A DNA stretch of 64,000 nucleotides from positions 126,590 to 190,589 of the forward strand of contig WJKM01000009.1 in NCBI GenBank assembly GCA_014729085.1, in the 5' to 3' direction. Below the pieces are notes generated by a model. The model did not search any database and was not told where the DNA came from. It saw only the letters and a list, made by a program, of their open reading frames with translations. This DNA is from Candidatus Dojkabacteria bacterium (GTDB lineage: Bacteria; Patescibacteriota; Dojkabacteria; B142; WJKM01). Of this stretch, positions 1-64,000 are shown in pieces; the stretch's first letter is position 1, and each line of letters begins with the position of its first letter. A program made the position numbers and the translations under genes.

Positions 1-1924
1 ATTTCCATATACCATTCCATTCTGAAATTTTTGAAACTTGCTGAATTCTATTTGTTATTAAGGTTCCACAATAATCTTTGGGTATTTTTGATAGTATTGA
101 TTTTGCTTCTTCAAATTCACTTTTTTGATAGAGTTTGAATCCTTTTTCATAGATTTCTTTAAGTTTTAGATTATTTTTATTATGCTTTAAGGGTTGATAA
201 ATCTTGACTGATTCTGTTTTACCTTTTACTATTACTTCATCAATTAGTCTAAATATAATAGACTGTTTTTTTATGTTTCTCACAACAGAAGCGGTTACTA
301 GAGTTTTAACTTTGTACATTTTAGTCAGCCCTTCAAGTCTAGAACCTAAATTTACATTATCACCAAGAACTGTATAATCAAAACGTTCCTTGCTTCCTAT
401 ATTGCCTACAATAATATTACCTGTATTAATCCCTATCCCAATATTAATCTTGGGAAAATTAGGAAATTTTTTATTAAATTCAAATAATTCAGCTTCGATT
501 TCTAAAGCTGATTTGACTGCGTTGTATTCCTGGAAATTATCATTTACTGGAGCACCCCAGAAAGCCATGATAGCATCTCCGATATATTTATCTATAGTAC
601 CTTCATTATTAATAATAATTTTAGACATTTGGTCTAAGTATTTATTTAATAAATCAATTAATTCTTCTGGATTTAACTTCTCTGAAATCGAGGTAAAACT
701 TCTTATATCACTAAATAAAACAGTGATTTTTTTCCTTTCGCCCCCTAGGTTCAATCTTTCTGGATTCTCTAAAAGTGATTCTAAGAGTTTAGGATTAATG
801 TATTGATTAAAAGCTCGTTTTATAAATTTTTTTTCTTGTCTTTCTGTCACATACTTAAAAATAATCATGAAGATATAAGCAGAAAGAATCAAGACATTTG
901 TTCTAATGAAGTACCAGTTTATTCCAAAATTAAAAATTATTATACCCAGGATATTAAAAAAGAAAATAGTAGCAATCAAAATGATAAAATCTAATCTATT
1001 GCTTTTAATGCCTTTCCATATAGTCATAAGTATTAGATTAATTAATATCATGAAAATAAGAAAAGGAATTACGGGAAGATTATTTTGAAACTTGTTTTCC
1101 AAGAACGAATTAATTATTTGTGCGTGAATTTCTACACCAGGTATGCGATTGCCCGAAATTGATATGAAATTGTCTTGCAGATTCAGCTTCAAGTCTGTTG
1201 CTGTTGAACCAACAAGAATAATTTTATTTTTGAAGTCTTTAGGTTCAAACTCACCATTATATATGTTATGGAAACTATAATATTTAAAATCTTGATCTGA
1301 ATAATTAAATAAAAGTCTTTGAGGATATTCATTCTTTCCTATTAATACCTCAGAATCAGAACAGGTAATTTTTTTGTTTTGTCTAATAAAATGAGAGAAG
1401 ATTGTAGCTGCAAAACTTATGTTGCATTCATTGTCAAGCTCCTCCATTATTACCGTGTTTCTAATTTTTCCATCTGAATCAGGGTAGAAATGAATAAAAC
1501 CATTGTCGGTATTGATGTCATCAAATATACTTTCAAATATATGTCCTTCTATAAGTTTACTTGCAAGGACTATATCTGAATTGGATTGTGAAATAGCCTG
1601 CTTTAATTCTTCATCACCTTCGCGAGTTTCAAGAAACAGAATATCCAGTCCAATAACTTCAGGCGCTTCATGGTTTAAGTTAGTTAATAATTTTGCAAAC
1701 ACATCTCTATCCCAAGGCCAGGCACCAATCTGCTTGAGGCTGTCGTCATCTATCGCAATTATTACAATTTCTTCTCTTGCTTCAATTGCTCCATGCAATT
1801 GATCAATAAATAGGTAGTTAATTTGCGAAAAAAATGGGATTTGGAGTATTGAAGAAATTAATATAAATATAGACAAGTAATATAAATAGAATTTAATGTT
1901 TTTATATGAATTTGTAGGAATCAT
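1..1924 (-). CDS. CHASE2 sensor domain / class III adenylate-guanylate cyclase, 3'-partial (runs off window start)
   Basis: Hand-translated minus strand is open from 1924 to position 1. N-terminal TM plus CHASE2-like region, internal TM block, then cyclase catalytic motifs GGERKKITVLFSDIRSFTSISE and GTIDKYIGDAIMAFWGAP. Absent from the ORF track because it is edge-truncated. Confidence 0.8.
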   Translation of the reverse strand, partial: MIPTNSYKNIKFYLYYLSIFILISSILQIPFFSQINYLFIDQLHGAIEAREEIVIIAIDDDSLKQIGAWPWDRDVFAKLLTNLNHEAPEVIGLDILFLETREGDEELKQAISQSNSDIVLASKLIEGHIFESIFDDINTDNGFIHFYPDSDGKIRNTVIMEELDNECNISFAATIFSHFIRQNKKITCSDSEVLIGKNEYPQRLLFNYSDQDFKYYSFHNIYNGEFEPKDFKNKIILVGSTATDLKLNLQDNFISISGNRIPGVEIHAQIINSFLENKFQNNLPVIPFLIFMILINLILMTIWKGIKSNRLDFIILIATIFFFNILGIIIFNFGINWYFIRTNVLILSAYIFMIIFKYVTERQEKKFIKRAFNQYINPKLLESLLENPERLNLGGERKKITVLFSDIRSFTSISEKLNPEELIDLLNKYLDQMSKIIINNEGTIDKYIGDAIMAFWGAPVNDNFQEYNAVKSALEIEAELFEFNKKFPNFPKINIGIGINTGNIIVGNIGSKERFDYTVLGDNVNLGSRLEGLTKMYKVKTLVTASVVRNIKKQSIIFRLIDEVIVKGKTESVKIYQPLKHNKNNLKLKEIYEKGFKLYQKSEFEEAKSILSKIPKDYCGTLITNRIQQVSKISEWNGIWK

Positions 1925-1955
1925 CTAATAAAAAGCAAAATTAATTTTGTAAGCT

Positions 1956-2966
1956 TTATTGATTACATATTTCTTTTAGTTCAGTAAGTGTATTATAAGT
2001 TGTAAGATATCTTTGGGTTCGATATTCAGAAGGAATTTTGTCTAATTCATTGAGGATCTGCTCGAATTCTTCACTTTGGATATAGTCGCAAATATATTTA
2101 GAAGCATATTCATTTTCAGTTTGGAGTTTGGATAGTTCAAGGTATTGTTTTACAACTTCAAATTGTTCATCCGATAAATGATTTTTTAATATCATTGACC
2201 TTTCTCTTCGTTCTGTCAAAAGTTTTCGTATTTCATCATCTTCCCTAATCTTATCAATTAATATTCTCTGTTTGAATTTGTTAACATTTTGATCATACTT
2301 TTTATCAAATTCTTCATTAAGTTTATACCACATAATATTTCTTTTCTCTTTAGAGATAGGGTTTATTTCAAATTTCTTTTGACTTTGATAATCTTTTATT
2401 TGTGTATATTCTCCAGGTTTTATGATCTTTGGGTTTACTTGTTTCTTAATATTTTGTTTGATTATATATTGAGACACATAGACGTCATTTTCAAGAGCGA
2501 ATATTTCGGAAGTTCCCTTGGAATTTACATCGACAGCAAATTTTGTGCCTCGGACGGAAGCAAATGTAGTAGGAGTTTCGACTTCATATTCTTTTTTAGT
2601 TGTAATATCATTAATTCTGTGCCATGTACTTCCAATTAATTGTTTTATGTTAATTTTCTCAGATTCAAAATTGATTTGGAGTTCGGTGTATTCATCAATT
2701 GAAACTAATGAATTATCTGGGAAGATAATATAAGCAATCCCTTCTTTAGTTTTAACAAATGAGCTGCTGGGTAAAACGATTTCCTCTTCTTCTAATTTCG
2801 AATAAACTGCATCTTCGTCCAGTTTATAATAAACAAAATCCTCTTCTTTAATTAAGGTAAAATCTGCATTCTCTGAGAATTTTAGCTTAAAAAGGAGCAA
2901 TATAAATAGGATACAACAAATAAACAATATCAGAAATAAAATTATGAGGATGGTTTTTCGTTTCAT
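1956..2966 (-). CDS. FecR-domain protein with N-terminal TM and C-terminal coiled coil
   Basis: N-terminal hydrophobic segment; motif ASVRGTKFAVD typical of FecR domain; K/E-rich C-terminus. Confidence 0.45.
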   Translation of the reverse strand: MKRKTILIILFLILFICCILFILLLFKLKFSENADFTLIKEEDFVYYKLDEDAVYSKLEEEEIVLPSSSFVKTKEGIAYIIFPDNSLVSIDEYTELQINFESEKINIKQLIGSTWHRINDITTKKEYEVETPTTFASVRGTKFAVDVNSKGTSEIFALENDVYVSQYIIKQNIKKQVNPKIIKPGEYTQIKDYQSQKKFEINPISKEKRNIMWYKLNEEFDKKYDQNVNKFKQRILIDKIREDDEIRKLLTERRERSMILKNHLSDEQFEVVKQYLELSKLQTENEYASKYICDYIQSEEFEQILNELDKIPSEYRTQRYLTTYNTLTELKEICNQ

Positions 2967-2979
2967 TTGAATTTTAAAT

Positions 2980-3588
2980 TTAGGGATTTTTTAGTTTCTG
3001 TTGTCTATCCCTTTTCTCGGCATTAATTAATTTTTTATCAGTTTTATTTCCATTGCTTTTTATATAGTGTTTCACAAGCGAATCTGAAGCATGGTATTGC
3101 AAAATATCAAATATTTTTTCTGCATCCTCTTTAGTTAGTCCTTCTAATTTAAGTATGGGAGTAGTTTTATCTGTTGAAAGAATGACAATATTGGAAATAC
3201 CAAGTATGCTCTCTATAAAACTGTGATCTTTTGTATAATCTTGTATTCTGTGCATTTCAACAGATTCTAATCTACGCTTGAATACACCATGTCTGAATTC
3301 GACCGAATGCTCAGTTATTTCAATTATAAAATTCTTTGTATATAAAAAAGTATAATAAGCTCTAAAAATTATTATTAACGCACTCAGTAAACCAATTATT
3401 AATGTAATTGCTTCATATTCTTTAAAAACAAAGACTAGAATTCCATCTACAATTAAAAGAAGTAGAGACATTATATATTTTACAAGATGCTTTTTTTGAG
3501 ATGGTCTGCATCTAATTAGTGGTTTCATGGTTGTTTGTTTATAGTTTATATTTCTTGGAGTAGATTTTTTTCGTCTCCTAGTCTCCAA
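2980..3588 (-). CDS. membrane-flanked bacterial PH domain protein (YdbS/YdbT-like, bPH_2)
   Basis: Two TM helices followed by a ~100 aa bPH_2-like domain. The real start is probably the internal Met (MKPLIR), since the first 43 nt overlap the upstream gene. Confidence 0.45.
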   Translation of the reverse strand: METRRRKKSTPRNINYKQTTMKPLIRCRPSQKKHLVKYIMSLLLLIVDGILVFVFKEYEAITLIIGLLSALIIIFRAYYTFLYTKNFIIEITEHSVEFRHGVFKRRLESVEMHRIQDYTKDHSFIESILGISNIVILSTDKTTPILKLEGLTKEDAEKIFDILQYHASDSLVKHYIKSNGNKTDKKLINAEKRDRQQKLKNP

Positions 3589-4811
3589 AATGCTACACCT
3601 TTTAGTTTATATTGTTTAGCAATGTTGATTCTTTGTTTTATGCCATTTTGATCTATATAAACTAGTATCCTAGTTTCTGTACTATCAGTGTCTTCATTTT
3701 GGGTTGTATATGTAAAAAATTTTTCTCCTTGATAAGATTCGGTTTTCCCCTTATATTCATCTAGAATATTTAAAACTTCTGCATATGTATAGGATTTAGT
3801 AATTGAGTCTTCTATTCCTTCGTTTAAATCAGCATCAAAAATAATTTCTTGAGATTTTCTATTATCCTTTTTATAAGACCATTCATAGGAATATAAGTGT
3901 ATCCCAAGGATAATTTTTTCTTTTGGGATTTTCCCAAGTCCATATTCTACAATTTGCTCTACCCATTCTAGGGGAGCGATTGGTCCGGGATACTTTGCAT
4001 TTGTATATGTATAGTCGTAGGCCATAATTCTTATATAGTCAGCGTAATCTTTAATCATATTCCAGTCTTGGACTTGTCGAGTTTCTGGCAAATAGGAATA
4101 CGATATATTATCCCCCCATTTAGGTACTACACTTACGGATAAAATCTTGTCTTGTGCGTGCAGTGCAAAAGATAATAGTTCCAAAAACTCAAAGTACTTA
4201 TCTTTGTCATCAAGTTGAGTTGATTCATAATCCAAATCTATTCCATGATAATTTTGTTCCACAACTTCATCTACAATATTTTTGATATGAATCTCCAATT
4301 TTCTTTCGTCATTTAATACTTCGGAGAATAGTTCATGATCGAACATAATAATAGAAGGTATAAGTTCAATATTGTTTTCGTTGACTAAATCAAATAACAA
4401 TTTTTGATTTTTTTCTTCATAAGTTGATTGTATAGTTCCATCTTCATTAACTTTATACCAAACAGGAGAAACTTGATTTATAAGTTGTGAGTTTAGTTGC
4501 AGGCTTTCATAACCACTTTCAGATGCCCAATCAGGTATCCACCCAACATATGTTAATTCGTGATTCAGATCTATATTTTTATCTACAACGTCCTCAGGTT
4601 CGTTTGAAGGAGTTTCATTTACTATGTTTTGTTCATCAGTTTCAGGTTTGCTTGTTATTGTATTAACATTACTATTTTCGAGATAAGACATAAAAATTGT
4701 ATAAACTAGGAAAATCAATATAAATATTAAACAGGCTTTCCAAATTGGTCTAAGTTTATATTTATTTAGGAATTTTTTCATCGTGTAATTATTTATTAAG
4801 TTTTTCTTCAA
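3546..4811 (-). CDS. glycoside hydrolase family 18-like protein (membrane anchored)
   Basis: N-terminal TM, acidic linker, GH18 catalytic motif HGIDLDYE (DxxDxDxE). Confidence 0.6.
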   Translation of the reverse strand: MKKNLINNYTMKKFLNKYKLRPIWKACLIFILIFLVYTIFMSYLENSNVNTITSKPETDEQNIVNETPSNEPEDVVDKNIDLNHELTYVGWIPDWASESGYESLQLNSQLINQVSPVWYKVNEDGTIQSTYEEKNQKLLFDLVNENNIELIPSIIMFDHELFSEVLNDERKLEIHIKNIVDEVVEQNYHGIDLDYESTQLDDKDKYFEFLELLSFALHAQDKILSVSVVPKWGDNISYSYLPETRQVQDWNMIKDYADYIRIMAYDYTYTNAKYPGPIAPLEWVEQIVEYGLGKIPKEKIILGIHLYSYEWSYKKDNRKSQEIIFDADLNEGIEDSITKSYTYAEVLNILDEYKGKTESYQGEKFFTYTTQNEDTDSTETRILVYIDQNGIKQRINIAKQYKLKGVAFWRLGDEKNLLQEI

Positions 4812-5574
4812 ATGTTATACCTATGGGGCAATGATCTGAACCAGGAACTTCATCTAAAATAAAGGCTTCTTTTATTTTGTTTTTAAGTCTTTTGGAAGCA
4901 CAAATATAGTCAATTCTCCAGCCTACATTCCTTTCTCTGGCATTTGTATAATAACTCCACCATGTATAGTTTCCCCCTTCCTGATTAAATATCCTGAATG
5001 TATCAATAAATCCAGAATTTAAAATATTCGAAAATCCCTGTTTTTCCTCTTGAGTGAATCCATGATTACCTTCATTTTGTTTCGGGTTAGCCAGATCAAT
5101 TTCTTTGTGAGCAACATTTAAATCACCACAGAAAATAACGGGTTTTTTCTTATCTAATCTTTTGATAAAATCTAGAAACTTATCATCCCACTTTTGTCTA
5201 TAGTCAAGTCTAGTTAGGCCTCTTTGGGAATTAGGAGTATATATGTTAACTATATAAAATTTTTCATACTCGAAAGTAAGTACACGGCCTTCTTGATCAT
5301 ATTCTTTTATTCCCATACCTTTGAGTACCTTCATGGGTTTATGTTTTGAAAGTGTCATTGTCCCTGAGTATCCCTTTTTATTTTTAGCTGGATATAATTC
5401 TGTATAATACCCATCGATTGTTTTTAATTCATCAGGAATTTGTTGCTTTACTAATCTAGTTTCTTGTAAACATAATATATCTGGGTCTGTGTCATTAAAC
5501 CAGGATAAAAAGTTTTTTTTGTAAATTGCTCTTAAACCATTTACATTCCATGAGTAAATCGAAATTGAGTCCAT
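4789..5574 (-). CDS. xth: exodeoxyribonuclease III (AP endonuclease)
   Basis: MDSISIYSWNVNGLRA...LCLQETR...CGDLNVAH...SDHCP motifs of the ExoIII/EEP family; 261 aa. Confidence 0.85.
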   Translation of the reverse strand: MDSISIYSWNVNGLRAIYKKNFLSWFNDTDPDILCLQETRLVKQQIPDELKTIDGYYTELYPAKNKKGYSGTMTLSKHKPMKVLKGMGIKEYDQEGRVLTFEYEKFYIVNIYTPNSQRGLTRLDYRQKWDDKFLDFIKRLDKKKPVIFCGDLNVAHKEIDLANPKQNEGNHGFTQEEKQGFSNILNSGFIDTFRIFNQEGGNYTWWSYYTNARERNVGWRIDYICASKRLKNKIKEAFILDEVPGSDHCPIGITFEEKLNK

Positions 5575-5690
5575 AATAAGAGTTAATATATATTCTATCT
5601 TAATTTTAACAGAAGAATGTTAAATATTGTATTAAAACAATATTTTGGGATTATATTTTAATTAGTAGAAATTGTTTATTTTCTATATAA

Positions 5691-6464
5691 TTGAATATCT
5701 TTTTAGAAATAATAATGATTGTAAAAAATTCAACTCAATTGTCAAAAATTAAAACCAGTGCAAAAATTAACCGGGAGTGTTTGTTTTTTCTTAAGGAATT
5801 AACAGAACCTGGAATATCATCTTACGAAGTAAATATAAAAGCAGAGGAGTTTTATTCAAAACACAGAGTGAAACCTGCTTTTAAGGGATATATGGGGTAT
5901 CCTGCTACGATAAATTTTATGATAAACGATGGGGTAGTTCATTGTATACCTAAAAAAGACATAACTGTAAAAGAAGGCGATTTAGTTTCGATAGACACAG
6001 GATGTATATATAAGGGATTTTATTCTGATCAAGCAATTAGTTTTGGTGTTGGGAAAATTAAACCTGAAGATGAGAAATTATTAAATATTGCTGAGATGTC
6101 TATCGAAGCAGGTTGCAACCAATGTATTGCGGGTAATACAGTTGGGGATATTGGTAATGCACAGCAGACTGTGATAGAAATGGCAGGGTTTAATGTTGTG
6201 AGGCAATTTGTTGGTCATGAAATTGGGAAGAAATTACATGATCCCATGAAAATTCCACCTTTTGGTAAACCAGGACAAGGACCAAGGTTGAAAGAAAATT
6301 TACTCCTTGCTATTGAAAATCAGGTATGTGTCGGTAGTAATCGAGTGTATACGGACAAAGAAGATAACTGGTCTACATATACAAAGGATGGCAAAGATTG
6401 CGTTACTTTTGAACATATGGTTATTGTAAAAAATAATGATCCTTACATTATAACCAAGGGGTGA
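5691..6464 (+). CDS. map: methionine aminopeptidase type I
   Basis: Pita-bread fold motifs: DLVSIDTG, FVGHEIGKKLHD, and metal ligands conserved; true start may be the internal MIVKN. Confidence 0.85.
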   Translation: MNIFLEIIMIVKNSTQLSKIKTSAKINRECLFFLKELTEPGISSYEVNIKAEEFYSKHRVKPAFKGYMGYPATINFMINDGVVHCIPKKDITVKEGDLVSIDTGCIYKGFYSDQAISFGVGKIKPEDEKLLNIAEMSIEAGCNQCIAGNTVGDIGNAQQTVIEMAGFNVVRQFVGHEIGKKLHDPMKIPPFGKPGQGPRLKENLLLAIENQVCVGSNRVYTDKEDNWSTYTKDGKDCVTFEHMVIVKNNDPYIITKG

Positions 6465-6474
6465 TATGTAGTTT

Positions 6475-7476
6475 CTATTGGTTGCTCAACTGCCCGCAAG
6501 CGGCATTTACATCTTCTCCCATTGTTACACGAATGGTATATGTAATACCTTTGTCTTCCAATATTTTTGCAAAATTATATATTGTATTTTTAGCGGGAGT
6601 GGAAAAAGTGTCTTCTTTTATTGGATTGTAGGGTATGAGGTTAACATGTGCCAATCTATTATGAAGTAATTCAGCTAATTGCTTTGCATTTTGTTCTGAG
6701 TCATTAATATTTCTAATTAAAACATATTCATAAGAAACCCTTTTATTTGTTTTGTGTGTGTAATTACTTAAGACTCTCATTAAATCTTTGAGCTTATATT
6801 GATTTGCAATTGGGATTAGTACCTCTCTCAAGGTTTGAGTTGGTGCATGCAGACTAATTGCTAATCTCCCTTTGAAATCAGACTTGATTAATTTTCTTAT
6901 ACCTGGAATTATTCCGACAGTTGAAATAGTAATTCGTCTTGTACTCATAGCGAGCTTATCAGGATCTGTAATGACGGCTATAGATTTTTGTACTTCGTTT
7001 AAATTTAATAGGGGTTCCCCCATTCCCATAAATACAATATTTGTAATTTTCTGGTTTTGTGTGTTTAAGTGCCTTTGGAAATAAAGGATTTGATCAATAA
7101 TTTCCTTTGCACTAAGTTTGGCTTTAAAACCCATTTGACCAGTTGCACAAAATTTACAACCAACGGGACAGCCTACCATACAACTAACACAAACAGTATT
7201 GCGATCATCATCATGAAGCATAAGTACGCTTTCAAATTTGTGATTGTCAGATTTTCTTCTAAACAGTACCTTTTGAGTAGCTCTATCTTTCGACATTATT
7301 TTCTTGTCAGCTTTGATAGTTGAAAATTCAATTTTTTCTTTTAGTTTTTTTCTCAAATCCTTTGGCCAGGTAAAAAGTTCATCGAAAGAGTTGATCAATT
7401 CCTTATAATACAAGTTATTAAATTGTTTAATTCTAAATTTTGGTATATTATTTTTATCTGCAAATTCTTCAATCAT
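6475..7476 (-). CDS. rlmN: 23S rRNA m2A2503 methyltransferase RlmN (radical SAM)
   Basis: CVSCMVGCPVGCKFCATGQMG radical-SAM CxxxCxxC plus RlmN/Cfr family architecture; 333 aa. Confidence 0.85.
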   Translation of the reverse strand: MIEEFADKNNIPKFRIKQFNNLYYKELINSFDELFTWPKDLRKKLKEKIEFSTIKADKKIMSKDRATQKVLFRRKSDNHKFESVLMLHDDDRNTVCVSCMVGCPVGCKFCATGQMGFKAKLSAKEIIDQILYFQRHLNTQNQKITNIVFMGMGEPLLNLNEVQKSIAVITDPDKLAMSTRRITISTVGIIPGIRKLIKSDFKGRLAISLHAPTQTLREVLIPIANQYKLKDLMRVLSNYTHKTNKRVSYEYVLIRNINDSEQNAKQLAELLHNRLAHVNLIPYNPIKEDTFSTPAKNTIYNFAKILEDKGITYTIRVTMGEDVNAACGQLSNQ

Positions 7477-7621
7477 TATAAGAATATGACAAAGGTATTT
7501 TAAGTAAGTCTAGTTTTCATTCAACAGGTATTTTAACATTTTGTACAAAAGTCTATTTTATTTAGTTTATAAATATGATACTTTATAATATAACCATTAG
7601 TTAACCTATTAAGTTAAACCT

Positions 7622-8257
7622 ATGAAGAAAAACAAATTTCTCAAATTGTTTATTGTAATGTTTCTAGGAATTTCTTTAACTGCATGTCTGCCTCAACAAG
7701 AGACTGATGATTCAGACTCTTCAGATACAGTTACTCCAACTGAGGATACTAGCTTTAGAGCAACTCCTACAGAAGAAGCAGAAGAAGATGATGATGATGA
7801 GATTAACACATATACTTTCGATAAAGAAAGTGAGGAATATACAGAGGAAGAAGAAAAAGAAGAGGAAGAGGAAGAGGAAATGGAAATGGAAGAGGAGGAT
7901 ATATATGAATCTGATGGAAGTAAAAAAGATCCAAATTATGATTTAAGGGAGGATCAGGCTAATGTTGAAAGTATTAGCTTAGTGTTAAGTGGAACTGAAT
8001 TAAACATAACTGCTGAGGGAAATCATCCTGATTATTGTAAAGGTATTGATAAATATAATTGGCATCGTGACGGAGATAATTTCATCGTAGATTTGACTAT
8101 TAAAGACTTAAGTGTAGAAAATTGCGCACAAGCAGAAAAACCTTTTTCACAGGAAATCAACATCGAGCTGGGATCAATGAATATGGAGGAGGGAATATAT
8201 ACTGTTGAAGTTAATGGGGTAAGTGATACTTTTCAATTATCAGATGCTATTAACTAA
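7622..8257 (+). CDS. lipoprotein with extremely acidic low-complexity region
   Basis: Signal peptide with lipobox LTAC; poly-E/D stretch. The overlapping ORF 7707..7946 in another frame is an artefact of GAA/GAG repeats. Confidence 0.5.
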   Translation: MKKNKFLKLFIVMFLGISLTACLPQQETDDSDSSDTVTPTEDTSFRATPTEEAEEDDDDEINTYTFDKESEEYTEEEEKEEEEEEEMEMEEEDIYESDGSKKDPNYDLREDQANVESISLVLSGTELNITAEGNHPDYCKGIDKYNWHRDGDNFIVDLTIKDLSVENCAQAEKPFSQEINIELGSMNMEEGIYTVEVNGVSDTFQLSDAIN

Positions 8258-8264
8258 ATAAGGA

Positions 8265-9269
8265 CTAGATAACAATTTCCGCAATAAGTGCTCTGTGATC
8301 AGAACCCGGAAAATCCATAATTTCAAAGTTTGATGTCTCGATATTTTTCGAGACAAAAAAATGATCTATGTGTGTCCTTAGGTATTCTTTTTCTCTATGA
8401 TTCCATGTATATCCAAATCCAGAAATTCTTGAAATATTATTAAACTGAACTCCAATTTCTTTACAAAATTTTTGATAATAATAGGACCACGGACTAAGGT
8501 TAAAATCTCCCATTATAATTATATTCTCGGTCTCTTCGTTCCGAATTTCATTAGCAATGATTTTCAATTGTTCATTTCTTTTATGAAAATAATCTTTATT
8601 TATTGGAGCAGTTGTATGAATTAAATATAATTTAAAGTTTTTGTTATTTATATTAACTAAAATATCACTAAAGCCGGAATAATAACCGTTAATGATATTC
8701 TCTTCTGAAGTAAGTATTTTATGTTTGGAAAAGATAATATTTCCAGCAAATGCCCCTCCATCCAAATAATTGTTTATATTCGAATAAGGATAATTCAGAT
8801 CTAGGTAATCTTTTAGTCTTTCATATTGAATATCGGTAAATTCGATTAAGATAAGTATATCTGCATCTTGGTTAGTTAAAAAATTTTTAACATCATTATA
8901 GTTTTTATTTTCCCACCAAAGATTAATACTTAAGATTTTAGTAACATTTTTTTGGTTAAGATTTTCATTATTATTATGAAAAGGTAGATAAAATTGAATA
9001 ATCTTAAATGGAAAAGTTAGGAATATAAGTAGATTTAATATCAAAAGTAGTTTAATTATTTTTATTTTAAATTTCCAAAAGTAAATAAGAACAAATACAA
9101 AGATGTAAAGTATATAAATAATTGTAATTTCGGGTAGAAAACTGGTTGCAATATCGATCCAATAAAGATGATTCAGGAATTGTAATGCCAGGAACGTACA
9201 TAAAGGAAGTATGAGTAAAAGTATGATAATTTTATTTATTATTTTCTTGTATTTTTTTAATTTATTCAT
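8265..9269 (-). CDS. membrane-anchored endonuclease/exonuclease/phosphatase (EEP) family protein
   Basis: Three to four N-terminal TM helices; EEP motifs (SINLWW, DADILILIEF, GDFNLSPWS, SDHRAL). Confidence 0.55.
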   Translation of the reverse strand: MNKLKKYKKIINKIIILLLILPLCTFLALQFLNHLYWIDIATSFLPEITIIYILYIFVFVLIYFWKFKIKIIKLLLILNLLIFLTFPFKIIQFYLPFHNNNENLNQKNVTKILSINLWWENKNYNDVKNFLTNQDADILILIEFTDIQYERLKDYLDLNYPYSNINNYLDGGAFAGNIIFSKHKILTSEENIINGYYSGFSDILVNINNKNFKLYLIHTTAPINKDYFHKRNEQLKIIANEIRNEETENIIIMGDFNLSPWSYYYQKFCKEIGVQFNNISRISGFGYTWNHREKEYLRTHIDHFFVSKNIETSNFEIMDFPGSDHRALIAEIVI

Positions 9270-9323
9270 TATTCCAAAGTTAGAGAATCTATATTTAATA
9301 ACCTAAGATTTGACTAAGCTGTT

Positions 9324-10751
9324 CTATCTCAGAACGCGGAATCCCAACACAACTGGGATCCTTTTGTTTTCTCCCCAATTTAGGAAGCTATAATTTTGAG
9401 AGTAAAAAGCTGTTGAAGAACCTCCATCTAAATTAATAACATCAATAGTCTTGTTTCTTAGAAGAGATAAATGGAGTAAAATATTTGCAATTTGGGAAAG
9501 GGAGACTTCTTCTTTAACTACAATAAAAAACTTTTCATTTTGATCACTCACACCCATTAAGGTTCTTTGATGATAAGTCATACCATTCTTGGAATTTTCT
9601 ATTAAGGCAGATTGAATATTATTCTTTGAAATTACTAAGGGCCCAGTTTGAAATTCTAAAAGATTATAATTCGATTCGATAGGATAGTATTCATCTTTAT
9701 CAATAAACACAACATTATAGTTTGTTTTGTCATATCTTACTATATGAGTTAATTGTTCTGGGACTCCTTGATCATAATATTTTATTGGAGTAATAGGGAT
9801 ACCATAATAGTTAAGCAGTCCTGCATGTTCTGCATCAAGATTAGTTCCGCCAAAGTAAGAACCATTAACTATATATTGATATCCAAGATTTTGAGCTAGG
9901 GTTTGAATTTGAGGTGCATTATTTGGAACATAATTAAAGTCAAATCCTTGTTTTGTAACTAATATTGAAATATTCAAATCATAGTAGTTATAAACTCTAA
10001 AATTTCCATCGGCAATCTTATAATCCGATTCGATACCAGATGATAGGTTGGAATAATCTGGATAATAAGTATTTGAATATATATCTGCATATTGTATTGT
10101 ATTAGTTATCATCTTGGCAGTTTCACCTCTTGTAGCTGAATCAGTTGGACGGAAGTTCTTATGAGAAGTCAGTGTAATTATTTGTTCGTACAAAGCTTCT
10201 TCTTTAGTAGCAGAGTACAATGCTTGAATGTATTCATAAAAAGGTGTTTCGGCATTCAAATCTATGAATTCCATTTCTGCTTTTGCATTAAACAAAGATT
10301 CATTCTTGAGTTTGGCTGAATTATGAATAAATTTAGTAAGTGCGGCTCTGCTGACTATTTGGTCAGGACGGTAGGTATTATCTGAAAAACCTGAAATTAT
10401 ATCGGCTTTTTTGAGTGCATGAATATACTGAAAAAAAGTATGATCGGTGTTAACATCTTGAAAATAATCTGTTTTCTCCATATCGCTTAGATTCAAATCA
10501 ACTTGAAATGCTATTGAGATTATTTTTGCCAATTCTCCCCTCGTTACAAAGTTATCTGGTCTAAAAGTTTGGTCACTGTACCCATTCACAATGCCCTGGA
10601 ATTCCAAGTTATTAACATAGTAACAAAGTATAGAGTTTTCAGGGATATCTTTAAATGAACTTTGACAGGAAAAAGTTGATGCTAGAGGATACCTAGTAAG
10701 GAATACAAGGCAAATTAACGTAAACAATAAAATAGTTAGTTTATTTTTCAA
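9324..10751 (-). CDS. SLH-domain protein with C-terminal phosphodiester-glycosidase (NAGPA-like, DUF2233) domain
   Basis: Signal peptide; three SLH-like repeats (F.DV...G...F.P...TRGELAK); C-terminal VINLDGGSST motif. Paralog of 33378..34769. Confidence 0.6.
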   Translation of the reverse strand: MKNKLTILLFTLICLVFLTRYPLASTFSCQSSFKDIPENSILCYYVNNLEFQGIVNGYSDQTFRPDNFVTRGELAKIISIAFQVDLNLSDMEKTDYFQDVNTDHTFFQYIHALKKADIISGFSDNTYRPDQIVSRAALTKFIHNSAKLKNESLFNAKAEMEFIDLNAETPFYEYIQALYSATKEEALYEQIITLTSHKNFRPTDSATRGETAKMITNTIQYADIYSNTYYPDYSNLSSGIESDYKIADGNFRVYNYYDLNISILVTKQGFDFNYVPNNAPQIQTLAQNLGYQYIVNGSYFGGTNLDAEHAGLLNYYGIPITPIKYYDQGVPEQLTHIVRYDKTNYNVVFIDKDEYYPIESNYNLLEFQTGPLVISKNNIQSALIENSKNGMTYHQRTLMGVSDQNEKFFIVVKEEVSLSQIANILLHLSLLRNKTIDVINLDGGSSTAFYSQNYSFLNWGENKRIPVVLGFRVLR

Positions 10752-10903
10752 TATTGATAGAAACTTAAGTTAATTTAATAAATTTTACATAATTCGAGTT
10801 TTATTTAGCAACTTATATAGTTTATAAATAATATTACTTTAATGGAAATTTATAATACTTGTTATAATCTTTACGAAATAATTAATTTTAAAAATGTTAG
10901 ATT

Positions 10904-11365
10904 ATGTTTTGTCCATATTGCCATAGTGAGGAGACAAGAGTTGTTGATAAAAGAGATAATTCAGAAACGGGAGTTACAAGAAGACGAAGAGAATGTCTTT
11001 CATGCTCGAAAAGGTTCACAACTTATGAAAGAATTGAGTCAATTCCTCTTAATGTAGAAAAACGAAATGGAAATGTTGATGAATTTAATAGAGAGAAGTT
11101 AAAGAAATCAATTCTAAAAGCGGTTCGCAAAAGAGGAATAAAAGAAGAGGTTTTAGAGGATCTTATTGAAGATATTGAGTTGAAATTATTAAATAGAAAA
11201 AAAACAGTGATTAAAACTTCAGATATTGGAAAGATGGTTTTAACAAGACTTAAAAGGATAGATAAAGTTGCATACCTTAGGTATTCATCGGTTTATAATG
11301 ATTTTAATAGTGTTGATGACTTCATTAATGAAATTAATTTATTAAATGAAAATAATGGAAGATAG
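10904..11365 (+). CDS. nrdR: transcriptional repressor NrdR (Zn-ribbon plus ATP-cone)
   Basis: MFCPYCHSEETRVVDKRD...CLSCSKRFTTYERIE zinc ribbon followed by an ATP-cone; 153 aa. Confidence 0.85.
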   Translation: MFCPYCHSEETRVVDKRDNSETGVTRRRRECLSCSKRFTTYERIESIPLNVEKRNGNVDEFNREKLKKSILKAVRKRGIKEEVLEDLIEDIELKLLNRKKTVIKTSDIGKMVLTRLKRIDKVAYLRYSSVYNDFNSVDDFINEINLLNENNGR

Positions 11366-11813
11366 TTTTCATTTAGGGATCAAGGCATTAATTCTAAATC
11401 AAGAAAATGAACTTTTATTATTAAAAGTAAATAAGGAATTACTTAGAGGAAGTAAAAATGACTCTTACTGGGATATACCGGGTGGAAGAATTCAGAAAGG
11501 AGATACTATAGAATCTACAATCAAAAGAGAGGTTAAAGAAGAAACAGGATTAGAAATAAAAGAAATACAATTTTATGATATGGCAATTTCGAATATTAGA
11601 ATACCTGTTGGAGATACGGATGTAGGATTAATTTTGGCTGTATATACATGTAAATGTATAAATAATAAAGAACGAATAAAATTAAGTAGAGAACATGTCG
11701 ATTTTGGATTTTTTAACATCACACAATCTTCGAAATTACTTCAAGTAAAATACCCAAAAAATTTCACGAAAAAAGTAGAAAATTTGCACAATTTTTTTGA
11801 ACAAAAGAATTGA
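11346..11813 (+). CDS. NUDIX hydrolase
   Basis: Nudix box GGRIQKGDTIESTIKREVKEETGL; overlaps the nrdR stop by 20 nt (operon). Confidence 0.75.
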   Translation: MKIMEDSFHLGIKALILNQENELLLLKVNKELLRGSKNDSYWDIPGGRIQKGDTIESTIKREVKEETGLEIKEIQFYDMAISNIRIPVGDTDVGLILAVYTCKCINNKERIKLSREHVDFGFFNITQSSKLLQVKYPKNFTKKVENLHNFFEQKN

Positions 11814-11862
11814 AAATAATTAATTTGAGCATTTAATCTTCAAATTTTTTCTTTGTTTGACA

Positions 11863-11912
11863 ACACAACATATTGTTGTTATCTTAATTAAGAACCCCAA
11901 CGAATTGTGTTG
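11863..11912 (+). promoter_or_regulatory. candidate tandem NrdR boxes upstream of nrdJ
   Basis: ACACAACATATTGTTGT (11863-11879) and CCAACGAATTGTGTTG (11897-11912), centres ~33 bp apart. Both resemble the NrdR-box consensus acaCwAtATaTwGtgt; nrdR is adjacent. Confidence 0.4.
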
Positions 11913-12088
11913 AACAGTTAATTTAAAATAAGGTTGATGGTGCACTATTAGCTATTTTACGTAGCTATTTAAGCTCCTCAAATCTGTCCCTTAAGCAGAA
12001 AATAAAACACGAATTCCAAAGGGTTCAAATCAAACACAATAGTTATTTATAAAATAAATTTATTTATTATTTATTTAATTTTGCTGCC

Positions 12089-15000
12089 ATGCCAAATAGT
12101 TCTAGAATTAGTGAAAAAGATGTTCAAATAAGAGAAAAACAAAATTTAGGTAATAAGGGGTTGAAAATAAACAGAAAATTTACAAAAAATGGAAATGATA
12201 TATATGAAAATATCAATTTTGAATTCCGAACCTCAAAAATTACAGATTCCGACGGTTCAGTGATCTTCGAAATGAACAATGTAGAAGTTCCATCGTTTTG
12301 GTCACAAGTTGCAACTGATATTCTAGCTCAGAAATATCTAAGAAAAAAAGGAGTTCCTCAAAAAGACGAAGAAGGGAATATAAAAAAGGATAGTGAGGGT
12401 AATCCTATCCTCGGCTCCGAAAATTCTATCAAGCAAATAGCTTATAGATTAGCAGGAACATGGAGACACTGGGGAGAAAAATTTGGTTACTTTGATACTG
12501 AGGATGATGCACAAGCTTTTCAAGAGGAGGTACAATGGATGATTGTCAATCAAATGGCCGTTCCCAATAGCCCTCAATGGTTTAATACCGGATTAGCTTG
12601 GGCATATGGAATAAAAGGAAATGCACAAGGCCATTTCTATGTAGATCCTAAAACAGGTAAGGTAAAAAAATCTAAAGATGCTTATACTCATCCTCAACCC
12701 CATGCATGTTTTATCCAAAATATCGAAGATGACTTGGTAAACGAAGGAGGTATTTTCGATTTGATACTTAAAGAGGCCAGACTTTTTAAATATGGTTCTG
12801 GAACAGGAACAAATTTTTCAAAAATCAGAGGTAAGGGAGAGAAATTATCTGGTGGTGGAGAATCTTCTGGATTAATGAGTTTCTTAAAAGTCTTAGATGC
12901 GGGCGCAGGTTCAATTAAATCAGGAGGTACAACCAGAAGAGCTGCAAAGATGGTAATTCTAGATGTAGATCATCCCGAAATAGAAACTTTTATCGAATGG
13001 AAGGTTAAAGAGGAATATAAAGTAGCTTCACTTGTAGCGGGTTCTCACATTAATCATCATTGTTTAAATAATATTGTAAAATCAGCATCTGAAAATGGAA
13101 TAGATCCTGATCAAAATCCTGAGCTAAAAAAGTATATTAAGGAGGCTAAAGACAAGTTTGTGCCTTTGAATTATATTAAGAAGGTACTTATGCTTGTTGA
13201 GAATGGTATGAAGCCTGAAGATTTTACTTTTGATAAGTATAATACTGATTTTAGATCAGAAGCATATTCAACAGTTGATGGACAAAATTCAAATAATTCC
13301 GTAAGAGTAACTAATGATTTTATGCAGGCAGTGGAAGAAGATAAGAAGTGGAATCTTATTAAGCGGACAAATAATAAAGTATACAAATCAATTAATGCTC
13401 AAGAATTATGGAATAAGATTGTTTATTCTGCATGGGCAAGCGCAGATCCTGGATTGCAGTTCCATACAACCGTTAATGATTGGCATACATGTCCAAAAGA
13501 TGGTGAAATTAGAGCAAGTAATCCTTGTTCTGAATACATGTTTCTTGATGAAACAGCATGTAATTTGTATCAAATAAATTTAGGGAAATTTTATAACGAA
13601 GAGGATGGGGAATTTGATATTGAAAAATTTAGACATACTGTAAGACTTTCAACAATAATCCTGGAAATTTCTGTTTTAATGTCGCAGCTTCCAAGTAAAT
13701 CTATGGCAGAAAAAACTTATAAATATAGAACACTTGGACTTGGATTTTCGAATTTAGGTTCGTTACTAATGCGTATGGGATATCCTTATGATAGTAAAGA
13801 AGGATTCGGAACTACTGGAGCTATTTCCGCCATTATGACAGGAGAAGCATACGCGACATCTGCAGAGATGGCAAAAATATTAGGTACTTTTGAACGATAT
13901 AAGAAAAATAAAGAAGATATGCTTAGAGTTATAAGAAATCATAGAAGAGCTGCATACAATGTAGATACTACAGAATACGAACAATTACATATCTTACCAA
14001 AGGGTCTTGATAAAGAATATGTTTCTGAAGATATGTATTATAAAGCTCAGGAAGCTTGGGATTATGCATTAATGCTAGGTGAAAAATACGGGTATAGAAA
14101 CGCACAGGTAAGTTGTCTTGCACCAACAGGGACAACTGGTTTAGTTATGGATTGTGATACAACTGGTCTTGAACCAGATTTTGCATTAGTCAAATTCAAA
14201 AAATTAGTAGGAGGTGGATATTTTAAGATTATGAATCAATCAATAAAGCCTGCGTTAAAGAAATTGGGCTATTCTCAAGAACAGATAAAAAAAATAATAG
14301 AATATGCAGTAGGCACACAGACATTTGAAGGTGCCCCTCATATTAATTCGAAAACCTTGAAATCTAAAGGTTTTACTGATGAAATCATTGAAAAGATTGA
14401 AAAATTACTCCCTACAGTTTTTGAAATTAAATATGCGTTTAACAAATGGTCTTTAGGAGAAGATTTTTGTAAAAACGAATTAAATATTTCAGATGAAAAA
14501 TTTCAGGATCCTGAGTTTAATATTCTTGAATATCTCGGTTTTACTGAGAAACAAATTAAAGAAGCAGATGAGATTATTTGTGGAATTATGACTTTAGAAG
14601 GGGCGCCTCACTTAAAAGATGAGCATCTACCAGTATTTGACTGCGCAAATAAATGTGGAAAAAAAGGAACTAGGTTTATCGCTACAAAAGGACATATCAA
14701 TCAAATGGCAGCTGCTCAACCCTTTTTGTCGGGAGCTATAAGCAAGACAATTAATATGCCTGAAGAAGCTAAATTAGAAGAAGTAGATGACGCATTGACT
14801 AAAAGCTGGAAATCTATGTTAAAAGCAAATGCATTATACAGGGATAGTTCAAAATTGAGTCAGCCTCTTAATACCAATGCAGATCCTAACAGCATCTATG
14901 CAGAATTGTTCAGCTTTGATGATATGGACTTTACTGCCGAGAAAAAGGTAACACCAGAAAAAGCACACGAAAAAATCAAACAAATTTCTCAACACCCACA

Positions 15001-15781
15001 AAGAAAGAAACTTCCAGATGAAAGACATAGTATTACTCATAAATTCGCAATTGCTGGCCACAAAGGTTATTTAACAGTAGGGCTTTATGAAGATGGAATG
15101 CCTGGAGAAATTTTTATTAGAATGAACAAGCAAGGTAGCATAATATCAGGTATTATGGATGCATGGGCTACATCAGTTTCATTTAGTTTACAATACGGAG
15201 TACCACTTGAAGAAATAATAAGAAAACTCGTATTTATGAGATTCGAACCAGCAGGAAGAACTCAAAATTCAGAAATACCAGTCGCACAGTCTATTATGGA
15301 CTATATTGGAAGATGGTTGGCTCTCAGATTTTTAGAGAAGGAAAAGGCCAAGAAATATCATAATGAAATGTTGGTAGAAAAATCATACGAAGAAGGAACA
15401 AATAATAGAATTTTGATTCCTTTTATAAATGGAAAAGGTCATACTGAGATAAAAAGTGACCAAATTGAGCAATTGGTTGAACAAGAGATTAAGAAAGGAC
15501 TAATGAAAAGTAAACAAAGAAAGAAGAATAATTTAGAGCAAATAGAAATGGAAATTACTGAGACAGATACTGAGGTTTCAACTACAAGCAGAAATGAAAC
15601 TCATACTCAAAAGACAAAAAGTGTTATGGTTGATATTGAAATGACCAAAGTTCAACAACAACTTGCCCTTAAGAAAAATAATGAGGATGCACCGGTTTGT
15701 GCAGAATGTGGAAGTATTACACTTAGAAACGGATCATGTTATAAATGTCCAAACTGTGGGGCGACAACAGGGTGTAGTTAA
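12089..15781 (+). CDS. nrdJ: class II (adenosylcobalamin-dependent) ribonucleotide reductase NrdJ
   Basis: SQVATDILAQKY N-terminus, active-site ACNLYQINLG and CLAPTGTTGL, C-terminal Zn ribbon CAECGS...CPNCG; 1230 aa. Confidence 0.9.
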   Translation: MPNSSRISEKDVQIREKQNLGNKGLKINRKFTKNGNDIYENINFEFRTSKITDSDGSVIFEMNNVEVPSFWSQVATDILAQKYLRKKGVPQKDEEGNIKKDSEGNPILGSENSIKQIAYRLAGTWRHWGEKFGYFDTEDDAQAFQEEVQWMIVNQMAVPNSPQWFNTGLAWAYGIKGNAQGHFYVDPKTGKVKKSKDAYTHPQPHACFIQNIEDDLVNEGGIFDLILKEARLFKYGSGTGTNFSKIRGKGEKLSGGGESSGLMSFLKVLDAGAGSIKSGGTTRRAAKMVILDVDHPEIETFIEWKVKEEYKVASLVAGSHINHHCLNNIVKSASENGIDPDQNPELKKYIKEAKDKFVPLNYIKKVLMLVENGMKPEDFTFDKYNTDFRSEAYSTVDGQNSNNSVRVTNDFMQAVEEDKKWNLIKRTNNKVYKSINAQELWNKIVYSAWASADPGLQFHTTVNDWHTCPKDGEIRASNPCSEYMFLDETACNLYQINLGKFYNEEDGEFDIEKFRHTVRLSTIILEISVLMSQLPSKSMAEKTYKYRTLGLGFSNLGSLLMRMGYPYDSKEGFGTTGAISAIMTGEAYATSAEMAKILGTFERYKKNKEDMLRVIRNHRRAAYNVDTTEYEQLHILPKGLDKEYVSEDMYYKAQEAWDYALMLGEKYGYRNAQVSCLAPTGTTGLVMDCDTTGLEPDFALVKFKKLVGGGYFKIMNQSIKPALKKLGYSQEQIKKIIEYAVGTQTFEGAPHINSKTLKSKGFTDEIIEKIEKLLPTVFEIKYAFNKWSLGEDFCKNELNISDEKFQDPEFNILEYLGFTEKQIKEADEIICGIMTLEGAPHLKDEHLPVFDCANKCGKKGTRFIATKGHINQMAAAQPFLSGAISKTINMPEEAKLEEVDDALTKSWKSMLKANALYRDSSKLSQPLNTNADPNSIYAELFSFDDMDFTAEKKVTPEKAHEKIKQISQHPQRKKLPDERHSITHKFAIAGHKGYLTVGLYEDGMPGEIFIRMNKQGSIISGIMDAWATSVSFSLQYGVPLEEIIRKLVFMRFEPAGRTQNSEIPVAQSIMDYIGRWLALRFLEKEKAKKYHNEMLVEKSYEEGTNNRILIPFINGKGHTEIKSDQIEQLVEQEIKKGLMKSKQRKKNNLEQIEMEITETDTEVSTTSRNETHTQKTKSVMVDIEMTKVQQQLALKKNNEDAPVCAECGSITLRNGSCYKCPNCGATTGCS

Positions 15782-15804
15782 ATAGAAAATTAATAATAAT
15801 CTGT

Positions 15805-15832
15805 CAACAGGAGCGCAAGCTCCTGTTTTCGT
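15805..15832 (+). terminator. rho-independent terminator after nrdJ
   Basis: ACAGGAGC-GCAA-GCTCCTGT hairpin followed by TTTTCGTT. Confidence 0.5.
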
Positions 15833-15895
15833 TGTATATAATATCTTTATTTTATAATATAATTAACAAAGAAATATTTCTTTATTTAATAAGTA

Positions 15896-17257
15896 ATGCA
15901 AGAAGTTATTCAACCAGAGAAATTGGATCAAGATTGGTTTACCCTATATGAAGAATATAGGCCTAATGAACCATATGATTACTTTTTTGGTGAAAAGGAG
16001 AAAAGAGAACAACAAAAACAAAAATTTTTAGCTGGGGAAGTAAGAAATCCAACCTTTGATTACCCAAGACTTTCAATTCCACAATTAATACAGACAGAAG
16101 AAAATTTATTAGCTTTAAAAAAGGCATTAATAGATGCAGAAGAAAACGAAATAGTTAAAGAAGCATATAGATGGAAGTTAAATTCGGAAATAATGAGTGT
16201 AAGGCTCATCATGGCATCAGCGACTGGAGATATGGAGATGTTCAAGAAATATACTGAGGCAGTATACGGAGAGCCTTCAATGGATATTTTTGCTCATTTT
16301 GTGAATAGAATACGTACTGAACTTAACCAAGATGAAGAGACAGCTAATGAAGAGTTAGCAGAAGCCATACATAATCTAAAATCGGTTCTACCTGAAGAAT
16401 TACCAAAAGCTAAAATTATTACCCTACCATCAGAGGAGGTTGTTAAAAAGGCACAAAAACAAACCTTAGATGAAATGCAAAAACTCATAGAGTTAACTCG
16501 CGATAAAAAGTATTATAGCCCGGTTGATATTCAAAAGGAGTTCAGAAGAGCAATTGAAACTCTAAATGCAGATAAATGGGATGTCGTAATTGATGATGAA
16601 ACTAATAGAACGGCTTTAGCTGTTAGTTCAAAAGATGAAAAAGTCTATGTACCAGCTAATAGAGCGACCGTTCATGATGAACTCCAGGAACTTATACTCC
16701 ATGAAATTGGTACACATGTAAAAAGAAGAGTTGAGGGAGAACGAAGTAAGTTAATGCTACTTGGAAGTGGACTTGATAGACATGAAAAAGGAGGGGAAGG
16801 TGTTGCAACTATGAGAGAACAAGCTTTACGAGGTAAAGTAAAATCATTTGCTGGTGAAGAGTTGCATTTTGCAATCTCTTTGGCTTATGGACTTGATGGC
16901 AATCCTAGGGATTTTAGGGATGTGTTTGAGGTAATGACAAAACTGTATGAATATAAATTTATAAAAAATGGAATAAATAAAAAACTTGCAAAGATCGCAG
17001 CAGAAGATAATGCGTGGAAAACATGTACTAGAGTATTTCGTGGAACTGATTGTAAAACTCCAGGCACTGCATTTACAAAAGATATTATTTACGCAAAAGG
17101 CAATATAGATATTTGGAACGTAATACAAACAAACCCAGATGAGATGATGAGATTCAGTATAGGTAAATATGATCCAGCAAACCCAAGACATGTCTGGCTT
17201 TTAGACCAGCTTGGTATAAATGAGCAAGATTTGAAAGATATGAAACCTAGATTATAA
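15896..17257 (+). CDS. hypothetical protein with HExxH motif (possible Zn-metallopeptidase-like)
   Basis: LILHEIGTHV motif; no other recognised family; 453 aa. Confidence 0.35.
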   Translation: MQEVIQPEKLDQDWFTLYEEYRPNEPYDYFFGEKEKREQQKQKFLAGEVRNPTFDYPRLSIPQLIQTEENLLALKKALIDAEENEIVKEAYRWKLNSEIMSVRLIMASATGDMEMFKKYTEAVYGEPSMDIFAHFVNRIRTELNQDEETANEELAEAIHNLKSVLPEELPKAKIITLPSEEVVKKAQKQTLDEMQKLIELTRDKKYYSPVDIQKEFRRAIETLNADKWDVVIDDETNRTALAVSSKDEKVYVPANRATVHDELQELILHEIGTHVKRRVEGERSKLMLLGSGLDRHEKGGEGVATMREQALRGKVKSFAGEELHFAISLAYGLDGNPRDFRDVFEVMTKLYEYKFIKNGINKKLAKIAAEDNAWKTCTRVFRGTDCKTPGTAFTKDIIYAKGNIDIWNVIQTNPDEMMRFSIGKYDPANPRHVWLLDQLGINEQDLKDMKPRL

Positions 17258-17511
17258 TTTCTTCTTGTTTCCCCAGGTTACATCATAGTAAAATAAATAG
17301 TTTCAAATATGAGGAATGAAGTGTGAAACTTCAGCTGTGCCGCAACGGTAATTCTATATTTTATTAGAAGAGCCCGATACTCAATTTGAGACATTAGCCC
17401 ATAAATTTATATGGCTTCTCACGAGCATGGGAAGAAAAAGTATTCTTCAAATAATAAGCATAATATTTTTTCCCTAAGCATTGTGAGATCGAATTCTAAA
17501 TATGTTTTTCT

Positions 17512-18807
17512 ATGAGTCTTTCAATAGAACATGAAGTATACAAACAAGAGGGAGATAGCTTTATTGAATATGGTTACCAAATTCAAAATAGAGCAGAATT
17601 TGCAATGTATTTAAGACAGGTGTTTGCAGGAGTAGCTGGTAACTCGATTAATTATGTAGCTGATATTGTAGATTTTCCGGTAGATGATCAAGATAAATTA
17701 AAGGAAGTAAGAGAGAATATATTTACTGCAGTTATCGAGCATCCATTTGCGGAATCGGCGAGTGAATATAGTTATGAATTAGATTGGGAAAAGGATGAGC
17801 AAGGAAATTTACGACTCAAATCTTCATTTGGTTATCTAGATGATATTTATTCAGAATCAATTGAGAATAGTTCAGGTCAAATACCTGAATTTGAAAAAGA
17901 GAGAAATAAAAAGAACAAACAATTATATGAACGATTAAAAAGATATAGAGAAGACGGTTGTTTTAAACCTGTTGTTGAATTTAGTCCTAGTCCTGATTTG
18001 ACCGACGCAGCAATTAAAAGAGGTTACAAAGGATATGATGCAATATTTATTTATGAATATAAAGATGGACAAGAGCAATTAACTCAGTATTGGTTAGATA
18101 ATGAGGATTTAAATAACTATAAAAATTTAATCCTAAAAATGTCCAGATTCAAACATTCAAAATTACCAGGCATACAAAATTTATTTGGAATTATCGAATG
18201 CAGAGATACAGATATTATGAATTGCTCTGGAGTTCTAACAGTGGAGCAATATGAGTACCTTCTTGAATTTATTGAAATGAATAAGCCTGACGTAAATTCT
18301 TATAAACACAGAGTAATTGAGTATGCGAAAACGCAGATTCAACCAAAAATAGATAGGGAAATTTTCCCAAAGGTCCAGAATTTAGCAAAAGATATAGTGA
18401 ATACTTTATTATCAGAAAATGAAATTGAGCAAAGATTGAAAGAGATAATGGATTCGATGTCCCAGATTCAGTTTGAACTGTACCTTACTGCATCATCTCA
18501 AAGAATTGATGTGGGTATTTCATTAGATGAATATCTACAACTGAGTGAAAAAGAAAAGTTAAACTGTCTTGCACGCATCGCGTATGAGTTTACTGGTTGT
18601 GGAATTTCGGAAATTATAGATATGTCAGTAGAAATTTTTGGTAATAGTTCAGGTATGTTTATGGATACCGTAAAACTTTCTTCAACTGAATGGTCAAAGG
18701 TTAGATGCAAAAACCCTAATTGTGTTGGAAATTGGTACGTAATAAATGGTAGATCTGATACTTATAAAGCTGCTTGTCCCGTTTGTGGGACTTCGATGAA
18801 GTGCTAG
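17512..18807 (+). CDS. hypothetical protein with C-terminal zinc ribbon
   Basis: 431 aa; C-terminus CKNPNCVGNW...CPVCGTSMKC; no recognised catalytic motif. Confidence 0.35.
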   Translation: MSLSIEHEVYKQEGDSFIEYGYQIQNRAEFAMYLRQVFAGVAGNSINYVADIVDFPVDDQDKLKEVRENIFTAVIEHPFAESASEYSYELDWEKDEQGNLRLKSSFGYLDDIYSESIENSSGQIPEFEKERNKKNKQLYERLKRYREDGCFKPVVEFSPSPDLTDAAIKRGYKGYDAIFIYEYKDGQEQLTQYWLDNEDLNNYKNLILKMSRFKHSKLPGIQNLFGIIECRDTDIMNCSGVLTVEQYEYLLEFIEMNKPDVNSYKHRVIEYAKTQIQPKIDREIFPKVQNLAKDIVNTLLSENEIEQRLKEIMDSMSQIQFELYLTASSQRIDVGISLDEYLQLSEKEKLNCLARIAYEFTGCGISEIIDMSVEIFGNSSGMFMDTVKLSSTEWSKVRCKNPNCVGNWYVINGRSDTYKAACPVCGTSMKC

Positions 18808-19307
18808 TTATTTAGAATTCTAGCAATAATAAATAACCAGTCCGATAACCTATTCAAATATTTATAAGATAATTTATTTATCTCTCGAGATTTTGAGAGG
18901 GTAATTACTCTTCTTTCTGTTCGTCTGCAAACCGACCTAGCATAATGTATTATTGAACTTGATTTATTCCCGTTTGGTCGGATAAAGCTTGTCAATTTTG
19001 GAAGTTTTGTGTCCCAAATGTCAATTTCAGTTTCAAGTTTATTAATATCTTCTGGTTTTAATCTTTTTTCATTCGAATCTTTAATATCAGATGATATATC
19101 AGCACCTAATATATATAAATTAGTCTGTTCTCTTTCAATTTTCTCTTTTATACTGTTTTTTTCTATAAAACATAAAGCAAGGCCTAATATTGAATTAAGT
19201 TCATCAATTGCTCCTGAAGCTTCAATTAAGGGATTATCTTTAAAAACATTTTCTCCAGAAAGAGCACTGGTTTTGCCTTGATCGCCTTTTTTAGTATATA
19301 TTTTCAC
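18804..19307 (-). CDS. PduO-type ATP:cob(I)alamin adenosyltransferase
   Basis: MKIYTKKGDQGKTSAL...ASGAIDELNS signature of PduO/MMAB family; 167 aa. Confidence 0.8.
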   Translation of the reverse strand: MKIYTKKGDQGKTSALSGENVFKDNPLIEASGAIDELNSILGLALCFIEKNSIKEKIEREQTNLYILGADISSDIKDSNEKRLKPEDINKLETEIDIWDTKLPKLTSFIRPNGNKSSSIIHYARSVCRRTERRVITLSKSREINKLSYKYLNRLSDWLFIIARILNN

Positions 19308-19489
19308 AAATTTTTTCTAAGAACTCATATATCTTATTATATCTTGGAAAGAATAAAATTTGTATTGCGTTAAATTTGTTCATATAGTAAGCTTTTATTT
19401 ACAAGGTAATACAAAATATTATTTATATTTTTACTAATCGCAAACGATTAGTCCAACAACTATATTTTCAGTTTATGGTTAAAAAATGC

Positions 19490-19620
19490 GGGGAACTCTT
19501 GTACTGGTATTAAATTAAAAGTTAGACTGACCTGCTTGCAAGTAGGTTGCCTGATTGGAGGTTGAGATAATCGGACTCATCTCACCCGAGTCGAAGAGGA
19601 GGGGGATATTTTGATTTAAA
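19490..19620 (+). ncRNA. GC-richer structured leader / candidate cis-regulatory RNA upstream of P-type ATPase
   Basis: Locally G+C-rich in an AT-rich intergenic region: GCGGGGAACUC...GAGAUAAUCGGACUCAUCUCACCCGAGUCGAAGAGGAGGGGGA. Has mutually exclusive hairpins (GAGAU/AUCUC versus GACUC/GAGUC). Class not identified. Confidence 0.25.
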
Positions 19621-19670
19621 GGCTGTATACATAGATAATATGGATTAGATTAATTTAACAAATTCAAAGA

Positions 19671-22355
19671 ATGAAAAAAAATTGGCAAAATGAAACAAGT
19701 AAAAACGTATTTAAGATTTTAAATACAAGCCCTAAAGGACTTTCTGAAACAGAAATTAAAAAGCGTAGAGAAGAGTTTGGTCTTAATAAACTTCCTGAAC
19801 AAAAAGATAAAAATATTCTGAGCATATTTCTTAATCAGTTTAAAAGTCCTCTTATTTATATTTTAATTTTCGCAGGTATTGTTGCATTATTTATGCATGA
19901 GTATATAGATAGCGGAGTAATTTTTCTGATAATTATCATTAATAGTCTAATTGGCTTCTACGAGGAAGTTAAAGCCGAAAGAGGTATAGAGTCTTTAAAG
20001 AAGGTAAGTCCACAATACTCAACTGTAATAAGGCAAGGAATTGAAAAAAGAATCAAATCTGAAGAATTAGTAGTTGGAGATATACTTGAACTGAATTCGG
20101 GTGATAAAGTTGGGGCAGATGCTCGATTATTTAAAGCAATTAATTTAAGAACAGATGAGTCTTTATTGACAGGAGAATCCGTACCTGTCAACAAAAAAAC
20201 TGAAACAGCTGATCCGGATTTACACTTATTTGACGCAAAAAATTTAGCATTTTCCGGGACATTAGTAGTTGACGGAAGAGCTAAAGGAATAGTTGTTGCA
20301 ACTGGGGTTAATACACAGATAGGTAAAATTGCCCATAAGGTACAAACTGAAATTAAAGAAAAAACTCCCTTACAAAAAAATTTAGAAAAACTGGGAAGAA
20401 CAATTGGAAAAATTTCAATTGTATTAGTCATTCCAATATTAATACTTGGACTTTATCAGGGTAGAGAATTATTTGAAATTTTTGAAATGTCTGTAAGTTT
20501 AGCTGTCTCGGCTATTCCAGAAGGTTTACCTATTATTATTACTATTACGCTTGCTCTTGGAGTTAACAGAATGCTTAAAAATAATGCTTTGATAAGAAGA
20601 TTGCCCATAGTAGAGGTTTTGGGAAGTACAGATGTAATCTGTACAGATAAAACCGGAACTGTTACAACAAATCAAATAACAGTGAGAAAAGTACATCTGA
20701 AATTCCAAAAGTATTTATTTATAGAAGAGGTTGAGGATGAAGCGTGCAATATATTCTCTGTAAGCGAATATTGCGAGTGGGAAGAAGATGGGAAAAAAAG
20801 TGAAAGATGTAAGATTAATAAGCCAAACAAATTACATGATTTTTTAAAGAATTCAGTATTATGCTGTGATGCAACAGTTGATTTGGGAGACCCAACAGAA
20901 CAAGCATTGATTTTTGCAGCTAAAAAATGCGGAATAGATCCCGTCGAATTAAGAAAACAGAATAAAAGAATAGAAGAAATCCCTTTTTCATCTGATTATA
21001 AATACATGGTTACACATATAGAAGATAGAGGATTTATAATGAAAGGAGCAGTAGAAGAAGTACTTAAAAAATGTAGTTATGTTAGAGAAAATGGAGAAGT
21101 AAGGCCCATAGAAAATGAGGAAAAAGAGAAAATATTAGAACTAAATAAGAAACAAGCCAAAAATGGATTCAGAGTTTTAGGACTTGCACTTAAAGATGTA
21201 TCAAATTCAACCAAACTGATCCAGAATGATTTAGAAGGTTTTGTTTTTATTGGACTAGTAAGTATGATTGATCCTCCGCGTGCAGAAGTAGCGGATGCTA
21301 TTCAGTCCTGTTACGAGGCGGGAATAAGGGTTCTGATGATTACTGGAGATCATGCCTTAACAGCTGAAACCATTGCTGAGGAGGTGGGGATAGAATCTGA
21401 AGGCGTTTTAGAAGGCAAACATATTCAGGAAATGGATGACGAATCTCTTTCCGAAGCTGTTGAAAAGTGTTCGATTTATGCAAGAGTAACATCTGAAGAT
21501 AAATTGCGAATATTAAAAGCCCTACAAAGAAATGGTCATGTAGTAGGAATGGGTGGTGATGGTGTTAATGACGCTCCAGCTCTTAAAAAAGCAGAAGTAG
21601 GTTTTGCAGTTGGCTCAGGGACAGACTTAACCAAAGAAGTATCTGACATGGTTCTACTAGATGATAATTTTGCTACAATACCAAAAGTTATTAAAGAAGG
21701 GCGAGTAATTTATTCTAATATAAAAAATTATTTGAAGCTTCTCCTGTCCTCAAATTTCGATGAAATTCTAGTAGTGCTTGTATCAATTCTTATGAATTTA
21801 CCTTTGTTTTTTGCTCCAATACATATTCTTTGGATCAATCTGCTGAGCGACGGTTTACCTGCAACAGCATTAACTTTGGATCAACCGGATAAAGAAGTTA
21901 TGAAAGAAAAACCTAGGGATCCTAAGCAGTCTATAATTTCAGGAATATTTCCCATAATAATTGTTGCTGGATTAATTGCTTTTACAATGATGTTAATAGT
22001 TTTCTCATATGAATACACTTGGTGGAAGTCATTAACTGTCAATCAGAATTTACCAAAAGCACGAACTATGGTTTTTATTGCTGCAGTTATTTTTGAACTA
22101 GTTCTTGTATTTGTTATTCGTACTAAGAGATTTGCCTTCAATGGTAGTATGTTTAAGAACAAATATCTTATTTATTCAGTTTTATCTTCATTATTGTTAA
22201 TTATTGCCTCTGTTTATATTCCAATATTGAATACATTATTTAAAACTGTACCAATTCAATTAGATGACTGGATTTTCATAATATCGAGCGTTTTATCAGC
22301 AACTGGCCTTATTGAGTTATTCAAACTCTGGTATTATAAAAATAGAAGCTTTTAG
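19671..22355 (+). CDS. cation-transporting P-type ATPase (P2/P3-type, Ca2+/Mg2+-like)
   Basis: ICTDKTGTVTTN phosphorylation motif, MITGDH, GDGVNDAPALKKAEVG; 10 TM; 894 aa. Confidence 0.85.
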   Translation: MKKNWQNETSKNVFKILNTSPKGLSETEIKKRREEFGLNKLPEQKDKNILSIFLNQFKSPLIYILIFAGIVALFMHEYIDSGVIFLIIIINSLIGFYEEVKAERGIESLKKVSPQYSTVIRQGIEKRIKSEELVVGDILELNSGDKVGADARLFKAINLRTDESLLTGESVPVNKKTETADPDLHLFDAKNLAFSGTLVVDGRAKGIVVATGVNTQIGKIAHKVQTEIKEKTPLQKNLEKLGRTIGKISIVLVIPILILGLYQGRELFEIFEMSVSLAVSAIPEGLPIIITITLALGVNRMLKNNALIRRLPIVEVLGSTDVICTDKTGTVTTNQITVRKVHLKFQKYLFIEEVEDEACNIFSVSEYCEWEEDGKKSERCKINKPNKLHDFLKNSVLCCDATVDLGDPTEQALIFAAKKCGIDPVELRKQNKRIEEIPFSSDYKYMVTHIEDRGFIMKGAVEEVLKKCSYVRENGEVRPIENEEKEKILELNKKQAKNGFRVLGLALKDVSNSTKLIQNDLEGFVFIGLVSMIDPPRAEVADAIQSCYEAGIRVLMITGDHALTAETIAEEVGIESEGVLEGKHIQEMDDESLSEAVEKCSIYARVTSEDKLRILKALQRNGHVVGMGGDGVNDAPALKKAEVGFAVGSGTDLTKEVSDMVLLDDNFATIPKVIKEGRVIYSNIKNYLKLLLSSNFDEILVVLVSILMNLPLFFAPIHILWINLLSDGLPATALTLDQPDKEVMKEKPRDPKQSIISGIFPIIIVAGLIAFTMMLIVFSYEYTWWKSLTVNQNLPKARTMVFIAAVIFELVLVFVIRTKRFAFNGSMFKNKYLIYSVLSSLLLIIASVYIPILNTLFKTVPIQLDDWIFIISSVLSATGLIELFKLWYYKNRSF

Positions 22356-22371
22356 TTAAAAGACATTATTT

Positions 22372-23343
22372 ATGAATAAAGACAGAAAAGTAAAAATTGA
22401 TAAAAATGGAAGTTTAAGAATTGAAGATGACATCAATTCAGAAGATTTATGGTTTACTAAACAACAAGTTAAAGAATTACTTGGATTAGATGAAGAAAAA
22501 CTAGTTAAAGGTATGAACATAATTACAGAAAAACAAAGTATAAAAAAGGAAAAGCTATTAAAACAAGTAAGACTTGAAAATGGAACGGAATTTTTCTACA
22601 GCTTAGAAGCCATGTTTTTACTTGCTTATGAGATAGAATCTGAAAACAGTCATTTAATTAAACAATGGGTTTTTAATATATTGAAAAATTATTTAACCAA
22701 GGGATTTGTAATAGATAAAAAGAAACTATTAAGTAAACAAGAAGAACTCCACAATATATTAAAAATGTTAAGAAAAAATGTAACACTTCCTGTTTTTGAC
22801 GGTAAAGAAGATGATATTTTAGCACTGATTGAAGACTACACAACAACCTGGAATGTTTTTCATCATTGGGACAGAGAAACTCTAACTTACGACCGATTGC
22901 ACCATGACTTGAAATATAAATTAACAATTGAAGATACATACTTTGTAATAAACAAGTTAAAAAGTGAATTAACTAAAAAAGAAGAAGCTAGAGAAATATT
23001 CGGCCAGGAAGTAGATGGAGGAATAAGTACTGTAATCGAAAATATTAATCAAGCTGTGGGGGGAAAAGATCTGTATCCAAGCATTGAGGAAAAAGCAGCA
23101 CACATTTTATATCTGACAATCAAAGACCATCCGTTTGTAGATGGCAATAAAAGGATCGGATCTATGCTATTTATTTATTTTTTAAAGAGAAATGATTTTG
23201 TATGGAAAGTAAATAAGGAGCAAAAGATAAATGATAATGCACTTATTGCGCTCGCTTTACTTGTAGCAAGCAGTGATCCAAGAGATAAGGATACCATAAT
23301 CCAGTTAATCGTAAAGATTGTACAGAATGATTACGTTAGATAG
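22372..23343 (+). CDS. RhuM-family protein with C-terminal Fic/Doc domain
   Basis: N-terminal LWFTKQQVKELLG (RhuM-like) and Fic motif HPFVDGNKRIGS. Confidence 0.6.
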   Translation: MNKDRKVKIDKNGSLRIEDDINSEDLWFTKQQVKELLGLDEEKLVKGMNIITEKQSIKKEKLLKQVRLENGTEFFYSLEAMFLLAYEIESENSHLIKQWVFNILKNYLTKGFVIDKKKLLSKQEELHNILKMLRKNVTLPVFDGKEDDILALIEDYTTTWNVFHHWDRETLTYDRLHHDLKYKLTIEDTYFVINKLKSELTKKEEAREIFGQEVDGGISTVIENINQAVGGKDLYPSIEEKAAHILYLTIKDHPFVDGNKRIGSMLFIYFLKRNDFVWKVNKEQKINDNALIALALLVASSDPRDKDTIIQLIVKIVQNDYVR

Positions 23344-23354
23344 CTTATCTCAGA

Positions 23355-24359
23355 TTATTTATCATTATCTGGATTGTCATCGAAATTCACCCAAAAGCTT
23401 GGATCTGAGTTTGTAGCTTCAATCCATGCTAAAGTACTTTCACTAAAACTATCTCCAACCCCATAACCATTAATATGTCCTAAGCTTTTTAATTGGAGTG
23501 CTTCTGCAAGCATTTCAGGTGTTATGTTTTGCGTATAATCCCATGTAATATTAGGATTAAGGTGAGGTTGAATATTTTTCCACTCGGTTGACATGGCAGC
23601 GACTGGTAAATAATCTGCTAGTAAAGCAATTTCTTCTACTGGTACTTGTCCCCCTGCTGAATCAGAAACTTCATTGGAATGTCTTCTGAGAAATTCAGCC
23701 ATTCGTAAAGCAGTATTTCTAATTTCTTTATCCAAGAAATTCTTTTGATAAAAAACAGCCGATTGTGTTGCAATTTGTTCATTATAACCCTGGTTCAGGA
23801 ATACTTGCTTTAAATAATCTAGACTTGGAATTTCTGTATGAATAATGCTACAGACATCTTCACTATCACATAGTGACATAGCCCTACCTCCAAGATCTTG
23901 AACTAATCTGATATCAGAATCTAAACTTACAACGTTTTGAGGTTCTTCTTCTTCGTTGAGCCAAACATCAGTTAACCAGTCCGCATAATCAATTAGTCCA
24001 TCGCCATCAAAGTCTGGATTTCTAGGATCAAGACCTAATTCAGTTTCGATTTCATTTGATACGAAATCACCATCGATATCCGGATCTTGACTATCAGCAA
24101 TGCCATCACCATCTGTATCTTCTTCAATAATTCCTGTAAAATCAGGGTCTACTGGATCGAAGATGCCATCAGTATCATGATCTCCAAATCGTGCAAGACC
24201 TTCTGTTAAAGTACCATCCGGTTCATAAATAATATCTATTAAATCAGAAATACCATTCTGATTAAAGTCTGAATCAGCAAAACCATTGGCAACAAATGTT
24301 ATTTCTTCATCTGAATAATTAGTGAAGATTTGATCCAATTTATCGACAAAGAAACTCAT
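23355..24359 (-). CDS. TSP3-like (DxDxDG) calcium-binding repeat protein; upstream signal peptide interrupted by in-frame TGA
   Basis: Multiple DxDGDG(L/I)xD repeats. The reading frame continues upstream to an ATG at 24599 encoding MEQENKLAWSVLLTTL-TGA-VGATGCALDN, a lipoprotein signal peptide with lipobox, broken by TGA at 24549-24551. Confidence 0.55.
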   Translation of the reverse strand: MSFFVDKLDQIFTNYSDEEITFVANGFADSDFNQNGISDLIDIIYEPDGTLTEGLARFGDHDTDGIFDPVDPDFTGIIEEDTDGDGIADSQDPDIDGDFVSNEIETELGLDPRNPDFDGDGLIDYADWLTDVWLNEEEEPQNVVSLDSDIRLVQDLGGRAMSLCDSEDVCSIIHTEIPSLDYLKQVFLNQGYNEQIATQSAVFYQKNFLDKEIRNTALRMAEFLRRHSNEVSDSAGGQVPVEEIALLADYLPVAAMSTEWKNIQPHLNPNITWDYTQNITPEMLAEALQLKSLGHINGYGVGDSFSESTLAWIEATNSDPSFWVNFDDNPDNDK

Positions 24360-24754
24360 CTCTTCTTCAGTTACAGTTGATGCAAGTCCGGTATTGACTA
24401 GCTCTGAGGCCTCAGGTGTAAAGGTGGGTAGAGCTGTTGGTGTAACCTCAATTTCTTCAGGAATTTGAGGTGTAGGAGAGATAGGTTCGATTGTAAGAGT
24501 AGATGTTGGGTTTTCAGCATTATCTAAGGCACATCCTGTTGCTCCTACTCATAATGTAGTAAGTAGAACACTCCAAGCTAATTTATTTTCCTGTTCCATA
24601 ATAATATATCTAATAAGAAAAATATTGAATGATTATATCATCCTATAACTTAATTTGTGAAGTTTAAATTATTTTTTATTGAAATTGGATTAAGTTAATA
24701 CACATCAAAACTTGGAACTGATATAATTTGTCATTAGATGTTAATTTATGAATA

Positions 24755-25651
24755 ATGAAATTAAATAAGGTTAATTTAGAAAAAACGTATAATTTCTTCA
24801 TTAAAGACCCAAAAAGAAATTCTGTGATAATCAAATGGGGACTTCTGGTTATCTTTACATTTGGAATTATTATAATTTCTTATTTTGGAATATTTCTTCC
24901 CTTTATTTTTTTGGGTGAAGATGGTTCAGAAGGGGTTGCATTTCTTTTCATGTGCTTGTTCTGTATAGGATATCTAGTATTTCTTCTATCTATCTATGGT
25001 TCTTGGTTTTATGCGAAAGGTGCTGGAATAAACAATTATAAATTTATGCGACAAAAAAATAACGAAAATATTATGCTTTCGGATATAAAGAAAAGATCGT
25101 TTATTGTAAACATTATTGAAGGATTGAAAATGGCACTTGTGTCTTTTGTTTATTTACTACCCTATATTTTTATTGTAATTTTATGGATAGTATTTATAAG
25201 TGTTGTTAGTTTTTCTATGGAATCGGGTGGATTTGAAGCAGAGGAACCAGAAGCAGCGTTTATCTTAATATATTTTATCTCAATGTTTCTTTTAGTTGGA
25301 ATACAATTCATTTATTTGTTTTTTTACAGCTGTGTACTCAAACCTATTATTTTCGAAACAATATATTCTAAAGGATATTTAGCGGCATTTAATATTTTTT
25401 ATACTTTAAAGGAATTTATACGATCCCCAAAACAGTATCTCTATAATTCTTTCATTATATTAGTCCCGTATGCTGTATGGATGGCAGTGTATATGCTTAG
25501 TGCAATATTAATGTATTTATGTATTGGAATATTTGTTATTCCTTTTGTTTATGGTTTATACTACATAATTAAAATATATATAGAACCTCATATTATATTT
25601 CTTGCAACTAGAGATAAAAATAGTTCGGAAAACACTGTAATATTAACTTAA
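24755..25651 (+). CDS. polytopic membrane protein, unknown family (paralog of next gene)
   Basis: About 7 TM; C-terminal block CIGIFVIPFVYGLYYIIKIYIEPHIIF shared with 25673..26509. Confidence 0.5.
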   Translation: MKLNKVNLEKTYNFFIKDPKRNSVIIKWGLLVIFTFGIIIISYFGIFLPFIFLGEDGSEGVAFLFMCLFCIGYLVFLLSIYGSWFYAKGAGINNYKFMRQKNNENIMLSDIKKRSFIVNIIEGLKMALVSFVYLLPYIFIVILWIVFISVVSFSMESGGFEAEEPEAAFILIYFISMFLLVGIQFIYLFFYSCVLKPIIFETIYSKGYLAAFNIFYTLKEFIRSPKQYLYNSFIILVPYAVWMAVYMLSAILMYLCIGIFVIPFVYGLYYIIKIYIEPHIIFLATRDKNSSENTVILT

Positions 25652-25672
25652 TTAAAATCTAAAAATCATAGA

Positions 25673-26509
25673 ATGGAAATCGTAAATAAAGCTATCGATT
25701 ATATTTGGAATAGCGAGAATAAGTATAAAATAGGTGCCTGGTGGGCTCTTTGGTTAGTCGCAAGTATTGCAATTATGTTTCCAATTGGATTTGTTTATGG
25801 ATTTTTGTCTTCAATTTTTATGATGGATGGCAATAAAACAATGTATGTTGTTTCATATATTGTTTTTGTCCTGGTAATACCAATATTCCAAGCATTGGTA
25901 CAATCAGTACCTTTAGGAAATTATTTAAGGAATTTTGATTCGGTTTTAAATTCTAATGAAAGCATTATTCTAGAATTCCCTTTTGATAATTTCAAAGAAA
26001 AATTTGTAAAAGGTATTAAGTTTTATGTTGTGTTCTTTTATTATTCACTACCCCTACAGATCATAACAACATCGATCGGTATTTTTCAGGTAGTTAATCA
26101 GGTAAATAATATAAATAATGAAGTGTTGAATCTTATACTTACGGTAATTTCCTGGGGAAGTATTGTACTGTATTCTTTGTTAATGAAATTCTTTTTGAAA
26201 CCTGCAATAACACATGTAGCTGCCCAAAATGGATTTAGAAAGGCATTGTCAATTAAAAAAATTATTGAAGAGGTTAAATTGAATTTTCCGGATATGATGA
26301 GGGTTGGATTAATTCTCTTTCTATTTAGTATGGTCTTTGGGATTGGTCTTATGATTTCAGCATTTTCAATATTATTGTGCATAGGTGTGTTTCTTTTTCC
26401 AATTATGCTTGTTGTACTTCAGATTGTTAATATATACGTCGAACCGTTTTTAATGGCGCAAATATTTATAGATAACAACACGAAAGAGAATCAAGTTGAA
26501 TTAAAATAA
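25673..26509 (+). CDS. polytopic membrane protein, paralog of 24755..25651
   Basis: Same architecture; CIGVFLFPIMLVVLQIVNIYVEPFLMAQIF conserved block. Confidence 0.5.
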   Translation: MEIVNKAIDYIWNSENKYKIGAWWALWLVASIAIMFPIGFVYGFLSSIFMMDGNKTMYVVSYIVFVLVIPIFQALVQSVPLGNYLRNFDSVLNSNESIILEFPFDNFKEKFVKGIKFYVVFFYYSLPLQIITTSIGIFQVVNQVNNINNEVLNLILTVISWGSIVLYSLLMKFFLKPAITHVAAQNGFRKALSIKKIIEEVKLNFPDMMRVGLILFLFSMVFGIGLMISAFSILLCIGVFLFPIMLVVLQIVNIYVEPFLMAQIFIDNNTKENQVELK

Positions 26510-26526
26510 ATTTTATAAATAATGAT

Positions 26527-27225
26527 ATGCAAGATCTACGTTCATATAAAATTAAAAATCCATATAGAGCAGATCAGGAAATTAAACAAGAAGTCAGTAT
26601 CTCACAAAATCTAGTTTATGATTATTCAGATACACCTTGGATTTCAGTTGATACAGAGTATTTATCTTTTAATCCGCTACAGGATAAGTTGTGTGTGATT
26701 CAGATTGCATCTAAAGAAAATGTAGAAGCTGAAAATTTAAGAGTTGAAGTAATTTATGTGTTTGACCAGGAACCAACAGATGAACTTATAAAATTATTTA
26801 CGAATAAAAAAATAGAGAAAATTTTCCATGTCTTTTCTGCAGATGTACCTAGAATAGAGAATTATTTGGGAACGAAAATTAAGGGATCAATTTTTGACAC
26901 AAAAGTAGCGGCCAAAATTGCATGGACAAATACTCAAAATCATGGAATGAAGAGCTTGATTAGAATGTTCGCTGATCCTGATTTTCACCAACTAGATTCA
27001 GATAATGGATTAAATGATTGGGAGATTGGGCCAGAAAATTGGTCTAATGACCAAATATATTACATGATGCAGGATGTAATTTATTTAGATGTTCTTAGAA
27101 ACAGGATCCTTGACATGGCTGAAAGAAGAGGGGTTAAGGAACTTGTCTTAGAAACAATGAAAACTATTCCTGTATTGGTTCAATTATATAGAAATGGCTA
27201 TACAGAAAACGTACTTAGCTACTAA
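26527..27225 (+). CDS. DEDDy 3'-5' exonuclease (RNase D-like)
   Basis: Exo I motif ISVDTEY, Exo III motif YYMMQDVIYL (Y-x3-D). Confidence 0.6.
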   Translation: MQDLRSYKIKNPYRADQEIKQEVSISQNLVYDYSDTPWISVDTEYLSFNPLQDKLCVIQIASKENVEAENLRVEVIYVFDQEPTDELIKLFTNKKIEKIFHVFSADVPRIENYLGTKIKGSIFDTKVAAKIAWTNTQNHGMKSLIRMFADPDFHQLDSDNGLNDWEIGPENWSNDQIYYMMQDVIYLDVLRNRILDMAERRGVKELVLETMKTIPVLVQLYRNGYTENVLSY

Positions 27226-27844
27226 TCTTTCTACTCCGTAATAAGAATAGGGAAATAATTCCTCCAATAAATATTAATATTGCAGATAGAGTAAACAGTA
27301 ATTCAAAATTTTGAGTTTTTGAAACTATGTAACCTCCAGCTGATGAAAAGAATGCAATCGAAATGCAAATAATTACATCATATAAACTATATTCGACTCC
27401 TTCATGACCTTTATCTACAAAATTAGCAAATGTTTTTCTCCAGGCTGGAAGATTAATAGATGTTCCCAAGCCAATCAAAAACTGTATAAAGTATAATTGC
27501 CACGGAAATATAATAAAACGGAAAGAAAAGATTCCAAGAGACATGAGGCAGGCACCGAGAAAAATTGCAACTGATTCATCTATATAAGACTTTTGTTTGT
27601 CTAAGAATTGAGCAATTGGAATTTGAAAGACAGATCTCGAAAACATGAATATTGAAAATCCAAACGCTATAGCTTCTAGGGGATTAACAGCAATTTTGTG
27701 TTCCAGATAAATTGCCACGACAGTATTCATCATGTTATATCCTCCCCAAACAAAACTATCTGAGTAAGTTAAGGTTTGAATAATTTTATTTAATTGTAAT
27801 TTCTGAAATTTTCCGAAAAAATGTTTGTTGTGGTTCATAAGCAA
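27215..27844 (-). CDS. MFS transporter, C-terminal six-TM half only (fragment or half-transporter)
   Basis: 209 aa with ~6 TM and MFS-like loop (FANFVDKGHEG). No N-terminal half is present upstream (27845-27940 is non-coding). Confidence 0.4.
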   Translation of the reverse strand: MLMNHNKHFFGKFQKLQLNKIIQTLTYSDSFVWGGYNMMNTVVAIYLEHKIAVNPLEAIAFGFSIFMFSRSVFQIPIAQFLDKQKSYIDESVAIFLGACLMSLGIFSFRFIIFPWQLYFIQFLIGLGTSINLPAWRKTFANFVDKGHEGVEYSLYDVIICISIAFFSSAGGYIVSKTQNFELLFTLSAILIFIGGIISLFLLRSRKISS

Positions 27845-27941
27845 AGATCTTAATAATTGAGATTGTTAGTAATAAGATTAGAGGATTTTTGGAGTAAATG
27901 CAAAAATAAAGACAGATATACTTTTTTATTTGCTAATTCTT

Positions 27942-28544
27942 TTATTTCTTTAAATCATCCATAATTTTAAAAGCCTTTCCGTTCTCAATCTCTTCTTTTC
28001 TTATTTGTAACTGATTTCTAAAAATTTGATTTGCGGTTTCGGTAAAGAATGAATTTTTAGATCTGAATTCCAAAGCTTCCTGTGGTGTTACATTATATGC
28101 GACAGCATCACTGTAGAAAGATTCTTTATACGTATCTGATAAATTATCTGCATCTACCATACATTCAATATTTTTATCTCCTCCAGGCTTTTTGGATTTA
28201 TGATTTGTAACAACATGAATAATCTGGTATATTTTACTTTTAGAATATTGCAATTCTTGTAAAATTTTTTTAATTAGAGGGACAGCTTTTTCTAAATGCT
28301 GTTTTTCTGCTTCAATTTTATCCTTGTGTGTTTTTGCAAACTGAAATTTTCTGGGAACATTAATCCACCCAATATCATGAAGCATGGCAGCTGGAATTAG
28401 TATATCAGGATTACCTCCTTCACCTTCAATGATTTCTTCCATGGCTCTTGTTACCATTTTACTGTGCAAAACGTAGTCTTTTTTGCCTATCCCGTTTAAC
28501 TTGTTTTTGACTATATCCCATAAATTTTTATATTGTCTCTTCAT
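27942..28544 (-). CDS. HD-domain phosphohydrolase
   Basis: AAMLHDIGW...H...D motif pattern of HD superfamily. Confidence 0.6.
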   Translation of the reverse strand: MKRQYKNLWDIVKNKLNGIGKKDYVLHSKMVTRAMEEIIEGEGGNPDILIPAAMLHDIGWINVPRKFQFAKTHKDKIEAEKQHLEKAVPLIKKILQELQYSKSKIYQIIHVVTNHKSKKPGGDKNIECMVDADNLSDTYKESFYSDAVAYNVTPQEALEFRSKNSFFTETANQIFRNQLQIRKEEIENGKAFKIMDDLKK

Positions 28545-28655
28545 TTTTTTCTTAGTAATTTTAAATCAATAAATTATAATATGCTGAATTAATATAATAA
28601 AGTGAAATTTATAAAATTATGAAAAATAATATATAATACAGAGCAGCATACAAAT

Positions 28656-28729
28656 GGGGTTATAGTTCAGCTGGCTAGAACGTCTCGCTGGCAGCGAGAA
28701 GGTCAGGGGTTCGAGTCCCCTTAACTCCA
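28656..28729 (+). tRNA. tRNA-Ala (anticodon GGC)
   Basis: Cloverleaf GGGGUUA/UAACUCC acceptor with G3:U70 Ala identity pair; anticodon loop CUGGCAG; T-arm AGGGG-UUCGAGU-CCCCU; CCA not encoded. Confidence 0.85.
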
Positions 28730-28773
28730 CTTAAGTTAAGAAATATTTTATAAGAAGACTAAGTCACTATATG

Positions 28774-29919
28774 TCAATATCCTTCAAGCGCTGCTAAATA
28801 TGCTGCACCGCTGTTAGATAAATTTCCACTTGGAACATTTCCAGATAGTACTACTTGGGGACGTGCATCAGTATAACTTGTTAAATATTGATCTGTTTTC
28901 CAAGGGTACCCTGGAATTTTATCAAAAAGAGAACCATGTAAACCCACTGCTACTCCGTCCAGATTACCAGGGAGAGAGGTAGCATGTGCTATTCCTAATG
29001 CAGCATGAGCTCCAATTCTAGCAGCATTATCGTACAAATCAACAGCTGTTTCATAACCAACACCGAATAATCTTCCAATATCTGGACCAGTAAGTGTTGG
29101 ATTATCATACAATCGCCGGGCTAAACTTTCAACTCCTTTTCCAGAACCGACCCATTCAAGGCAAGTACGTTGATCATCATGTACTGAGCAGTGCTGAAGG
29201 GTTTGTTCGTGAGGATTCAAATTAGGATCTAGACGTGGATGTCCACCTTCAGTAGGAATAACTCTACCAGAAATAGGATCCCATACTGCAACTCCAAGAC
29301 CTGTACCCTGAATTAGTAAAATGGCACCATTTTCTGTGAGGTCTGGGTGTTCTGCTACTAAACCAGTAACTCCAGCTTCTGCATCATTTAGACTTACTAC
29401 AGTTGTACCTTCTGGGAACAAACATCTGAGATCAAATTCATGTTGTTGTAAATATTGTCTGAAGCCGGGTGAATTTGTTGGTATATATTTGTGTCCATCA
29501 TGCCTTCCAGCTGCGTTAAATGCTATTGGAATAGCAGGATCTAGTTCACTAGAGATTCCTCCAATAAAATCAGCATAACTTTTACCAGTTGGGTCATTTA
29601 ATCTGAATGCATTTTGTTCGCATAATTCATCGGTTGGTACAAATAATCCCTCTTCATTAATTTGACCAGGACGGAACCAACAGTTTGTTCCACCTACTTC
29701 AAAAACTGCAACTGGTGGTTTACTCTCTCCAATTTCTCGCAACTTGTCTTTCATCTCAGCAGGATGAATAATTCGGCCACTTGGGCGGATTAATGCTGAT
29801 TCCGTTGTAAAAGCATCAATTTGAGTAGGTACGTAAGGTAAGGGTTTTCTTTGAAGGAACATTTGCTCCCCTTCACACGGAGATTTTTCAGGAGGGAAAG
29901 GGTTTAAGATTTCTTCCAT
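28774..29919 (-). CDS. glk: glucokinase (Glk family) with ~60 aa N-terminal extension; compositionally atypical
   Basis: EVGGTNCWF, IQGTGLGVAV...PTEGGHPRLDP, SGKGVESLARRLY align to the E. coli Glk motifs (DVGGTNARLA, GAGTGLGVAH...PGEGGHVDFAP). The protein is G/P/A/H-rich and local GC is clearly above the window background. Confidence 0.75.
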   Translation of the reverse strand: MEEILNPFPPEKSPCEGEQMFLQRKPLPYVPTQIDAFTTESALIRPSGRIIHPAEMKDKLREIGESKPPVAVFEVGGTNCWFRPGQINEEGLFVPTDELCEQNAFRLNDPTGKSYADFIGGISSELDPAIPIAFNAAGRHDGHKYIPTNSPGFRQYLQQHEFDLRCLFPEGTTVVSLNDAEAGVTGLVAEHPDLTENGAILLIQGTGLGVAVWDPISGRVIPTEGGHPRLDPNLNPHEQTLQHCSVHDDQRTCLEWVGSGKGVESLARRLYDNPTLTGPDIGRLFGVGYETAVDLYDNAARIGAHAALGIAHATSLPGNLDGVAVGLHGSLFDKIPGYPWKTDQYLTSYTDARPQVVLSGNVPSGNLSNSGAAYLAALEGY

Positions 29920-30033
29920 TTTATTTGAATAATATAACCTATAATTTTGAATTGCTTGAATTATATCATATTAATATAAGTTATAAATTTGATAATTATT
30001 ATAAATTCAAAGTAAAAATGATAAAATTTAAAT

Positions 30034-31320
30034 ATGCAAAATTCTAAACAACCCAAAATTCTCGCCCCGGCCGGTTCATTTGATTCATTGACAGCTGCTA
30101 TTAAAGCAGGTGCAGATGCAGTATATTTTGGAATTGCTGACTTTAATATGAGAGCTTCTGCTGCAAGAAATTTTAAAAAAGAAAATCTTGGGAAAATTGT
30201 TAAGCAGTGCAAAAAAAATAATGTAGAAACAAATCTAACAGTGAATACTGTTCTATACAACCAAGAAATAGAGAAAATGAAGAGAATTATAGATAGTGCT
30301 AAAGATTCTGGAATAGATGCAATAATATGTGCTGACCAAGCAGCAATACAGTATGGTCACTCAAAAGGACTAAGGGTAAACATATCCACTCAGGTGTCTG
30401 TATCAAACACAGAAACTGTTAAATTTTACTCAAATTTTGCGGACAGAATCATACTTGCTCGTGAATTAACATTAAATCAAGTACAAGAAATTTGCAATGA
30501 TATTAAGAAACAAGAGATAAAAGGTCCCTCTGGTAATTTGGTTGAAATTGAGGTATTTGCACATGGCGCTTTATGTGTTGCGGTGTCTGGAAGATGTGCT
30601 ATGAGTTTGTATCATTATAATACTTCTGCAAATAGAGGTAGATGTGCTCAAATTTGTAGAAGACGTTTTAGACTGACGGATATAGAAACAAATAAAGAAG
30701 TAGACGTAGACCATAATTATATAATGAGCTCAGCAGATTTATGTACAATTGGGATGCTTCCCGAGATTGTAGAAACTGGAGTTGATATTTTAAAGTTTGA
30801 AGGTCGAGGAAGACCTCCAGAATATGTCAAGACGGTTGTAACCTGCTATAAAGAAGCATTGGATGCTATTGCAGATAAAACTTTTACAGAAGATAAAGTA
30901 GAGAAGTGGAATCAAAGATTAGGGACAGTTTTTAATAGAGGATTTTGCACTGGTTTTTATATGGGAAGAAAAATTGATGAATGGGCAAAAGCTCATGGAA
31001 GCAAATCAACGGAGGAGAAAACAATTGCAGGGTATGTTGAACACTATTATGATAAGATTAAAGTTGCACATGTAAAAATAGATGCGGATATTGAAATAAA
31101 TAATAAAGACAAGTTTTTAATTACCGGCCCAACCACAGGTGCTGTAAGTGGGAAGTTAACTGGGATGATGATTGATGATAAAGAAGTTAACAAAGCTAAG
31201 CAGGGAGATGATCTAACTTTTAAAGTACCAGAAAAAGTTCGTAAAAACGATAAGTTTTTTATAGTACGAAGAAGAAATTCATTCATACCAAGAGGAAAAG
31301 AAAAATTATTAAATAATTGA
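30034..31320 (+). CDS. peptidase U32 family protein (collagenase-like; RlhA/TrhP-type RNA hydroxylation family)
   Basis: U32 signature EVFAHGALCVAVSGRCAMS; 428 aa. Antisense ORF 29961..30260 is spurious. Confidence 0.8.
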   Translation: MQNSKQPKILAPAGSFDSLTAAIKAGADAVYFGIADFNMRASAARNFKKENLGKIVKQCKKNNVETNLTVNTVLYNQEIEKMKRIIDSAKDSGIDAIICADQAAIQYGHSKGLRVNISTQVSVSNTETVKFYSNFADRIILARELTLNQVQEICNDIKKQEIKGPSGNLVEIEVFAHGALCVAVSGRCAMSLYHYNTSANRGRCAQICRRRFRLTDIETNKEVDVDHNYIMSSADLCTIGMLPEIVETGVDILKFEGRGRPPEYVKTVVTCYKEALDAIADKTFTEDKVEKWNQRLGTVFNRGFCTGFYMGRKIDEWAKAHGSKSTEEKTIAGYVEHYYDKIKVAHVKIDADIEINNKDKFLITGPTTGAVSGKLTGMMIDDKEVNKAKQGDDLTFKVPEKVRKNDKFFIVRRRNSFIPRGKEKLLNN

Positions 31321-31322
31321 TA

Positions 31323-32228
31323 TTATTCCGGATCATATTCATAGACATTAATGAATACATAATCACTCCATGTCCATGCATAAATATCCATTAATTTCCC
31401 AAGAGTGGGAAATTGATAAAGTTCTCCCTCACCTAATTTAGTTTCAAAAACTAATTCTCCCTCCATATTTTCTACAACTCTAGCTGAATGGTAATAAGCC
31501 ATTCCTTCGAAAGATATTATATCTCCTTCTTCTAAATGATCTGCATAGGCTCTTTCATTTAGTTCATCAATTGTAAGATTACCTTCAAGAGTAACTGGAG
31601 TAATTATGATATCTTTACGTGAAAAATAATTGTCAATCAAAGTACTTAGTGAATTATGATGATCTTCACCATCAAAGATAGTACCACTTTCTAACCACAA
31701 TTTTTTATAAAATGGAAACCAATATCCAAATGAATGACTATGACAATTATAATTAGGATTGGGTGGTTCCAGAATGATTGCATCGTCAAATGGTTCTGGA
31801 TTGAGCCCTTCCACTATTTCTTCAATACCATCAATAGAATCATAGAATTCCAAAGTATAAATTGATACAGGAGAATCTGCATCATTTTTATCCCATAACC
31901 GTATTGTTTGACCGTTAGGAAGTTCGTAGATATGTACTTCCGGAGCAAATTCAAAAAATTCGGGGTCATTTTCAATTATTTCTATTAATTCAAGATTTTG
32001 AAAGCCTGTTTCAGAGGGAGTAAGATCTATGTTTCCATCAAAATGCTGAGTAAGATAATCTTGAGTTGTTAAACCAGTTGGGTTCATGAAATTGTTGTTT
32101 TCTAGTGCAGTAGATAGACCATCCTCATCGTAATCAGGTTCAGGTTGTACATCCATACACCCTGAAAGTAAGGGGGTTAATAAGAGAATGATTGGTATAT
32201 AGTTTTTAAGTTCTAGTTCCTGTTCCAT
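31323..32228 (-). CDS. lipoprotein with TSP3-like acidic repeats
   Basis: Signal peptide with lipobox LLSGC; DYDEDGL repeats; paralogous N-terminus (MEQE...) to 23355..24599. Confidence 0.5.
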   Translation of the reverse strand: MEQELELKNYIPIILLLTPLLSGCMDVQPEPDYDEDGLSTALENNNFMNPTGLTTQDYLTQHFDGNIDLTPSETGFQNLELIEIIENDPEFFEFAPEVHIYELPNGQTIRLWDKNDADSPVSIYTLEFYDSIDGIEEIVEGLNPEPFDDAIILEPPNPNYNCHSHSFGYWFPFYKKLWLESGTIFDGEDHHNSLSTLIDNYFSRKDIIITPVTLEGNLTIDELNERAYADHLEEGDIISFEGMAYYHSARVVENMEGELVFETKLGEGELYQFPTLGKLMDIYAWTWSDYVFINVYEYDPE

Positions 32229-32438
32229 AACGATTATTAAAGACCTATAATTATATCATTTTAATTTTGCGGATTGTGTTAAAAAGCCTGTAACTTGAAC
32301 ATAGACTATTTTGTAATGAATTAAGCTTGATAACATAAACTTAGGCCTATATATTGAAATATTCTGTGCTGAAAGACTTATATATTAATTCTGATTGATA
32401 TCTTGTTATAATAATTTGATTTATTAGGACTATTTATA

Positions 32439-33395
32439 ATGTTAGTAGATAAAATTCGCGTGGATTTTAAATCCGGAAAAGGTGGAAACGGTGTTGCCCG
32501 TTTTTTTCGTAATAGAAAACCCTCAGGAGGCAATGGAGGGGACGGTGGTGATGTATACCTCCAAGGTACTAGAAATTTATATGACTTAAGACCTCTGGCT
32601 CATATTAGAAAATTTCATGCCGAAGATGGAGAAGATGGGCAAGGTAATTTAAAAAAAGGTTCTAAAGGAAGAGATGAAATCGTAAAAGTACCTCTTACCA
32701 CCATAGTCTATTCTTTGGATAATAAAAAGATATTAAGTATCGAAAAAGACGGTCAAAAAGAATTGCTTTTAGAAGGAGGCCAGGGTGGTCTAGGTAATTA
32801 CGAATTTAGACGTAAACAAAGAGTTAGTCGAAAAAAAATAACGTTAGGCAAACCAGGGGAAAAACTAAAAGCATTCTTAGAGCTTAGGTTAAAGGCCGAT
32901 GTAGTTTTTATTGGCTTTCCAAATGCCGGGAAATCAAGCATGCTAAACGCATTAACAAATGCAAGCGTTGCTGTTGCTGCTTATCCATTTACAACTGTCG
33001 AACCTCATTTAGGGATAGCCCAGGATTATATTCTTATGGATTTTCCGGGACTTATTGAAGGAACATTTGAAGGTAAAGGTCTTGGGAGAAAACATATTCA
33101 ACATGCCGAAATGACGGAGCTAGTCGCACATTTTGTTAGTCTTGAAAATGAAAAGATTGATCAAACTTACGAAAAAATGAGAGATGAGTTATCGAAATTA
33201 AGTAAAAATTTATTTAATAAACCTGAAATTATAGTTTTAACAAAATCCGATATGTTTGAGGAAAATGAGATAGAAAAGAAAAAACAACAACTCGAAAAAT
33301 TCAAGGTTCCAATTATTGTAACTTCAGCATTTAAACTAGACGAACTTGGACATATAGTAGATGCTTTTCATAAACAACTATCTAAGTCCAACTAG
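32439..33395 (+). CDS. obg: GTPase Obg/CgtA (short form lacking C-terminal extension)
   Basis: Gly-rich Obg fold N-terminus (GKGGNGVARF, GGNGGDGGDVYL), G1 GFPNAGKSS, G3 DFPG, G4 TKSD; 318 aa. Confidence 0.8.
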   Translation: MLVDKIRVDFKSGKGGNGVARFFRNRKPSGGNGGDGGDVYLQGTRNLYDLRPLAHIRKFHAEDGEDGQGNLKKGSKGRDEIVKVPLTTIVYSLDNKKILSIEKDGQKELLLEGGQGGLGNYEFRRKQRVSRKKITLGKPGEKLKAFLELRLKADVVFIGFPNAGKSSMLNALTNASVAVAAYPFTTVEPHLGIAQDYILMDFPGLIEGTFEGKGLGRKHIQHAEMTELVAHFVSLENEKIDQTYEKMRDELSKLSKNLFNKPEIIVLTKSDMFEENEIEKKKQQLEKFKVPIIVTSAFKLDELGHIVDAFHKQLSKSN

Positions 33396-34769
33396 AATAG
33401 GGAGTCTTTTATACGGATAGAAATTGATTTCAGGATGATTTTTTGAATATAGAGTTGTTGATGATCCACCATCTAAATTAATTACATCAAGTGACTTGCC
33501 TTCAAATAGTTCAAGAGATAATAGAAAATCCCCGACTTCATGGATTTTAGCAGGTTTTCGAGTTATTATAAAAAATTTTTCATACCCATCGGTTGTTCCA
33601 AGCATAGTTCTTAAAGCGCTTTTAGTACCGTTTTTTGAAGGATTAACATATTGATATTGTATTTTTCTGTCAATCATTACAATGGGGCCTGTTTGAAATT
33701 CCAGAGTATTTATATCTGTATTATTTGTTTCAAAATCATTTCTATCAATAAATTCCATCCTATTCTCTGATTTGATAAACCTAACAATATGAGTTAATTG
33801 GTTTGAGGCTTCGGGTGGTTTAAAATGAGAATAGTGCGTTCCGTAATAATTTAAAAAACCTGCATGCGAGCAAGATTTCCAACTGCCCCCATAAAATGAT
33901 CCGTTTACAACATATGTAAAATTATTAAATCTAGCATATTCTTCTACTTTTGCGGCCATATAAGGATGATACAAGAAATCGAATTCTTTGTGCGTAGAGA
34001 TAATTGTTAAACCCAAATGTTCATAATAATAAATAATATATCCGCTGTCATAAATTGTATAAGTTGGTGGGATCTGAGTTCCCGATTTTGGATATTTTGT
34101 TTTCTGAATTAATTTATGTGAATTAGTAAGAATTTTTGTAGCTTCATAGTTAGTCAAATTACTAGCAGGTCTAAATTTTTTTGCTTTTGTTAAAGTAAGA
34201 ATTTGTTCTTCTGTGGGTAAACCTTTTGTAGATAGATAAGCAGACTGTACATAAGAGTAAAATGGGTTCGTATAAGGAAGATCAATATAATCGAGCTCTC
34301 CTCTTTGATAGAATAGATCATAGTTATCAATTCTTCCGGCTTTAACGACATATTTGATTGCTTCTGCACGTGAAATATAGTCATTAGGTCTAAAGCTATT
34401 TTTATTTCTGTATCCTAAGATATTTAATTCTTTAGCTGTATAGATTGGATCAAAATAAGGATTTCTTTTTTTAACATCTGAAAACGATGGGAGGTTTTCG
34501 TAACCTGAAATATCAGCTTTCAGACTGAAAACTTCAACAATTTGTCTAATCAATTCACCTCTTGTGATAAATTTGTTCGGTTCAAATGAAGATTTAGAAT
34601 CGTCTATTACATTTAAATAATCTAGATAGTTCACATGTAGACAAATAGAGTTTTGGTGAGGTATGTCATCAAACCTTGTATTGCAATTGGTTTCCGCATA
34701 AGATGCATTATGAAATAAACTCAATAGAATAAGAGGAATAGTAATAGTTAATAAAAATTTTCTTTTCAT
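33378..34769 (-). CDS. SLH-domain protein with NAGPA-like phosphodiester-glycosidase domain (paralog of 9324..10751)
   Basis: Signal peptide, SLH repeats, C-terminal VINLDGGSST. Confidence 0.6.
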   Translation of the reverse strand: MKRKFLLTITIPLILLSLFHNASYAETNCNTRFDDIPHQNSICLHVNYLDYLNVIDDSKSSFEPNKFITRGELIRQIVEVFSLKADISGYENLPSFSDVKKRNPYFDPIYTAKELNILGYRNKNSFRPNDYISRAEAIKYVVKAGRIDNYDLFYQRGELDYIDLPYTNPFYSYVQSAYLSTKGLPTEEQILTLTKAKKFRPASNLTNYEATKILTNSHKLIQKTKYPKSGTQIPPTYTIYDSGYIIYYYEHLGLTIISTHKEFDFLYHPYMAAKVEEYARFNNFTYVVNGSFYGGSWKSCSHAGFLNYYGTHYSHFKPPEASNQLTHIVRFIKSENRMEFIDRNDFETNNTDINTLEFQTGPIVMIDRKIQYQYVNPSKNGTKSALRTMLGTTDGYEKFFIITRKPAKIHEVGDFLLSLELFEGKSLDVINLDGGSSTTLYSKNHPEINFYPYKRLPILVGLR

Positions 34770-34917
34770 TATTTTTATAGCTGCTAATCCTATAAATAAA
34801 TTAATTGTTTGGAATTATACAATATTATAAAAAATTTTTTGAAATTATTTTAAGATTTTATACTTTTTAAAAGTAATGTTATACTTAATAAACTTCAAGA
34901 AAATCATTTAGATATAT

Positions 34918-35586
34918 ATGAAACAAACAAATTTTTATAATCAATATTCCTGGACAAGACAACATCTAAATGACGTTATACTTCACGGCAAACATAAGAT
35001 TATCTCAAATAAACTATTAAGCCAAGCCTTTAAAAACATCGACAGAGCTGATTTTGTTCCAGAAGACCAACGAAAATTTGCTTACAATGATACAGAAATT
35101 GATATAGGCTTTGGTCAAAAATTAGATAAACCTACATTAATTGCCGAACAGTTAGATTTACTTAGTCCTCAAAAAAATGGAAGATATCTAGATCTAGGTG
35201 CTGGATCCGGCTATACTGCTGCTATTTTAGGTGAAATTGTTAAAAATAAAGGTAAAGTTTTTGCCCTCGAACGTATACTTTATTTAGTAGAACAGATGCG
35301 TTCCAACTTAAGTAAATATAAAGATTTAACAAATACAGTTGAGATACTATTTAAAGATGGATCAAAGGGTTATCCCGATATGGCCCCTTATGATGGAATT
35401 ATCAGTTCGGTTGCATTTAAACAGATACCTCCTGAGTTGATTAAACAACTGAAAATAGGCGGAAAATTAGTAATTCCAACCCACGAGTTGGAGCTTAAAG
35501 CTGTGACCAGAGTCGATAAAGATAATACAAAAGAAGAAATACACCATGGTTATGTTTTTGATAAAGCAAAAAGTGGAGTAGAGTAG
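34918..35586 (+). CDS. pcm: protein-L-isoaspartate O-methyltransferase
   Basis: SAM motif YLDLGAGSGYTAAILG, post-I FALERI, PIMT-like C-terminus; 222 aa. Confidence 0.7.
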   Translation: MKQTNFYNQYSWTRQHLNDVILHGKHKIISNKLLSQAFKNIDRADFVPEDQRKFAYNDTEIDIGFGQKLDKPTLIAEQLDLLSPQKNGRYLDLGAGSGYTAAILGEIVKNKGKVFALERILYLVEQMRSNLSKYKDLTNTVEILFKDGSKGYPDMAPYDGIISSVAFKQIPPELIKQLKIGGKLVIPTHELELKAVTRVDKDNTKEEIHHGYVFDKAKSGVE

Positions 35587-35648
35587 AGTACTTAATAACA
35601 AAGAATGAATAATTCGAATAAATATTTTAATTTATAAAACAGAAATCT

Positions 35649-35954
35649 ATGTCTAATAAAGAGAGACAAAAACTAGAATCGCAGGAATTTAAAGACCTAT
35701 ATTCAGCTTTTCTTAAGCTTAGAAATGAAAGCGAAGTCATGAAATTCATGAGAGATCTAATGACTATGAAAGAAATGGAATCATTGGCTTCTAGATGGAA
35801 AGCTGCTCGTATGTTAGACAAAAAAATTCCTTACATTGAAATCGAAAGACTTACCGGTTTAAGTTCCGCAACTATTGCTCGTGTAAGTGAATATTTAAAA
35901 TATGGCTATGATGGTTATAGATTAGTACTAGACAGAATAAAAAAAAGAAAATAA
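35649..35954 (+). CDS. TrpR-like YerC/YecD family DNA-binding protein
   Basis: ASRWKAARML...ERLTGLSSATIARVSEYLKYG matches the YerC/YecD (Trp-repressor-like) family. Confidence 0.7.
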   Translation: MSNKERQKLESQEFKDLYSAFLKLRNESEVMKFMRDLMTMKEMESLASRWKAARMLDKKIPYIEIERLTGLSSATIARVSEYLKYGYDGYRLVLDRIKKRK

Positions 35955-36042
35955 GAAGAATTTTCAATATATTTTTTGAAACATATATAATATAATTTTC
36001 AATATAAAGTATTTGGTATATATTATTTTTTAAAGAGTCACT

Positions 36043-36636
36043 ATGCCTATTCCCAAACTCTTTCAACAAAATACCTTTGTTGTAAACCAAAAAGCCGGAC
36101 TATTTAAAATGGCAAATCAATATCAACTTCAGGACGAACAACAGAATGATATTGGGTTTGTACAGGAAGTAGTTCCCGGTTGGGCTAAGTTCGCACGTTT
36201 TTTTCTTAATAAACAATTACTCCCTTTTGAGTTGAGCATTATGGACGAAAATCAAAATCTACTTGCTAAAATCAAAAGAGGATTTACACTTGCAATGCCT
36301 AAAGTGCAAGTATTTGATGCAAATGAAAAATTAATTGGTACTTTTAGAGGAAAATTTAAATTACTTGGAGTTAAATTTGAAATACAAGATGAGGAAGGAA
36401 ATATAGTCGGAGAAATAAATGGTAATTGGAAAGGATGGGATTTCACCATTACAGACCAAAATGGAAATCAAATAGGAACTGTAAATAAAAAATGGGCTGG
36501 TGCTATGAAAGAAATTTTTACAACAGCAGATCGATACAAAGTTGAAATCAACCCAAGTGTCGCAGAAGATGAAAATAAAATTTTAATGGTTGCTGTAGCT
36601 ATCTCTATAGATATGATTTTGAAGAACGGTAAATAG
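36043..36636 (+). CDS. scramblase/LURP-one-related (tubby C-terminal-like) family protein
   Basis: Repeated G.F...F.I.DE.GN.IG...G beta-barrel pattern typical of LOR/DUF567. Confidence 0.5.
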   Translation: MPIPKLFQQNTFVVNQKAGLFKMANQYQLQDEQQNDIGFVQEVVPGWAKFARFFLNKQLLPFELSIMDENQNLLAKIKRGFTLAMPKVQVFDANEKLIGTFRGKFKLLGVKFEIQDEEGNIVGEINGNWKGWDFTITDQNGNQIGTVNKKWAGAMKEIFTTADRYKVEINPSVAEDENKILMVAVAISIDMILKNGK

Positions 36637-36686
36637 ATAAACATTGTCATGCAAAATAAATTAAGCTAATATTTAAAGAGTTACAA

Positions 36687-37220
36687 GTGATACTTTCAGA
36701 TCAAGATATATTTCAAAAGATTATTAAGGAAGATATCAAAATTGAACCTTTTGATAAAAATAACATTCATCCCGCCAGTTACATCTTTACTTTGGGTAAT
36801 AACTTACTGAAACCTTTACAAACAAAAGTCATAGATATTAAAAATAATCAAATTCCTGAGTATAAGAAAATTAGTTTGGATGAAATAGGATATGGTTTAG
36901 AACCAGGTGAGCTTGTTTTAGGACAAACATTGGAAAAATTAACTTTACCCCGAGATGTAGCTATGATAATTGAGGGTAGATCTACACTTGCTAGAATGGG
37001 TATCGAAATTATCCAAGAATCAAGTTTTATTGAGCCGGATCATTCTAATTCAATTATTACATTAGAAATTATTAATAATAGCCAGAGCCCAATTATTTTA
37101 TATCCCGGAATGGAATGCGCAAAAGGGATCTTCATAAAATTGACCAGCGAATATAGTGGTGATTTCTCTTCATCTACTTATACAACCCAAACGGAAGTTG
37201 AAGGGCCAAAGTTTGAATAG
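36687..37220 (+). CDS. dcd: dCTP deaminase (dUTPase superfamily)
   Basis: MILSDQDI N-terminus, ASY, IEGRSTLARMGI motifs of the Dcd family. Confidence 0.7.
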   Translation: MILSDQDIFQKIIKEDIKIEPFDKNNIHPASYIFTLGNNLLKPLQTKVIDIKNNQIPEYKKISLDEIGYGLEPGELVLGQTLEKLTLPRDVAMIIEGRSTLARMGIEIIQESSFIEPDHSNSIITLEIINNSQSPIILYPGMECAKGIFIKLTSEYSGDFSSSTYTTQTEVEGPKFE

Positions 37221-37289
37221 TAATTTTTTCTCGAAACCCTGTTTCCAAGTAATATTACTCTAATAATCACGGCTAACTATAGTTGTTTT

Positions 37290-37937
37290 CTAGTGAGCAA
37301 TGTAATCAGCCAATATATCCTTTAATCTTTTCTCTAGTTTTTCATAGGGAAGCTTGTTTTCGTTGTATGAAAACTCGCTTTCAAATTCCCAATATTCAGG
37401 ACATTCTTCTTGAGTAATCTCAACAGTATCTTCAAAAATAAGATTAGCTGTTCTAGCTTCATATAACTTAATTTCGTATTCAGCATCATAAAGATTCACA
37501 AACCCAGGCAAGGAATCATCATCTATTTCGTATTCGCACACATCACTGTTTGATTCGGTCTTATCAAGTAGTTTAACGCATAAAACAAGTTGCGTATTTT
37601 CTTCTTCTTTATACTTAGTTTGCCATTCATAAGGTAATTCCCATTTATGATTAAGAGGATCTGGTTCTGTATATTCGTTAGACAACTGATCCCATACGTA
37701 AGTAGCTGTTAAAGATATGTTTCCTTCTGATCTCTCATATTTAGCTACTTCTTCAATTCCTTCCTGCGAAATACAGAATTGTTCTAGATCTGAACGGATT
37801 TGATCTTGGTCATAAGTAGATGGAGAGGGATCTGCAGAATTATTTTTGGTTGGTTGTTGTACACATCCCGTTAGGAGTAACGAAGCGAAAAATATGATTA
37901 CTATATTTGAAATTAACTTCAACTCAATTTTTTTCAT
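37290..37937 (-). CDS. lipoprotein, unknown function
   Basis: Signal peptide with lipobox LLTGC; acidic. Confidence 0.45.
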   Translation of the reverse strand: MKKIELKLISNIVIIFFASLLLTGCVQQPTKNNSADPSPSTYDQDQIRSDLEQFCISQEGIEEVAKYERSEGNISLTATYVWDQLSNEYTEPDPLNHKWELPYEWQTKYKEEENTQLVLCVKLLDKTESNSDVCEYEIDDDSLPGFVNLYDAEYEIKLYEARTANLIFEDTVEITQEECPEYWEFESEFSYNENKLPYEKLEKRLKDILADYIAH

Positions 37938-38193
37938 TTTTGATTAAAGATTTAAAATATAATTTAAAATATTACATAATAATCCGAATGATTAAATTAT
38001 TGAAGTATATCAAGTATTTTTTTAAATTCCAATATCTTAAAAAAATATAAAGATTGTATGTTAGCTGTGATTTAGATATAATGCTAAAGCTTGATTGATA
38101 GCAAAGTATCAAAATATATAGTAGACACCTTGAGGCAAGAAAGTATATAATTTAGATATTGAAGTTTGAAAACTTAAAATAAAACTATGGTAT

Positions 38194-38268
38194 GGCCCCA
38201 TAGTATAACGGCTAGTACACCGGGTTTTCATCCCGGCGATAGGGGTTCGATTCCCCTTGGGGTCACCA
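38194..38268 (+). tRNA. tRNA-Glu (anticodon UUC), CCA encoded; target of an integrative element
   Basis: GGCCCCA acceptor, anticodon stem-loop CCGGG-UUUUCAU-CCCGG, T-arm AGGGG-UUCGAUU-CCCCU, UGGGGUC-A-CCA 3' end. Confidence 0.85.
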
Positions 38269-39739
38269 TCATAGAATTTTTCACTTCAAATGCTTCATTT
38301 AACTCAACTGACAATGGTTTTGTTGGTGTTGTAAAATTTTCATTTTTGTATATCAATCCTTGAGGAAATATGAATTTTTCGAACTTATTTTGCTGAAATT
38401 CATCCATCTTTGTCCATGCTTTACTCATATTTTTTAAAAGAACAACGCTAAATTTTATTAATTTCTCCTCGTCTTTCTCTGGGTCTGAGTACCTAGTTAG
38501 CTCAATATCAATTTTAGAAATCTTTTCTTCTAAATCTCCAATATACCTTTTTGATAACTTGTCGTTATAAATACCATTTAAATTTTTCTCAACAACTTTA
38601 TCTTGTTTTGCTCTTAATGTTCTTTTTTCTTTCTTAAGTAGATTTACTTTACTTTGTATTTCCTTGGTCCGATTTTTCCAATTTAAGATAATTGCTTCTT
38701 TTACCAATTTACCAACATCTTTCTTTAGTTTTATCTCTTTTAGATACTCTATAAAATTCTCTTCTACATCATACTTCCCTAAATTTATTCCACTACACTT
38801 AGTGCATCTATAATAACCATATTTTTTATATTTCCCCTGAGACCAGTTAGAAGTTAAGTAATTTCCACATTTTGCACATCTCAATACTCCTCTCAATGGA
38901 AAATCAGGATTAATCTTTTTATAAATTGGCAACTTTTTTGCTTTCCCATCCAAAATTAACTGCACGATATTGAAAAGTTTCGGAGTAACTATTGGTTCAA
39001 AACTACCTTTTAAATTCAATCCCATACTTGGCACATCAATATATCCCTTATAAACAGGATTTCTAAGCATTTTATAAAAGTGTGATTTACTTAACTTTTT
39101 ACCATTTTTCTTTTTCATTCCTATCTTATTAGCGTACTGCCTAACCTCTTCTTGACTTTTGTATCCTTTAGATATCTCTTGAAATACCTTTCTAATCTTA
39201 GGTTTTAGTTCTTTTACTGGAACAATGTTTGAGTTTCCACGTCCTCCTATATTCTTATATCCATATGGAGCCTTAAAAATATACCTACCTTGCTTAAGAG
39301 CCTCTACCATTCCAGCTTTAGTTCTATCCGCCCTGATTTCATTATCAAGCTGAGCGATATTTGCCATGGTATTTTCCATAAATCTTCCTATTGGATTGTC
39401 TTCAAAAGGCTCTGTTATAGAAATAACTTCGATTCCACAACTTCTAAAGAAGATTCTCAACTGTCCATAATCTGTGGAATTTCTTGAAAGTCTATCAACC
39501 TTGTATATCAATAAGGCATCATATTTCTTATCATTCAGTTTACAAAACCTCATCATTTTCTGAAGTTCCGTTCTGTCTACAGTTTTTGCACTTTCACCTC
39601 TTTCCACAAAAACCTTCTCAACTTCTATATCATTTTTTGAAGCATAATCTTTACAAAGCCTTTCCTGTGATTGAAGACTCATACCCTCTTCAGCCTGTTC
39701 GGTTGTGGACACCCTACAGTAGATTATTCCCTTTTTCAC
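38228..39739 (-). CDS. large serine recombinase (integrase)
   Basis: N-terminal resolvase catalytic domain GIIYCRVSTTEQ...LLIYKVDRLSRN, recombinase domain, Zn ribbon RCAKCGN...YYRCTKC, coiled coil; 503 aa. GTG start. The last 13 codons (MMVTPRGIEPLSPG) are the reverse complement of the tRNA-Glu 3' end. Confidence 0.85.
   Translation of the reverse strand: MKKGIIYCRVSTTEQAEEGMSLQSQERLCKDYASKNDIEVEKVFVERGESAKTVDRTELQKMMRFCKLNDKKYDALLIYKVDRLSRNSTDYGQLRIFFRSCGIEVISITEPFEDNPIGRFMENTMANIAQLDNEIRADRTKAGMVEALKQGRYIFKAPYGYKNIGGRGNSNIVPVKELKPKIRKVFQEISKGYKSQEEVRQYANKIGMKKKNGKKLSKSHFYKMLRNPVYKGYIDVPSMGLNLKGSFEPIVTPKLFNIVQLILDGKAKKLPIYKKINPDFPLRGVLRCAKCGNYLTSNWSQGKYKKYGYYRCTKCSGINLGKYDVEENFIEYLKEIKLKKDVGKLVKEAIILNWKNRTKEIQSKVNLLKKEKRTLRAKQDKVVEKNLNGIYNDKLSKRYIGDLEEKISKIDIELTRYSDPEKDEEKLIKFSVVLLKNMSKAWTKMDEFQQNKFEKFIFPQGLIYKNENFTTPTKPLSVELNEAFEVKNSMMVTPRGIEPLSPG
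38255..38268 (+). repeat. attL core (direct repeat copy 1, inside tRNA-Glu 3' end)
   Basis: Exact 14-mer CCTTGGGGTCACCA. Confidence 0.7.
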
Positions 39740-39888
39740 TTTTTATTCTCTTGTAAATATAAGTCAATTATCAGATTCGAAAAGCCATTAATTTGTTCTA
39801 TCAAAGAATCGATTTGATCTTGATCTTTGAAACCTAAGTTTTTCAACCTTTGACATAATACCTTATAGCTTTCATCAATTTTTTGCAT
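39736..39888 (-). CDS. small ORF (50 aa) translationally coupled to the recombinase; candidate RDF/regulator
   Basis: Hand-found: MQKIDESYKVLCQRLKNLGFKDQDQIDSLIEQINGFSNLIIDLYLQENKK. Its TGA overlaps the recombinase GTG start (GTGA). Below the ORF-track size cutoff. Confidence 0.3.
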   Translation of the reverse strand: MQKIDESYKVLCQRLKNLGFKDQDQIDSLIEQINGFSNLIIDLYLQENKK

Positions 39889-39983
39889 AGGCTAAAACAA
39901 TATACTGTCTTAGCCTGAGTGCCTCTCAGCGTCTAATTAATATTTAAAATTAGTTTAATATCCTGCTTTTTTTAGCTTAGATA

Positions 39984-40817
39984 CTAAACTTTGTAAACAT
40001 CTTCGAGTTTCATATTTACGATTTTTCCATCTCTTTTTGTAATTTGCACATTTGAGTAATTTTTGCTTTTAATTTGGTTGATTAAATCAAGTTCTGTTAA
40101 TGCTTTATCTGTATTATTTTCTTCACCATATACAGTGTAGGATTTATCAATATTTTTTTTAATTTTTATTTGCTTATAAGCACTATCCCTAATAATATTT
40201 ATGATTTCCTTTTCTTGTTGTGTTAGCTTTTCGTTCATTTCCTCAATATATTCACTCAACTCTTTATAATATGAAACTTCTATTCCGATTCCTGATTTTT
40301 TTATTGCTTCTATAACTATTTCATTAAAATTGAAATATACAAAAGAGTCATGTTTAGTCATTAAGTATGCAAAAGAATTTATATCAGAAAAATATACATA
40401 ACCTTCTGATGTAATTACTAGATAAATCTTAACTGTTCCTATTACACTTAAGAAAAGTATATCTAGAGGTGGGTTTGTTACACTGTGCTGTTTTTCTAGA
40501 TTTTTATAAAAGTCCTTATCATAAAAAATATGTTTTAGATTTTGAAGTTGTTCGTTTGTTAGATTATATTTTCTAGCTTCATGTATGCATTGTAGATAGG
40601 TTAGATCCTTTATGCTGAATTTTCTCCACCCCTTTGATTTATCTCTTGAGTCTACTAACATTTCATCATTATCTAAAGAATTTATCTGCCTGTAAGTGAG
40701 TACACTATCTTTGACAGTATAAACCCTCTCTTCAAATGACTCGATGAAATCAGAACAATCTTTTCTCTTTCTGAGTCCCTTATATTGTTCTATTAAGTTT
40801 GGTGTAAGTAAAATCAT
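39984..40817 (-). CDS. hypothetical protein (element cargo)
   Basis: 277 aa, no recognised motif. Confidence 0.4.
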   Translation of the reverse strand: MILLTPNLIEQYKGLRKRKDCSDFIESFEERVYTVKDSVLTYRQINSLDNDEMLVDSRDKSKGWRKFSIKDLTYLQCIHEARKYNLTNEQLQNLKHIFYDKDFYKNLEKQHSVTNPPLDILFLSVIGTVKIYLVITSEGYVYFSDINSFAYLMTKHDSFVYFNFNEIVIEAIKKSGIGIEVSYYKELSEYIEEMNEKLTQQEKEIINIIRDSAYKQIKIKKNIDKSYTVYGEENNTDKALTELDLINQIKSKNYSNVQITKRDGKIVNMKLEDVYKV

Positions 40818-40894
40818 GGAATTATATGTTAATGTATAATTTATCTTACATGAATAGAATTATACAGTCAAGTATAATTTAAAGAGTTTTAAAA

Positions 40895-41275
40895 CTATGA
40901 AGCTGCAATTATTGAAAGTATCTTTGTGGTTTGTTCTTTTGTAAGTTCTGGATGAGGGTATATTCCTTTTCTGTAAGCTGTTATTATTCTTTCAATTAAG
41001 TTGAAAGGAATAGTCTTTGTCTGGTCCGTTGTCTCGAATCTAATTTGAACAGGGAACCTACCTTGCCAAGCATTACCTTCAATATTAATATTTGGAGCTG
41101 TAGTAGGTTTGTAGGGACCTGAAAATTCGAATGTTGATGTGTTGTACAAAAAGAGATAATCTTCAAGAGTAATTTTCATCATACTAGCTTTGACTGCTTC
41201 TTCTTCACCAAAAAGCATACGTTCAAATACTTCATCTTTTGTTTTGTCGTTGCATCTAAAAATATAACCTTTCAT
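40895..41275 (-). CDS. DCD (Development and Cell Death)-like PUA-fold domain protein
   Basis: Alignment by eye to plant DCD domains, hedged. GYIFRCNDKTKDEVFERMLFG ~ G(V/F)IFMCxxxTxxEClxxxLFGLP; LFLYNTSTFEFSGPY ~ LFLFNYSDRKLHGIF; NINIEGNAW ~ NINPYGW; PVQIRFE ~ PAQVQIRV; TKILSIIAAS ~ SKLISLLAS. 126 aa; start overlaps upstream gene stop (ATGA). Confidence 0.5.
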   Translation of the reverse strand: MKGYIFRCNDKTKDEVFERMLFGEEEAVKASMMKITLEDYLFLYNTSTFEFSGPYKPTTAPNINIEGNAWQGRFPVQIRFETTDQTKTIPFNLIERIITAYRKGIYPHPELTKEQTTKILSIIAAS

Positions 41276-41694
41276 TTTCTTACCTTTTTAGTTTCTAAAT
41301 GATTTTGAGTAATTGCAATAATATACATGTACTTACCAGCATAGAAATAAAATAATCTGGAAGTTTGAGCCCCTTTATGCTCTCTCAACTCTTCTACATC
41401 TTCTGGTAATTTCCTAAATAGCTTCTTATATTCTCCACTACAATATACCCTTTGTCTTTTAATATTATTTTTATCCAATGTTGTATTATTACACCCGCCT
41501 ATTGTTCTGATATCTTTAACAAACCTTTTGGATGCACTACCTGACAATGAAGATATTTCACTAATCTTATCATTAAAAAATTGAAAAGATATTAAAAAAG
41601 GTTCCCCTTCAGGATCTCCTCTATATGGATTTAAAGCAACTTTTTCGGGAATATATTTATTTGTAGCTGTTGTCTTTGGATCGGGTATTTGCAT
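41272..41694 (-). CDS. possible RelE/HigB(Gp49)-fold toxin-like protein
   Basis: C-terminus SRLFYFYAGKYMYIIAITQNH resembles the RelE/HigB C-terminal beta-strands (R-I-I-Y-x-F...Y-L-L-x-I). Weak. Overlaps both neighbours (translational coupling). Confidence 0.3.
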   Translation of the reverse strand: MQIPDPKTTATNKYIPEKVALNPYRGDPEGEPFLISFQFFNDKISEISSLSGSASKRFVKDIRTIGGCNNTTLDKNNIKRQRVYCSGEYKKLFRKLPEDVEELREHKGAQTSRLFYFYAGKYMYIIAITQNHLETKKVRK

Positions 41695-42221
41695 TAAGAA
41701 GACTTTTTAATTAAAGAAGAATAGTAAGCCTTCATATCTTCCAAACTAATAACATTATTTGAGCTAACAGATGCATGAATTTGCCCCCTTGCATTCTGCC
41801 ATGGATCTTCGTTATGTGACAACTGTTCTAAATAATCGCCATCATATTTCCCATATACCCTCCATATCTCCTCTAGTAAGTCCTGATTAGGTATATCTGA
41901 AATTTCTGCATCATTTACTTTCAGTTCAATTGGTCTATATCCATATTTCTTATATTTGTTGTATACTACCTTAATTGCAGGACCATGTACCCATGCTTCA
42001 ATTTCTTCTTTGAATATTGGCTCTTCCTTGTATACCAGATGCCAAGCTTGTGAATAGTACAAGAGCTTTTGTAATTGTTTATTTGTAATACTCTTACCTT
42101 CTTTGGACGCTTTCCAAATAAAAAATTTAGCGATATCTAATGCTGATTTCGTTTTTTGTTTTTTTGGTTTATTCATAAAAAGAAAGTAAGAACTTAACAT
42201 TATTATAAACGTAATTTTCAA
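41694..42221 (-). CDS. Panacea-domain (DUF4065, PanA/SocA-like) antitoxin-like protein
   Basis: KQLQKLLYYSQAWHLVYKEEPIFKEEIEAWVHGPAIKVVY matches the DUF4065 core (LQKLLYYaQ..hL...g.PLF.e.feAW.hGPV). Confidence 0.6.
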   Translation of the reverse strand: MKITFIIMLSSYFLFMNKPKKQKTKSALDIAKFFIWKASKEGKSITNKQLQKLLYYSQAWHLVYKEEPIFKEEIEAWVHGPAIKVVYNKYKKYGYRPIELKVNDAEISDIPNQDLLEEIWRVYGKYDGDYLEQLSHNEDPWQNARGQIHASVSSNNVISLEDMKAYYSSLIKKSS

Positions 42222-42239
42222 CTTTTCAATTCACTTTTA

Positions 42240-43289
42240 TCACTTTTTATAATCCAAATACTTCTTAATCTTATTATATTCTAAACACTTCATGTAGTTC
42301 TCCATATATTCGAAGTCTGGTTGATTTTGATTATTCATAGGTAACATTATTTTCTGTCGTTTTAATCTTGCTGTACCCATCTTGTAACCATAGCCATATT
42401 TAGCACGTTGTCTTGTTATCTGTTGAGATATAAATATACCTATATGTTTAGATGGGTTATTTAACCGTAATTTTCTACAATCATTTGAAAACAATGCCTC
42501 GTATGAATGATAAAAAGAATAGCCAACAGACCCATTTCGATTTACAGAAAGGCAACCTGCTTCTTTCGTTTTATTATCGTTGCTTACAAAATATCCGATA
42601 CCATTATTATTTGCAGTTGATGATACATAAGGCGTATTACCTGATATTCTTTCCTTTGCATAAATATCACGTCCAGATTCAATAGTGGCTACATCTTGAA
42701 TAAAAAACTCACCCCATTCTTTATCTTCTAATGGCTCAACATCTTTATAATCCTGCAATTCTGCTAATCTTTTTGAAACAACCTTTTTGTATTTATCCAA
42801 CTTATTTTGTTCTTTTTGCCTCATATAGGCTTCCATAAATTCATAGTCTGGGTTGCATTGTGAGTTGGTTGGTAAAAGTATTTTGCTTCTTCTCAATCTG
42901 GTTAGGGTTGCACCATTACTGCCCCAATTGAACTTATCCATTTGTCGAATGATTAAGGGGATAAGAAATTGTGCTATATCTTTGTTAAGGAACTCACTTC
43001 TTAAAACTTGGATATTCTGCCCTGTGTAAAACGATTTAGGCTGGTAGAAAACGGTTTGTGTATCAAGTCCAATTGTAATTACATTCCCTTCATCTAATTT
43101 GAATTTTTCTGCTTGCTTACCAATAAATGAATCCCACCCGTTATCTTTCTCAGAACGAGTTATATAAGGTGTATTACCTGTCTTATTACTTAATTTGTTA
43201 CGGTCGATACTACTTGATGAAGAATCAATATCAAAAGTATCTTCAAAAGTAAATTCCTTCCAGTTTTTATCTTCTAAACTTAATTTCAT
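42240..43289 (-). CDS. restriction-modification specificity subunit (HsdS-like; BcgIB-like)
   Basis: Two target-recognition-domain halves, each followed by a conserved TRLRRSKILLP/ARLKRQKIMLP ... PDYEFME/PDFEYME block; 349 aa. Confidence 0.75.
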   Translation of the reverse strand: MKLSLEDKNWKEFTFEDTFDIDSSSSSIDRNKLSNKTGNTPYITRSEKDNGWDSFIGKQAEKFKLDEGNVITIGLDTQTVFYQPKSFYTGQNIQVLRSEFLNKDIAQFLIPLIIRQMDKFNWGSNGATLTRLRRSKILLPTNSQCNPDYEFMEAYMRQKEQNKLDKYKKVVSKRLAELQDYKDVEPLEDKEWGEFFIQDVATIESGRDIYAKERISGNTPYVSSTANNNGIGYFVSNDNKTKEAGCLSVNRNGSVGYSFYHSYEALFSNDCRKLRLNNPSKHIGIFISQQITRQRAKYGYGYKMGTARLKRQKIMLPMNNQNQPDFEYMENYMKCLEYNKIKKYLDYKK

Positions 43290-43291
43290 AG

Positions 43292-45190
43292 TTATTTATC
43301 GTCATTTTCAAATAAATAATCTCTGCCTTGCATAATCATATTAAACTCAAAGGTAAGGTAATCACCTATAGTTTGCTCAAAGTCTTCTGGCTTTGGTATT
43401 TCGTCATTAAAGTAATAGAAAGAATGTAGCCATTCGTCATCTGGTTCTATGGTTGTTTTCACCATAAATTTAGTATCTGCTGGTGCATCATGTAGCCAAC
43501 AACTTAGTAAATGTTCTTTTCTTTCTTTTGCTCTCTCAGTTTCTACAAGTCCGATATGCTTACTTACCACAAATCCATCATCTTCAAAGTTAATAAATTT
43601 ACAATACTTTTTGAGGTTATGTGGTTTATGAGATGTAAATATGGCTATGCATGGATTAGTTCCAATACCATAGAATGTATCCTTATTTAGTGTAATTACA
43701 CCTTCCAAAGTATGTTTTTCTAATATTCTTTTTTTAACCTGTCTATCTTCTTTTGTTTTACCTACCATAGTTGATTGAGGAATTATGACAGCTGCTCGTC
43801 CTTTGTCAGTTAGACTATCAAGTAAATGTTCAATGAAATGTATTTCTGATAAATGTGCAGTATCTTTTCCTTTGGCTTGTGAATAAGGAGGATTCATTAA
43901 ACCTACAGTATAATTATTTTTCCTCATCTCTTCTGCACTTCTCTTGAGAAAGTCATCTTTTAAAAGATTACTCTTTCCATCTCCACGTAAAATCATATTA
44001 GTAGTTGCAATGGCAAACATATCTTCTCTAATTTCTATTCCGTGTATTTGTTCTCTTTTAATTTTATTCTGTTTATTCTTATCTGCCTTCTTTAACATCT
44101 TATACATTGCGGTAATCAAAAAACTTCCTGTACCACATGTGGGGTCAAAGACAATATCATTTGGTTTTATATCCAATAAATCACAAAATAATTCAGTAAT
44201 ATGACTAGGAGTTAATACAACACCCAAAGTTTGACCATCACCACCACTATATCTAATAAATTCACCATAAAAACGTCCTAGAACATCCTCTTTAGAGTTT
44301 GCTACAACGCTATCAAAAACATTCTTTTTTAAATATTCAGTAAAGTATTTCAGCGGTGTTTTCTCTAGTCTTTTATCTACCTGATTAAGTATAGTTCTAT
44401 CCATTACAATATTAAATTGACTCAAAACTTGCTCCTTTTTGATTTCTGGCTTTACCTCAACACGTGTCATGTGTGTAGATAAAGCATCAAATATTATATT
44501 TCCATCTGTTTTTACGCTATCTCCTTTTAATAAGTCTGGAATATCTGGATTCTCATTTAAAGCTAGGAGAATAGCAGATACGACAAGGGGTTTTTCCTTA
44601 TCTCCAAGTTGTCCATAGTTTCTTAAATCTTCGTGAAGTGCTTTCGATTTCTTTAGTATTACTTCTAATTCAACCGTTTCGGGTGGCGTTTCATTAAGTA
44701 CCTGTTCTTTATAGTATCGTACGATATTTTCTTTAGAAAAATTTTCAAAATTTTCAACTGGTTCTAATAATATATATTCGTTTTCATTGACATATATAGG
44801 TCGAATCATGTGATGTTTCTCATCACCAGAACAACCAAAAGCAAATACCTTTTTGAAATTTGTTTTCTGTACTATTTGCCTAGCATAGTGCAAAGCCCCA
44901 TTTTCTGCATATTCAGTTATCGATTTTGTATCTGTTGCGAGATGAGAGTTGCTCTCATCTTCATATCTTGCTTGTTTGTCTAAATCAGCTTTATCCTCCA
45001 TTACAAGAATAAACTCATCTGATTTAGCTGTAAATTCTGGAAAGCCTACATTCCCTGTACCTTTCTTTGATGAAGTTTTTAGTGCATTTTCTATCTCTTT
45101 AATCCCACTTCCATTTGGTGTAAATTTAATGCCCACCTTGCCAAGTAATTTACCAACAAAGAAGTCAGTTATTTTTTCATTTTTACTCAT
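43292..45190 (-). CDS. fused endonuclease/N6-adenine methyltransferase subunit (BcgIA-like Type IIB/IIG; alternatively HsdM)
   Basis: Gamma-class MTase motifs FDPTCGTGSFL (motif I) and NPPYS (motif IV); N-terminal region with candidate PD-(D/E)xK (SDEFILVMEDK). 632 aa and 349 aa partner sizes resemble BcgI A/B (about 637/341 aa from memory); no HsdR is present in the element. Confidence 0.65.
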   Translation of the reverse strand: MSKNEKITDFFVGKLLGKVGIKFTPNGSGIKEIENALKTSSKKGTGNVGFPEFTAKSDEFILVMEDKADLDKQARYEDESNSHLATDTKSITEYAENGALHYARQIVQKTNFKKVFAFGCSGDEKHHMIRPIYVNENEYILLEPVENFENFSKENIVRYYKEQVLNETPPETVELEVILKKSKALHEDLRNYGQLGDKEKPLVVSAILLALNENPDIPDLLKGDSVKTDGNIIFDALSTHMTRVEVKPEIKKEQVLSQFNIVMDRTILNQVDKRLEKTPLKYFTEYLKKNVFDSVVANSKEDVLGRFYGEFIRYSGGDGQTLGVVLTPSHITELFCDLLDIKPNDIVFDPTCGTGSFLITAMYKMLKKADKNKQNKIKREQIHGIEIREDMFAIATTNMILRGDGKSNLLKDDFLKRSAEEMRKNNYTVGLMNPPYSQAKGKDTAHLSEIHFIEHLLDSLTDKGRAAVIIPQSTMVGKTKEDRQVKKRILEKHTLEGVITLNKDTFYGIGTNPCIAIFTSHKPHNLKKYCKFINFEDDGFVVSKHIGLVETERAKERKEHLLSCWLHDAPADTKFMVKTTIEPDDEWLHSFYYFNDEIPKPEDFEQTIGDYLTFEFNMIMQGRDYLFENDDK

Positions 45191-45266
45191 TTGAGAATTA
45201 TATTTTTAAACATAAAGAAATTACTATTTTTATAATAAAGCACTTAGCTATAGATAGCAAACTACC

Positions 45267-46403
45267 TTAGACAAGGTTTATTTGACATTTTTCTGTATTC
45301 ATTTTTTCTTCAGATAGCAACTCATTAGTAATGGATTTGAACTCTGAAATTTGTGCATTAATTTCATTTCGAATATTTGAATATTCATAATCATCAAATT
45401 CTTTTAAAACTTTCTTACATAATTTCCATACTCTTTTAGTAGTAGTGTTGCTATATCTATTTTCAAAAATCTCTTTTGCCTTATGAATACCTAAATCACT
45501 ACATAACCTAAAACAAGTAATAATTGCCCATTCCTCACTTGGTTTTATGTCTTGGTCCCAAATATATTCATACATTCTTTTGATAGTAGGTAATCGCATA
45601 GGAATAAACTTAAATTCATCAGAAAACAAGCTCTTATTCAAATCATAGAGTAGTATCTTTTTGCTTAAACCACTATCAAAGATATCTTTAAGTGTAAGGC
45701 GTTCAACTTTCCTTCCTAATGCCCATGAATATTTTGCGTTTGTTCTCTGATAATTTTGCATGCGATATTCAAATCTTAGAATATTATTTTGTTTTAAATT
45801 CTGAACAAGTCCTTTTTCTTTATCTGTTTTATGATTAATCGCAACTAAAGAGGGGGCTTTTGCATATATTCCAATTCCCGTTGAAGTTGTAAATTCTCGA
45901 ATGGAAACACCATTTTCTTTATAATTTTCAAACTTTAAAGAGTGTCTCCATTTCCACCATAATCTTCTTGTAAATTCAATAAACTCAGTAGCTCCAACTG
46001 GACCATCTAGAATTATATTTTTCGATACTGTAGCAAAAGACACATAGCTATTTTTAAGTGCTTCGTTTGATATATTTATTCCCATATCATAAAGCTTTTT
46101 AGTAAAGTTACCTATAAAGTCATCGAAATCTTCATTTGATAACTCTTCTACATTATTTTCAAATAGTATTTTAGGAGCAGAAAATTCAATGTAAAGCTTG
46201 CCATTACCTCGAAAAGTTAAACTTGGATAATACTCACCTGTTGTATCTATCAACTGACCTTGCTTTATAAATCGTTTCTCCTTGATATCCATCTCGGGCT
46301 TTCTTAACATAAGGACTTTATAAACTTTCCCATAAATATCTTGAACTTGAATAGGTTTAATTATTTGATAGTTTGTTGTGTTTATTTTTATTGTATCTAG
46401 CAT
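45267..46403 (-). CDS. hypothetical protein (element cargo; possible replication/partition function)
   Basis: 378 aa, first large gene inward of attR; no confident motif. Confidence 0.35.
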   Translation of the reverse strand: MLDTIKINTTNYQIIKPIQVQDIYGKVYKVLMLRKPEMDIKEKRFIKQGQLIDTTGEYYPSLTFRGNGKLYIEFSAPKILFENNVEELSNEDFDDFIGNFTKKLYDMGINISNEALKNSYVSFATVSKNIILDGPVGATEFIEFTRRLWWKWRHSLKFENYKENGVSIREFTTSTGIGIYAKAPSLVAINHKTDKEKGLVQNLKQNNILRFEYRMQNYQRTNAKYSWALGRKVERLTLKDIFDSGLSKKILLYDLNKSLFSDEFKFIPMRLPTIKRMYEYIWDQDIKPSEEWAIITCFRLCSDLGIHKAKEIFENRYSNTTTKRVWKLCKKVLKEFDDYEYSNIRNEINAQISEFKSITNELLSEEKMNTEKCQINLV

Positions 46404-46684
46404 TTTTACTCTGGTAACCAGTTATATCAGTTCTCTTATCAATTTTAATTAAGATTTCAAAGAATTTAACTAACCTTTGCATTTCTAATTCTGTTAGTTT
46501 TAAAGATTCTTTTTTCTTCATGATTGCTAGTTTAAGAAATAATTAACTAGCTTTTTATCATGAACCAAGTATTTTTGTATTACACGGCGGTATATATTCA
46601 AACAAGAAGCGGTTGAAGTTTGAAATTCTTAATGAAGTAACCAAGCTCTACAAGCCTTTCGTGGAAAGTGTTGTAAAATGATTT

Positions 46685-46698
46685 CCTTGGGGTCACCA
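46685..46698 (+). repeat. attR core (direct repeat copy 2, tRNA-Glu 3' fragment)
   Basis: Exact 14-mer CCTTGGGGTCACCA preceded by GATTT (near-match to tRNA GATTCC). Confidence 0.7.
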
Positions 46699-46709
46699 AA
46701 AAATAAAAT

Positions 46710-46737
46710 CCACCTTTATGGTGGTTTTTTGTTTTTT
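46710..46737 (+). terminator. rho-independent terminator (probably the original tRNA-Glu terminator displaced by the insertion)
   Basis: CCACC-TTTAT-GGTGG hairpin followed by TTTTTTGTTTTTTT, located 12 bp after attR. Confidence 0.5.
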
Positions 46738-47022
46738 ATAATCTTCTGAAATTAAACGGACGGTTCTACATTTTTCGTCAGAAATTGATAACTTTTCGGA
46801 AAACGCTAAGGTAGGAAACTTTTATTATACAACCAACTCATAGTTCCTTTATTCTGGGTGCAGAATGTAAATGAGGACAGAATTCCAAGTTTAATTAGAA
46901 TTTACAGATTTCTATCAAAAGATTATGAATGCATTAAAGTTGACTAAGAAAGAAAAGGTCTATTTATCTGAGATAAATTTTTATGATAATTGAAAGTGAT
47001 TTTTTAGAGTTTTCATTCAAAA

Positions 47023-47040
47023 TTTGTATTGCAATACAAA
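47023..47040. promoter_or_regulatory. perfect 18-bp palindrome upstream of rhs (candidate operator)
   Basis: TTTGTATTGCAATACAAA, ~120 bp upstream of the rhs start codon. Confidence 0.35.
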
Positions 47041-47161
47041 GTCAAATTAAAAATATTCTAATATAATTAAAAAACAATCAGAGGAAATTTTTATATACAA
47101 AGGGTTAGATACTATCAATTAAATTTCTAATTAAAATCAATTTATTTATTATTTTCTTCTA

Positions 47162-50100
47162 ATGACCAAACCGCTCAAAAAGGTCTTGATTGAAACTATC
47201 CACATTATTCACAATACAGTAAAAAGAGTACAGCTAAAAAACTTAAAGCTGTATTTTTTTATTTTGCCTTTTTTGCTTTTAACATTTACACCTGTTTTTG
47301 CTCAAACGACAGACGAATATAATTACTCAGATTGTGGATTTGTTATCGATGATTCAGATTCAGGTTGTTCAGAAGCATATGGTAATTGGAAACTACAGAA
47401 AATAGGAAATAAAGGGACATCATTACTTTCTCCAAAAGACACTTTCTTGCCTTCTGTTACATGGGTTCCAGATTATAAAAACCTGAAAGGGCAGGTTGAG
47501 GTATTTGCAACCATTCCAAGAATTGAGGGAGAAAATTTGTCCGAAGTTGCTTGGTACAAAATAAAACATAGTGAGGGTACAAGCGATTATTTTGTAAATC
47601 AAAAAGAAAATGCAGGAGATATAGTATCACTTGGAATATATAATTTCGATGGAACCGAAGTTTCAATAGATTTATATGGATCTGGTGGTGAGGTAGTTGT
47701 GGCAGATACTGTTTGTTTTGGTAGATGCTCAATAGGTGACATAACTCCACCAAGGATTGAAGAAGTTAAAGGACATAGTTATATGGGAGAATTACATGTT
47801 CAGTCAAAAATAACAGATGAAGGGACAGGTGTAAAGAATGCTTATGTATCAATTCAGGGAAATATTTACCCTATGAATGCAAAAGGAGATATTTATTCAG
47901 CGATTGTTCCATATATTCCAGGAACTGATTTGGAATGGTATATTCTTACATATGACAACGCAGGAAATGAAGCTATATGGGAACCTGGGCGTGGATATGT
48001 AACAAGAGGGGGAGGTTTAAATTTAGGAGTACCACCTGAGGCTGTTGATTTTGTTTGCTATAAAGAAGAGTTTAATAATACAGTCCCACCTGCAACACCA
48101 GGATCAGATCCATGTGAATGGACAACAGGAGATCCTGTAAATACTGTAAACGGAAATTTAATGGAAAGTGTAAATTTAATAAATATTTCCGGACGTCCTT
48201 CAATTAACCTTACTATCTACTATAACAGTCAAGGTACAGGTCTCTCAATTTTCGGTGAAAGTTGGCTTTATGATTATAATTACCATGTAACAGAGATGGA
48301 TAACGCTGACTTCAGTGGGGCTTTTGTGCAATATCCTTCAGGTAGCAATGCAATGTTCGAAAACTTCAAGTCTCCAGATGGAGTAAGAGACAAACTTGAA
48401 AAAATAGGAGATGGGTATCTTCTTACTCTTCAAGATCAGACAAAAATCTATTTTGATTCAAATGGAGATATTTCTAGATGGGAAGATATTAATAGAAATG
48501 GTCTAAACTTTGAATACTCAGAACAGATTAAATTTGTAAATTTTTCAAAGCTGTCAAAGATAACAGCAGATTCAGGTAGAAAAATTACATTTGAATACAA
48601 TGATGTTGGTTTAGTTTCTCAAATAAACGCACCAGAGAATAAAATTATCAAATTCGAATACAATGACACAGATGATTTAATTAAAATAATCAAACCTAAA
48701 GAAAGAGGGATTATATTTGAATACGATAATCACAGCATTACAAAAAAAATCAGTCCACAGGGACATGCATACTACGAAAATATCTTCGATAATCAAAGAA
48801 GAGTTATAAAACAAGTTGCAGGTACATCATTTACGCAGGAATATATTTATAATGACAATGAAACAATAGTTAAAAATCTTAACGGTTCACAAGCTGTCTA
48901 TAGTTATAACGAGGATTACTTAATGGTCAGCAATACAGATGAAGTTGGGAATACCAAGACATTTGAATACAACAATAAAAAGCAGATAATAGCTGAAATC
49001 GACGCTGAAGGGAAACGATATGAATACACATATGATGAAAATGGCAACCAGATACATATAAAAGATCCAATGGGATATGAGATAGAAAGAGAATTCAATG
49101 AATTTAATAAACCTGTAAAAGAAATCAACCAGAATGGAAAAGAAACTAGATGGGAATATGACAAAAAGGGAAATTTAGTCAAAATAATTAACTCAAATGG
49201 CAACGAAAAAATATTCAGCTATAACGAATATGGACAACTAATTGAGCAAACAGACTTTAATGGAAATAAAACTGTTTTCAAGTATACAGCTGAAGGTGAT
49301 CTTAAAAAGATAATAGATGCAGATGGAAATGAAATTGTATATACATACGATGAACTTGGAAGAATATTGACTGAAACAAACAAACGTGGGATTACCTACA
49401 CATACACCTATGATGTAAATGACAATCTTCTTAAAATTGAGGGACCTCTTGGATATACAAAATCATTTGAATATGACAAAAATAACAGACTTATTAAAGA
49501 GACTGACTCTAAACAAGAAATGATTTCGTATACATACGACAATTCGGAAAATATTTCTTCCATCTCAAATCAACTGCAATTTGTTACGAGTATGGAGTAC
49601 GGATCAATGAACGAATTTGCAAAAGGAATAGATGCTGAGGGACATATAACTGAATATGCATATCATCCTACGTACAAAATATCTCAAGTTAGACAGGCAG
49701 CTGGAACCTCAAAAGAAGCTATTTCTAATTTTGAATATAACAACGTAAAACTTCAAAAAAGAATTATAGATGCAGAAGGAAAGATTACCGAGTTTGTATA
49801 TGATGATTTATATAGAATAGTTAAAAAAATTGGAGACGTGAACGGAATTGAAATTGAAACACGTTTTAAGTACAATCCTGTTGGAGCCCTTGTTAAACAA
49901 ATCGATCCAAACGGAAATGCAGTTGAATATACTTTAGATAATTTAGATAGAGTAATCGAGCAAAAAGATGCCGAAGGAAACATTACAAAGTACGAATACG
50001 ACCCGAACTCAAACATTATAAGCACAACCAATCCAAGAGGCTTTAAGACAAAATTTGAATACAATAAGTTAAACCAACTTGTAAAGCAAATCAATTCAAT

Positions 50101-53100
50101 TGGTGCAGAAACAGAATACGAATATGACGGAAATGGGAATTTAGTTAAACAGGTTAATCCAAACGAAACAAGTACCAAGTTTATCTACGATGAGCTTGAT
50201 CGAATGGTAAGAGAAGAAAAATACTCAGAAGAAGATGAATTGTTAATTCAAATAAGATATGAATATGACTTAAATGGAAACATAACCAAAATAATAAATC
50301 CAAGAGGCTTTGAAACAAAATTTGAGTACGATGCAGCGAATCAAAATACAAAGATAATAGATGCCTATGGCAACATTATTGAATTTAAATACGATAAAGT
50401 AGGAAACAAGATTGAAACAATAGACAGAAATGGAAATTCAACAACAAATGTATATGACGAACTTAATAGAATAGTTGCAGAGATAAATGCAGAAAATAAT
50501 AAAACAAGTTATGGATACAACAAAGTAAATAACTTAACAAACATAACTGATGCAAAAGGCAACATTACAACATTAAAATATGATGGAGTAAACAGACTTA
50601 TTCAAAAAATTGATCCTTTGTCTGGTGAAACAAAAAAAGAATACGATCCTGCTGGAAATGTTTTAAAAGATATAGATCAGAATGGTCATGAGACAATCAA
50701 TGAATATGACAAAATAAACAGACTAATTAAAACAACCAATGCAGAAGGAGGAGTAAAAGAAATAAAATATGACAAAAATAGCAATATCGTAGAAATAAAA
50801 GACGAAAATGGAAATATTTCTCAAAATACATACGACAAACTCGATAGACTAGTTAAAACAGTAGATGCAGAAAATCAGGTAACAAAATACGAATATGATG
50901 TAATGGGAAATATGATTAAAAAGACAAATCCAAGAGGATATGAAACAAAATATGAATACGACGCTCTAAATAGACTTACTAAAACTATCGATGCAAAAGA
51001 AGGAGAAACAATATTTGAATATGATGAAAACTCAAATGTAGTTAAAACAATAGACCCAAATGGGATTTCTACAAAACACATCTATGATAAGTTAGATAGA
51101 CTGATTACTAAAATAGAAGCTCATGAATCCCTCCTTCATCAAGATTCCGGAGGGCAGGCAGGTGGAGGAGAAGCTGATACCAATGTCACAACACAATATA
51201 AATACGACAAAGAAGGAAATATTATTGAAGTAGTAAATCCAAAAGGAAATTCAACAAAGTTTGAATACGACAAGATATACAGACAAACGAAAATTACAGA
51301 TGCAAAAGGGAACTATACAAAATTTAAATACGATGAGGTAGATAATGTAGTACAAGTAACGGATAGAAATGGAAATGTTTCTACAAAGGAATATGACGCA
51401 CTAAGAAGAATTGTAAAGGAAATAAATGCAGAAAACCATAAGACAGAATATAGATATGATCCAAAAGGAAATATTAAAACAACAATAGACCCAAGAGGAA
51501 ATCCAACAAAGTTTGAGTACGACAAAATAGACAGATTAACTCAGACAATAGACGCCCTGGGCGGAGTTTGGAAAACCGAATACGATGCAGTGGGGAATGT
51601 TTTAAAAGAAACAGATGCAAATGGACATGCCAATAAGTACGAATACGACAAAGTATACAGGACTACAAAACAAACAAATGCAGAAGAACATTTTTCAAAA
51701 TTCAAATACGATGAAAATGGGAATGTCATTGAGACGCAAGACAACAATGGAAATGTAACATCATTCACATATGATGAACTAGATAGACTTGTTAAAAAAA
51801 TAGATGCGGAAGATGGAGAATGGTTATACGAATACGATGCAGTAGGAAATCTTCTATCTGAAACAGATGCAAACGAACACACAGACACGTACGAATACGA
51901 TAATATGTACAGATTATCGGTTCTCACAGACGCAGAAGGAAATACAACAAAATATGTTTACGACCTAAATGGCAATACAGTAGAAATAATAGATGGGAAT
52001 GGAAATTCAACAGAGAATGAAGTTGACGCTCTAGACCTCGTTATCAAAGTAACAAATGCTGAAAACGAGACAACAGAATATACTTACGATAAAGAGGAAA
52101 ATAAGATAAATAAGATAGATCCGGATGGTGTTGTTACTCACTTTGATTACGACAAGATTTATCAGCTTGTTAAAGTAACTCTGAATTACAAAGATACAAA
52201 CTTTACTGACTTTGATACAAATGTAGACACAAGCTACGAATATGATCCAAATGGGAATTTAACTAAAATCACAGATCCGAAAGTAAATGCTACAACTTTT
52301 GAGTACGATGCTTTAAATAGACAAATAAAGGAAATAGATGCAGAAGGAAATATTTGGAGATTTGAATATGATCCTGTTGGAAATAAAACAAAGAGAATAG
52401 ATGCAAACGGTAATTCTACAGTTTATGGATATTACGCAGACGATCAACTTCAAAATATCAGTTATTACGATGGGACAAACACATCATATGAATACGATCC
52501 AAATAACAATAAGATAAATATGCAGGATAGAATTGGAACAACAGATTGGACGTATGATGCATTAAATAGAAATACTTATGTAAATGATGCATTGAACAGA
52601 GAACTCACATACACATATGATCCAGTTGGAAACAGAACAAGTATGAAATATCCTGACGGAAAAATAGTAAAGTATTCCTACCTAAAAAATGACTGGATAA
52701 ACACATTCACAGATCCAGAACAAGGAGTAGTTAAATACGATAAAGACCATGTAGGAAATACAGTATTTATAGATAACCCAAATCAGACACAAACAACAAT
52801 AGATTATGATCGTGTATACAGACCTACAGAAATTCTCAATGAACAAATAGAGCAGGCTGCAAAAACAAACTCCAGATTTGAATATACATACAACGAAGTA
52901 GGACTTAAAACAGAAGTAGAAGCAGAATATGCGTGGAGAAAACCAAGTGTAGTTAGAACAGAGTACGTTTACGACAAGCTAAGAAGACTAAAGGAATCGG
53001 AAGATTCAGAAAACAAGTATTACGAATATCTTTATGACAGAGCAAGCAATAGAACCCGGATGCAAACTAACGACGATGAAACAACACCAAACCAATATGA

Positions 53101-55342
53101 CGGAATAAAACAAGGCTATAAATACAATAATATAAATCAGGTAATAGAAATAATAGAAGAAGGTGTGAGTGATATAACGAAAAAAAGAACACAAGGAAGA
53201 AGTCAGACATTTATTTATTTAGAAAATACTCTAGGTTTAAGAAATAAATATCACAATTTGGTAAATGAAATTGAGGCTCAACGAGGAGGACATATACCCG
53301 AAGAAACAGCAGAAGAACTTCTAGATTTATTGGAAAGGTTAGAGATGTTAGAAGGAGAAGAGAGTACAATTCTTTATGAGGATGCGATATTAATAATTGA
53401 AGAAGTAATAACAATAATAGAAGACGAAGTAGTACATGAAGGAACATTAAACAGCTTGCTTGCAAAAGTAGATGATGTAGAGCTAGAGGCAAAAGAGAAA
53501 GGCAGAGAAGTTGAGTGGAAAGAAAAGAAAGAGATAAATACACAAAAAAAGAATCTACTGAAGACAACAACATTTAGATACGATAATAATGGAAATAGAA
53601 TAAACGAACAATGGACCATGCCTAACGGCAGGCAGACCGGATCAACAGGACCTGCCTACCAAGGATTTGATTTTGGATATGATCCTGAAAATAGATTAAC
53701 AATTGCAATGAACTATCAACAAAATGACACAGGGAACAGAGTAGATAGAGGAGTAACAACAATGAATTACGATGGAGATGGAAGAAAACTAGTTAAGGTA
53801 TTTGATCCAAAAAGTCCGTTGGGGGAATGGGCAGATCCAAATCCACTTGATCCAGCATATGGAGTAGATGGAGGAGCTAAGAACATAGAATACGTATACG
53901 ACAATCTAGATCCAGTAGCTGAATATAATACATGGAACTCTCAACACGACAACTTCTACCGTGCCAGAGGGCAGGCAGGTAGAGGAGACATGAATAGAAT
54001 AGTAATGATGCAAAACTTCAAATCAGGGACACAGGGTCAGCGTTATTGGTACCACTATGATGCTTTAGGTTCAACTGTGGGACTTACAAAACACTCAGGA
54101 CAGTCACACCACAACTATAGATACGGAGATTTTGGACTTATTGAGACTATTACTGGGAAATCTGGAAACACATCAGGAGGAACATTTACAGATCCACATA
54201 ACCACTACACCTACACAGGGCAGGAGTGGGATGACCATATGAATGTATATGAATTCTACTCAAGAACTTACGATCCCTATACCGGCAGCTGGATGAGGCA
54301 GGATGATTATAGAGGGGATATCTCAGATCCAATGTCACTTCATAGGTATATGTATGTGAATCAAAATCCTATTAATTGGTGGGATTTATATGGTTACAAG
54401 ACAAATAATATTCCTATTTTGGGTCCTATTAATCATAAAAGTAATCAAATTAATAAAAGTATTAATTATGAACCTACCGTACTTACTCAACAAATCATGG
54501 AGTCTGTCAGACTAAGTTATGATCCATGCAATCGACAAACTTTTGATAAAGGATTCTTAATACCTACCGAATTGGAATCTCTTGCTGGAGGAGCAGCATT
54601 TGTACATAGGATGGGTTATAATATGTCAGATGGATTGTTTCTTGGTTCAATTGAGAATACTATATATATGCAAGAATCACAGAAAGATTTTGCAAGAAGA
54701 ATTTTCGATCAAGAATATAGAGAGAATGCTTTATATCCAGAACGATATCCTTTAAGAAAAACAAGAGAAGATTGGAGAGAGTTTAATGACAAGATTACAT
54801 TTTCTCTTGGAGTAAATCCACACAAACAAGTAAATAATGGATTGGCAACAAACATATTTGAAGGAACAGTAAATTCACTAACAGATCCACAGCCTGTAGG
54901 TTCAACACAATGGACATATGACACATTAAATATGGGTTTTGAGGGATATATGGTGTATAGTACGGTTACAGCAATAGATGACTTTTTAATGAAGAGAATA
55001 CCTGGAAATAATTCTATAAGTAGAAGACCAGCACAAGATGTGGTGCAGTATGAGATGTATAAGGAGCAGCTCAAATCGCAGCAAGCAGCTACAGTATTTA
55101 CTCAAAATGGGGAGTTGAAACCAAACGTGATTAGTAATAGTCATAGCATTATCGATGGAAAAGATTTGAAAAATCCTAGTGTAATTAAAGAATTGACTAA
55201 AGATGGATCAAAGATAGATAGTTGGGAGAAAATGAGTACTGATTCATACCCTAGTCCATCGGGAGATTTTCAAGTTCATTATTATCAAAATAAGGATACC
55301 GGTAAGATATATTATAATATTGATTATAAGGCTAAATTTTAA
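47162..55342 (+). CDS. rhs: RHS/YD-repeat polymorphic toxin (signal peptide, N-terminal domain, YD-repeat shell, RHS core, variable C-terminal toxin)
   Basis: Signal peptide; DPVNTVNGNL plug motif; dozens of YD repeats (YEYDxxGNL...); RHS core end YDPYTGSWMRQDDYRGDISDPMSLHRYMYVNQNPINWWDLYGY (degenerate DPxGL); ~310 aa unique C-terminal domain. 2726 aa. Confidence 0.9.
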   Translation: MTKPLKKVLIETIHIIHNTVKRVQLKNLKLYFFILPFLLLTFTPVFAQTTDEYNYSDCGFVIDDSDSGCSEAYGNWKLQKIGNKGTSLLSPKDTFLPSVTWVPDYKNLKGQVEVFATIPRIEGENLSEVAWYKIKHSEGTSDYFVNQKENAGDIVSLGIYNFDGTEVSIDLYGSGGEVVVADTVCFGRCSIGDITPPRIEEVKGHSYMGELHVQSKITDEGTGVKNAYVSIQGNIYPMNAKGDIYSAIVPYIPGTDLEWYILTYDNAGNEAIWEPGRGYVTRGGGLNLGVPPEAVDFVCYKEEFNNTVPPATPGSDPCEWTTGDPVNTVNGNLMESVNLINISGRPSINLTIYYNSQGTGLSIFGESWLYDYNYHVTEMDNADFSGAFVQYPSGSNAMFENFKSPDGVRDKLEKIGDGYLLTLQDQTKIYFDSNGDISRWEDINRNGLNFEYSEQIKFVNFSKLSKITADSGRKITFEYNDVGLVSQINAPENKIIKFEYNDTDDLIKIIKPKERGIIFEYDNHSITKKISPQGHAYYENIFDNQRRVIKQVAGTSFTQEYIYNDNETIVKNLNGSQAVYSYNEDYLMVSNTDEVGNTKTFEYNNKKQIIAEIDAEGKRYEYTYDENGNQIHIKDPMGYEIEREFNEFNKPVKEINQNGKETRWEYDKKGNLVKIINSNGNEKIFSYNEYGQLIEQTDFNGNKTVFKYTAEGDLKKIIDADGNEIVYTYDELGRILTETNKRGITYTYTYDVNDNLLKIEGPLGYTKSFEYDKNNRLIKETDSKQEMISYTYDNSENISSISNQLQFVTSMEYGSMNEFAKGIDAEGHITEYAYHPTYKISQVRQAAGTSKEAISNFEYNNVKLQKRIIDAEGKITEFVYDDLYRIVKKIGDVNGIEIETRFKYNPVGALVKQIDPNGNAVEYTLDNLDRVIEQKDAEGNITKYEYDPNSNIISTTNPRGFKTKFEYNKLNQLVKQINSIGAETEYEYDGNGNLVKQVNPNETSTKFIYDELDRMVREEKYSEEDELLIQIRYEYDLNGNITKIINPRGFETKFEYDAANQNTKIIDAYGNIIEFKYDKVGNKIETIDRNGNSTTNVYDELNRIVAEINAENNKTSYGYNKVNNLTNITDAKGNITTLKYDGVNRLIQKIDPLSGETKKEYDPAGNVLKDIDQNGHETINEYDKINRLIKTTNAEGGVKEIKYDKNSNIVEIKDENGNISQNTYDKLDRLVKTVDAENQVTKYEYDVMGNMIKKTNPRGYETKYEYDALNRLTKTIDAKEGETIFEYDENSNVVKTIDPNGISTKHIYDKLDRLITKIEAHESLLHQDSGGQAGGGEADTNVTTQYKYDKEGNIIEVVNPKGNSTKFEYDKIYRQTKITDAKGNYTKFKYDEVDNVVQVTDRNGNVSTKEYDALRRIVKEINAENHKTEYRYDPKGNIKTTIDPRGNPTKFEYDKIDRLTQTIDALGGVWKTEYDAVGNVLKETDANGHANKYEYDKVYRTTKQTNAEEHFSKFKYDENGNVIETQDNNGNVTSFTYDELDRLVKKIDAEDGEWLYEYDAVGNLLSETDANEHTDTYEYDNMYRLSVLTDAEGNTTKYVYDLNGNTVEIIDGNGNSTENEVDALDLVIKVTNAENETTEYTYDKEENKINKIDPDGVVTHFDYDKIYQLVKVTLNYKDTNFTDFDTNVDTSYEYDPNGNLTKITDPKVNATTFEYDALNRQIKEIDAEGNIWRFEYDPVGNKTKRIDANGNSTVYGYYADDQLQNISYYDGTNTSYEYDPNNNKINMQDRIGTTDWTYDALNRNTYVNDALNRELTYTYDPVGNRTSMKYPDGKIVKYSYLKNDWINTFTDPEQGVVKYDKDHVGNTVFIDNPNQTQTTIDYDRVYRPTEILNEQIEQAAKTNSRFEYTYNEVGLKTEVEAEYAWRKPSVVRTEYVYDKLRRLKESEDSENKYYEYLYDRASNRTRMQTNDDETTPNQYDGIKQGYKYNNINQVIEIIEEGVSDITKKRTQGRSQTFIYLENTLGLRNKYHNLVNEIEAQRGGHIPEETAEELLDLLERLEMLEGEESTILYEDAILIIEEVITIIEDEVVHEGTLNSLLAKVDDVELEAKEKGREVEWKEKKEINTQKKNLLKTTTFRYDNNGNRINEQWTMPNGRQTGSTGPAYQGFDFGYDPENRLTIAMNYQQNDTGNRVDRGVTTMNYDGDGRKLVKVFDPKSPLGEWADPNPLDPAYGVDGGAKNIEYVYDNLDPVAEYNTWNSQHDNFYRARGQAGRGDMNRIVMMQNFKSGTQGQRYWYHYDALGSTVGLTKHSGQSHHNYRYGDFGLIETITGKSGNTSGGTFTDPHNHYTYTGQEWDDHMNVYEFYSRTYDPYTGSWMRQDDYRGDISDPMSLHRYMYVNQNPINWWDLYGYKTNNIPILGPINHKSNQINKSINYEPTVLTQQIMESVRLSYDPCNRQTFDKGFLIPTELESLAGGAAFVHRMGYNMSDGLFLGSIENTIYMQESQKDFARRIFDQEYRENALYPERYPLRKTREDWREFNDKITFSLGVNPHKQVNNGLATNIFEGTVNSLTDPQPVGSTQWTYDTLNMGFEGYMVYSTVTAIDDFLMKRIPGNNSISRRPAQDVVQYEMYKEQLKSQQAATVFTQNGELKPNVISNSHSIIDGKDLKNPSVIKELTKDGSKIDSWEKMSTDSYPSPSGDFQVHYYQNKDTGKIYYNIDYKAKF
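48400..53200 (+). repeat. tandem YD-repeat coding array within rhs
   Basis: Recurrent xYxYDxxGN(L/I)xxxxD units at protein and DNA level; these generate the spurious antisense ORFs listed in the track. Confidence 0.8.
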
Positions 55343-55351
55343 CTTTTAAAT

Positions 55352-55861
55352 ATGAAAAAACAAAATATATGGGGTAACTTTAATAAATTAATAAATTCTG
55401 ACATATCTATTAAAGATTTTGAAGAATGGATCTATACAGATAAAACTATAGAAAAGATAATTGGTAAAGATAATTACGTCACACTTGTATCAATGAATTA
55501 CACTAAATCTGATAGTAAAGAAAAAGTACAAAAATACTTAGTTGAGTTATTTGAATCGTTAGAACCCGAGTTATATGATAAGTATAGAGTTTATAATATA
55601 TTAAAAGGGATGTTAGATGGACAAAAGGATTTAGTATCTGGGTGTAGAAGGTTAGTTCAATTAAGAAAAAGAGGACTGGAATTTATACCTAAAATTTTTG
55701 TAGGTTTTGATTCTGAACTAGATGATGTTCCTCTTCCTGAGCAATATTCACAATGGAACAAAAATGCTTTAGGAGAGAAATTAAAAAAAATTGATTATTA
55801 CAGGGAAGATATTATTAAATATTCAAAGAAATTAATTAAGGAATTAGATATTAGAAAATAA
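55352..55861 (+). CDS. putative cognate immunity protein for the rhs C-terminal toxin
   Basis: 169 aa, cytoplasmic, starts 9 bp after the rhs stop; position-based inference. Confidence 0.5.
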   Translation: MKKQNIWGNFNKLINSDISIKDFEEWIYTDKTIEKIIGKDNYVTLVSMNYTKSDSKEKVQKYLVELFESLEPELYDKYRVYNILKGMLDGQKDLVSGCRRLVQLRKRGLEFIPKIFVGFDSELDDVPLPEQYSQWNKNALGEKLKKIDYYREDIIKYSKKLIKELDIRK

Positions 55862-56230
55862 TTAGTATCTACTAACCTTGAATTTAGTTATAAGTTTGTA
55901 GAAAAATCAAGGGATGGATATTCTTTTATGGATATGTTAATTTATGCTTTTTGAATAAATTGTTTTTGTTTTCGTACCTATACCAGACACATAAATTTCT
56001 ATGGGATCGCCTTTACTCTTAATTGGAACATCAATTCCCCAAGTTGTTTCTTCAATTTTACATTTTTTTATCAGTTGCTGAACTATCCATAATAATGTCA
56101 CTATTCTGTGGCAAATATTTTTCAACATATCTTCCGTCATCTTTTTTTGTCGAAAAATTTGATAGTATCAATATTACAACACAAAGTGAATTTGCCAAAC
56201 TAATAGAAGGTATCGGAAATAATAGTAATC

Positions 56231-56362
56231 ATGTCTAATGGAAGAGTTGCTTACTGGGATGATATAACCCAAACTGTAGTCATTAAGAATCCAAATACAG
56301 TCTATGGTGGAACTTCTTTCAGGGCAATTAATGGGAAGGATTATTGTGACAATTTAAGATAA
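56231..56362 (+). pseudogene. decayed toxin-tip remnant (44-aa C-terminal fragment, frameshifted relative to ORF 56023..56238)
   Basis: MSNGRVAYWDDITQTVVIKNPNTVYGGTSFRAINGKDYCDNLR resembles a toxin-domain C-terminus. It overlaps the upstream ORF's stop (ATGTCTAA), so a single frameshift would fuse the two. Confidence 0.3.
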
Positions 56363-56390
56363 ATATTTAATAACTTATTAAAATTTAAAT

Positions 56391-56576
56391 ATGAAAATTA
56401 TTGACGAAAAGGATCAAGAATTGACTTTAAAGCTTTCTTACAGTGAGCTTCTGATCCTAAACAATGCTCTGAATGAAATCATAAATGGGATTGAAATCCC
56501 TGAATCTAATACAAGAATTGGGTATTCTAAAGAATATGTTACGAGCCTGTTGAATAAAATTAACAAATTATTATAA
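56391..56576 (+). CDS. small protein (61 aa), candidate immunity protein of the decayed toxin tip
   Basis: Starts 28 bp after the remnant; position-based inference only. Confidence 0.3.
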   Translation: MKIIDEKDQELTLKLSYSELLILNNALNEIINGIEIPESNTRIGYSKEYVTSLLNKINKLL

Positions 56577-56587
56577 ATATATTCTTT

Positions 56588-57135
56588 AAAAATCAGGACA
56601 GTCACACCACAACTATAGATACGGAGATTTTGGACTTATTGAAACCGTTACTGGGAAATCTGGAAACACATCAGGAGGAACATTTACAGATCCACATAAC
56701 CACTACACCTACACAGGACAGGAGTGGGATGACCATTTAAATATGTATGAGTTTTATGCAAGAGCTTATGATCCATATACAGGAGTATGGATGAGGCAGG
56801 ATAATTATAGAGGAGAAATACGAAACCCAATGAGTTTGCATAGGTATATGTATGTAAAGAATTCTCCTGTAAATTATATAGACATGTATGGGTATACATC
56901 TGGTTACTATATTGGTTGGGATGATTACAAAGAAGATTGGCATGAATTTTTAGATGATGTAGAAAATCAAAATCCACAATCTTATAGAGAATATCATGAT
57001 TTGATATCAAGTAATGGTGGTCAATACAAAGAATTTTCAAAAGTGAATCCTTGTGCTGGGAAAACACTTTTTGATGTTTATTCTGATGTTTCAAAAGAAT
57101 ATAGTTTTAAGTCTGGAAAGTTTTTATCTCATTGA
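56588..57135 (+). other. orphan rhs C-terminal toxin cassette (start-less core homology plus alternative toxin tip)
   Basis: 56588-56745 is ~95% identical to rhs 54095-54250 and stays in frame with continuing homology to ~56890 (DMYGY), then a novel 80-aa tip. A TAA sits immediately upstream and the first ATG (56743) is internal. Confidence 0.7.
56743..57135 (+). CDS. orphan RHS C-terminal toxin fragment (as an ORF from the first ATG)
   Basis: MYEFYARAYDPYTGVWMRQDNYRGEIRNPMSLHRYMYVKNSPVNYIDMYGY is paralogous to the rhs core end, followed by a different C-terminal domain. Confidence 0.6.
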   Translation: MYEFYARAYDPYTGVWMRQDNYRGEIRNPMSLHRYMYVKNSPVNYIDMYGYTSGYYIGWDDYKEDWHEFLDDVENQNPQSYREYHDLISSNGGQYKEFSKVNPCAGKTLFDVYSDVSKEYSFKSGKFLSH

Positions 57136-57232
57136 ATTCCAATTGATGTAAATCTTGATAAGTAGGCTATTGCCATTTATATTATTATCTGGTAGAGTAT
57201 GTCAATATCCGTTTACATAGATTAGAATTATT

Positions 57233-57541
57233 ATGGATAATTGTTGCAGTACAAATTCACAAAACTTTGCACAGATAGACAAATCAATAAATCTGCTAAA
57301 TGCTGTTAGTGAACCAAACAGGCTCAGAATTCTTTGTGTTCTTTCTAAGATGGATATCTGTGTTTGTGAACTCGCTGAAAAACTCAATGTTTCTCATAAT
57401 CTAATCTCACATCATTTAAAAGTATTATATGATGCAAGTGTTTTAGACAAAAGACGAGATGGAAATCAGTTCTTTTATTTTATTAAAAAAGTATGGAAGC
57501 CACGAATCAAACACCTTTTTGATTTTGTAAAAATTAGTTAA
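57233..57541 (+). CDS. arsR: ArsR/SmtB-family metalloregulator
   Basis: HTH with metal-binding ICVCELAEKLNVSHNLISHHLKVL (the CVC As(III)/metal site of ArsR). Confidence 0.8.
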   Translation: MDNCCSTNSQNFAQIDKSINLLNAVSEPNRLRILCVLSKMDICVCELAEKLNVSHNLISHHLKVLYDASVLDKRRDGNQFFYFIKKVWKPRIKHLFDFVKIS

Positions 57542-57559
57542 TTTATTATTGTCCAAACA

Positions 57560-57847
57560 ATGAAAATTCAAGTTTTAGGTTCAGGGTGTTCTACATGCAA
57601 GTCTCTTTATGAGATGGTTCAAAAGTCAGCAAAAGAAATGGGAACCGCTGATGAGGTAGAATACATTACAGATATAAATAAATTAGTAGAAGAAGGTATT
57701 GCTACAAGTCCAGTATTGAAAATTGATGGAAAAATTGTTTGTGCTGGTAGAATACCTTCAGAAGATGAGATCAAAGAATATATCACGAAACCTTCAGATA
57801 AAAATAGTCTTACAAACCAAGGTTGTGCATGTGGAGGCAGATGTTAA
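57560..57847 (+). CDS. thioredoxin-fold redox-active disulfide protein (TM0996/MTH895-like)
   Basis: MKIQVLGSGCSTCKSL CxxC N-terminus, 95 aa, C-terminal CACGGRC. Confidence 0.6.
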   Translation: MKIQVLGSGCSTCKSLYEMVQKSAKEMGTADEVEYITDINKLVEEGIATSPVLKIDGKIVCAGRIPSEDEIKEYITKPSDKNSLTNQGCACGGRC

Positions 57848-57867
57848 TTAAAAAAATTTAAAAAACT

Positions 57868-59031
57868 ATGAATAAATTAAAAAAAATACTAAAACAAAAT
57901 TGGATATTATTACTTCTGTTTAGTTCATATTTTGTTATTTTTATTTGGCAAAATCAGATCGATGGGTATTTAGGAAATGAAAGTACCCAAAAAATAGTTG
58001 GAGAAAGTATCTATCAAGGGTGGCTTGGACTTGTCGACTATCTATCTGCACATGTTTTATTCTGTCTTATTCCTGCATTTTTTATAGCTGGAGCTATTAA
58101 CACCCTCATAGACTCTCAAAAAATTTTTAAATACTTAAGCGGTCAGACCAAAAAATGGCTTGCATATCTAATTGCATCGGTCGGAGGTTTTTTTATGGAA
58201 GTCTGTTCCTGTACAATACTCCCACTTTTTGCTGGTATCTGGAAAAAAGGTGCCGGACTTGGTATTGCTACAACTTTTCTTTATGCAGGCCCAGCAATTA
58301 ATATTGTTACATTCATACTGACAGGGCAGAGGTTGGGCTGGGATTTAGGAATAGTACGTTTAATTCTATCTGTGCTATTTTCTATCCTTGTTGGATTAAT
58401 TATGGAATTCGTTTTTAGGAAAGAAAAAAATGTTCAAGGAGATATAGTTTTTGGAGATGAGAAGAAAATTTCAATACAAGGTAGAAAACGTAAAATATTT
58501 TGGATATCGCTTTTAGCGATATTACTTGTGGGTACTGCTCCTATTGATAGTTTTATCAAATACTCAGTTGTAGCAGTACTGGTATTTACACAAGTTCTAA
58601 TGACTTTCTTTTGGTTATCAAAACAGGAAAGAAAAGCATGGTGGAAAGAAACAATTAAATTCACAACAGATATTTTCCCATTGCTTTTAATAGGGGTTTT
58701 TGCAGCAGGAGCTATTACTCATTTGATACCTCAGGAAAAATTTCAAAAATTCTTAGGACAGAATACAATATTAACTAACTTTGTAGCAGTTATTTTTGGA
58801 GCTATTGCTTATTTCCCTGCTCTTGTCGAAGTACCTATTGCAGAAAATTTTCTAAAACTCGGCATGCACGAAGGTCCATTAATGGCGTATTTACTTTCTG
58901 ATCCTGTTCTTTCACTACAAGGATTGTTAATTATTTCAAAAGTGATTGGAATAAAGAAAACCCTAATCTATGCATCTTCAATTGTTGTATTAACGACCTT
59001 TGCAGGCTATATTTTTGGAATTTTATATTAA
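57868..59031 (+). CDS. ArsP-like permease (COG0701/DUF318 family)
   Basis: Polytopic membrane protein. FFMEVCSCTILPLF corresponds to the conserved (T)PFCSCS motif of ArsP organoarsenical efflux permeases. Sits in an operon with arsR and the thioredoxin-like gene. Confidence 0.6.
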   Translation: MNKLKKILKQNWILLLLFSSYFVIFIWQNQIDGYLGNESTQKIVGESIYQGWLGLVDYLSAHVLFCLIPAFFIAGAINTLIDSQKIFKYLSGQTKKWLAYLIASVGGFFMEVCSCTILPLFAGIWKKGAGLGIATTFLYAGPAINIVTFILTGQRLGWDLGIVRLILSVLFSILVGLIMEFVFRKEKNVQGDIVFGDEKKISIQGRKRKIFWISLLAILLVGTAPIDSFIKYSVVAVLVFTQVLMTFFWLSKQERKAWWKETIKFTTDIFPLLLIGVFAAGAITHLIPQEKFQKFLGQNTILTNFVAVIFGAIAYFPALVEVPIAENFLKLGMHEGPLMAYLLSDPVLSLQGLLIISKVIGIKKTLIYASSIVVLTTFAGYIFGILY

Positions 59032-59108
59032 ATAAATATTAAACTTTGTTTTTTATGTATTCCAAACTTGGTGATATAATTTAGTTTCATAATTATTATT
59101 GTTTCAGA

Positions 59109-59636
59109 ATGAATCAAGAACTAGAAAAATACATTAAAAGCGCGTATACGAAATCCGCAAGATCAAGTATCCTCGCAGGTATAATTATATTCGTATTTTC
59201 TTTGTTCCTAGTAGTTGTATTGTTCCTTGATAAATCTATGAATAATGCAACTCTTATTCTGGCAGTATTATTTACTATATTTATATTTATCTTAGCTTTA
59301 TATATGATAATAAGGGGCATTAAACTCCTAAACCCTAATAATTCGCGTGTTTTAGATATTCTCAAAAATGAACCTCATAAGGTTGTATGGATATATGAAG
59401 TTAGAGTATCTCATAGATCGACTAAGAATGTTAAGACCAATGTTGGTAAACAAAGCCTTGTTAAACTCATGCTTGATAATGGCAAACAACTCTTCGCGTT
59501 CCAGACAGTTCCGGATGATGCACAAAAGTTAGTTGCTGTTTTTAAAAAATTATTACCCCATGCTACTGTTGGATACACAAAAGAAAGAATGGCCCAATAT
59601 AAAAAAAATCCCGAAAGTTTACGAATAAAAAAATAA
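59109..59636 (+). CDS. membrane protein, unknown (2 TM plus soluble domain)
   Basis: Hydrophobicity only. Confidence 0.4.
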   Translation: MNQELEKYIKSAYTKSARSSILAGIIIFVFSLFLVVVLFLDKSMNNATLILAVLFTIFIFILALYMIIRGIKLLNPNNSRVLDILKNEPHKVVWIYEVRVSHRSTKNVKTNVGKQSLVKLMLDNGKQLFAFQTVPDDAQKLVAVFKKLLPHATVGYTKERMAQYKKNPESLRIKK

Positions 59637-60083
59637 TGAACGAACAAGAAAGATGATCAAATTGTATAAGTTATATTAAAGGGAAGAGAAGAAAGGAAAA
59701 TAGATGCAAAGTATTTATGAATAGATTCGGAGTTTACAGTTTATACTTTAAAAGTTCTTAATCTTCAAATAATTCTTCGACTGTCTGCTCTCCAAACTCC
59801 CATCCAGCTCCAACTACAGCACTTGCAGCAAAAACTGTTAATAAAGAACCTAATGCAAATAATAAAGTTTTCCCAATACCTGGTTTTTCATAGTTCGACC
59901 AAGAGTGGATTTCTCCTTCCTTTGGTAACCAATCCTTGCTTTTTTCATCAATATATTCAAATAAGTTATCAAAATTGAATTCAACTACGTGAGTTTGTTT
60001 ACGATTATCTAGTGATTCTTGCATCATATTGGAAATTAAAATTATCAGAAATTATAACACCAACGTATATTATCATTTGTTTT

Positions 60084-60536
60084 CTAACTATTTTCTTCCC
60101 ACTCCTTAATTATTTCTAAAGCTTCTTTTTCAAATTCAGAAAGATGGATTAATTCAATCTCTTGATCGAAATTATCTACAATAGCTTGAATTGATCTATG
60201 AGTCTCAAAATATTCTAAATTTACCTTAAGTTGAGAACAAGCATAGACTATCTTACGAATCCCTGCCCAGTACGCTCTTGATATGCACATTAGACATGGT
60301 ATCATTGAGGAATATAAAACAGCGTCTGTTAGTTTACCATTTATTTTTTCAAAAGAATTGTCTATAGCTTTTGAATCTGCATGCCTATGATCTGGATACG
60401 GTGAACTAATCTCTTCGGCAAGTATATCGTTATTTAAAACTACTAAAGCACCAGCAGGAAACCTTCCTTGTTTCTGTGATACATTAGAAAGCTTAATTGC
60501 TTTTTTAATGAATTTACGATGAATTGACTGATTCAT
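60084..60536 (-). CDS. CMP/dCMP-type (cytidine/nucleoside) deaminase family protein
   Basis: Zn-binding HxD/E ... PCLMC pattern (HRHAD...PCLMCISRAY); catalytic Glu appears replaced by Asp. Confidence 0.55.
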   Translation of the reverse strand: MNQSIHRKFIKKAIKLSNVSQKQGRFPAGALVVLNNDILAEEISSPYPDHRHADSKAIDNSFEKINGKLTDAVLYSSMIPCLMCISRAYWAGIRKIVYACSQLKVNLEYFETHRSIQAIVDNFDQEIELIHLSEFEKEALEIIKEWEENS

Positions 60537-60542
60537 TACGGA

Positions 60543-61424
60543 CTATTTATATTTATTTTTAATTTTATCTAGATTATTTAGTAAATTTTCTCTTGGATAA
60601 AATATTCCAAACGTTTTAGGTTTATATTCCCCAGTTTTATAGAAATGCTTTCTACGTTTATTTCTTGTAGAAAATTCAAATTGTTTCCAATATTTTCCAT
60701 TTGGAAGTGCATCGCCAACAAAATACCTTCTACCAACGAGTAAATTATCTTTTAAAAATGTAAAACGACAATACGGTCTGCCATCGCTTGCTTTATTATA
60801 TACAAATGGATCAAACACCCAGGAATCTTCGCAAAAATATCCTTTTATGTCTGGATTGCTATTTAAGACCTGAGATGCTTTTATAAGTGCATCTACATAG
60901 TATTCTACAACCCAATGAGCATGGGGAACACTATACCCGAACCTTGTTAATTCATATCGTTCATTGTTGGAAATTACGTGAAGATGCAAGACTTGAGAAC
61001 TTTCTGTTACCCCGATCTTATTCAATTGTTTTAAAAACTTAGGAGCTACTTTTTCTTTAGAGATGATGAAGTTTTCAAAGGCAATTCCAGGATTTGCAAT
61101 AGACCATATATTTGTTGCGTATTTTATATAAGGATTATTATCAGAAAAAAATTCAATAATTGAATTCTTGTTCAATTTTGATGAGTTTCTTAATTTTTTA
61201 ATTTTCGATTCTAATACTTTTACGAAGAAAGTTCTATTGTCAAAAAGAAATTCAATGTTTTTGTATCCTTTCCAACCAATCGGATTATTGAAAAGGTTGG
61301 ATAAAGAGATAAATATTTCATTTGCATCATCTATATTATAATGCTTGAAGTACTCTTTTAAATACTCTTCTACTTTATTTCCATATCTAGCGGTAACAAT
61401 CTGTCTTATTAGTTTATGTTTCAT
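60543..61424 (-). CDS. hypothetical protein
   Basis: 293 aa, no motif recognised; upstream of and co-oriented with the deaminase. Confidence 0.4.
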   Translation of the reverse strand: MKHKLIRQIVTARYGNKVEEYLKEYFKHYNIDDANEIFISLSNLFNNPIGWKGYKNIEFLFDNRTFFVKVLESKIKKLRNSSKLNKNSIIEFFSDNNPYIKYATNIWSIANPGIAFENFIISKEKVAPKFLKQLNKIGVTESSQVLHLHVISNNERYELTRFGYSVPHAHWVVEYYVDALIKASQVLNSNPDIKGYFCEDSWVFDPFVYNKASDGRPYCRFTFLKDNLLVGRRYFVGDALPNGKYWKQFEFSTRNKRRKHFYKTGEYKPKTFGIFYPRENLLNNLDKIKNKYK

Positions 61425-61568
61425 GTTCGATTTAATATTAATATGATGTAATTATATTCTAATCATTATCTTAATTAAAAGTAGATAAATTTGACAAGAT
61501 ATAAAATATAATTTAGTATATACCTATACCTAAGGATATGGTTTAGATAAATTATTAACATTATACAT

Positions 61569-61772
61569 ATGAAAAGATTTCATCATGATCCAGTTTGTGG
61601 AGTAAGGCTTACAAAGGGTAAAGCTTATTATTTTGAAGTAGTTGACGACGAAGAGTATTTACTCTGTTGTCCCGAATGTCAAACTAAATTTATCGATAAA
61701 AAACGATTTTATATTAAAGAACTTAAAAGAAAATATGAAAAAAATAAAAATATAACAAAAAATAGAATTTAA
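61569..61772 (+). CDS. YHS/TRASH-like metal-binding small protein
   Basis: DPVCGVRL...YYF...CCPECQTKF matches the YHS domain (DPVCGM.V...YYFCS..C...F). Confidence 0.6.
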   Translation: MKRFHHDPVCGVRLTKGKAYYFEVVDDEEYLLCCPECQTKFIDKKRFYIKELKRKYEKNKNITKNRI

Positions 61773-61788
61773 TTTTTAACATTAAATT

Positions 61789-61995
61789 ATGAAAACTTTC
61801 TCTTACGATCCTGTGTGTGGAAAAAAGATGAACGATAAAGAATCCTATGTAGATACAACGCGAAGAATTCATGAAAACATTTATAAATTTTCTTTATGTT
61901 GTCCCGAATGCCATAACAAATTCGAACAAGATAGTATGCATTATTTCTATCAAGCATTAAAATTAGAAAAAAAAGCTAAAGATATGCAAATTTAA
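61789..61995 (+). CDS. YHS/TRASH-like metal-binding small protein (tandem paralog)
   Basis: YDPVCGKKM...CCPECHNKF. Confidence 0.6.
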   Translation: MKTFSYDPVCGKKMNDKESYVDTTRRIHENIYKFSLCCPECHNKFEQDSMHYFYQALKLEKKAKDMQI

Positions 61996-62269
61996 CAGAA
62001 TAATTTATAGTATCAATTTTTATTAATTCTATTATTAGAAAGTATAAACTATATAATTTATTAGCATAAATACCTTTACTTCCACTTCCTCCTATTCGTA
62101 TTAATCCAAATAAGTATATAAGCATATTCCATTTCAACTCTTTACAAATAAATCTAAAGGTGTGTGTACTTGTGCAAACAGTTAATAGTTAAGAATTAAA
62201 TCTGATAGAATAGTTATATATCAACTACCCTATAATATATAAACTATTTTATTTATTATTTTAAATTAT

Positions 62270-63058
62270 ATGTCAAATTTCGAAGCACCCTTGTTTCAAG
62301 GCGGGGATACAGATTTTGATCAAGACGGGCTTACATATGATCAGGAGTTAACTTTCGGAACTGACCCAAACCTATGGGATACGGATGGAGATGGTCTTTC
62401 CGATGCACAAGAAGTTCTTGGATGGGTAAATGTAGGAGATTATACAAGGTATTTTACATCTGATCCAACGCTATGGGATTCAGATGGAGATGGTCTCTCA
62501 GACGGCTGGGAAGTTAAATACGGACCATATTCTGATCCAAATGAAGTTAATTATCATAAATCAGATGCTGATAAGGATGGGTTAAGTGATTATGATGAAA
62601 AGTACGTTTATGGAACTGACCCTTTTCATAATGACACAGATCGAGATGGTTTATCTGATGGGGATGAAGTAGTAAACGCTAAGCGAGTAGGGGAAGTTAA
62701 TATTTATTGGGATGCGGATCCATTAGACGCATATTCAAATGGTGATCAAGTCTATAACGTTGAAACAGAACAATGGGAAAGTTTGACTGATGGCCAAGCA
62801 GCAAGGTGTATGCCTTATGGGGAAACAGCTTGTTTAATAGGAGATACTAATTCACAGGGGTATCCTCCATCTTCTTTTATCCCATTTAATCGAGAGACTG
62901 CAGAGAGAGGTTTACAAGAAGTATCACCAACTCCTACACCAGAACCAACAGTAAGACCAACGAGTTCACCAACAACAGGTGAACAAGGAATACAGATGGC
63001 ACCTGCTTGGTGTGATAAATTAGGCCCATGGGCAAAGTGGGTCCCAGGATGTAGATAA
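62270..63058 (+). CDS. TSP3-like calcium-binding repeat protein with Pro/Thr linker and Cys-containing C-terminus
   Basis: Repeated D.DGDGLSD motifs; no signal peptide detected from the annotated start. Confidence 0.5.
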   Translation: MSNFEAPLFQGGDTDFDQDGLTYDQELTFGTDPNLWDTDGDGLSDAQEVLGWVNVGDYTRYFTSDPTLWDSDGDGLSDGWEVKYGPYSDPNEVNYHKSDADKDGLSDYDEKYVYGTDPFHNDTDRDGLSDGDEVVNAKRVGEVNIYWDADPLDAYSNGDQVYNVETEQWESLTDGQAARCMPYGETACLIGDTNSQGYPPSSFIPFNRETAERGLQEVSPTPTPEPTVRPTSSPTTGEQGIQMAPAWCDKLGPWAKWVPGCR

Positions 63059-63069
63059 ATTTTTCAATA

Positions 63070-63100
63070 AAAAAAGGGAGGCTATGTGCCTCCCTTTTTT
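63070..63100. terminator. bidirectional rho-independent terminator between convergent genes
   Basis: AAAAA-GGGAGGC-TATGT-GCCTCCC-TTTTTT. Confidence 0.6.
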
Positions 63101-63117
63101 GATATATATTGATTTGT

Positions 63118-63330
63118 TTACTCTTCGTCAACTAATTCAATATTTATAGCATTTAAGCCTTTTTCCGTCTCTTCTATATCAAAGGTAACTACGTCACCTT
63201 TTCTTAGTTTTCTAACGGCAAGTTCACCTTCTAAGGAGTTTTCATGATAGAAAACGTCTTTTTCAGCTTCTTCTGTTTCGATAAAGCCGAATCCTCGTCC
63301 AGTTACTGTTTTTACAGTACCTTTTGCCAT
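63118..63330 (-). CDS. cold-shock protein (CspA family)
   Basis: GTVKTVTGRGFGFIE RNP1 motif and VFYHENSL; 70 aa. Confidence 0.85.
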   Translation of the reverse strand: MAKGTVKTVTGRGFGFIETEEAEKDVFYHENSLEGELAVRKLRKGDVVTFDIEETEKGLNAINIELVDEE

Positions 63331-63447
63331 ATTTGGTTTCTTACAAGTTAAATAATTAAGATTAGAAATAGTTAGATATTTCTAATCTTGCTATCTATTA
63401 TACACCATAAATCATATTTTACTTCCGAAATATCAACAAAAACAATT

Positions 63448-64000
63448 TTATTTGAAGTATCTTACATAGCCAACCTCATCAATAACCTCTTGCCCATGAG
63501 GGCTTAGAAGCCAATTTTTAAGTATATTTGCTTGTTCATTTTCATTATCTTTTCTCATTACAATATATACATAAGTAGTAAGTTCATATTTTTCCGCAGA
63601 AATCGTGTCTTTAGTTGGTAAAATATTATTGATTTTCAATAGTTCAACATTGTCTGCGTATGTCATGGCATTTTTATAGTAAAAAAATGAATATCCGAGA
63701 CCATTTGGATCTGAATCTAGTTTATTAATTAAACCAATCATACTCGGTTTGATCATTTCCTCCATTTCTATTAACTCAGCTCCCTGCATAATTAATAATT
63801 TCATAGTTTCCTGACTACCTGAGTTAGGATTTCTAACATATGCGTTGATTTTATTTTCTTTGCTACATAGATCTTCCCAATTTGAAATTTTTCCACTATA
63901 AATTTCTTTTAAATTTGTAAGACTTAAACTTTCAACTGGATTTTCTTTATGCTTCAAAAAAATAAATGCATCTTTAGCAATCGGAGTAAGTTCAACTTGA
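63448..64000 (-). CDS. PstS-like phosphate-binding protein, 5'-partial (N-terminus beyond window end)
   Basis: The frame stays open upstream of the listed TTG (QVELTPIAKDAFIFLKHKENPVESLSLTNLKEIYSGKISNWEDL), typical of PstS-family substrate-binding proteins. Confidence 0.55.
   Translation of the reverse strand, partial: QVELTPIAKDAFIFLKHKENPVESLSLTNLKEIYSGKISNWEDLCSKENKINAYVRNPNSGSQETMKLLIMQGAELIEMEEMIKPSMIGLINKLDSDPNGLGYSFFYYKNAMTYADNVELLKINNILPTKDTISAEKYELTTYVYIVMRKDNENEQANILKNWLLSPHGQEVIDEVGYVRYFK

Follow-up and report, generated by a model that had tools for sequence, protein, structure and literature searches.

Downstream of a Sec-type Rhs gene in a Candidatus Dojkabacteria genome lies what is very probably an orphan toxin-cassette array, built up as one C-terminal toxin tip of that gene after another was replaced. 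The host is a CPR bacterium, its sequence is a metagenome-assembled genome, and the window, by which we mean the whole stretch of DNA that was analysed, is 64,000 nt long. In order, the array comprises the main rhs gene with its tip (tip 1), a candidate immunity gene (immunity 1), the remnant of a second toxin (toxin 2), an intact immunity gene (immunity 2) and a start-less cassette carrying a third tip (tip 3), after which an arsR operon begins (Table 1). The anatomy of the array, its homologies, the absence of a start from the cassette and the mosaic divergence of the core are its demonstrated parts.

In the literature we found no orphan rhs array reported from CPR bacteria. Our findings place orphan-cassette tip diversification, known from Proteobacteria and Firmicutes, in the CPR (Dojkabacteria) as well, here with a Sec-type Rhs. 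Apart from its host lineage and a spare tip that has no immunity gene, the array is ordinary, and it leaves the current view of how orphan-cassette systems work unaltered.

Table 1. Features of the rhs array, numbered from the first nucleotide of the window.
Feature	Positions	Strand	Remarks
Main rhs gene	47162-55342	+	2726 aa; ORF list, Pfam, TIGR03696; NCBI locus GF362_03215
Near-identical 144-nt tract, main copy	54095-54238	+	Candidate crossover substrate; aligned with 56593-56736
DLYGY motif	54383-54397	+	Core end of main rhs; counterpart of DPxGL
Main toxin tip (tip 1)	54398-55339	+	314 aa; last ~100 aa are the shared toxin module
Candidate immunity gene for main tip (immunity 1)	55352-55861	+	169 aa; begins 9 nt past rhs stop
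67-aa ORF	55937-56140	-	NCBI-annotated, GF362_03225
Decayed toxin tip (toxin 2)	56155-56362	+	Last ~72 residues of toxin domain; frameshift at ~56231-56238
Immunity gene cognate to toxin 2 (immunity 2)	56391-56576	+	61 aa; intact, orphan; NCBI locus GF362_03230
In-frame TAA	56587-56589	+	5' closure of cassette frame, two codons 5' of homology
Near-identical 144-nt tract, orphan copy	56593-56736	+	
Diverged 3' end of orphan core	56737-56895	+	Ends in DMYGY (56881-56895)
Orphan tip (tip 3)	56896-57135	+	79 aa and TGA stop; acidic, pI 4.8
arsR	57233-57541	+	End of array; Pfam HTH_5, E 6.8e-13

The main rhs gene and its tip

The main Rhs protein is a Sec-type (WapA-like) polymorphic toxin. From its N to its C terminus it carries a signal-peptide-like segment, a Golvesin_C domain, DUF6531, 21 RHS repeats, the Rhs-associated core and the tip. 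Pfam recognised the repeats (RHS_repeat, E 1.8e-192) together with Golvesin_C and DUF6531, and the core matches TIGR03696 Rhs_assc_core (E 6.8e-13). With its repeats, core, variable tip and a small ORF directly after it, the gene has the features that define Rhs or YD-repeat polymorphic toxins. It does not fit the class of Rhs proteins delivered by a T6SS, which are marked by an N-terminal PAAR domain or VgrG-binding region, or by neighbouring T6SS genes; Pfam found no PAAR domain, and the N-terminus consists of a hydrophobic signal-like segment and Golvesin_C.

The main tip resembles the C-terminus of a DUF4157 protein (P0007; 52% identity) and an ORF in an array located 3' of a filamentous haemagglutinin on Campylobacter concisus pCCON31 (31% identity). 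Its C-terminal domain was modelled by AlphaFold at pLDDT 63, and a Foldseek search of this model against the PDB gave no meaningful match. P0007 was also the only protein returned by a concatenated query of main tip, immunity gene and small ORFs; negatives from that query are unreliable because the window's own proteins, which are present in the collection, were not returned either. The candidate immunity gene that follows has a codon-usage score of 0.41 per codon and distant homologues on plasmids of Sporosarcina, Pseudoalteromonas and Spirosoma.

A start-less cassette with a mosaic core

The reading frame of the orphan cassette (56590-57135, + strand) is open for 181 codons and lies 3' of, and co-directional with, main rhs. 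It begins with a duplicate of the final 101 core codons: 56593-56895 aligns with 54095-54397 in frame and ungapped, at 83% amino acid identity (E 2.5e-57 by tblastn within the window), and the orphan core by itself matches TIGR03696 (E 1.8e-14). Pairwise alignment of the two segments had been set as a test of the original prediction, which passed it with this significant identity. The prediction had further specified that 56588-56745 is ~95% identical to 54095-54250. The degree of identity was reproduced (148 of 156 nt, 95%), whereas the left edge had been drawn 5 nt too far to the left; the true edge is 56593, directly 5' of which identity drops to 12 of 55 positions. Beyond this tract the homology continues in diverged form and in frame to the DMYGY motif, as had been anticipated, and the DLYGY motif of the main gene is its counterpart; both copies match the TIGR03696 model.

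Divergence is unevenly distributed between the two core copies. The first 144 nt differ at only 4 positions (140/144 identical), with exact runs of 50 and 70 nt and a dS of 0.10, whereas the remaining 159 nt are 71% identical at the nucleotide level, with a dS of ~1.9 and a dN/dS of 0.13. A step of this kind in dS, from 0.10 to ~1.9 (Fisher p = 7e-6 at third positions), is the pattern left by a homologous crossover or a gene-conversion tract. From its location at 54238/56736 we infer that homologous exchange has probably already used the 144-nt tract, either when the current main tip block was inserted or in a later gene conversion. Because the tract is still 97% identical, the orphan copy is young or was recently converted.

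Metagenome assembly produced this sequence, and a repeat of 144 nt with such high identity could mislead assemblers. We therefore also considered that variants of the rhs 3' end from two strains had been joined through the repeat, such that the orphan would be merely the other strain's allele. We regard this as highly improbable. At the left junction, 56592|56593, the repeat abuts unique sequence in which the 61-aa gene ends, and a repeat-mediated chimera would not create such a junction; furthermore, the two repeat copies differ at 4 positions, and related loci show the same architecture.

Just upstream of the cassette an in-frame TAA had been predicted and was located, and the prediction that no start precedes an internal ATG likewise held, the first in-frame ATG being that at 56743. 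We scored start contexts with a matrix derived from 41 genes of this genome, which has no Shine-Dalgarno signal. ATG 56743 scored -4.88, which equals the median of internal ATGs and lies below 97.6% of true starts, and the remaining in-frame ATGs of the cassette score about the same. The cassette is in this respect the start-less displaced tip with core homology that had been proposed: a core fragment with a stop on its 5' side and no start-like ATG. Its frame is closed upstream, and it has neither a credible start nor a signal peptide, so that it can be neither synthesised nor exported by itself.

NCBI nevertheless annotates the cassette as a gene of 165 aa (MBD3362706.1) with an ATT start at 56638, and it could in principle be an independent small gene, translated from that codon or from ATG 56743 as a cytoplasmic protein of 130-165 aa. 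In a genome without a Shine-Dalgarno signal, a missing one proves nothing; moreover, TTTAAAT precedes ATG 56743 as it does three genuine starts, and the interval from the 61-aa gene to the cassette has no predicted terminator. We nonetheless consider independent translation very unlikely, given that every in-frame ATG scores as an internal one, that the product would start within the Rhs core plug and lack an export signal, and that a free orphan product was undetected in Salmonella (PMC3967940).

As a displaced cassette, in contrast, the frame would need RecA-type recombination between the two copies of the 144-nt tract before it could be expressed. Such an event would delete 2,498 bp, comprising tip 1, immunity 1, the toxin 2 remnant and immunity 2, and would produce an in-frame Rhs protein of 2,491 aa bearing tip 3. 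A swap of tip 3 into main rhs is possible as judged from the sequence, and the direction and mechanism of displacement that we propose, like any future redeployment of tip 3, are to be read in the same conditional sense.

The spare tip and its missing immunity gene

After the motif the two reading frames part company. The expectation of a wholly different tip was borne out: the 79 aa of tip 3 show no tblastn similarity to the 314 aa of the main tip. Codon usage is coding-like up to the stop (0.40 per codon; 0.28-0.75 in sliding windows). Searched exhaustively with HMMER, a set of 1.84 billion representative proteins yielded nothing but tip 3 itself and two repeat-protein artefacts, and there was no match in PDB, Pfam, plasmids or metagenomes. 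P0005 and P0006 were rejected as relatives of tip 3; both are internally repetitive and score by way of many weak stretches. Neither the tips nor the immunity candidates nor the small ORFs had a match in Pfam, NCBIfam or PDB sequences, and look-ups of contigs by exact protein gave no record for any of three proteins. Metagenome DNA scans with the back-translated tip peptide and with the locus-specific core variant gave 0 matches each, and neither a recombinant allele nor a second copy of tip 3 was present in the protein and metagenome collections. AlphaFold predicts a helical structure at pLDDT 50, too low for a fold search. Recoding of UGA as a means of extending tip 3 was also rejected, as TGA ends 5 of 41 genes and read-through adds only 10 codons. 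With no homologue and no confident fold, tip 3 is no more than a putative toxin.

The original prediction had also held that this distal tip has no immunity gene, and we agree: arsR begins 97 nt past the stop, and no ORF of at least 25 aa starts in between. arsR heads an unrelated operon of arsR, a thioredoxin-like gene and an ArsP permease gene (HTH_5, Thioredoxin_3, ArsP_1). The 61-aa ORF upstream was considered as an immunity gene for tip 3 and ruled out, since conserved synteny makes it cognate to toxin 2. The lack of an immunity gene points to a relic or to a toxin directed at non-kin cells, and it leaves us doubtful that tip 3 is a usable reserve weapon.

That tip 3 is a silent relic seems to us slightly more probable than not. 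The cassette would then be the fossil of a former tip, never redeployed, whose toxin domain, immunity gene or both were lost in a deletion that now abuts arsR, and the function of the array would reduce to immunity gene 2 alone. This differs from successive tip replacement on the question of function only. It accords with the lack of an immunity gene and of any homologue, with an arsR promoter region that begins right past the stop, and with the smallness, acidity and low-confidence helical prediction of tip 3. Furthermore, because the recognisable toxin module of the main tip is confined to its C-terminal third or so (Table 1), 79 aa could be a mere linker. A relic is harder to reconcile with 181 codons that have stayed open, with coding-like usage up to the stop, and with a core tract so similar to its main copy that it must be young or recently converted.

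Alternatively, Rhs tips in this organism may be aimed at host or non-kin cells and not at siblings, in which case an immunity gene would be unnecessary and tip 3, which is unique to the lineage, could be a genuine reserve effector, switched in through the 144-nt tract. We give this little credence; if true, it would mean that cassette switching in a host-dependent CPR bacterium serves host interaction, not kin competition.

An older toxin and related systems

Within the array, successive tip replacement is also supported by the remains of toxin 2, which bear out the earlier suggestion of an older, decayed tip. After correction of the frameshift, the remnant aligns with a VENN toxin of Pantoea dispersa right through to the final residue (47% identity over 72 aa, E 7e-19), and it matches plasmid sequences by tblastn (E 1e-7). 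A profile of six toxin sequences matches one frame over positions 54-79 and the next over positions 78-125, while positions 1-53, which include the GHAxxKH region, match in none of the six frames. The N-terminal half with the GHAxxKH motif is thus gone and the toxin domain is not intact; no core fragment accompanies it. A word-index protein search had given no match, a false negative given the homologues present in RefSeq plasmids. A 44-aa fragment resembling a toxin C-terminus and frameshifted against the preceding ORF had been described here. It stands as a 43-aa ORF (56231-56362), and only the last ~27 codons of the preceding ORF are toxin-derived.

The 61-aa ORF, proposed from the outset as a candidate immunity gene, is supported by its neighbourhood in other genomes, where its matches are ORFs directly after toxin 2 relatives in Rahnella (46% identity over the full length, E 2e-18) and Pantoea (53% identity over 49 aa, E 1e-15). 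Its start-context score of 9.46 is the top score among gene starts of the window. The equivalent ORF of Phaeobacter has no detectable similarity to it, and alone it found no match by tblastn against plasmids despite the clear pairwise one, for which the low-complexity filter is the likely cause. Immunity gene 2 may have been retained to protect the cell by itself from neighbours in which toxin 2 persists.

In the cdiA-CT/cdiI array on a Rahnella sikkimica plasmid the toxin is likewise frameshifted and the immunity ORF intact, and there, as at the Pantoea VENN locus, both the toxin and the next ORF are homologous to the remnant and the 61-aa ORF. The scaffold in those systems is a CdiA protein with a VENN junction, whereas here it is an Rhs locus, with neither VENN nor a core fragment 5' of the remnant in the window. 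The toxin 2 domain is carried by CdiA proteins of the VENN or DUF637 type, by one MafB-like protein and by a cyanobacterial Rhs protein; an ORF 3' of the gene for the last holds two domains resembling the 61-aa ORF. A toxin/immunity module of CdiA, MafB-like and cyanobacterial Rhs proteins has therefore reached the Dojkabacteria lineage too.

As a whole, the layout matches the orphan rhs-CT arrays of Salmonella, Dickeya and Streptococcus suis. STM0292 of Salmonella Typhimurium LT2 and other enterobacterial rhs-CT/rhsI orphans (Koskiniemi et al. 2014, PMC3967940) are, like our cassette, same-strand fragments 3' of the main rhs gene that retain the core's 3' end as far as a DPxGL-type motif, have no N-terminal region and no initiation or export signals (with the caveat here of the ATT start called by NCBI), and share with the main gene a homology tract that permits recombinational fusion. 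Orphan modules in Salmonella are expressed solely after recombination with the main gene (PMC3967940). The canonical module is a toxin/immunity pair, whereas here no cognate immunity gene follows the orphan tip. This array differs further in its CPR host, in the signal peptide on its main Rhs and in the lack of a PAAR or T6SS context, and its recombination and toxicity are predictions.

The Sec-dependent WapA of S. suis, too, has reported 'Rhs orphans' (PMC12704120). Gram-positive WapA/Rhs proteins share with the Dojkabacteria protein an N-terminal signal, DUF6531, an RHS barrel and the absence of a T6SS, and the S. suis 'CT2' orphan (PMC12704120) is similarly a truncated downstream duplicate that has no signal peptide and an incomplete core. 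Unlike these Gram-positive systems, ours has no sortase or SecF-like neighbour within the window, its N-terminal domain is Golvesin_C and not a cell-wall-binding one, and its orphan, in contrast to that of S. suis, has no immunity partner.

The Rhs loci of two Chloroflexota, Bacterium HR08 and Ardenticatena, belong to the same core-end subfamily (45-47% amino acid identity) and likewise have, 1-1.5 kb downstream, another incomplete copy of the core that leads into a new tip. In HR08 the orphan and main cores hardly differ up to the motif, whereas here this holds for the first 144 nt only, and in both Chloroflexota further ORFs, candidate immunity genes, come after the cassettes.

The gap between immunity 1 and the toxin 2 remnant also contains a minus-strand ORF of 67 aa, for which no homologue was found. 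It has a codon-usage score of 0.26 per codon, and purine skew there is negative on the + strand; it is a doubtful gene and probably not part of the toxin system. We asked whether the minus-strand segment 56097-56138 (DGRYVEKY) is what is left, in inverted orientation, of the GHAxxKH region of the toxin, and rejected this on a profile score of -1.7. Five public 'hypothetical proteins' can accordingly be renamed as an Rhs toxin, a candidate immunity protein, a doubtful minus-strand ORF, an orphan immunity protein and an orphan rhs-CT fragment.

Core homology and start signals of the orphan cassette

The array behind the main rhs gene is a real feature, and the reading given in the original prediction is correct. 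It consists, in order, of the main tip with its candidate immunity gene, a toxin remnant with an immunity gene, and a start-less cassette that joins a core end to a further tip, tip 3. The rhs-core homology claimed for the cassette holds in pairwise alignment, where 56593-56895 and 54095-54397 match codon for codon without gaps over 101 codons (83% amino acid identity; tblastn E 2.5e-57); identity 5' of 56593 is at background (12/55), and tblastn of the window found no other additional core copy within the 64 kb. The leading 144 nt of the copy are nearly unchanged (140/144 positions agree, including perfect matches of 50 nt and 70 nt), whereas the trailing 159 nt are 71% identical. Third positions differ in 4 of 49 codons in the 5' tract versus 25 of 52 in the 3' part (Fisher p = 7e-6), and dS rises from 0.10 to about 1.9. 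With dN/dS at 0.13 in the diverged 3' part, the two 3' core ends are old alleles, and purifying selection acted on them as they diverged. The 144-nt tract came to be shared recently, and the step in dS is the trace left by a homologous crossover or by gene conversion whose tract ends close to 54238/56736.

The cassette had also been described as start-less and preceded by a stop, which our analysis supports: an in-frame TAA lies 5' of the core homology, and no in-frame ATG has a start-like score. Across the 41 gene starts of the window no Shine-Dalgarno motif was found; true starts lie in AT-rich leaders, several reading ...TTTAAAT ATG AAA. A start-context matrix contrasting these starts with 264 internal ATGs scored true starts at 2.46 +/- 4.1 (leave-one-out) and internal ATGs at -4.92 +/- 3.9. 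The ATG at 56743 scores -4.88 and the remaining in-frame cassette ATGs -3.2 to -7.0, like internal ATGs, and the cassette thus has no credible start; the ATT called by NCBI looks like a fallback of the gene caller. The reading frame is nonetheless coding-like all the way to the stop, with codon-usage scores per codon of 0.28 in the core part and 0.40 in tip 3 (true genes 0.35 +/- 0.13; wrong frames -0.75). Its product is 99% identical to MBD3362706.1 ("hypothetical protein GF362_03235", Candidatus Dojkabacteria bacterium), encoded on a 198-kb contig; the host is therefore a CPR (Patescibacteria) bacterium. NCBI names every gene of the locus except ArsR "hypothetical", and at 90% identity every one is a singleton.

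Features of the rhs locus and NCBI calls
Feature	Position	Strand	Call or description
N6 DNA methylase gene	43292-45190	-	632 aa, Eco57I/MmeI type
Main rhs	47162-55342	+	GF362_03215, 2726 aa
Golvesin_C domain	47342-47719		Residues 61-186 of main Rhs, E 3e-12
DLYGY motif, end of main core	54383-54397
Immunity 1			GF362_03220, 169 aa
Minus-strand ORF		-	GF362_03225, 67 aa
Minus-strand coding-like frames	56198-56058, then 56140-55937	-
Terminator-like hairpin with T-run	56096-56113	+
Toxin 2, upstream frame	56155-56235
Toxin 2, 43-aa ORF	56231-56359
Immunity 2	56391-56576		GF362_03230, 61 aa
In-frame TAA	56587-56589
Orphan cassette	56593-57135		GF362_03235, 165 aa, ATT start
Inverted-repeat arms	56571-56592 and 57089-57110		22 nt, 82% complementary
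Gene after cassette			ArsR

Tip 3 and the fate of the array

Tip 3 comprises 79 acidic residues (pI 4.8) behind a DMYGY motif and ends at a TGA, a genuine stop codon in this genome. Searched exhaustively with HMMER, a set of 1.84 billion representative proteins yielded nothing beyond the protein itself and two artefactual hits to repeat proteins. No match turned up in PDB, in Pfam, on plasmids or in metagenomes scanned with the back-translated sequence, and the AlphaFold model has a pLDDT of 50. As foreseen, no immunity gene lies between the cassette stop and arsR, which begins 97 nt further on and is followed by Thioredoxin_3 and ArsP_1 genes.

The array may have arisen through the young 144-nt tract common to the last cassette and the main gene. 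Homologous exchange within it, possibly by Campbell-type integration of a circular intermediate, would have inserted a block comprising a new core end, tip 1, immunity 1, remnant 2 and immunity 2, duplicating the tract and pushing the former core end with tip 3 downstream. Exchange in the opposite direction would remove 2,498 bp and leave a 2,491-aa Rhs, in frame, that ends in tip 3; the same type of rearrangement has been shown experimentally in Salmonella (PMC3967940). Such a recombinant, having no immunity gene, could survive only if tip 3 did its producer no harm. Since that gene is absent, we somewhat favor a silent relic; a usable reserve weapon is possible and less probable.

The array is notable for its CPR host, its unique tip without an immunity gene, and its cross-phylum toxin and immunity remnant. 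Our literature searches turned up no orphan rhs array described from CPR bacteria; orphans are on record for T6SS-linked Rhs (PMC3967940) and Sec-dependent WapA (PMC12704120), and the cassette-with-immunity logic for polymorphic toxins generally (PMC3482391). Scanning 185,579 GTDB species representatives with core-end motifs gave 39 loci from Chloroflexota, cable bacteria, Desulfobacterales and Beggiatoa-like genomes, at no more than 60% amino acid identity and none in a CPR genome. Three of the 39 (Ardenticatena L012, Bacterium HR08 L034, and L039) have partial core copies downstream, so the formation of orphans is a normal event in this core subfamily. The nearest relatives (45-60% amino acid identity) are in filamentous Chloroflexota, cable bacteria (Electrothrix, Electronema), Desulfonema and Beggiatoa-like genomes, which may hint at horizontal acquisition or a host link.

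The decayed toxin and its immunity gene

The older, frameshifted tip that had been proposed upstream of the cassette is likewise confirmed, within the 730 nt that separate the 169-aa ORF from the cassette. The 43-aa ORF shares 58% identity with the final 43 residues of a "VENN motif pre-toxin" protein from Pantoea dispersa; joined to the upstream frame, it matches the very end of that toxin over 72 residues (47% identity, E 7e-19). Against a profile built from six family members, positions 54-79 match in one frame and 78-125 in the next, and positions 1-53, including the conserved GHAxxKH motif, match in none of the six frames; toxin 2 is therefore a 5'-truncated, frameshifted remnant. Its domain also occurs on DUF637 and VENN CdiA proteins, a MafB-like protein, secreted proteins of 131 aa encoded by 21 Phaeobacter plasmids, and one Rhs protein of Rippkaea, a cyanobacterium. 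Homologues of the 43-aa ORF came to light by tblastn against PLSDB plasmids. The word-index protein search missed them, so its negative for the 43-aa fragment is unreliable, as are negatives from the concatenated-query protein search, which did not return the window's own proteins, and the empty tblastn with the 61-aa ORF alone, for which a pairwise E of 2e-18 exists.

The 61-aa ORF, a suspected immunity gene, shows 46% identity along its entire length with the ORF that immediately follows a Rahnella orphan, itself decayed (E 2e-18), and 53% identity across 49 aa with the one that follows the Pantoea toxin (E 1e-15). These matches, with a start-context score of 9.46, the top in the window, identify it as an immunity gene that has stayed intact while its partner toxin decayed. 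In the cdiA orphan array of the Rahnella sikkimica plasmid (2880-3330 of that locus), the same toxin is broken, with VENN in one frame and the last ~35 residues in another, and a 68-aa immunity ORF is intact; the two arrays are parallel cases of toxin decay with the immunity gene kept. On the Rippkaea orientalis plasmid, a 297-aa ORF (1826-2719) after the toxin-domain Rhs holds two tandem immunity domains resembling the 61-aa ORF.

The main gene and minor features of the locus

The main Rhs has an N-terminus that by eye is hydrophobic and signal-peptide-like, followed in Pfam by Golvesin_C, an unusual presentation domain on an Rhs toxin, DUF6531 and 21 RHS repeats; no PAAR domain is present. 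Its Rhs-associated core (TIGR03696, E 6.8e-13) ends in DLYGY and gives way to the 314-aa tip 1. Over its last ~100 aa this tip shares 52% identity with the C-terminus of P0007, a DUF4157 protein, and ~31% with an ORF from the array that follows a filamentous haemagglutinin on Campylobacter concisus pCCON31; this segment is thus a module common to other polymorphic-toxin proteins. The 169-aa ORF begins 9 nt past the rhs stop and has remote homologues on plasmids. G+C is 40-42% in the 3' core region (53600-54350) versus 31% in the window, the remainder of rhs being near the genome average. Two genes upstream of rhs is the N6 DNA methylase gene, and the intervening 378-aa gene matches nothing in Pfam.

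Between the two cassettes, 55862-56150 is T-rich on the plus strand and carries a coding-like signal on the minus strand, where codon usage in two successive frames reads as if from a frameshifted gene; no homologue of the 67-aa GF362_03225 was found. The hairpin, which sits between the 169-aa gene and the decayed cassette, could mark the end of the rhs operon, in which case the 61-aa gene would need its own promoter. The left arm of the inverted repeat stops exactly at the left edge of the core homology and the right arm lies inside tip 3, 25 nt before the stop; the repeat is probably due to chance in AT-rich sequence.
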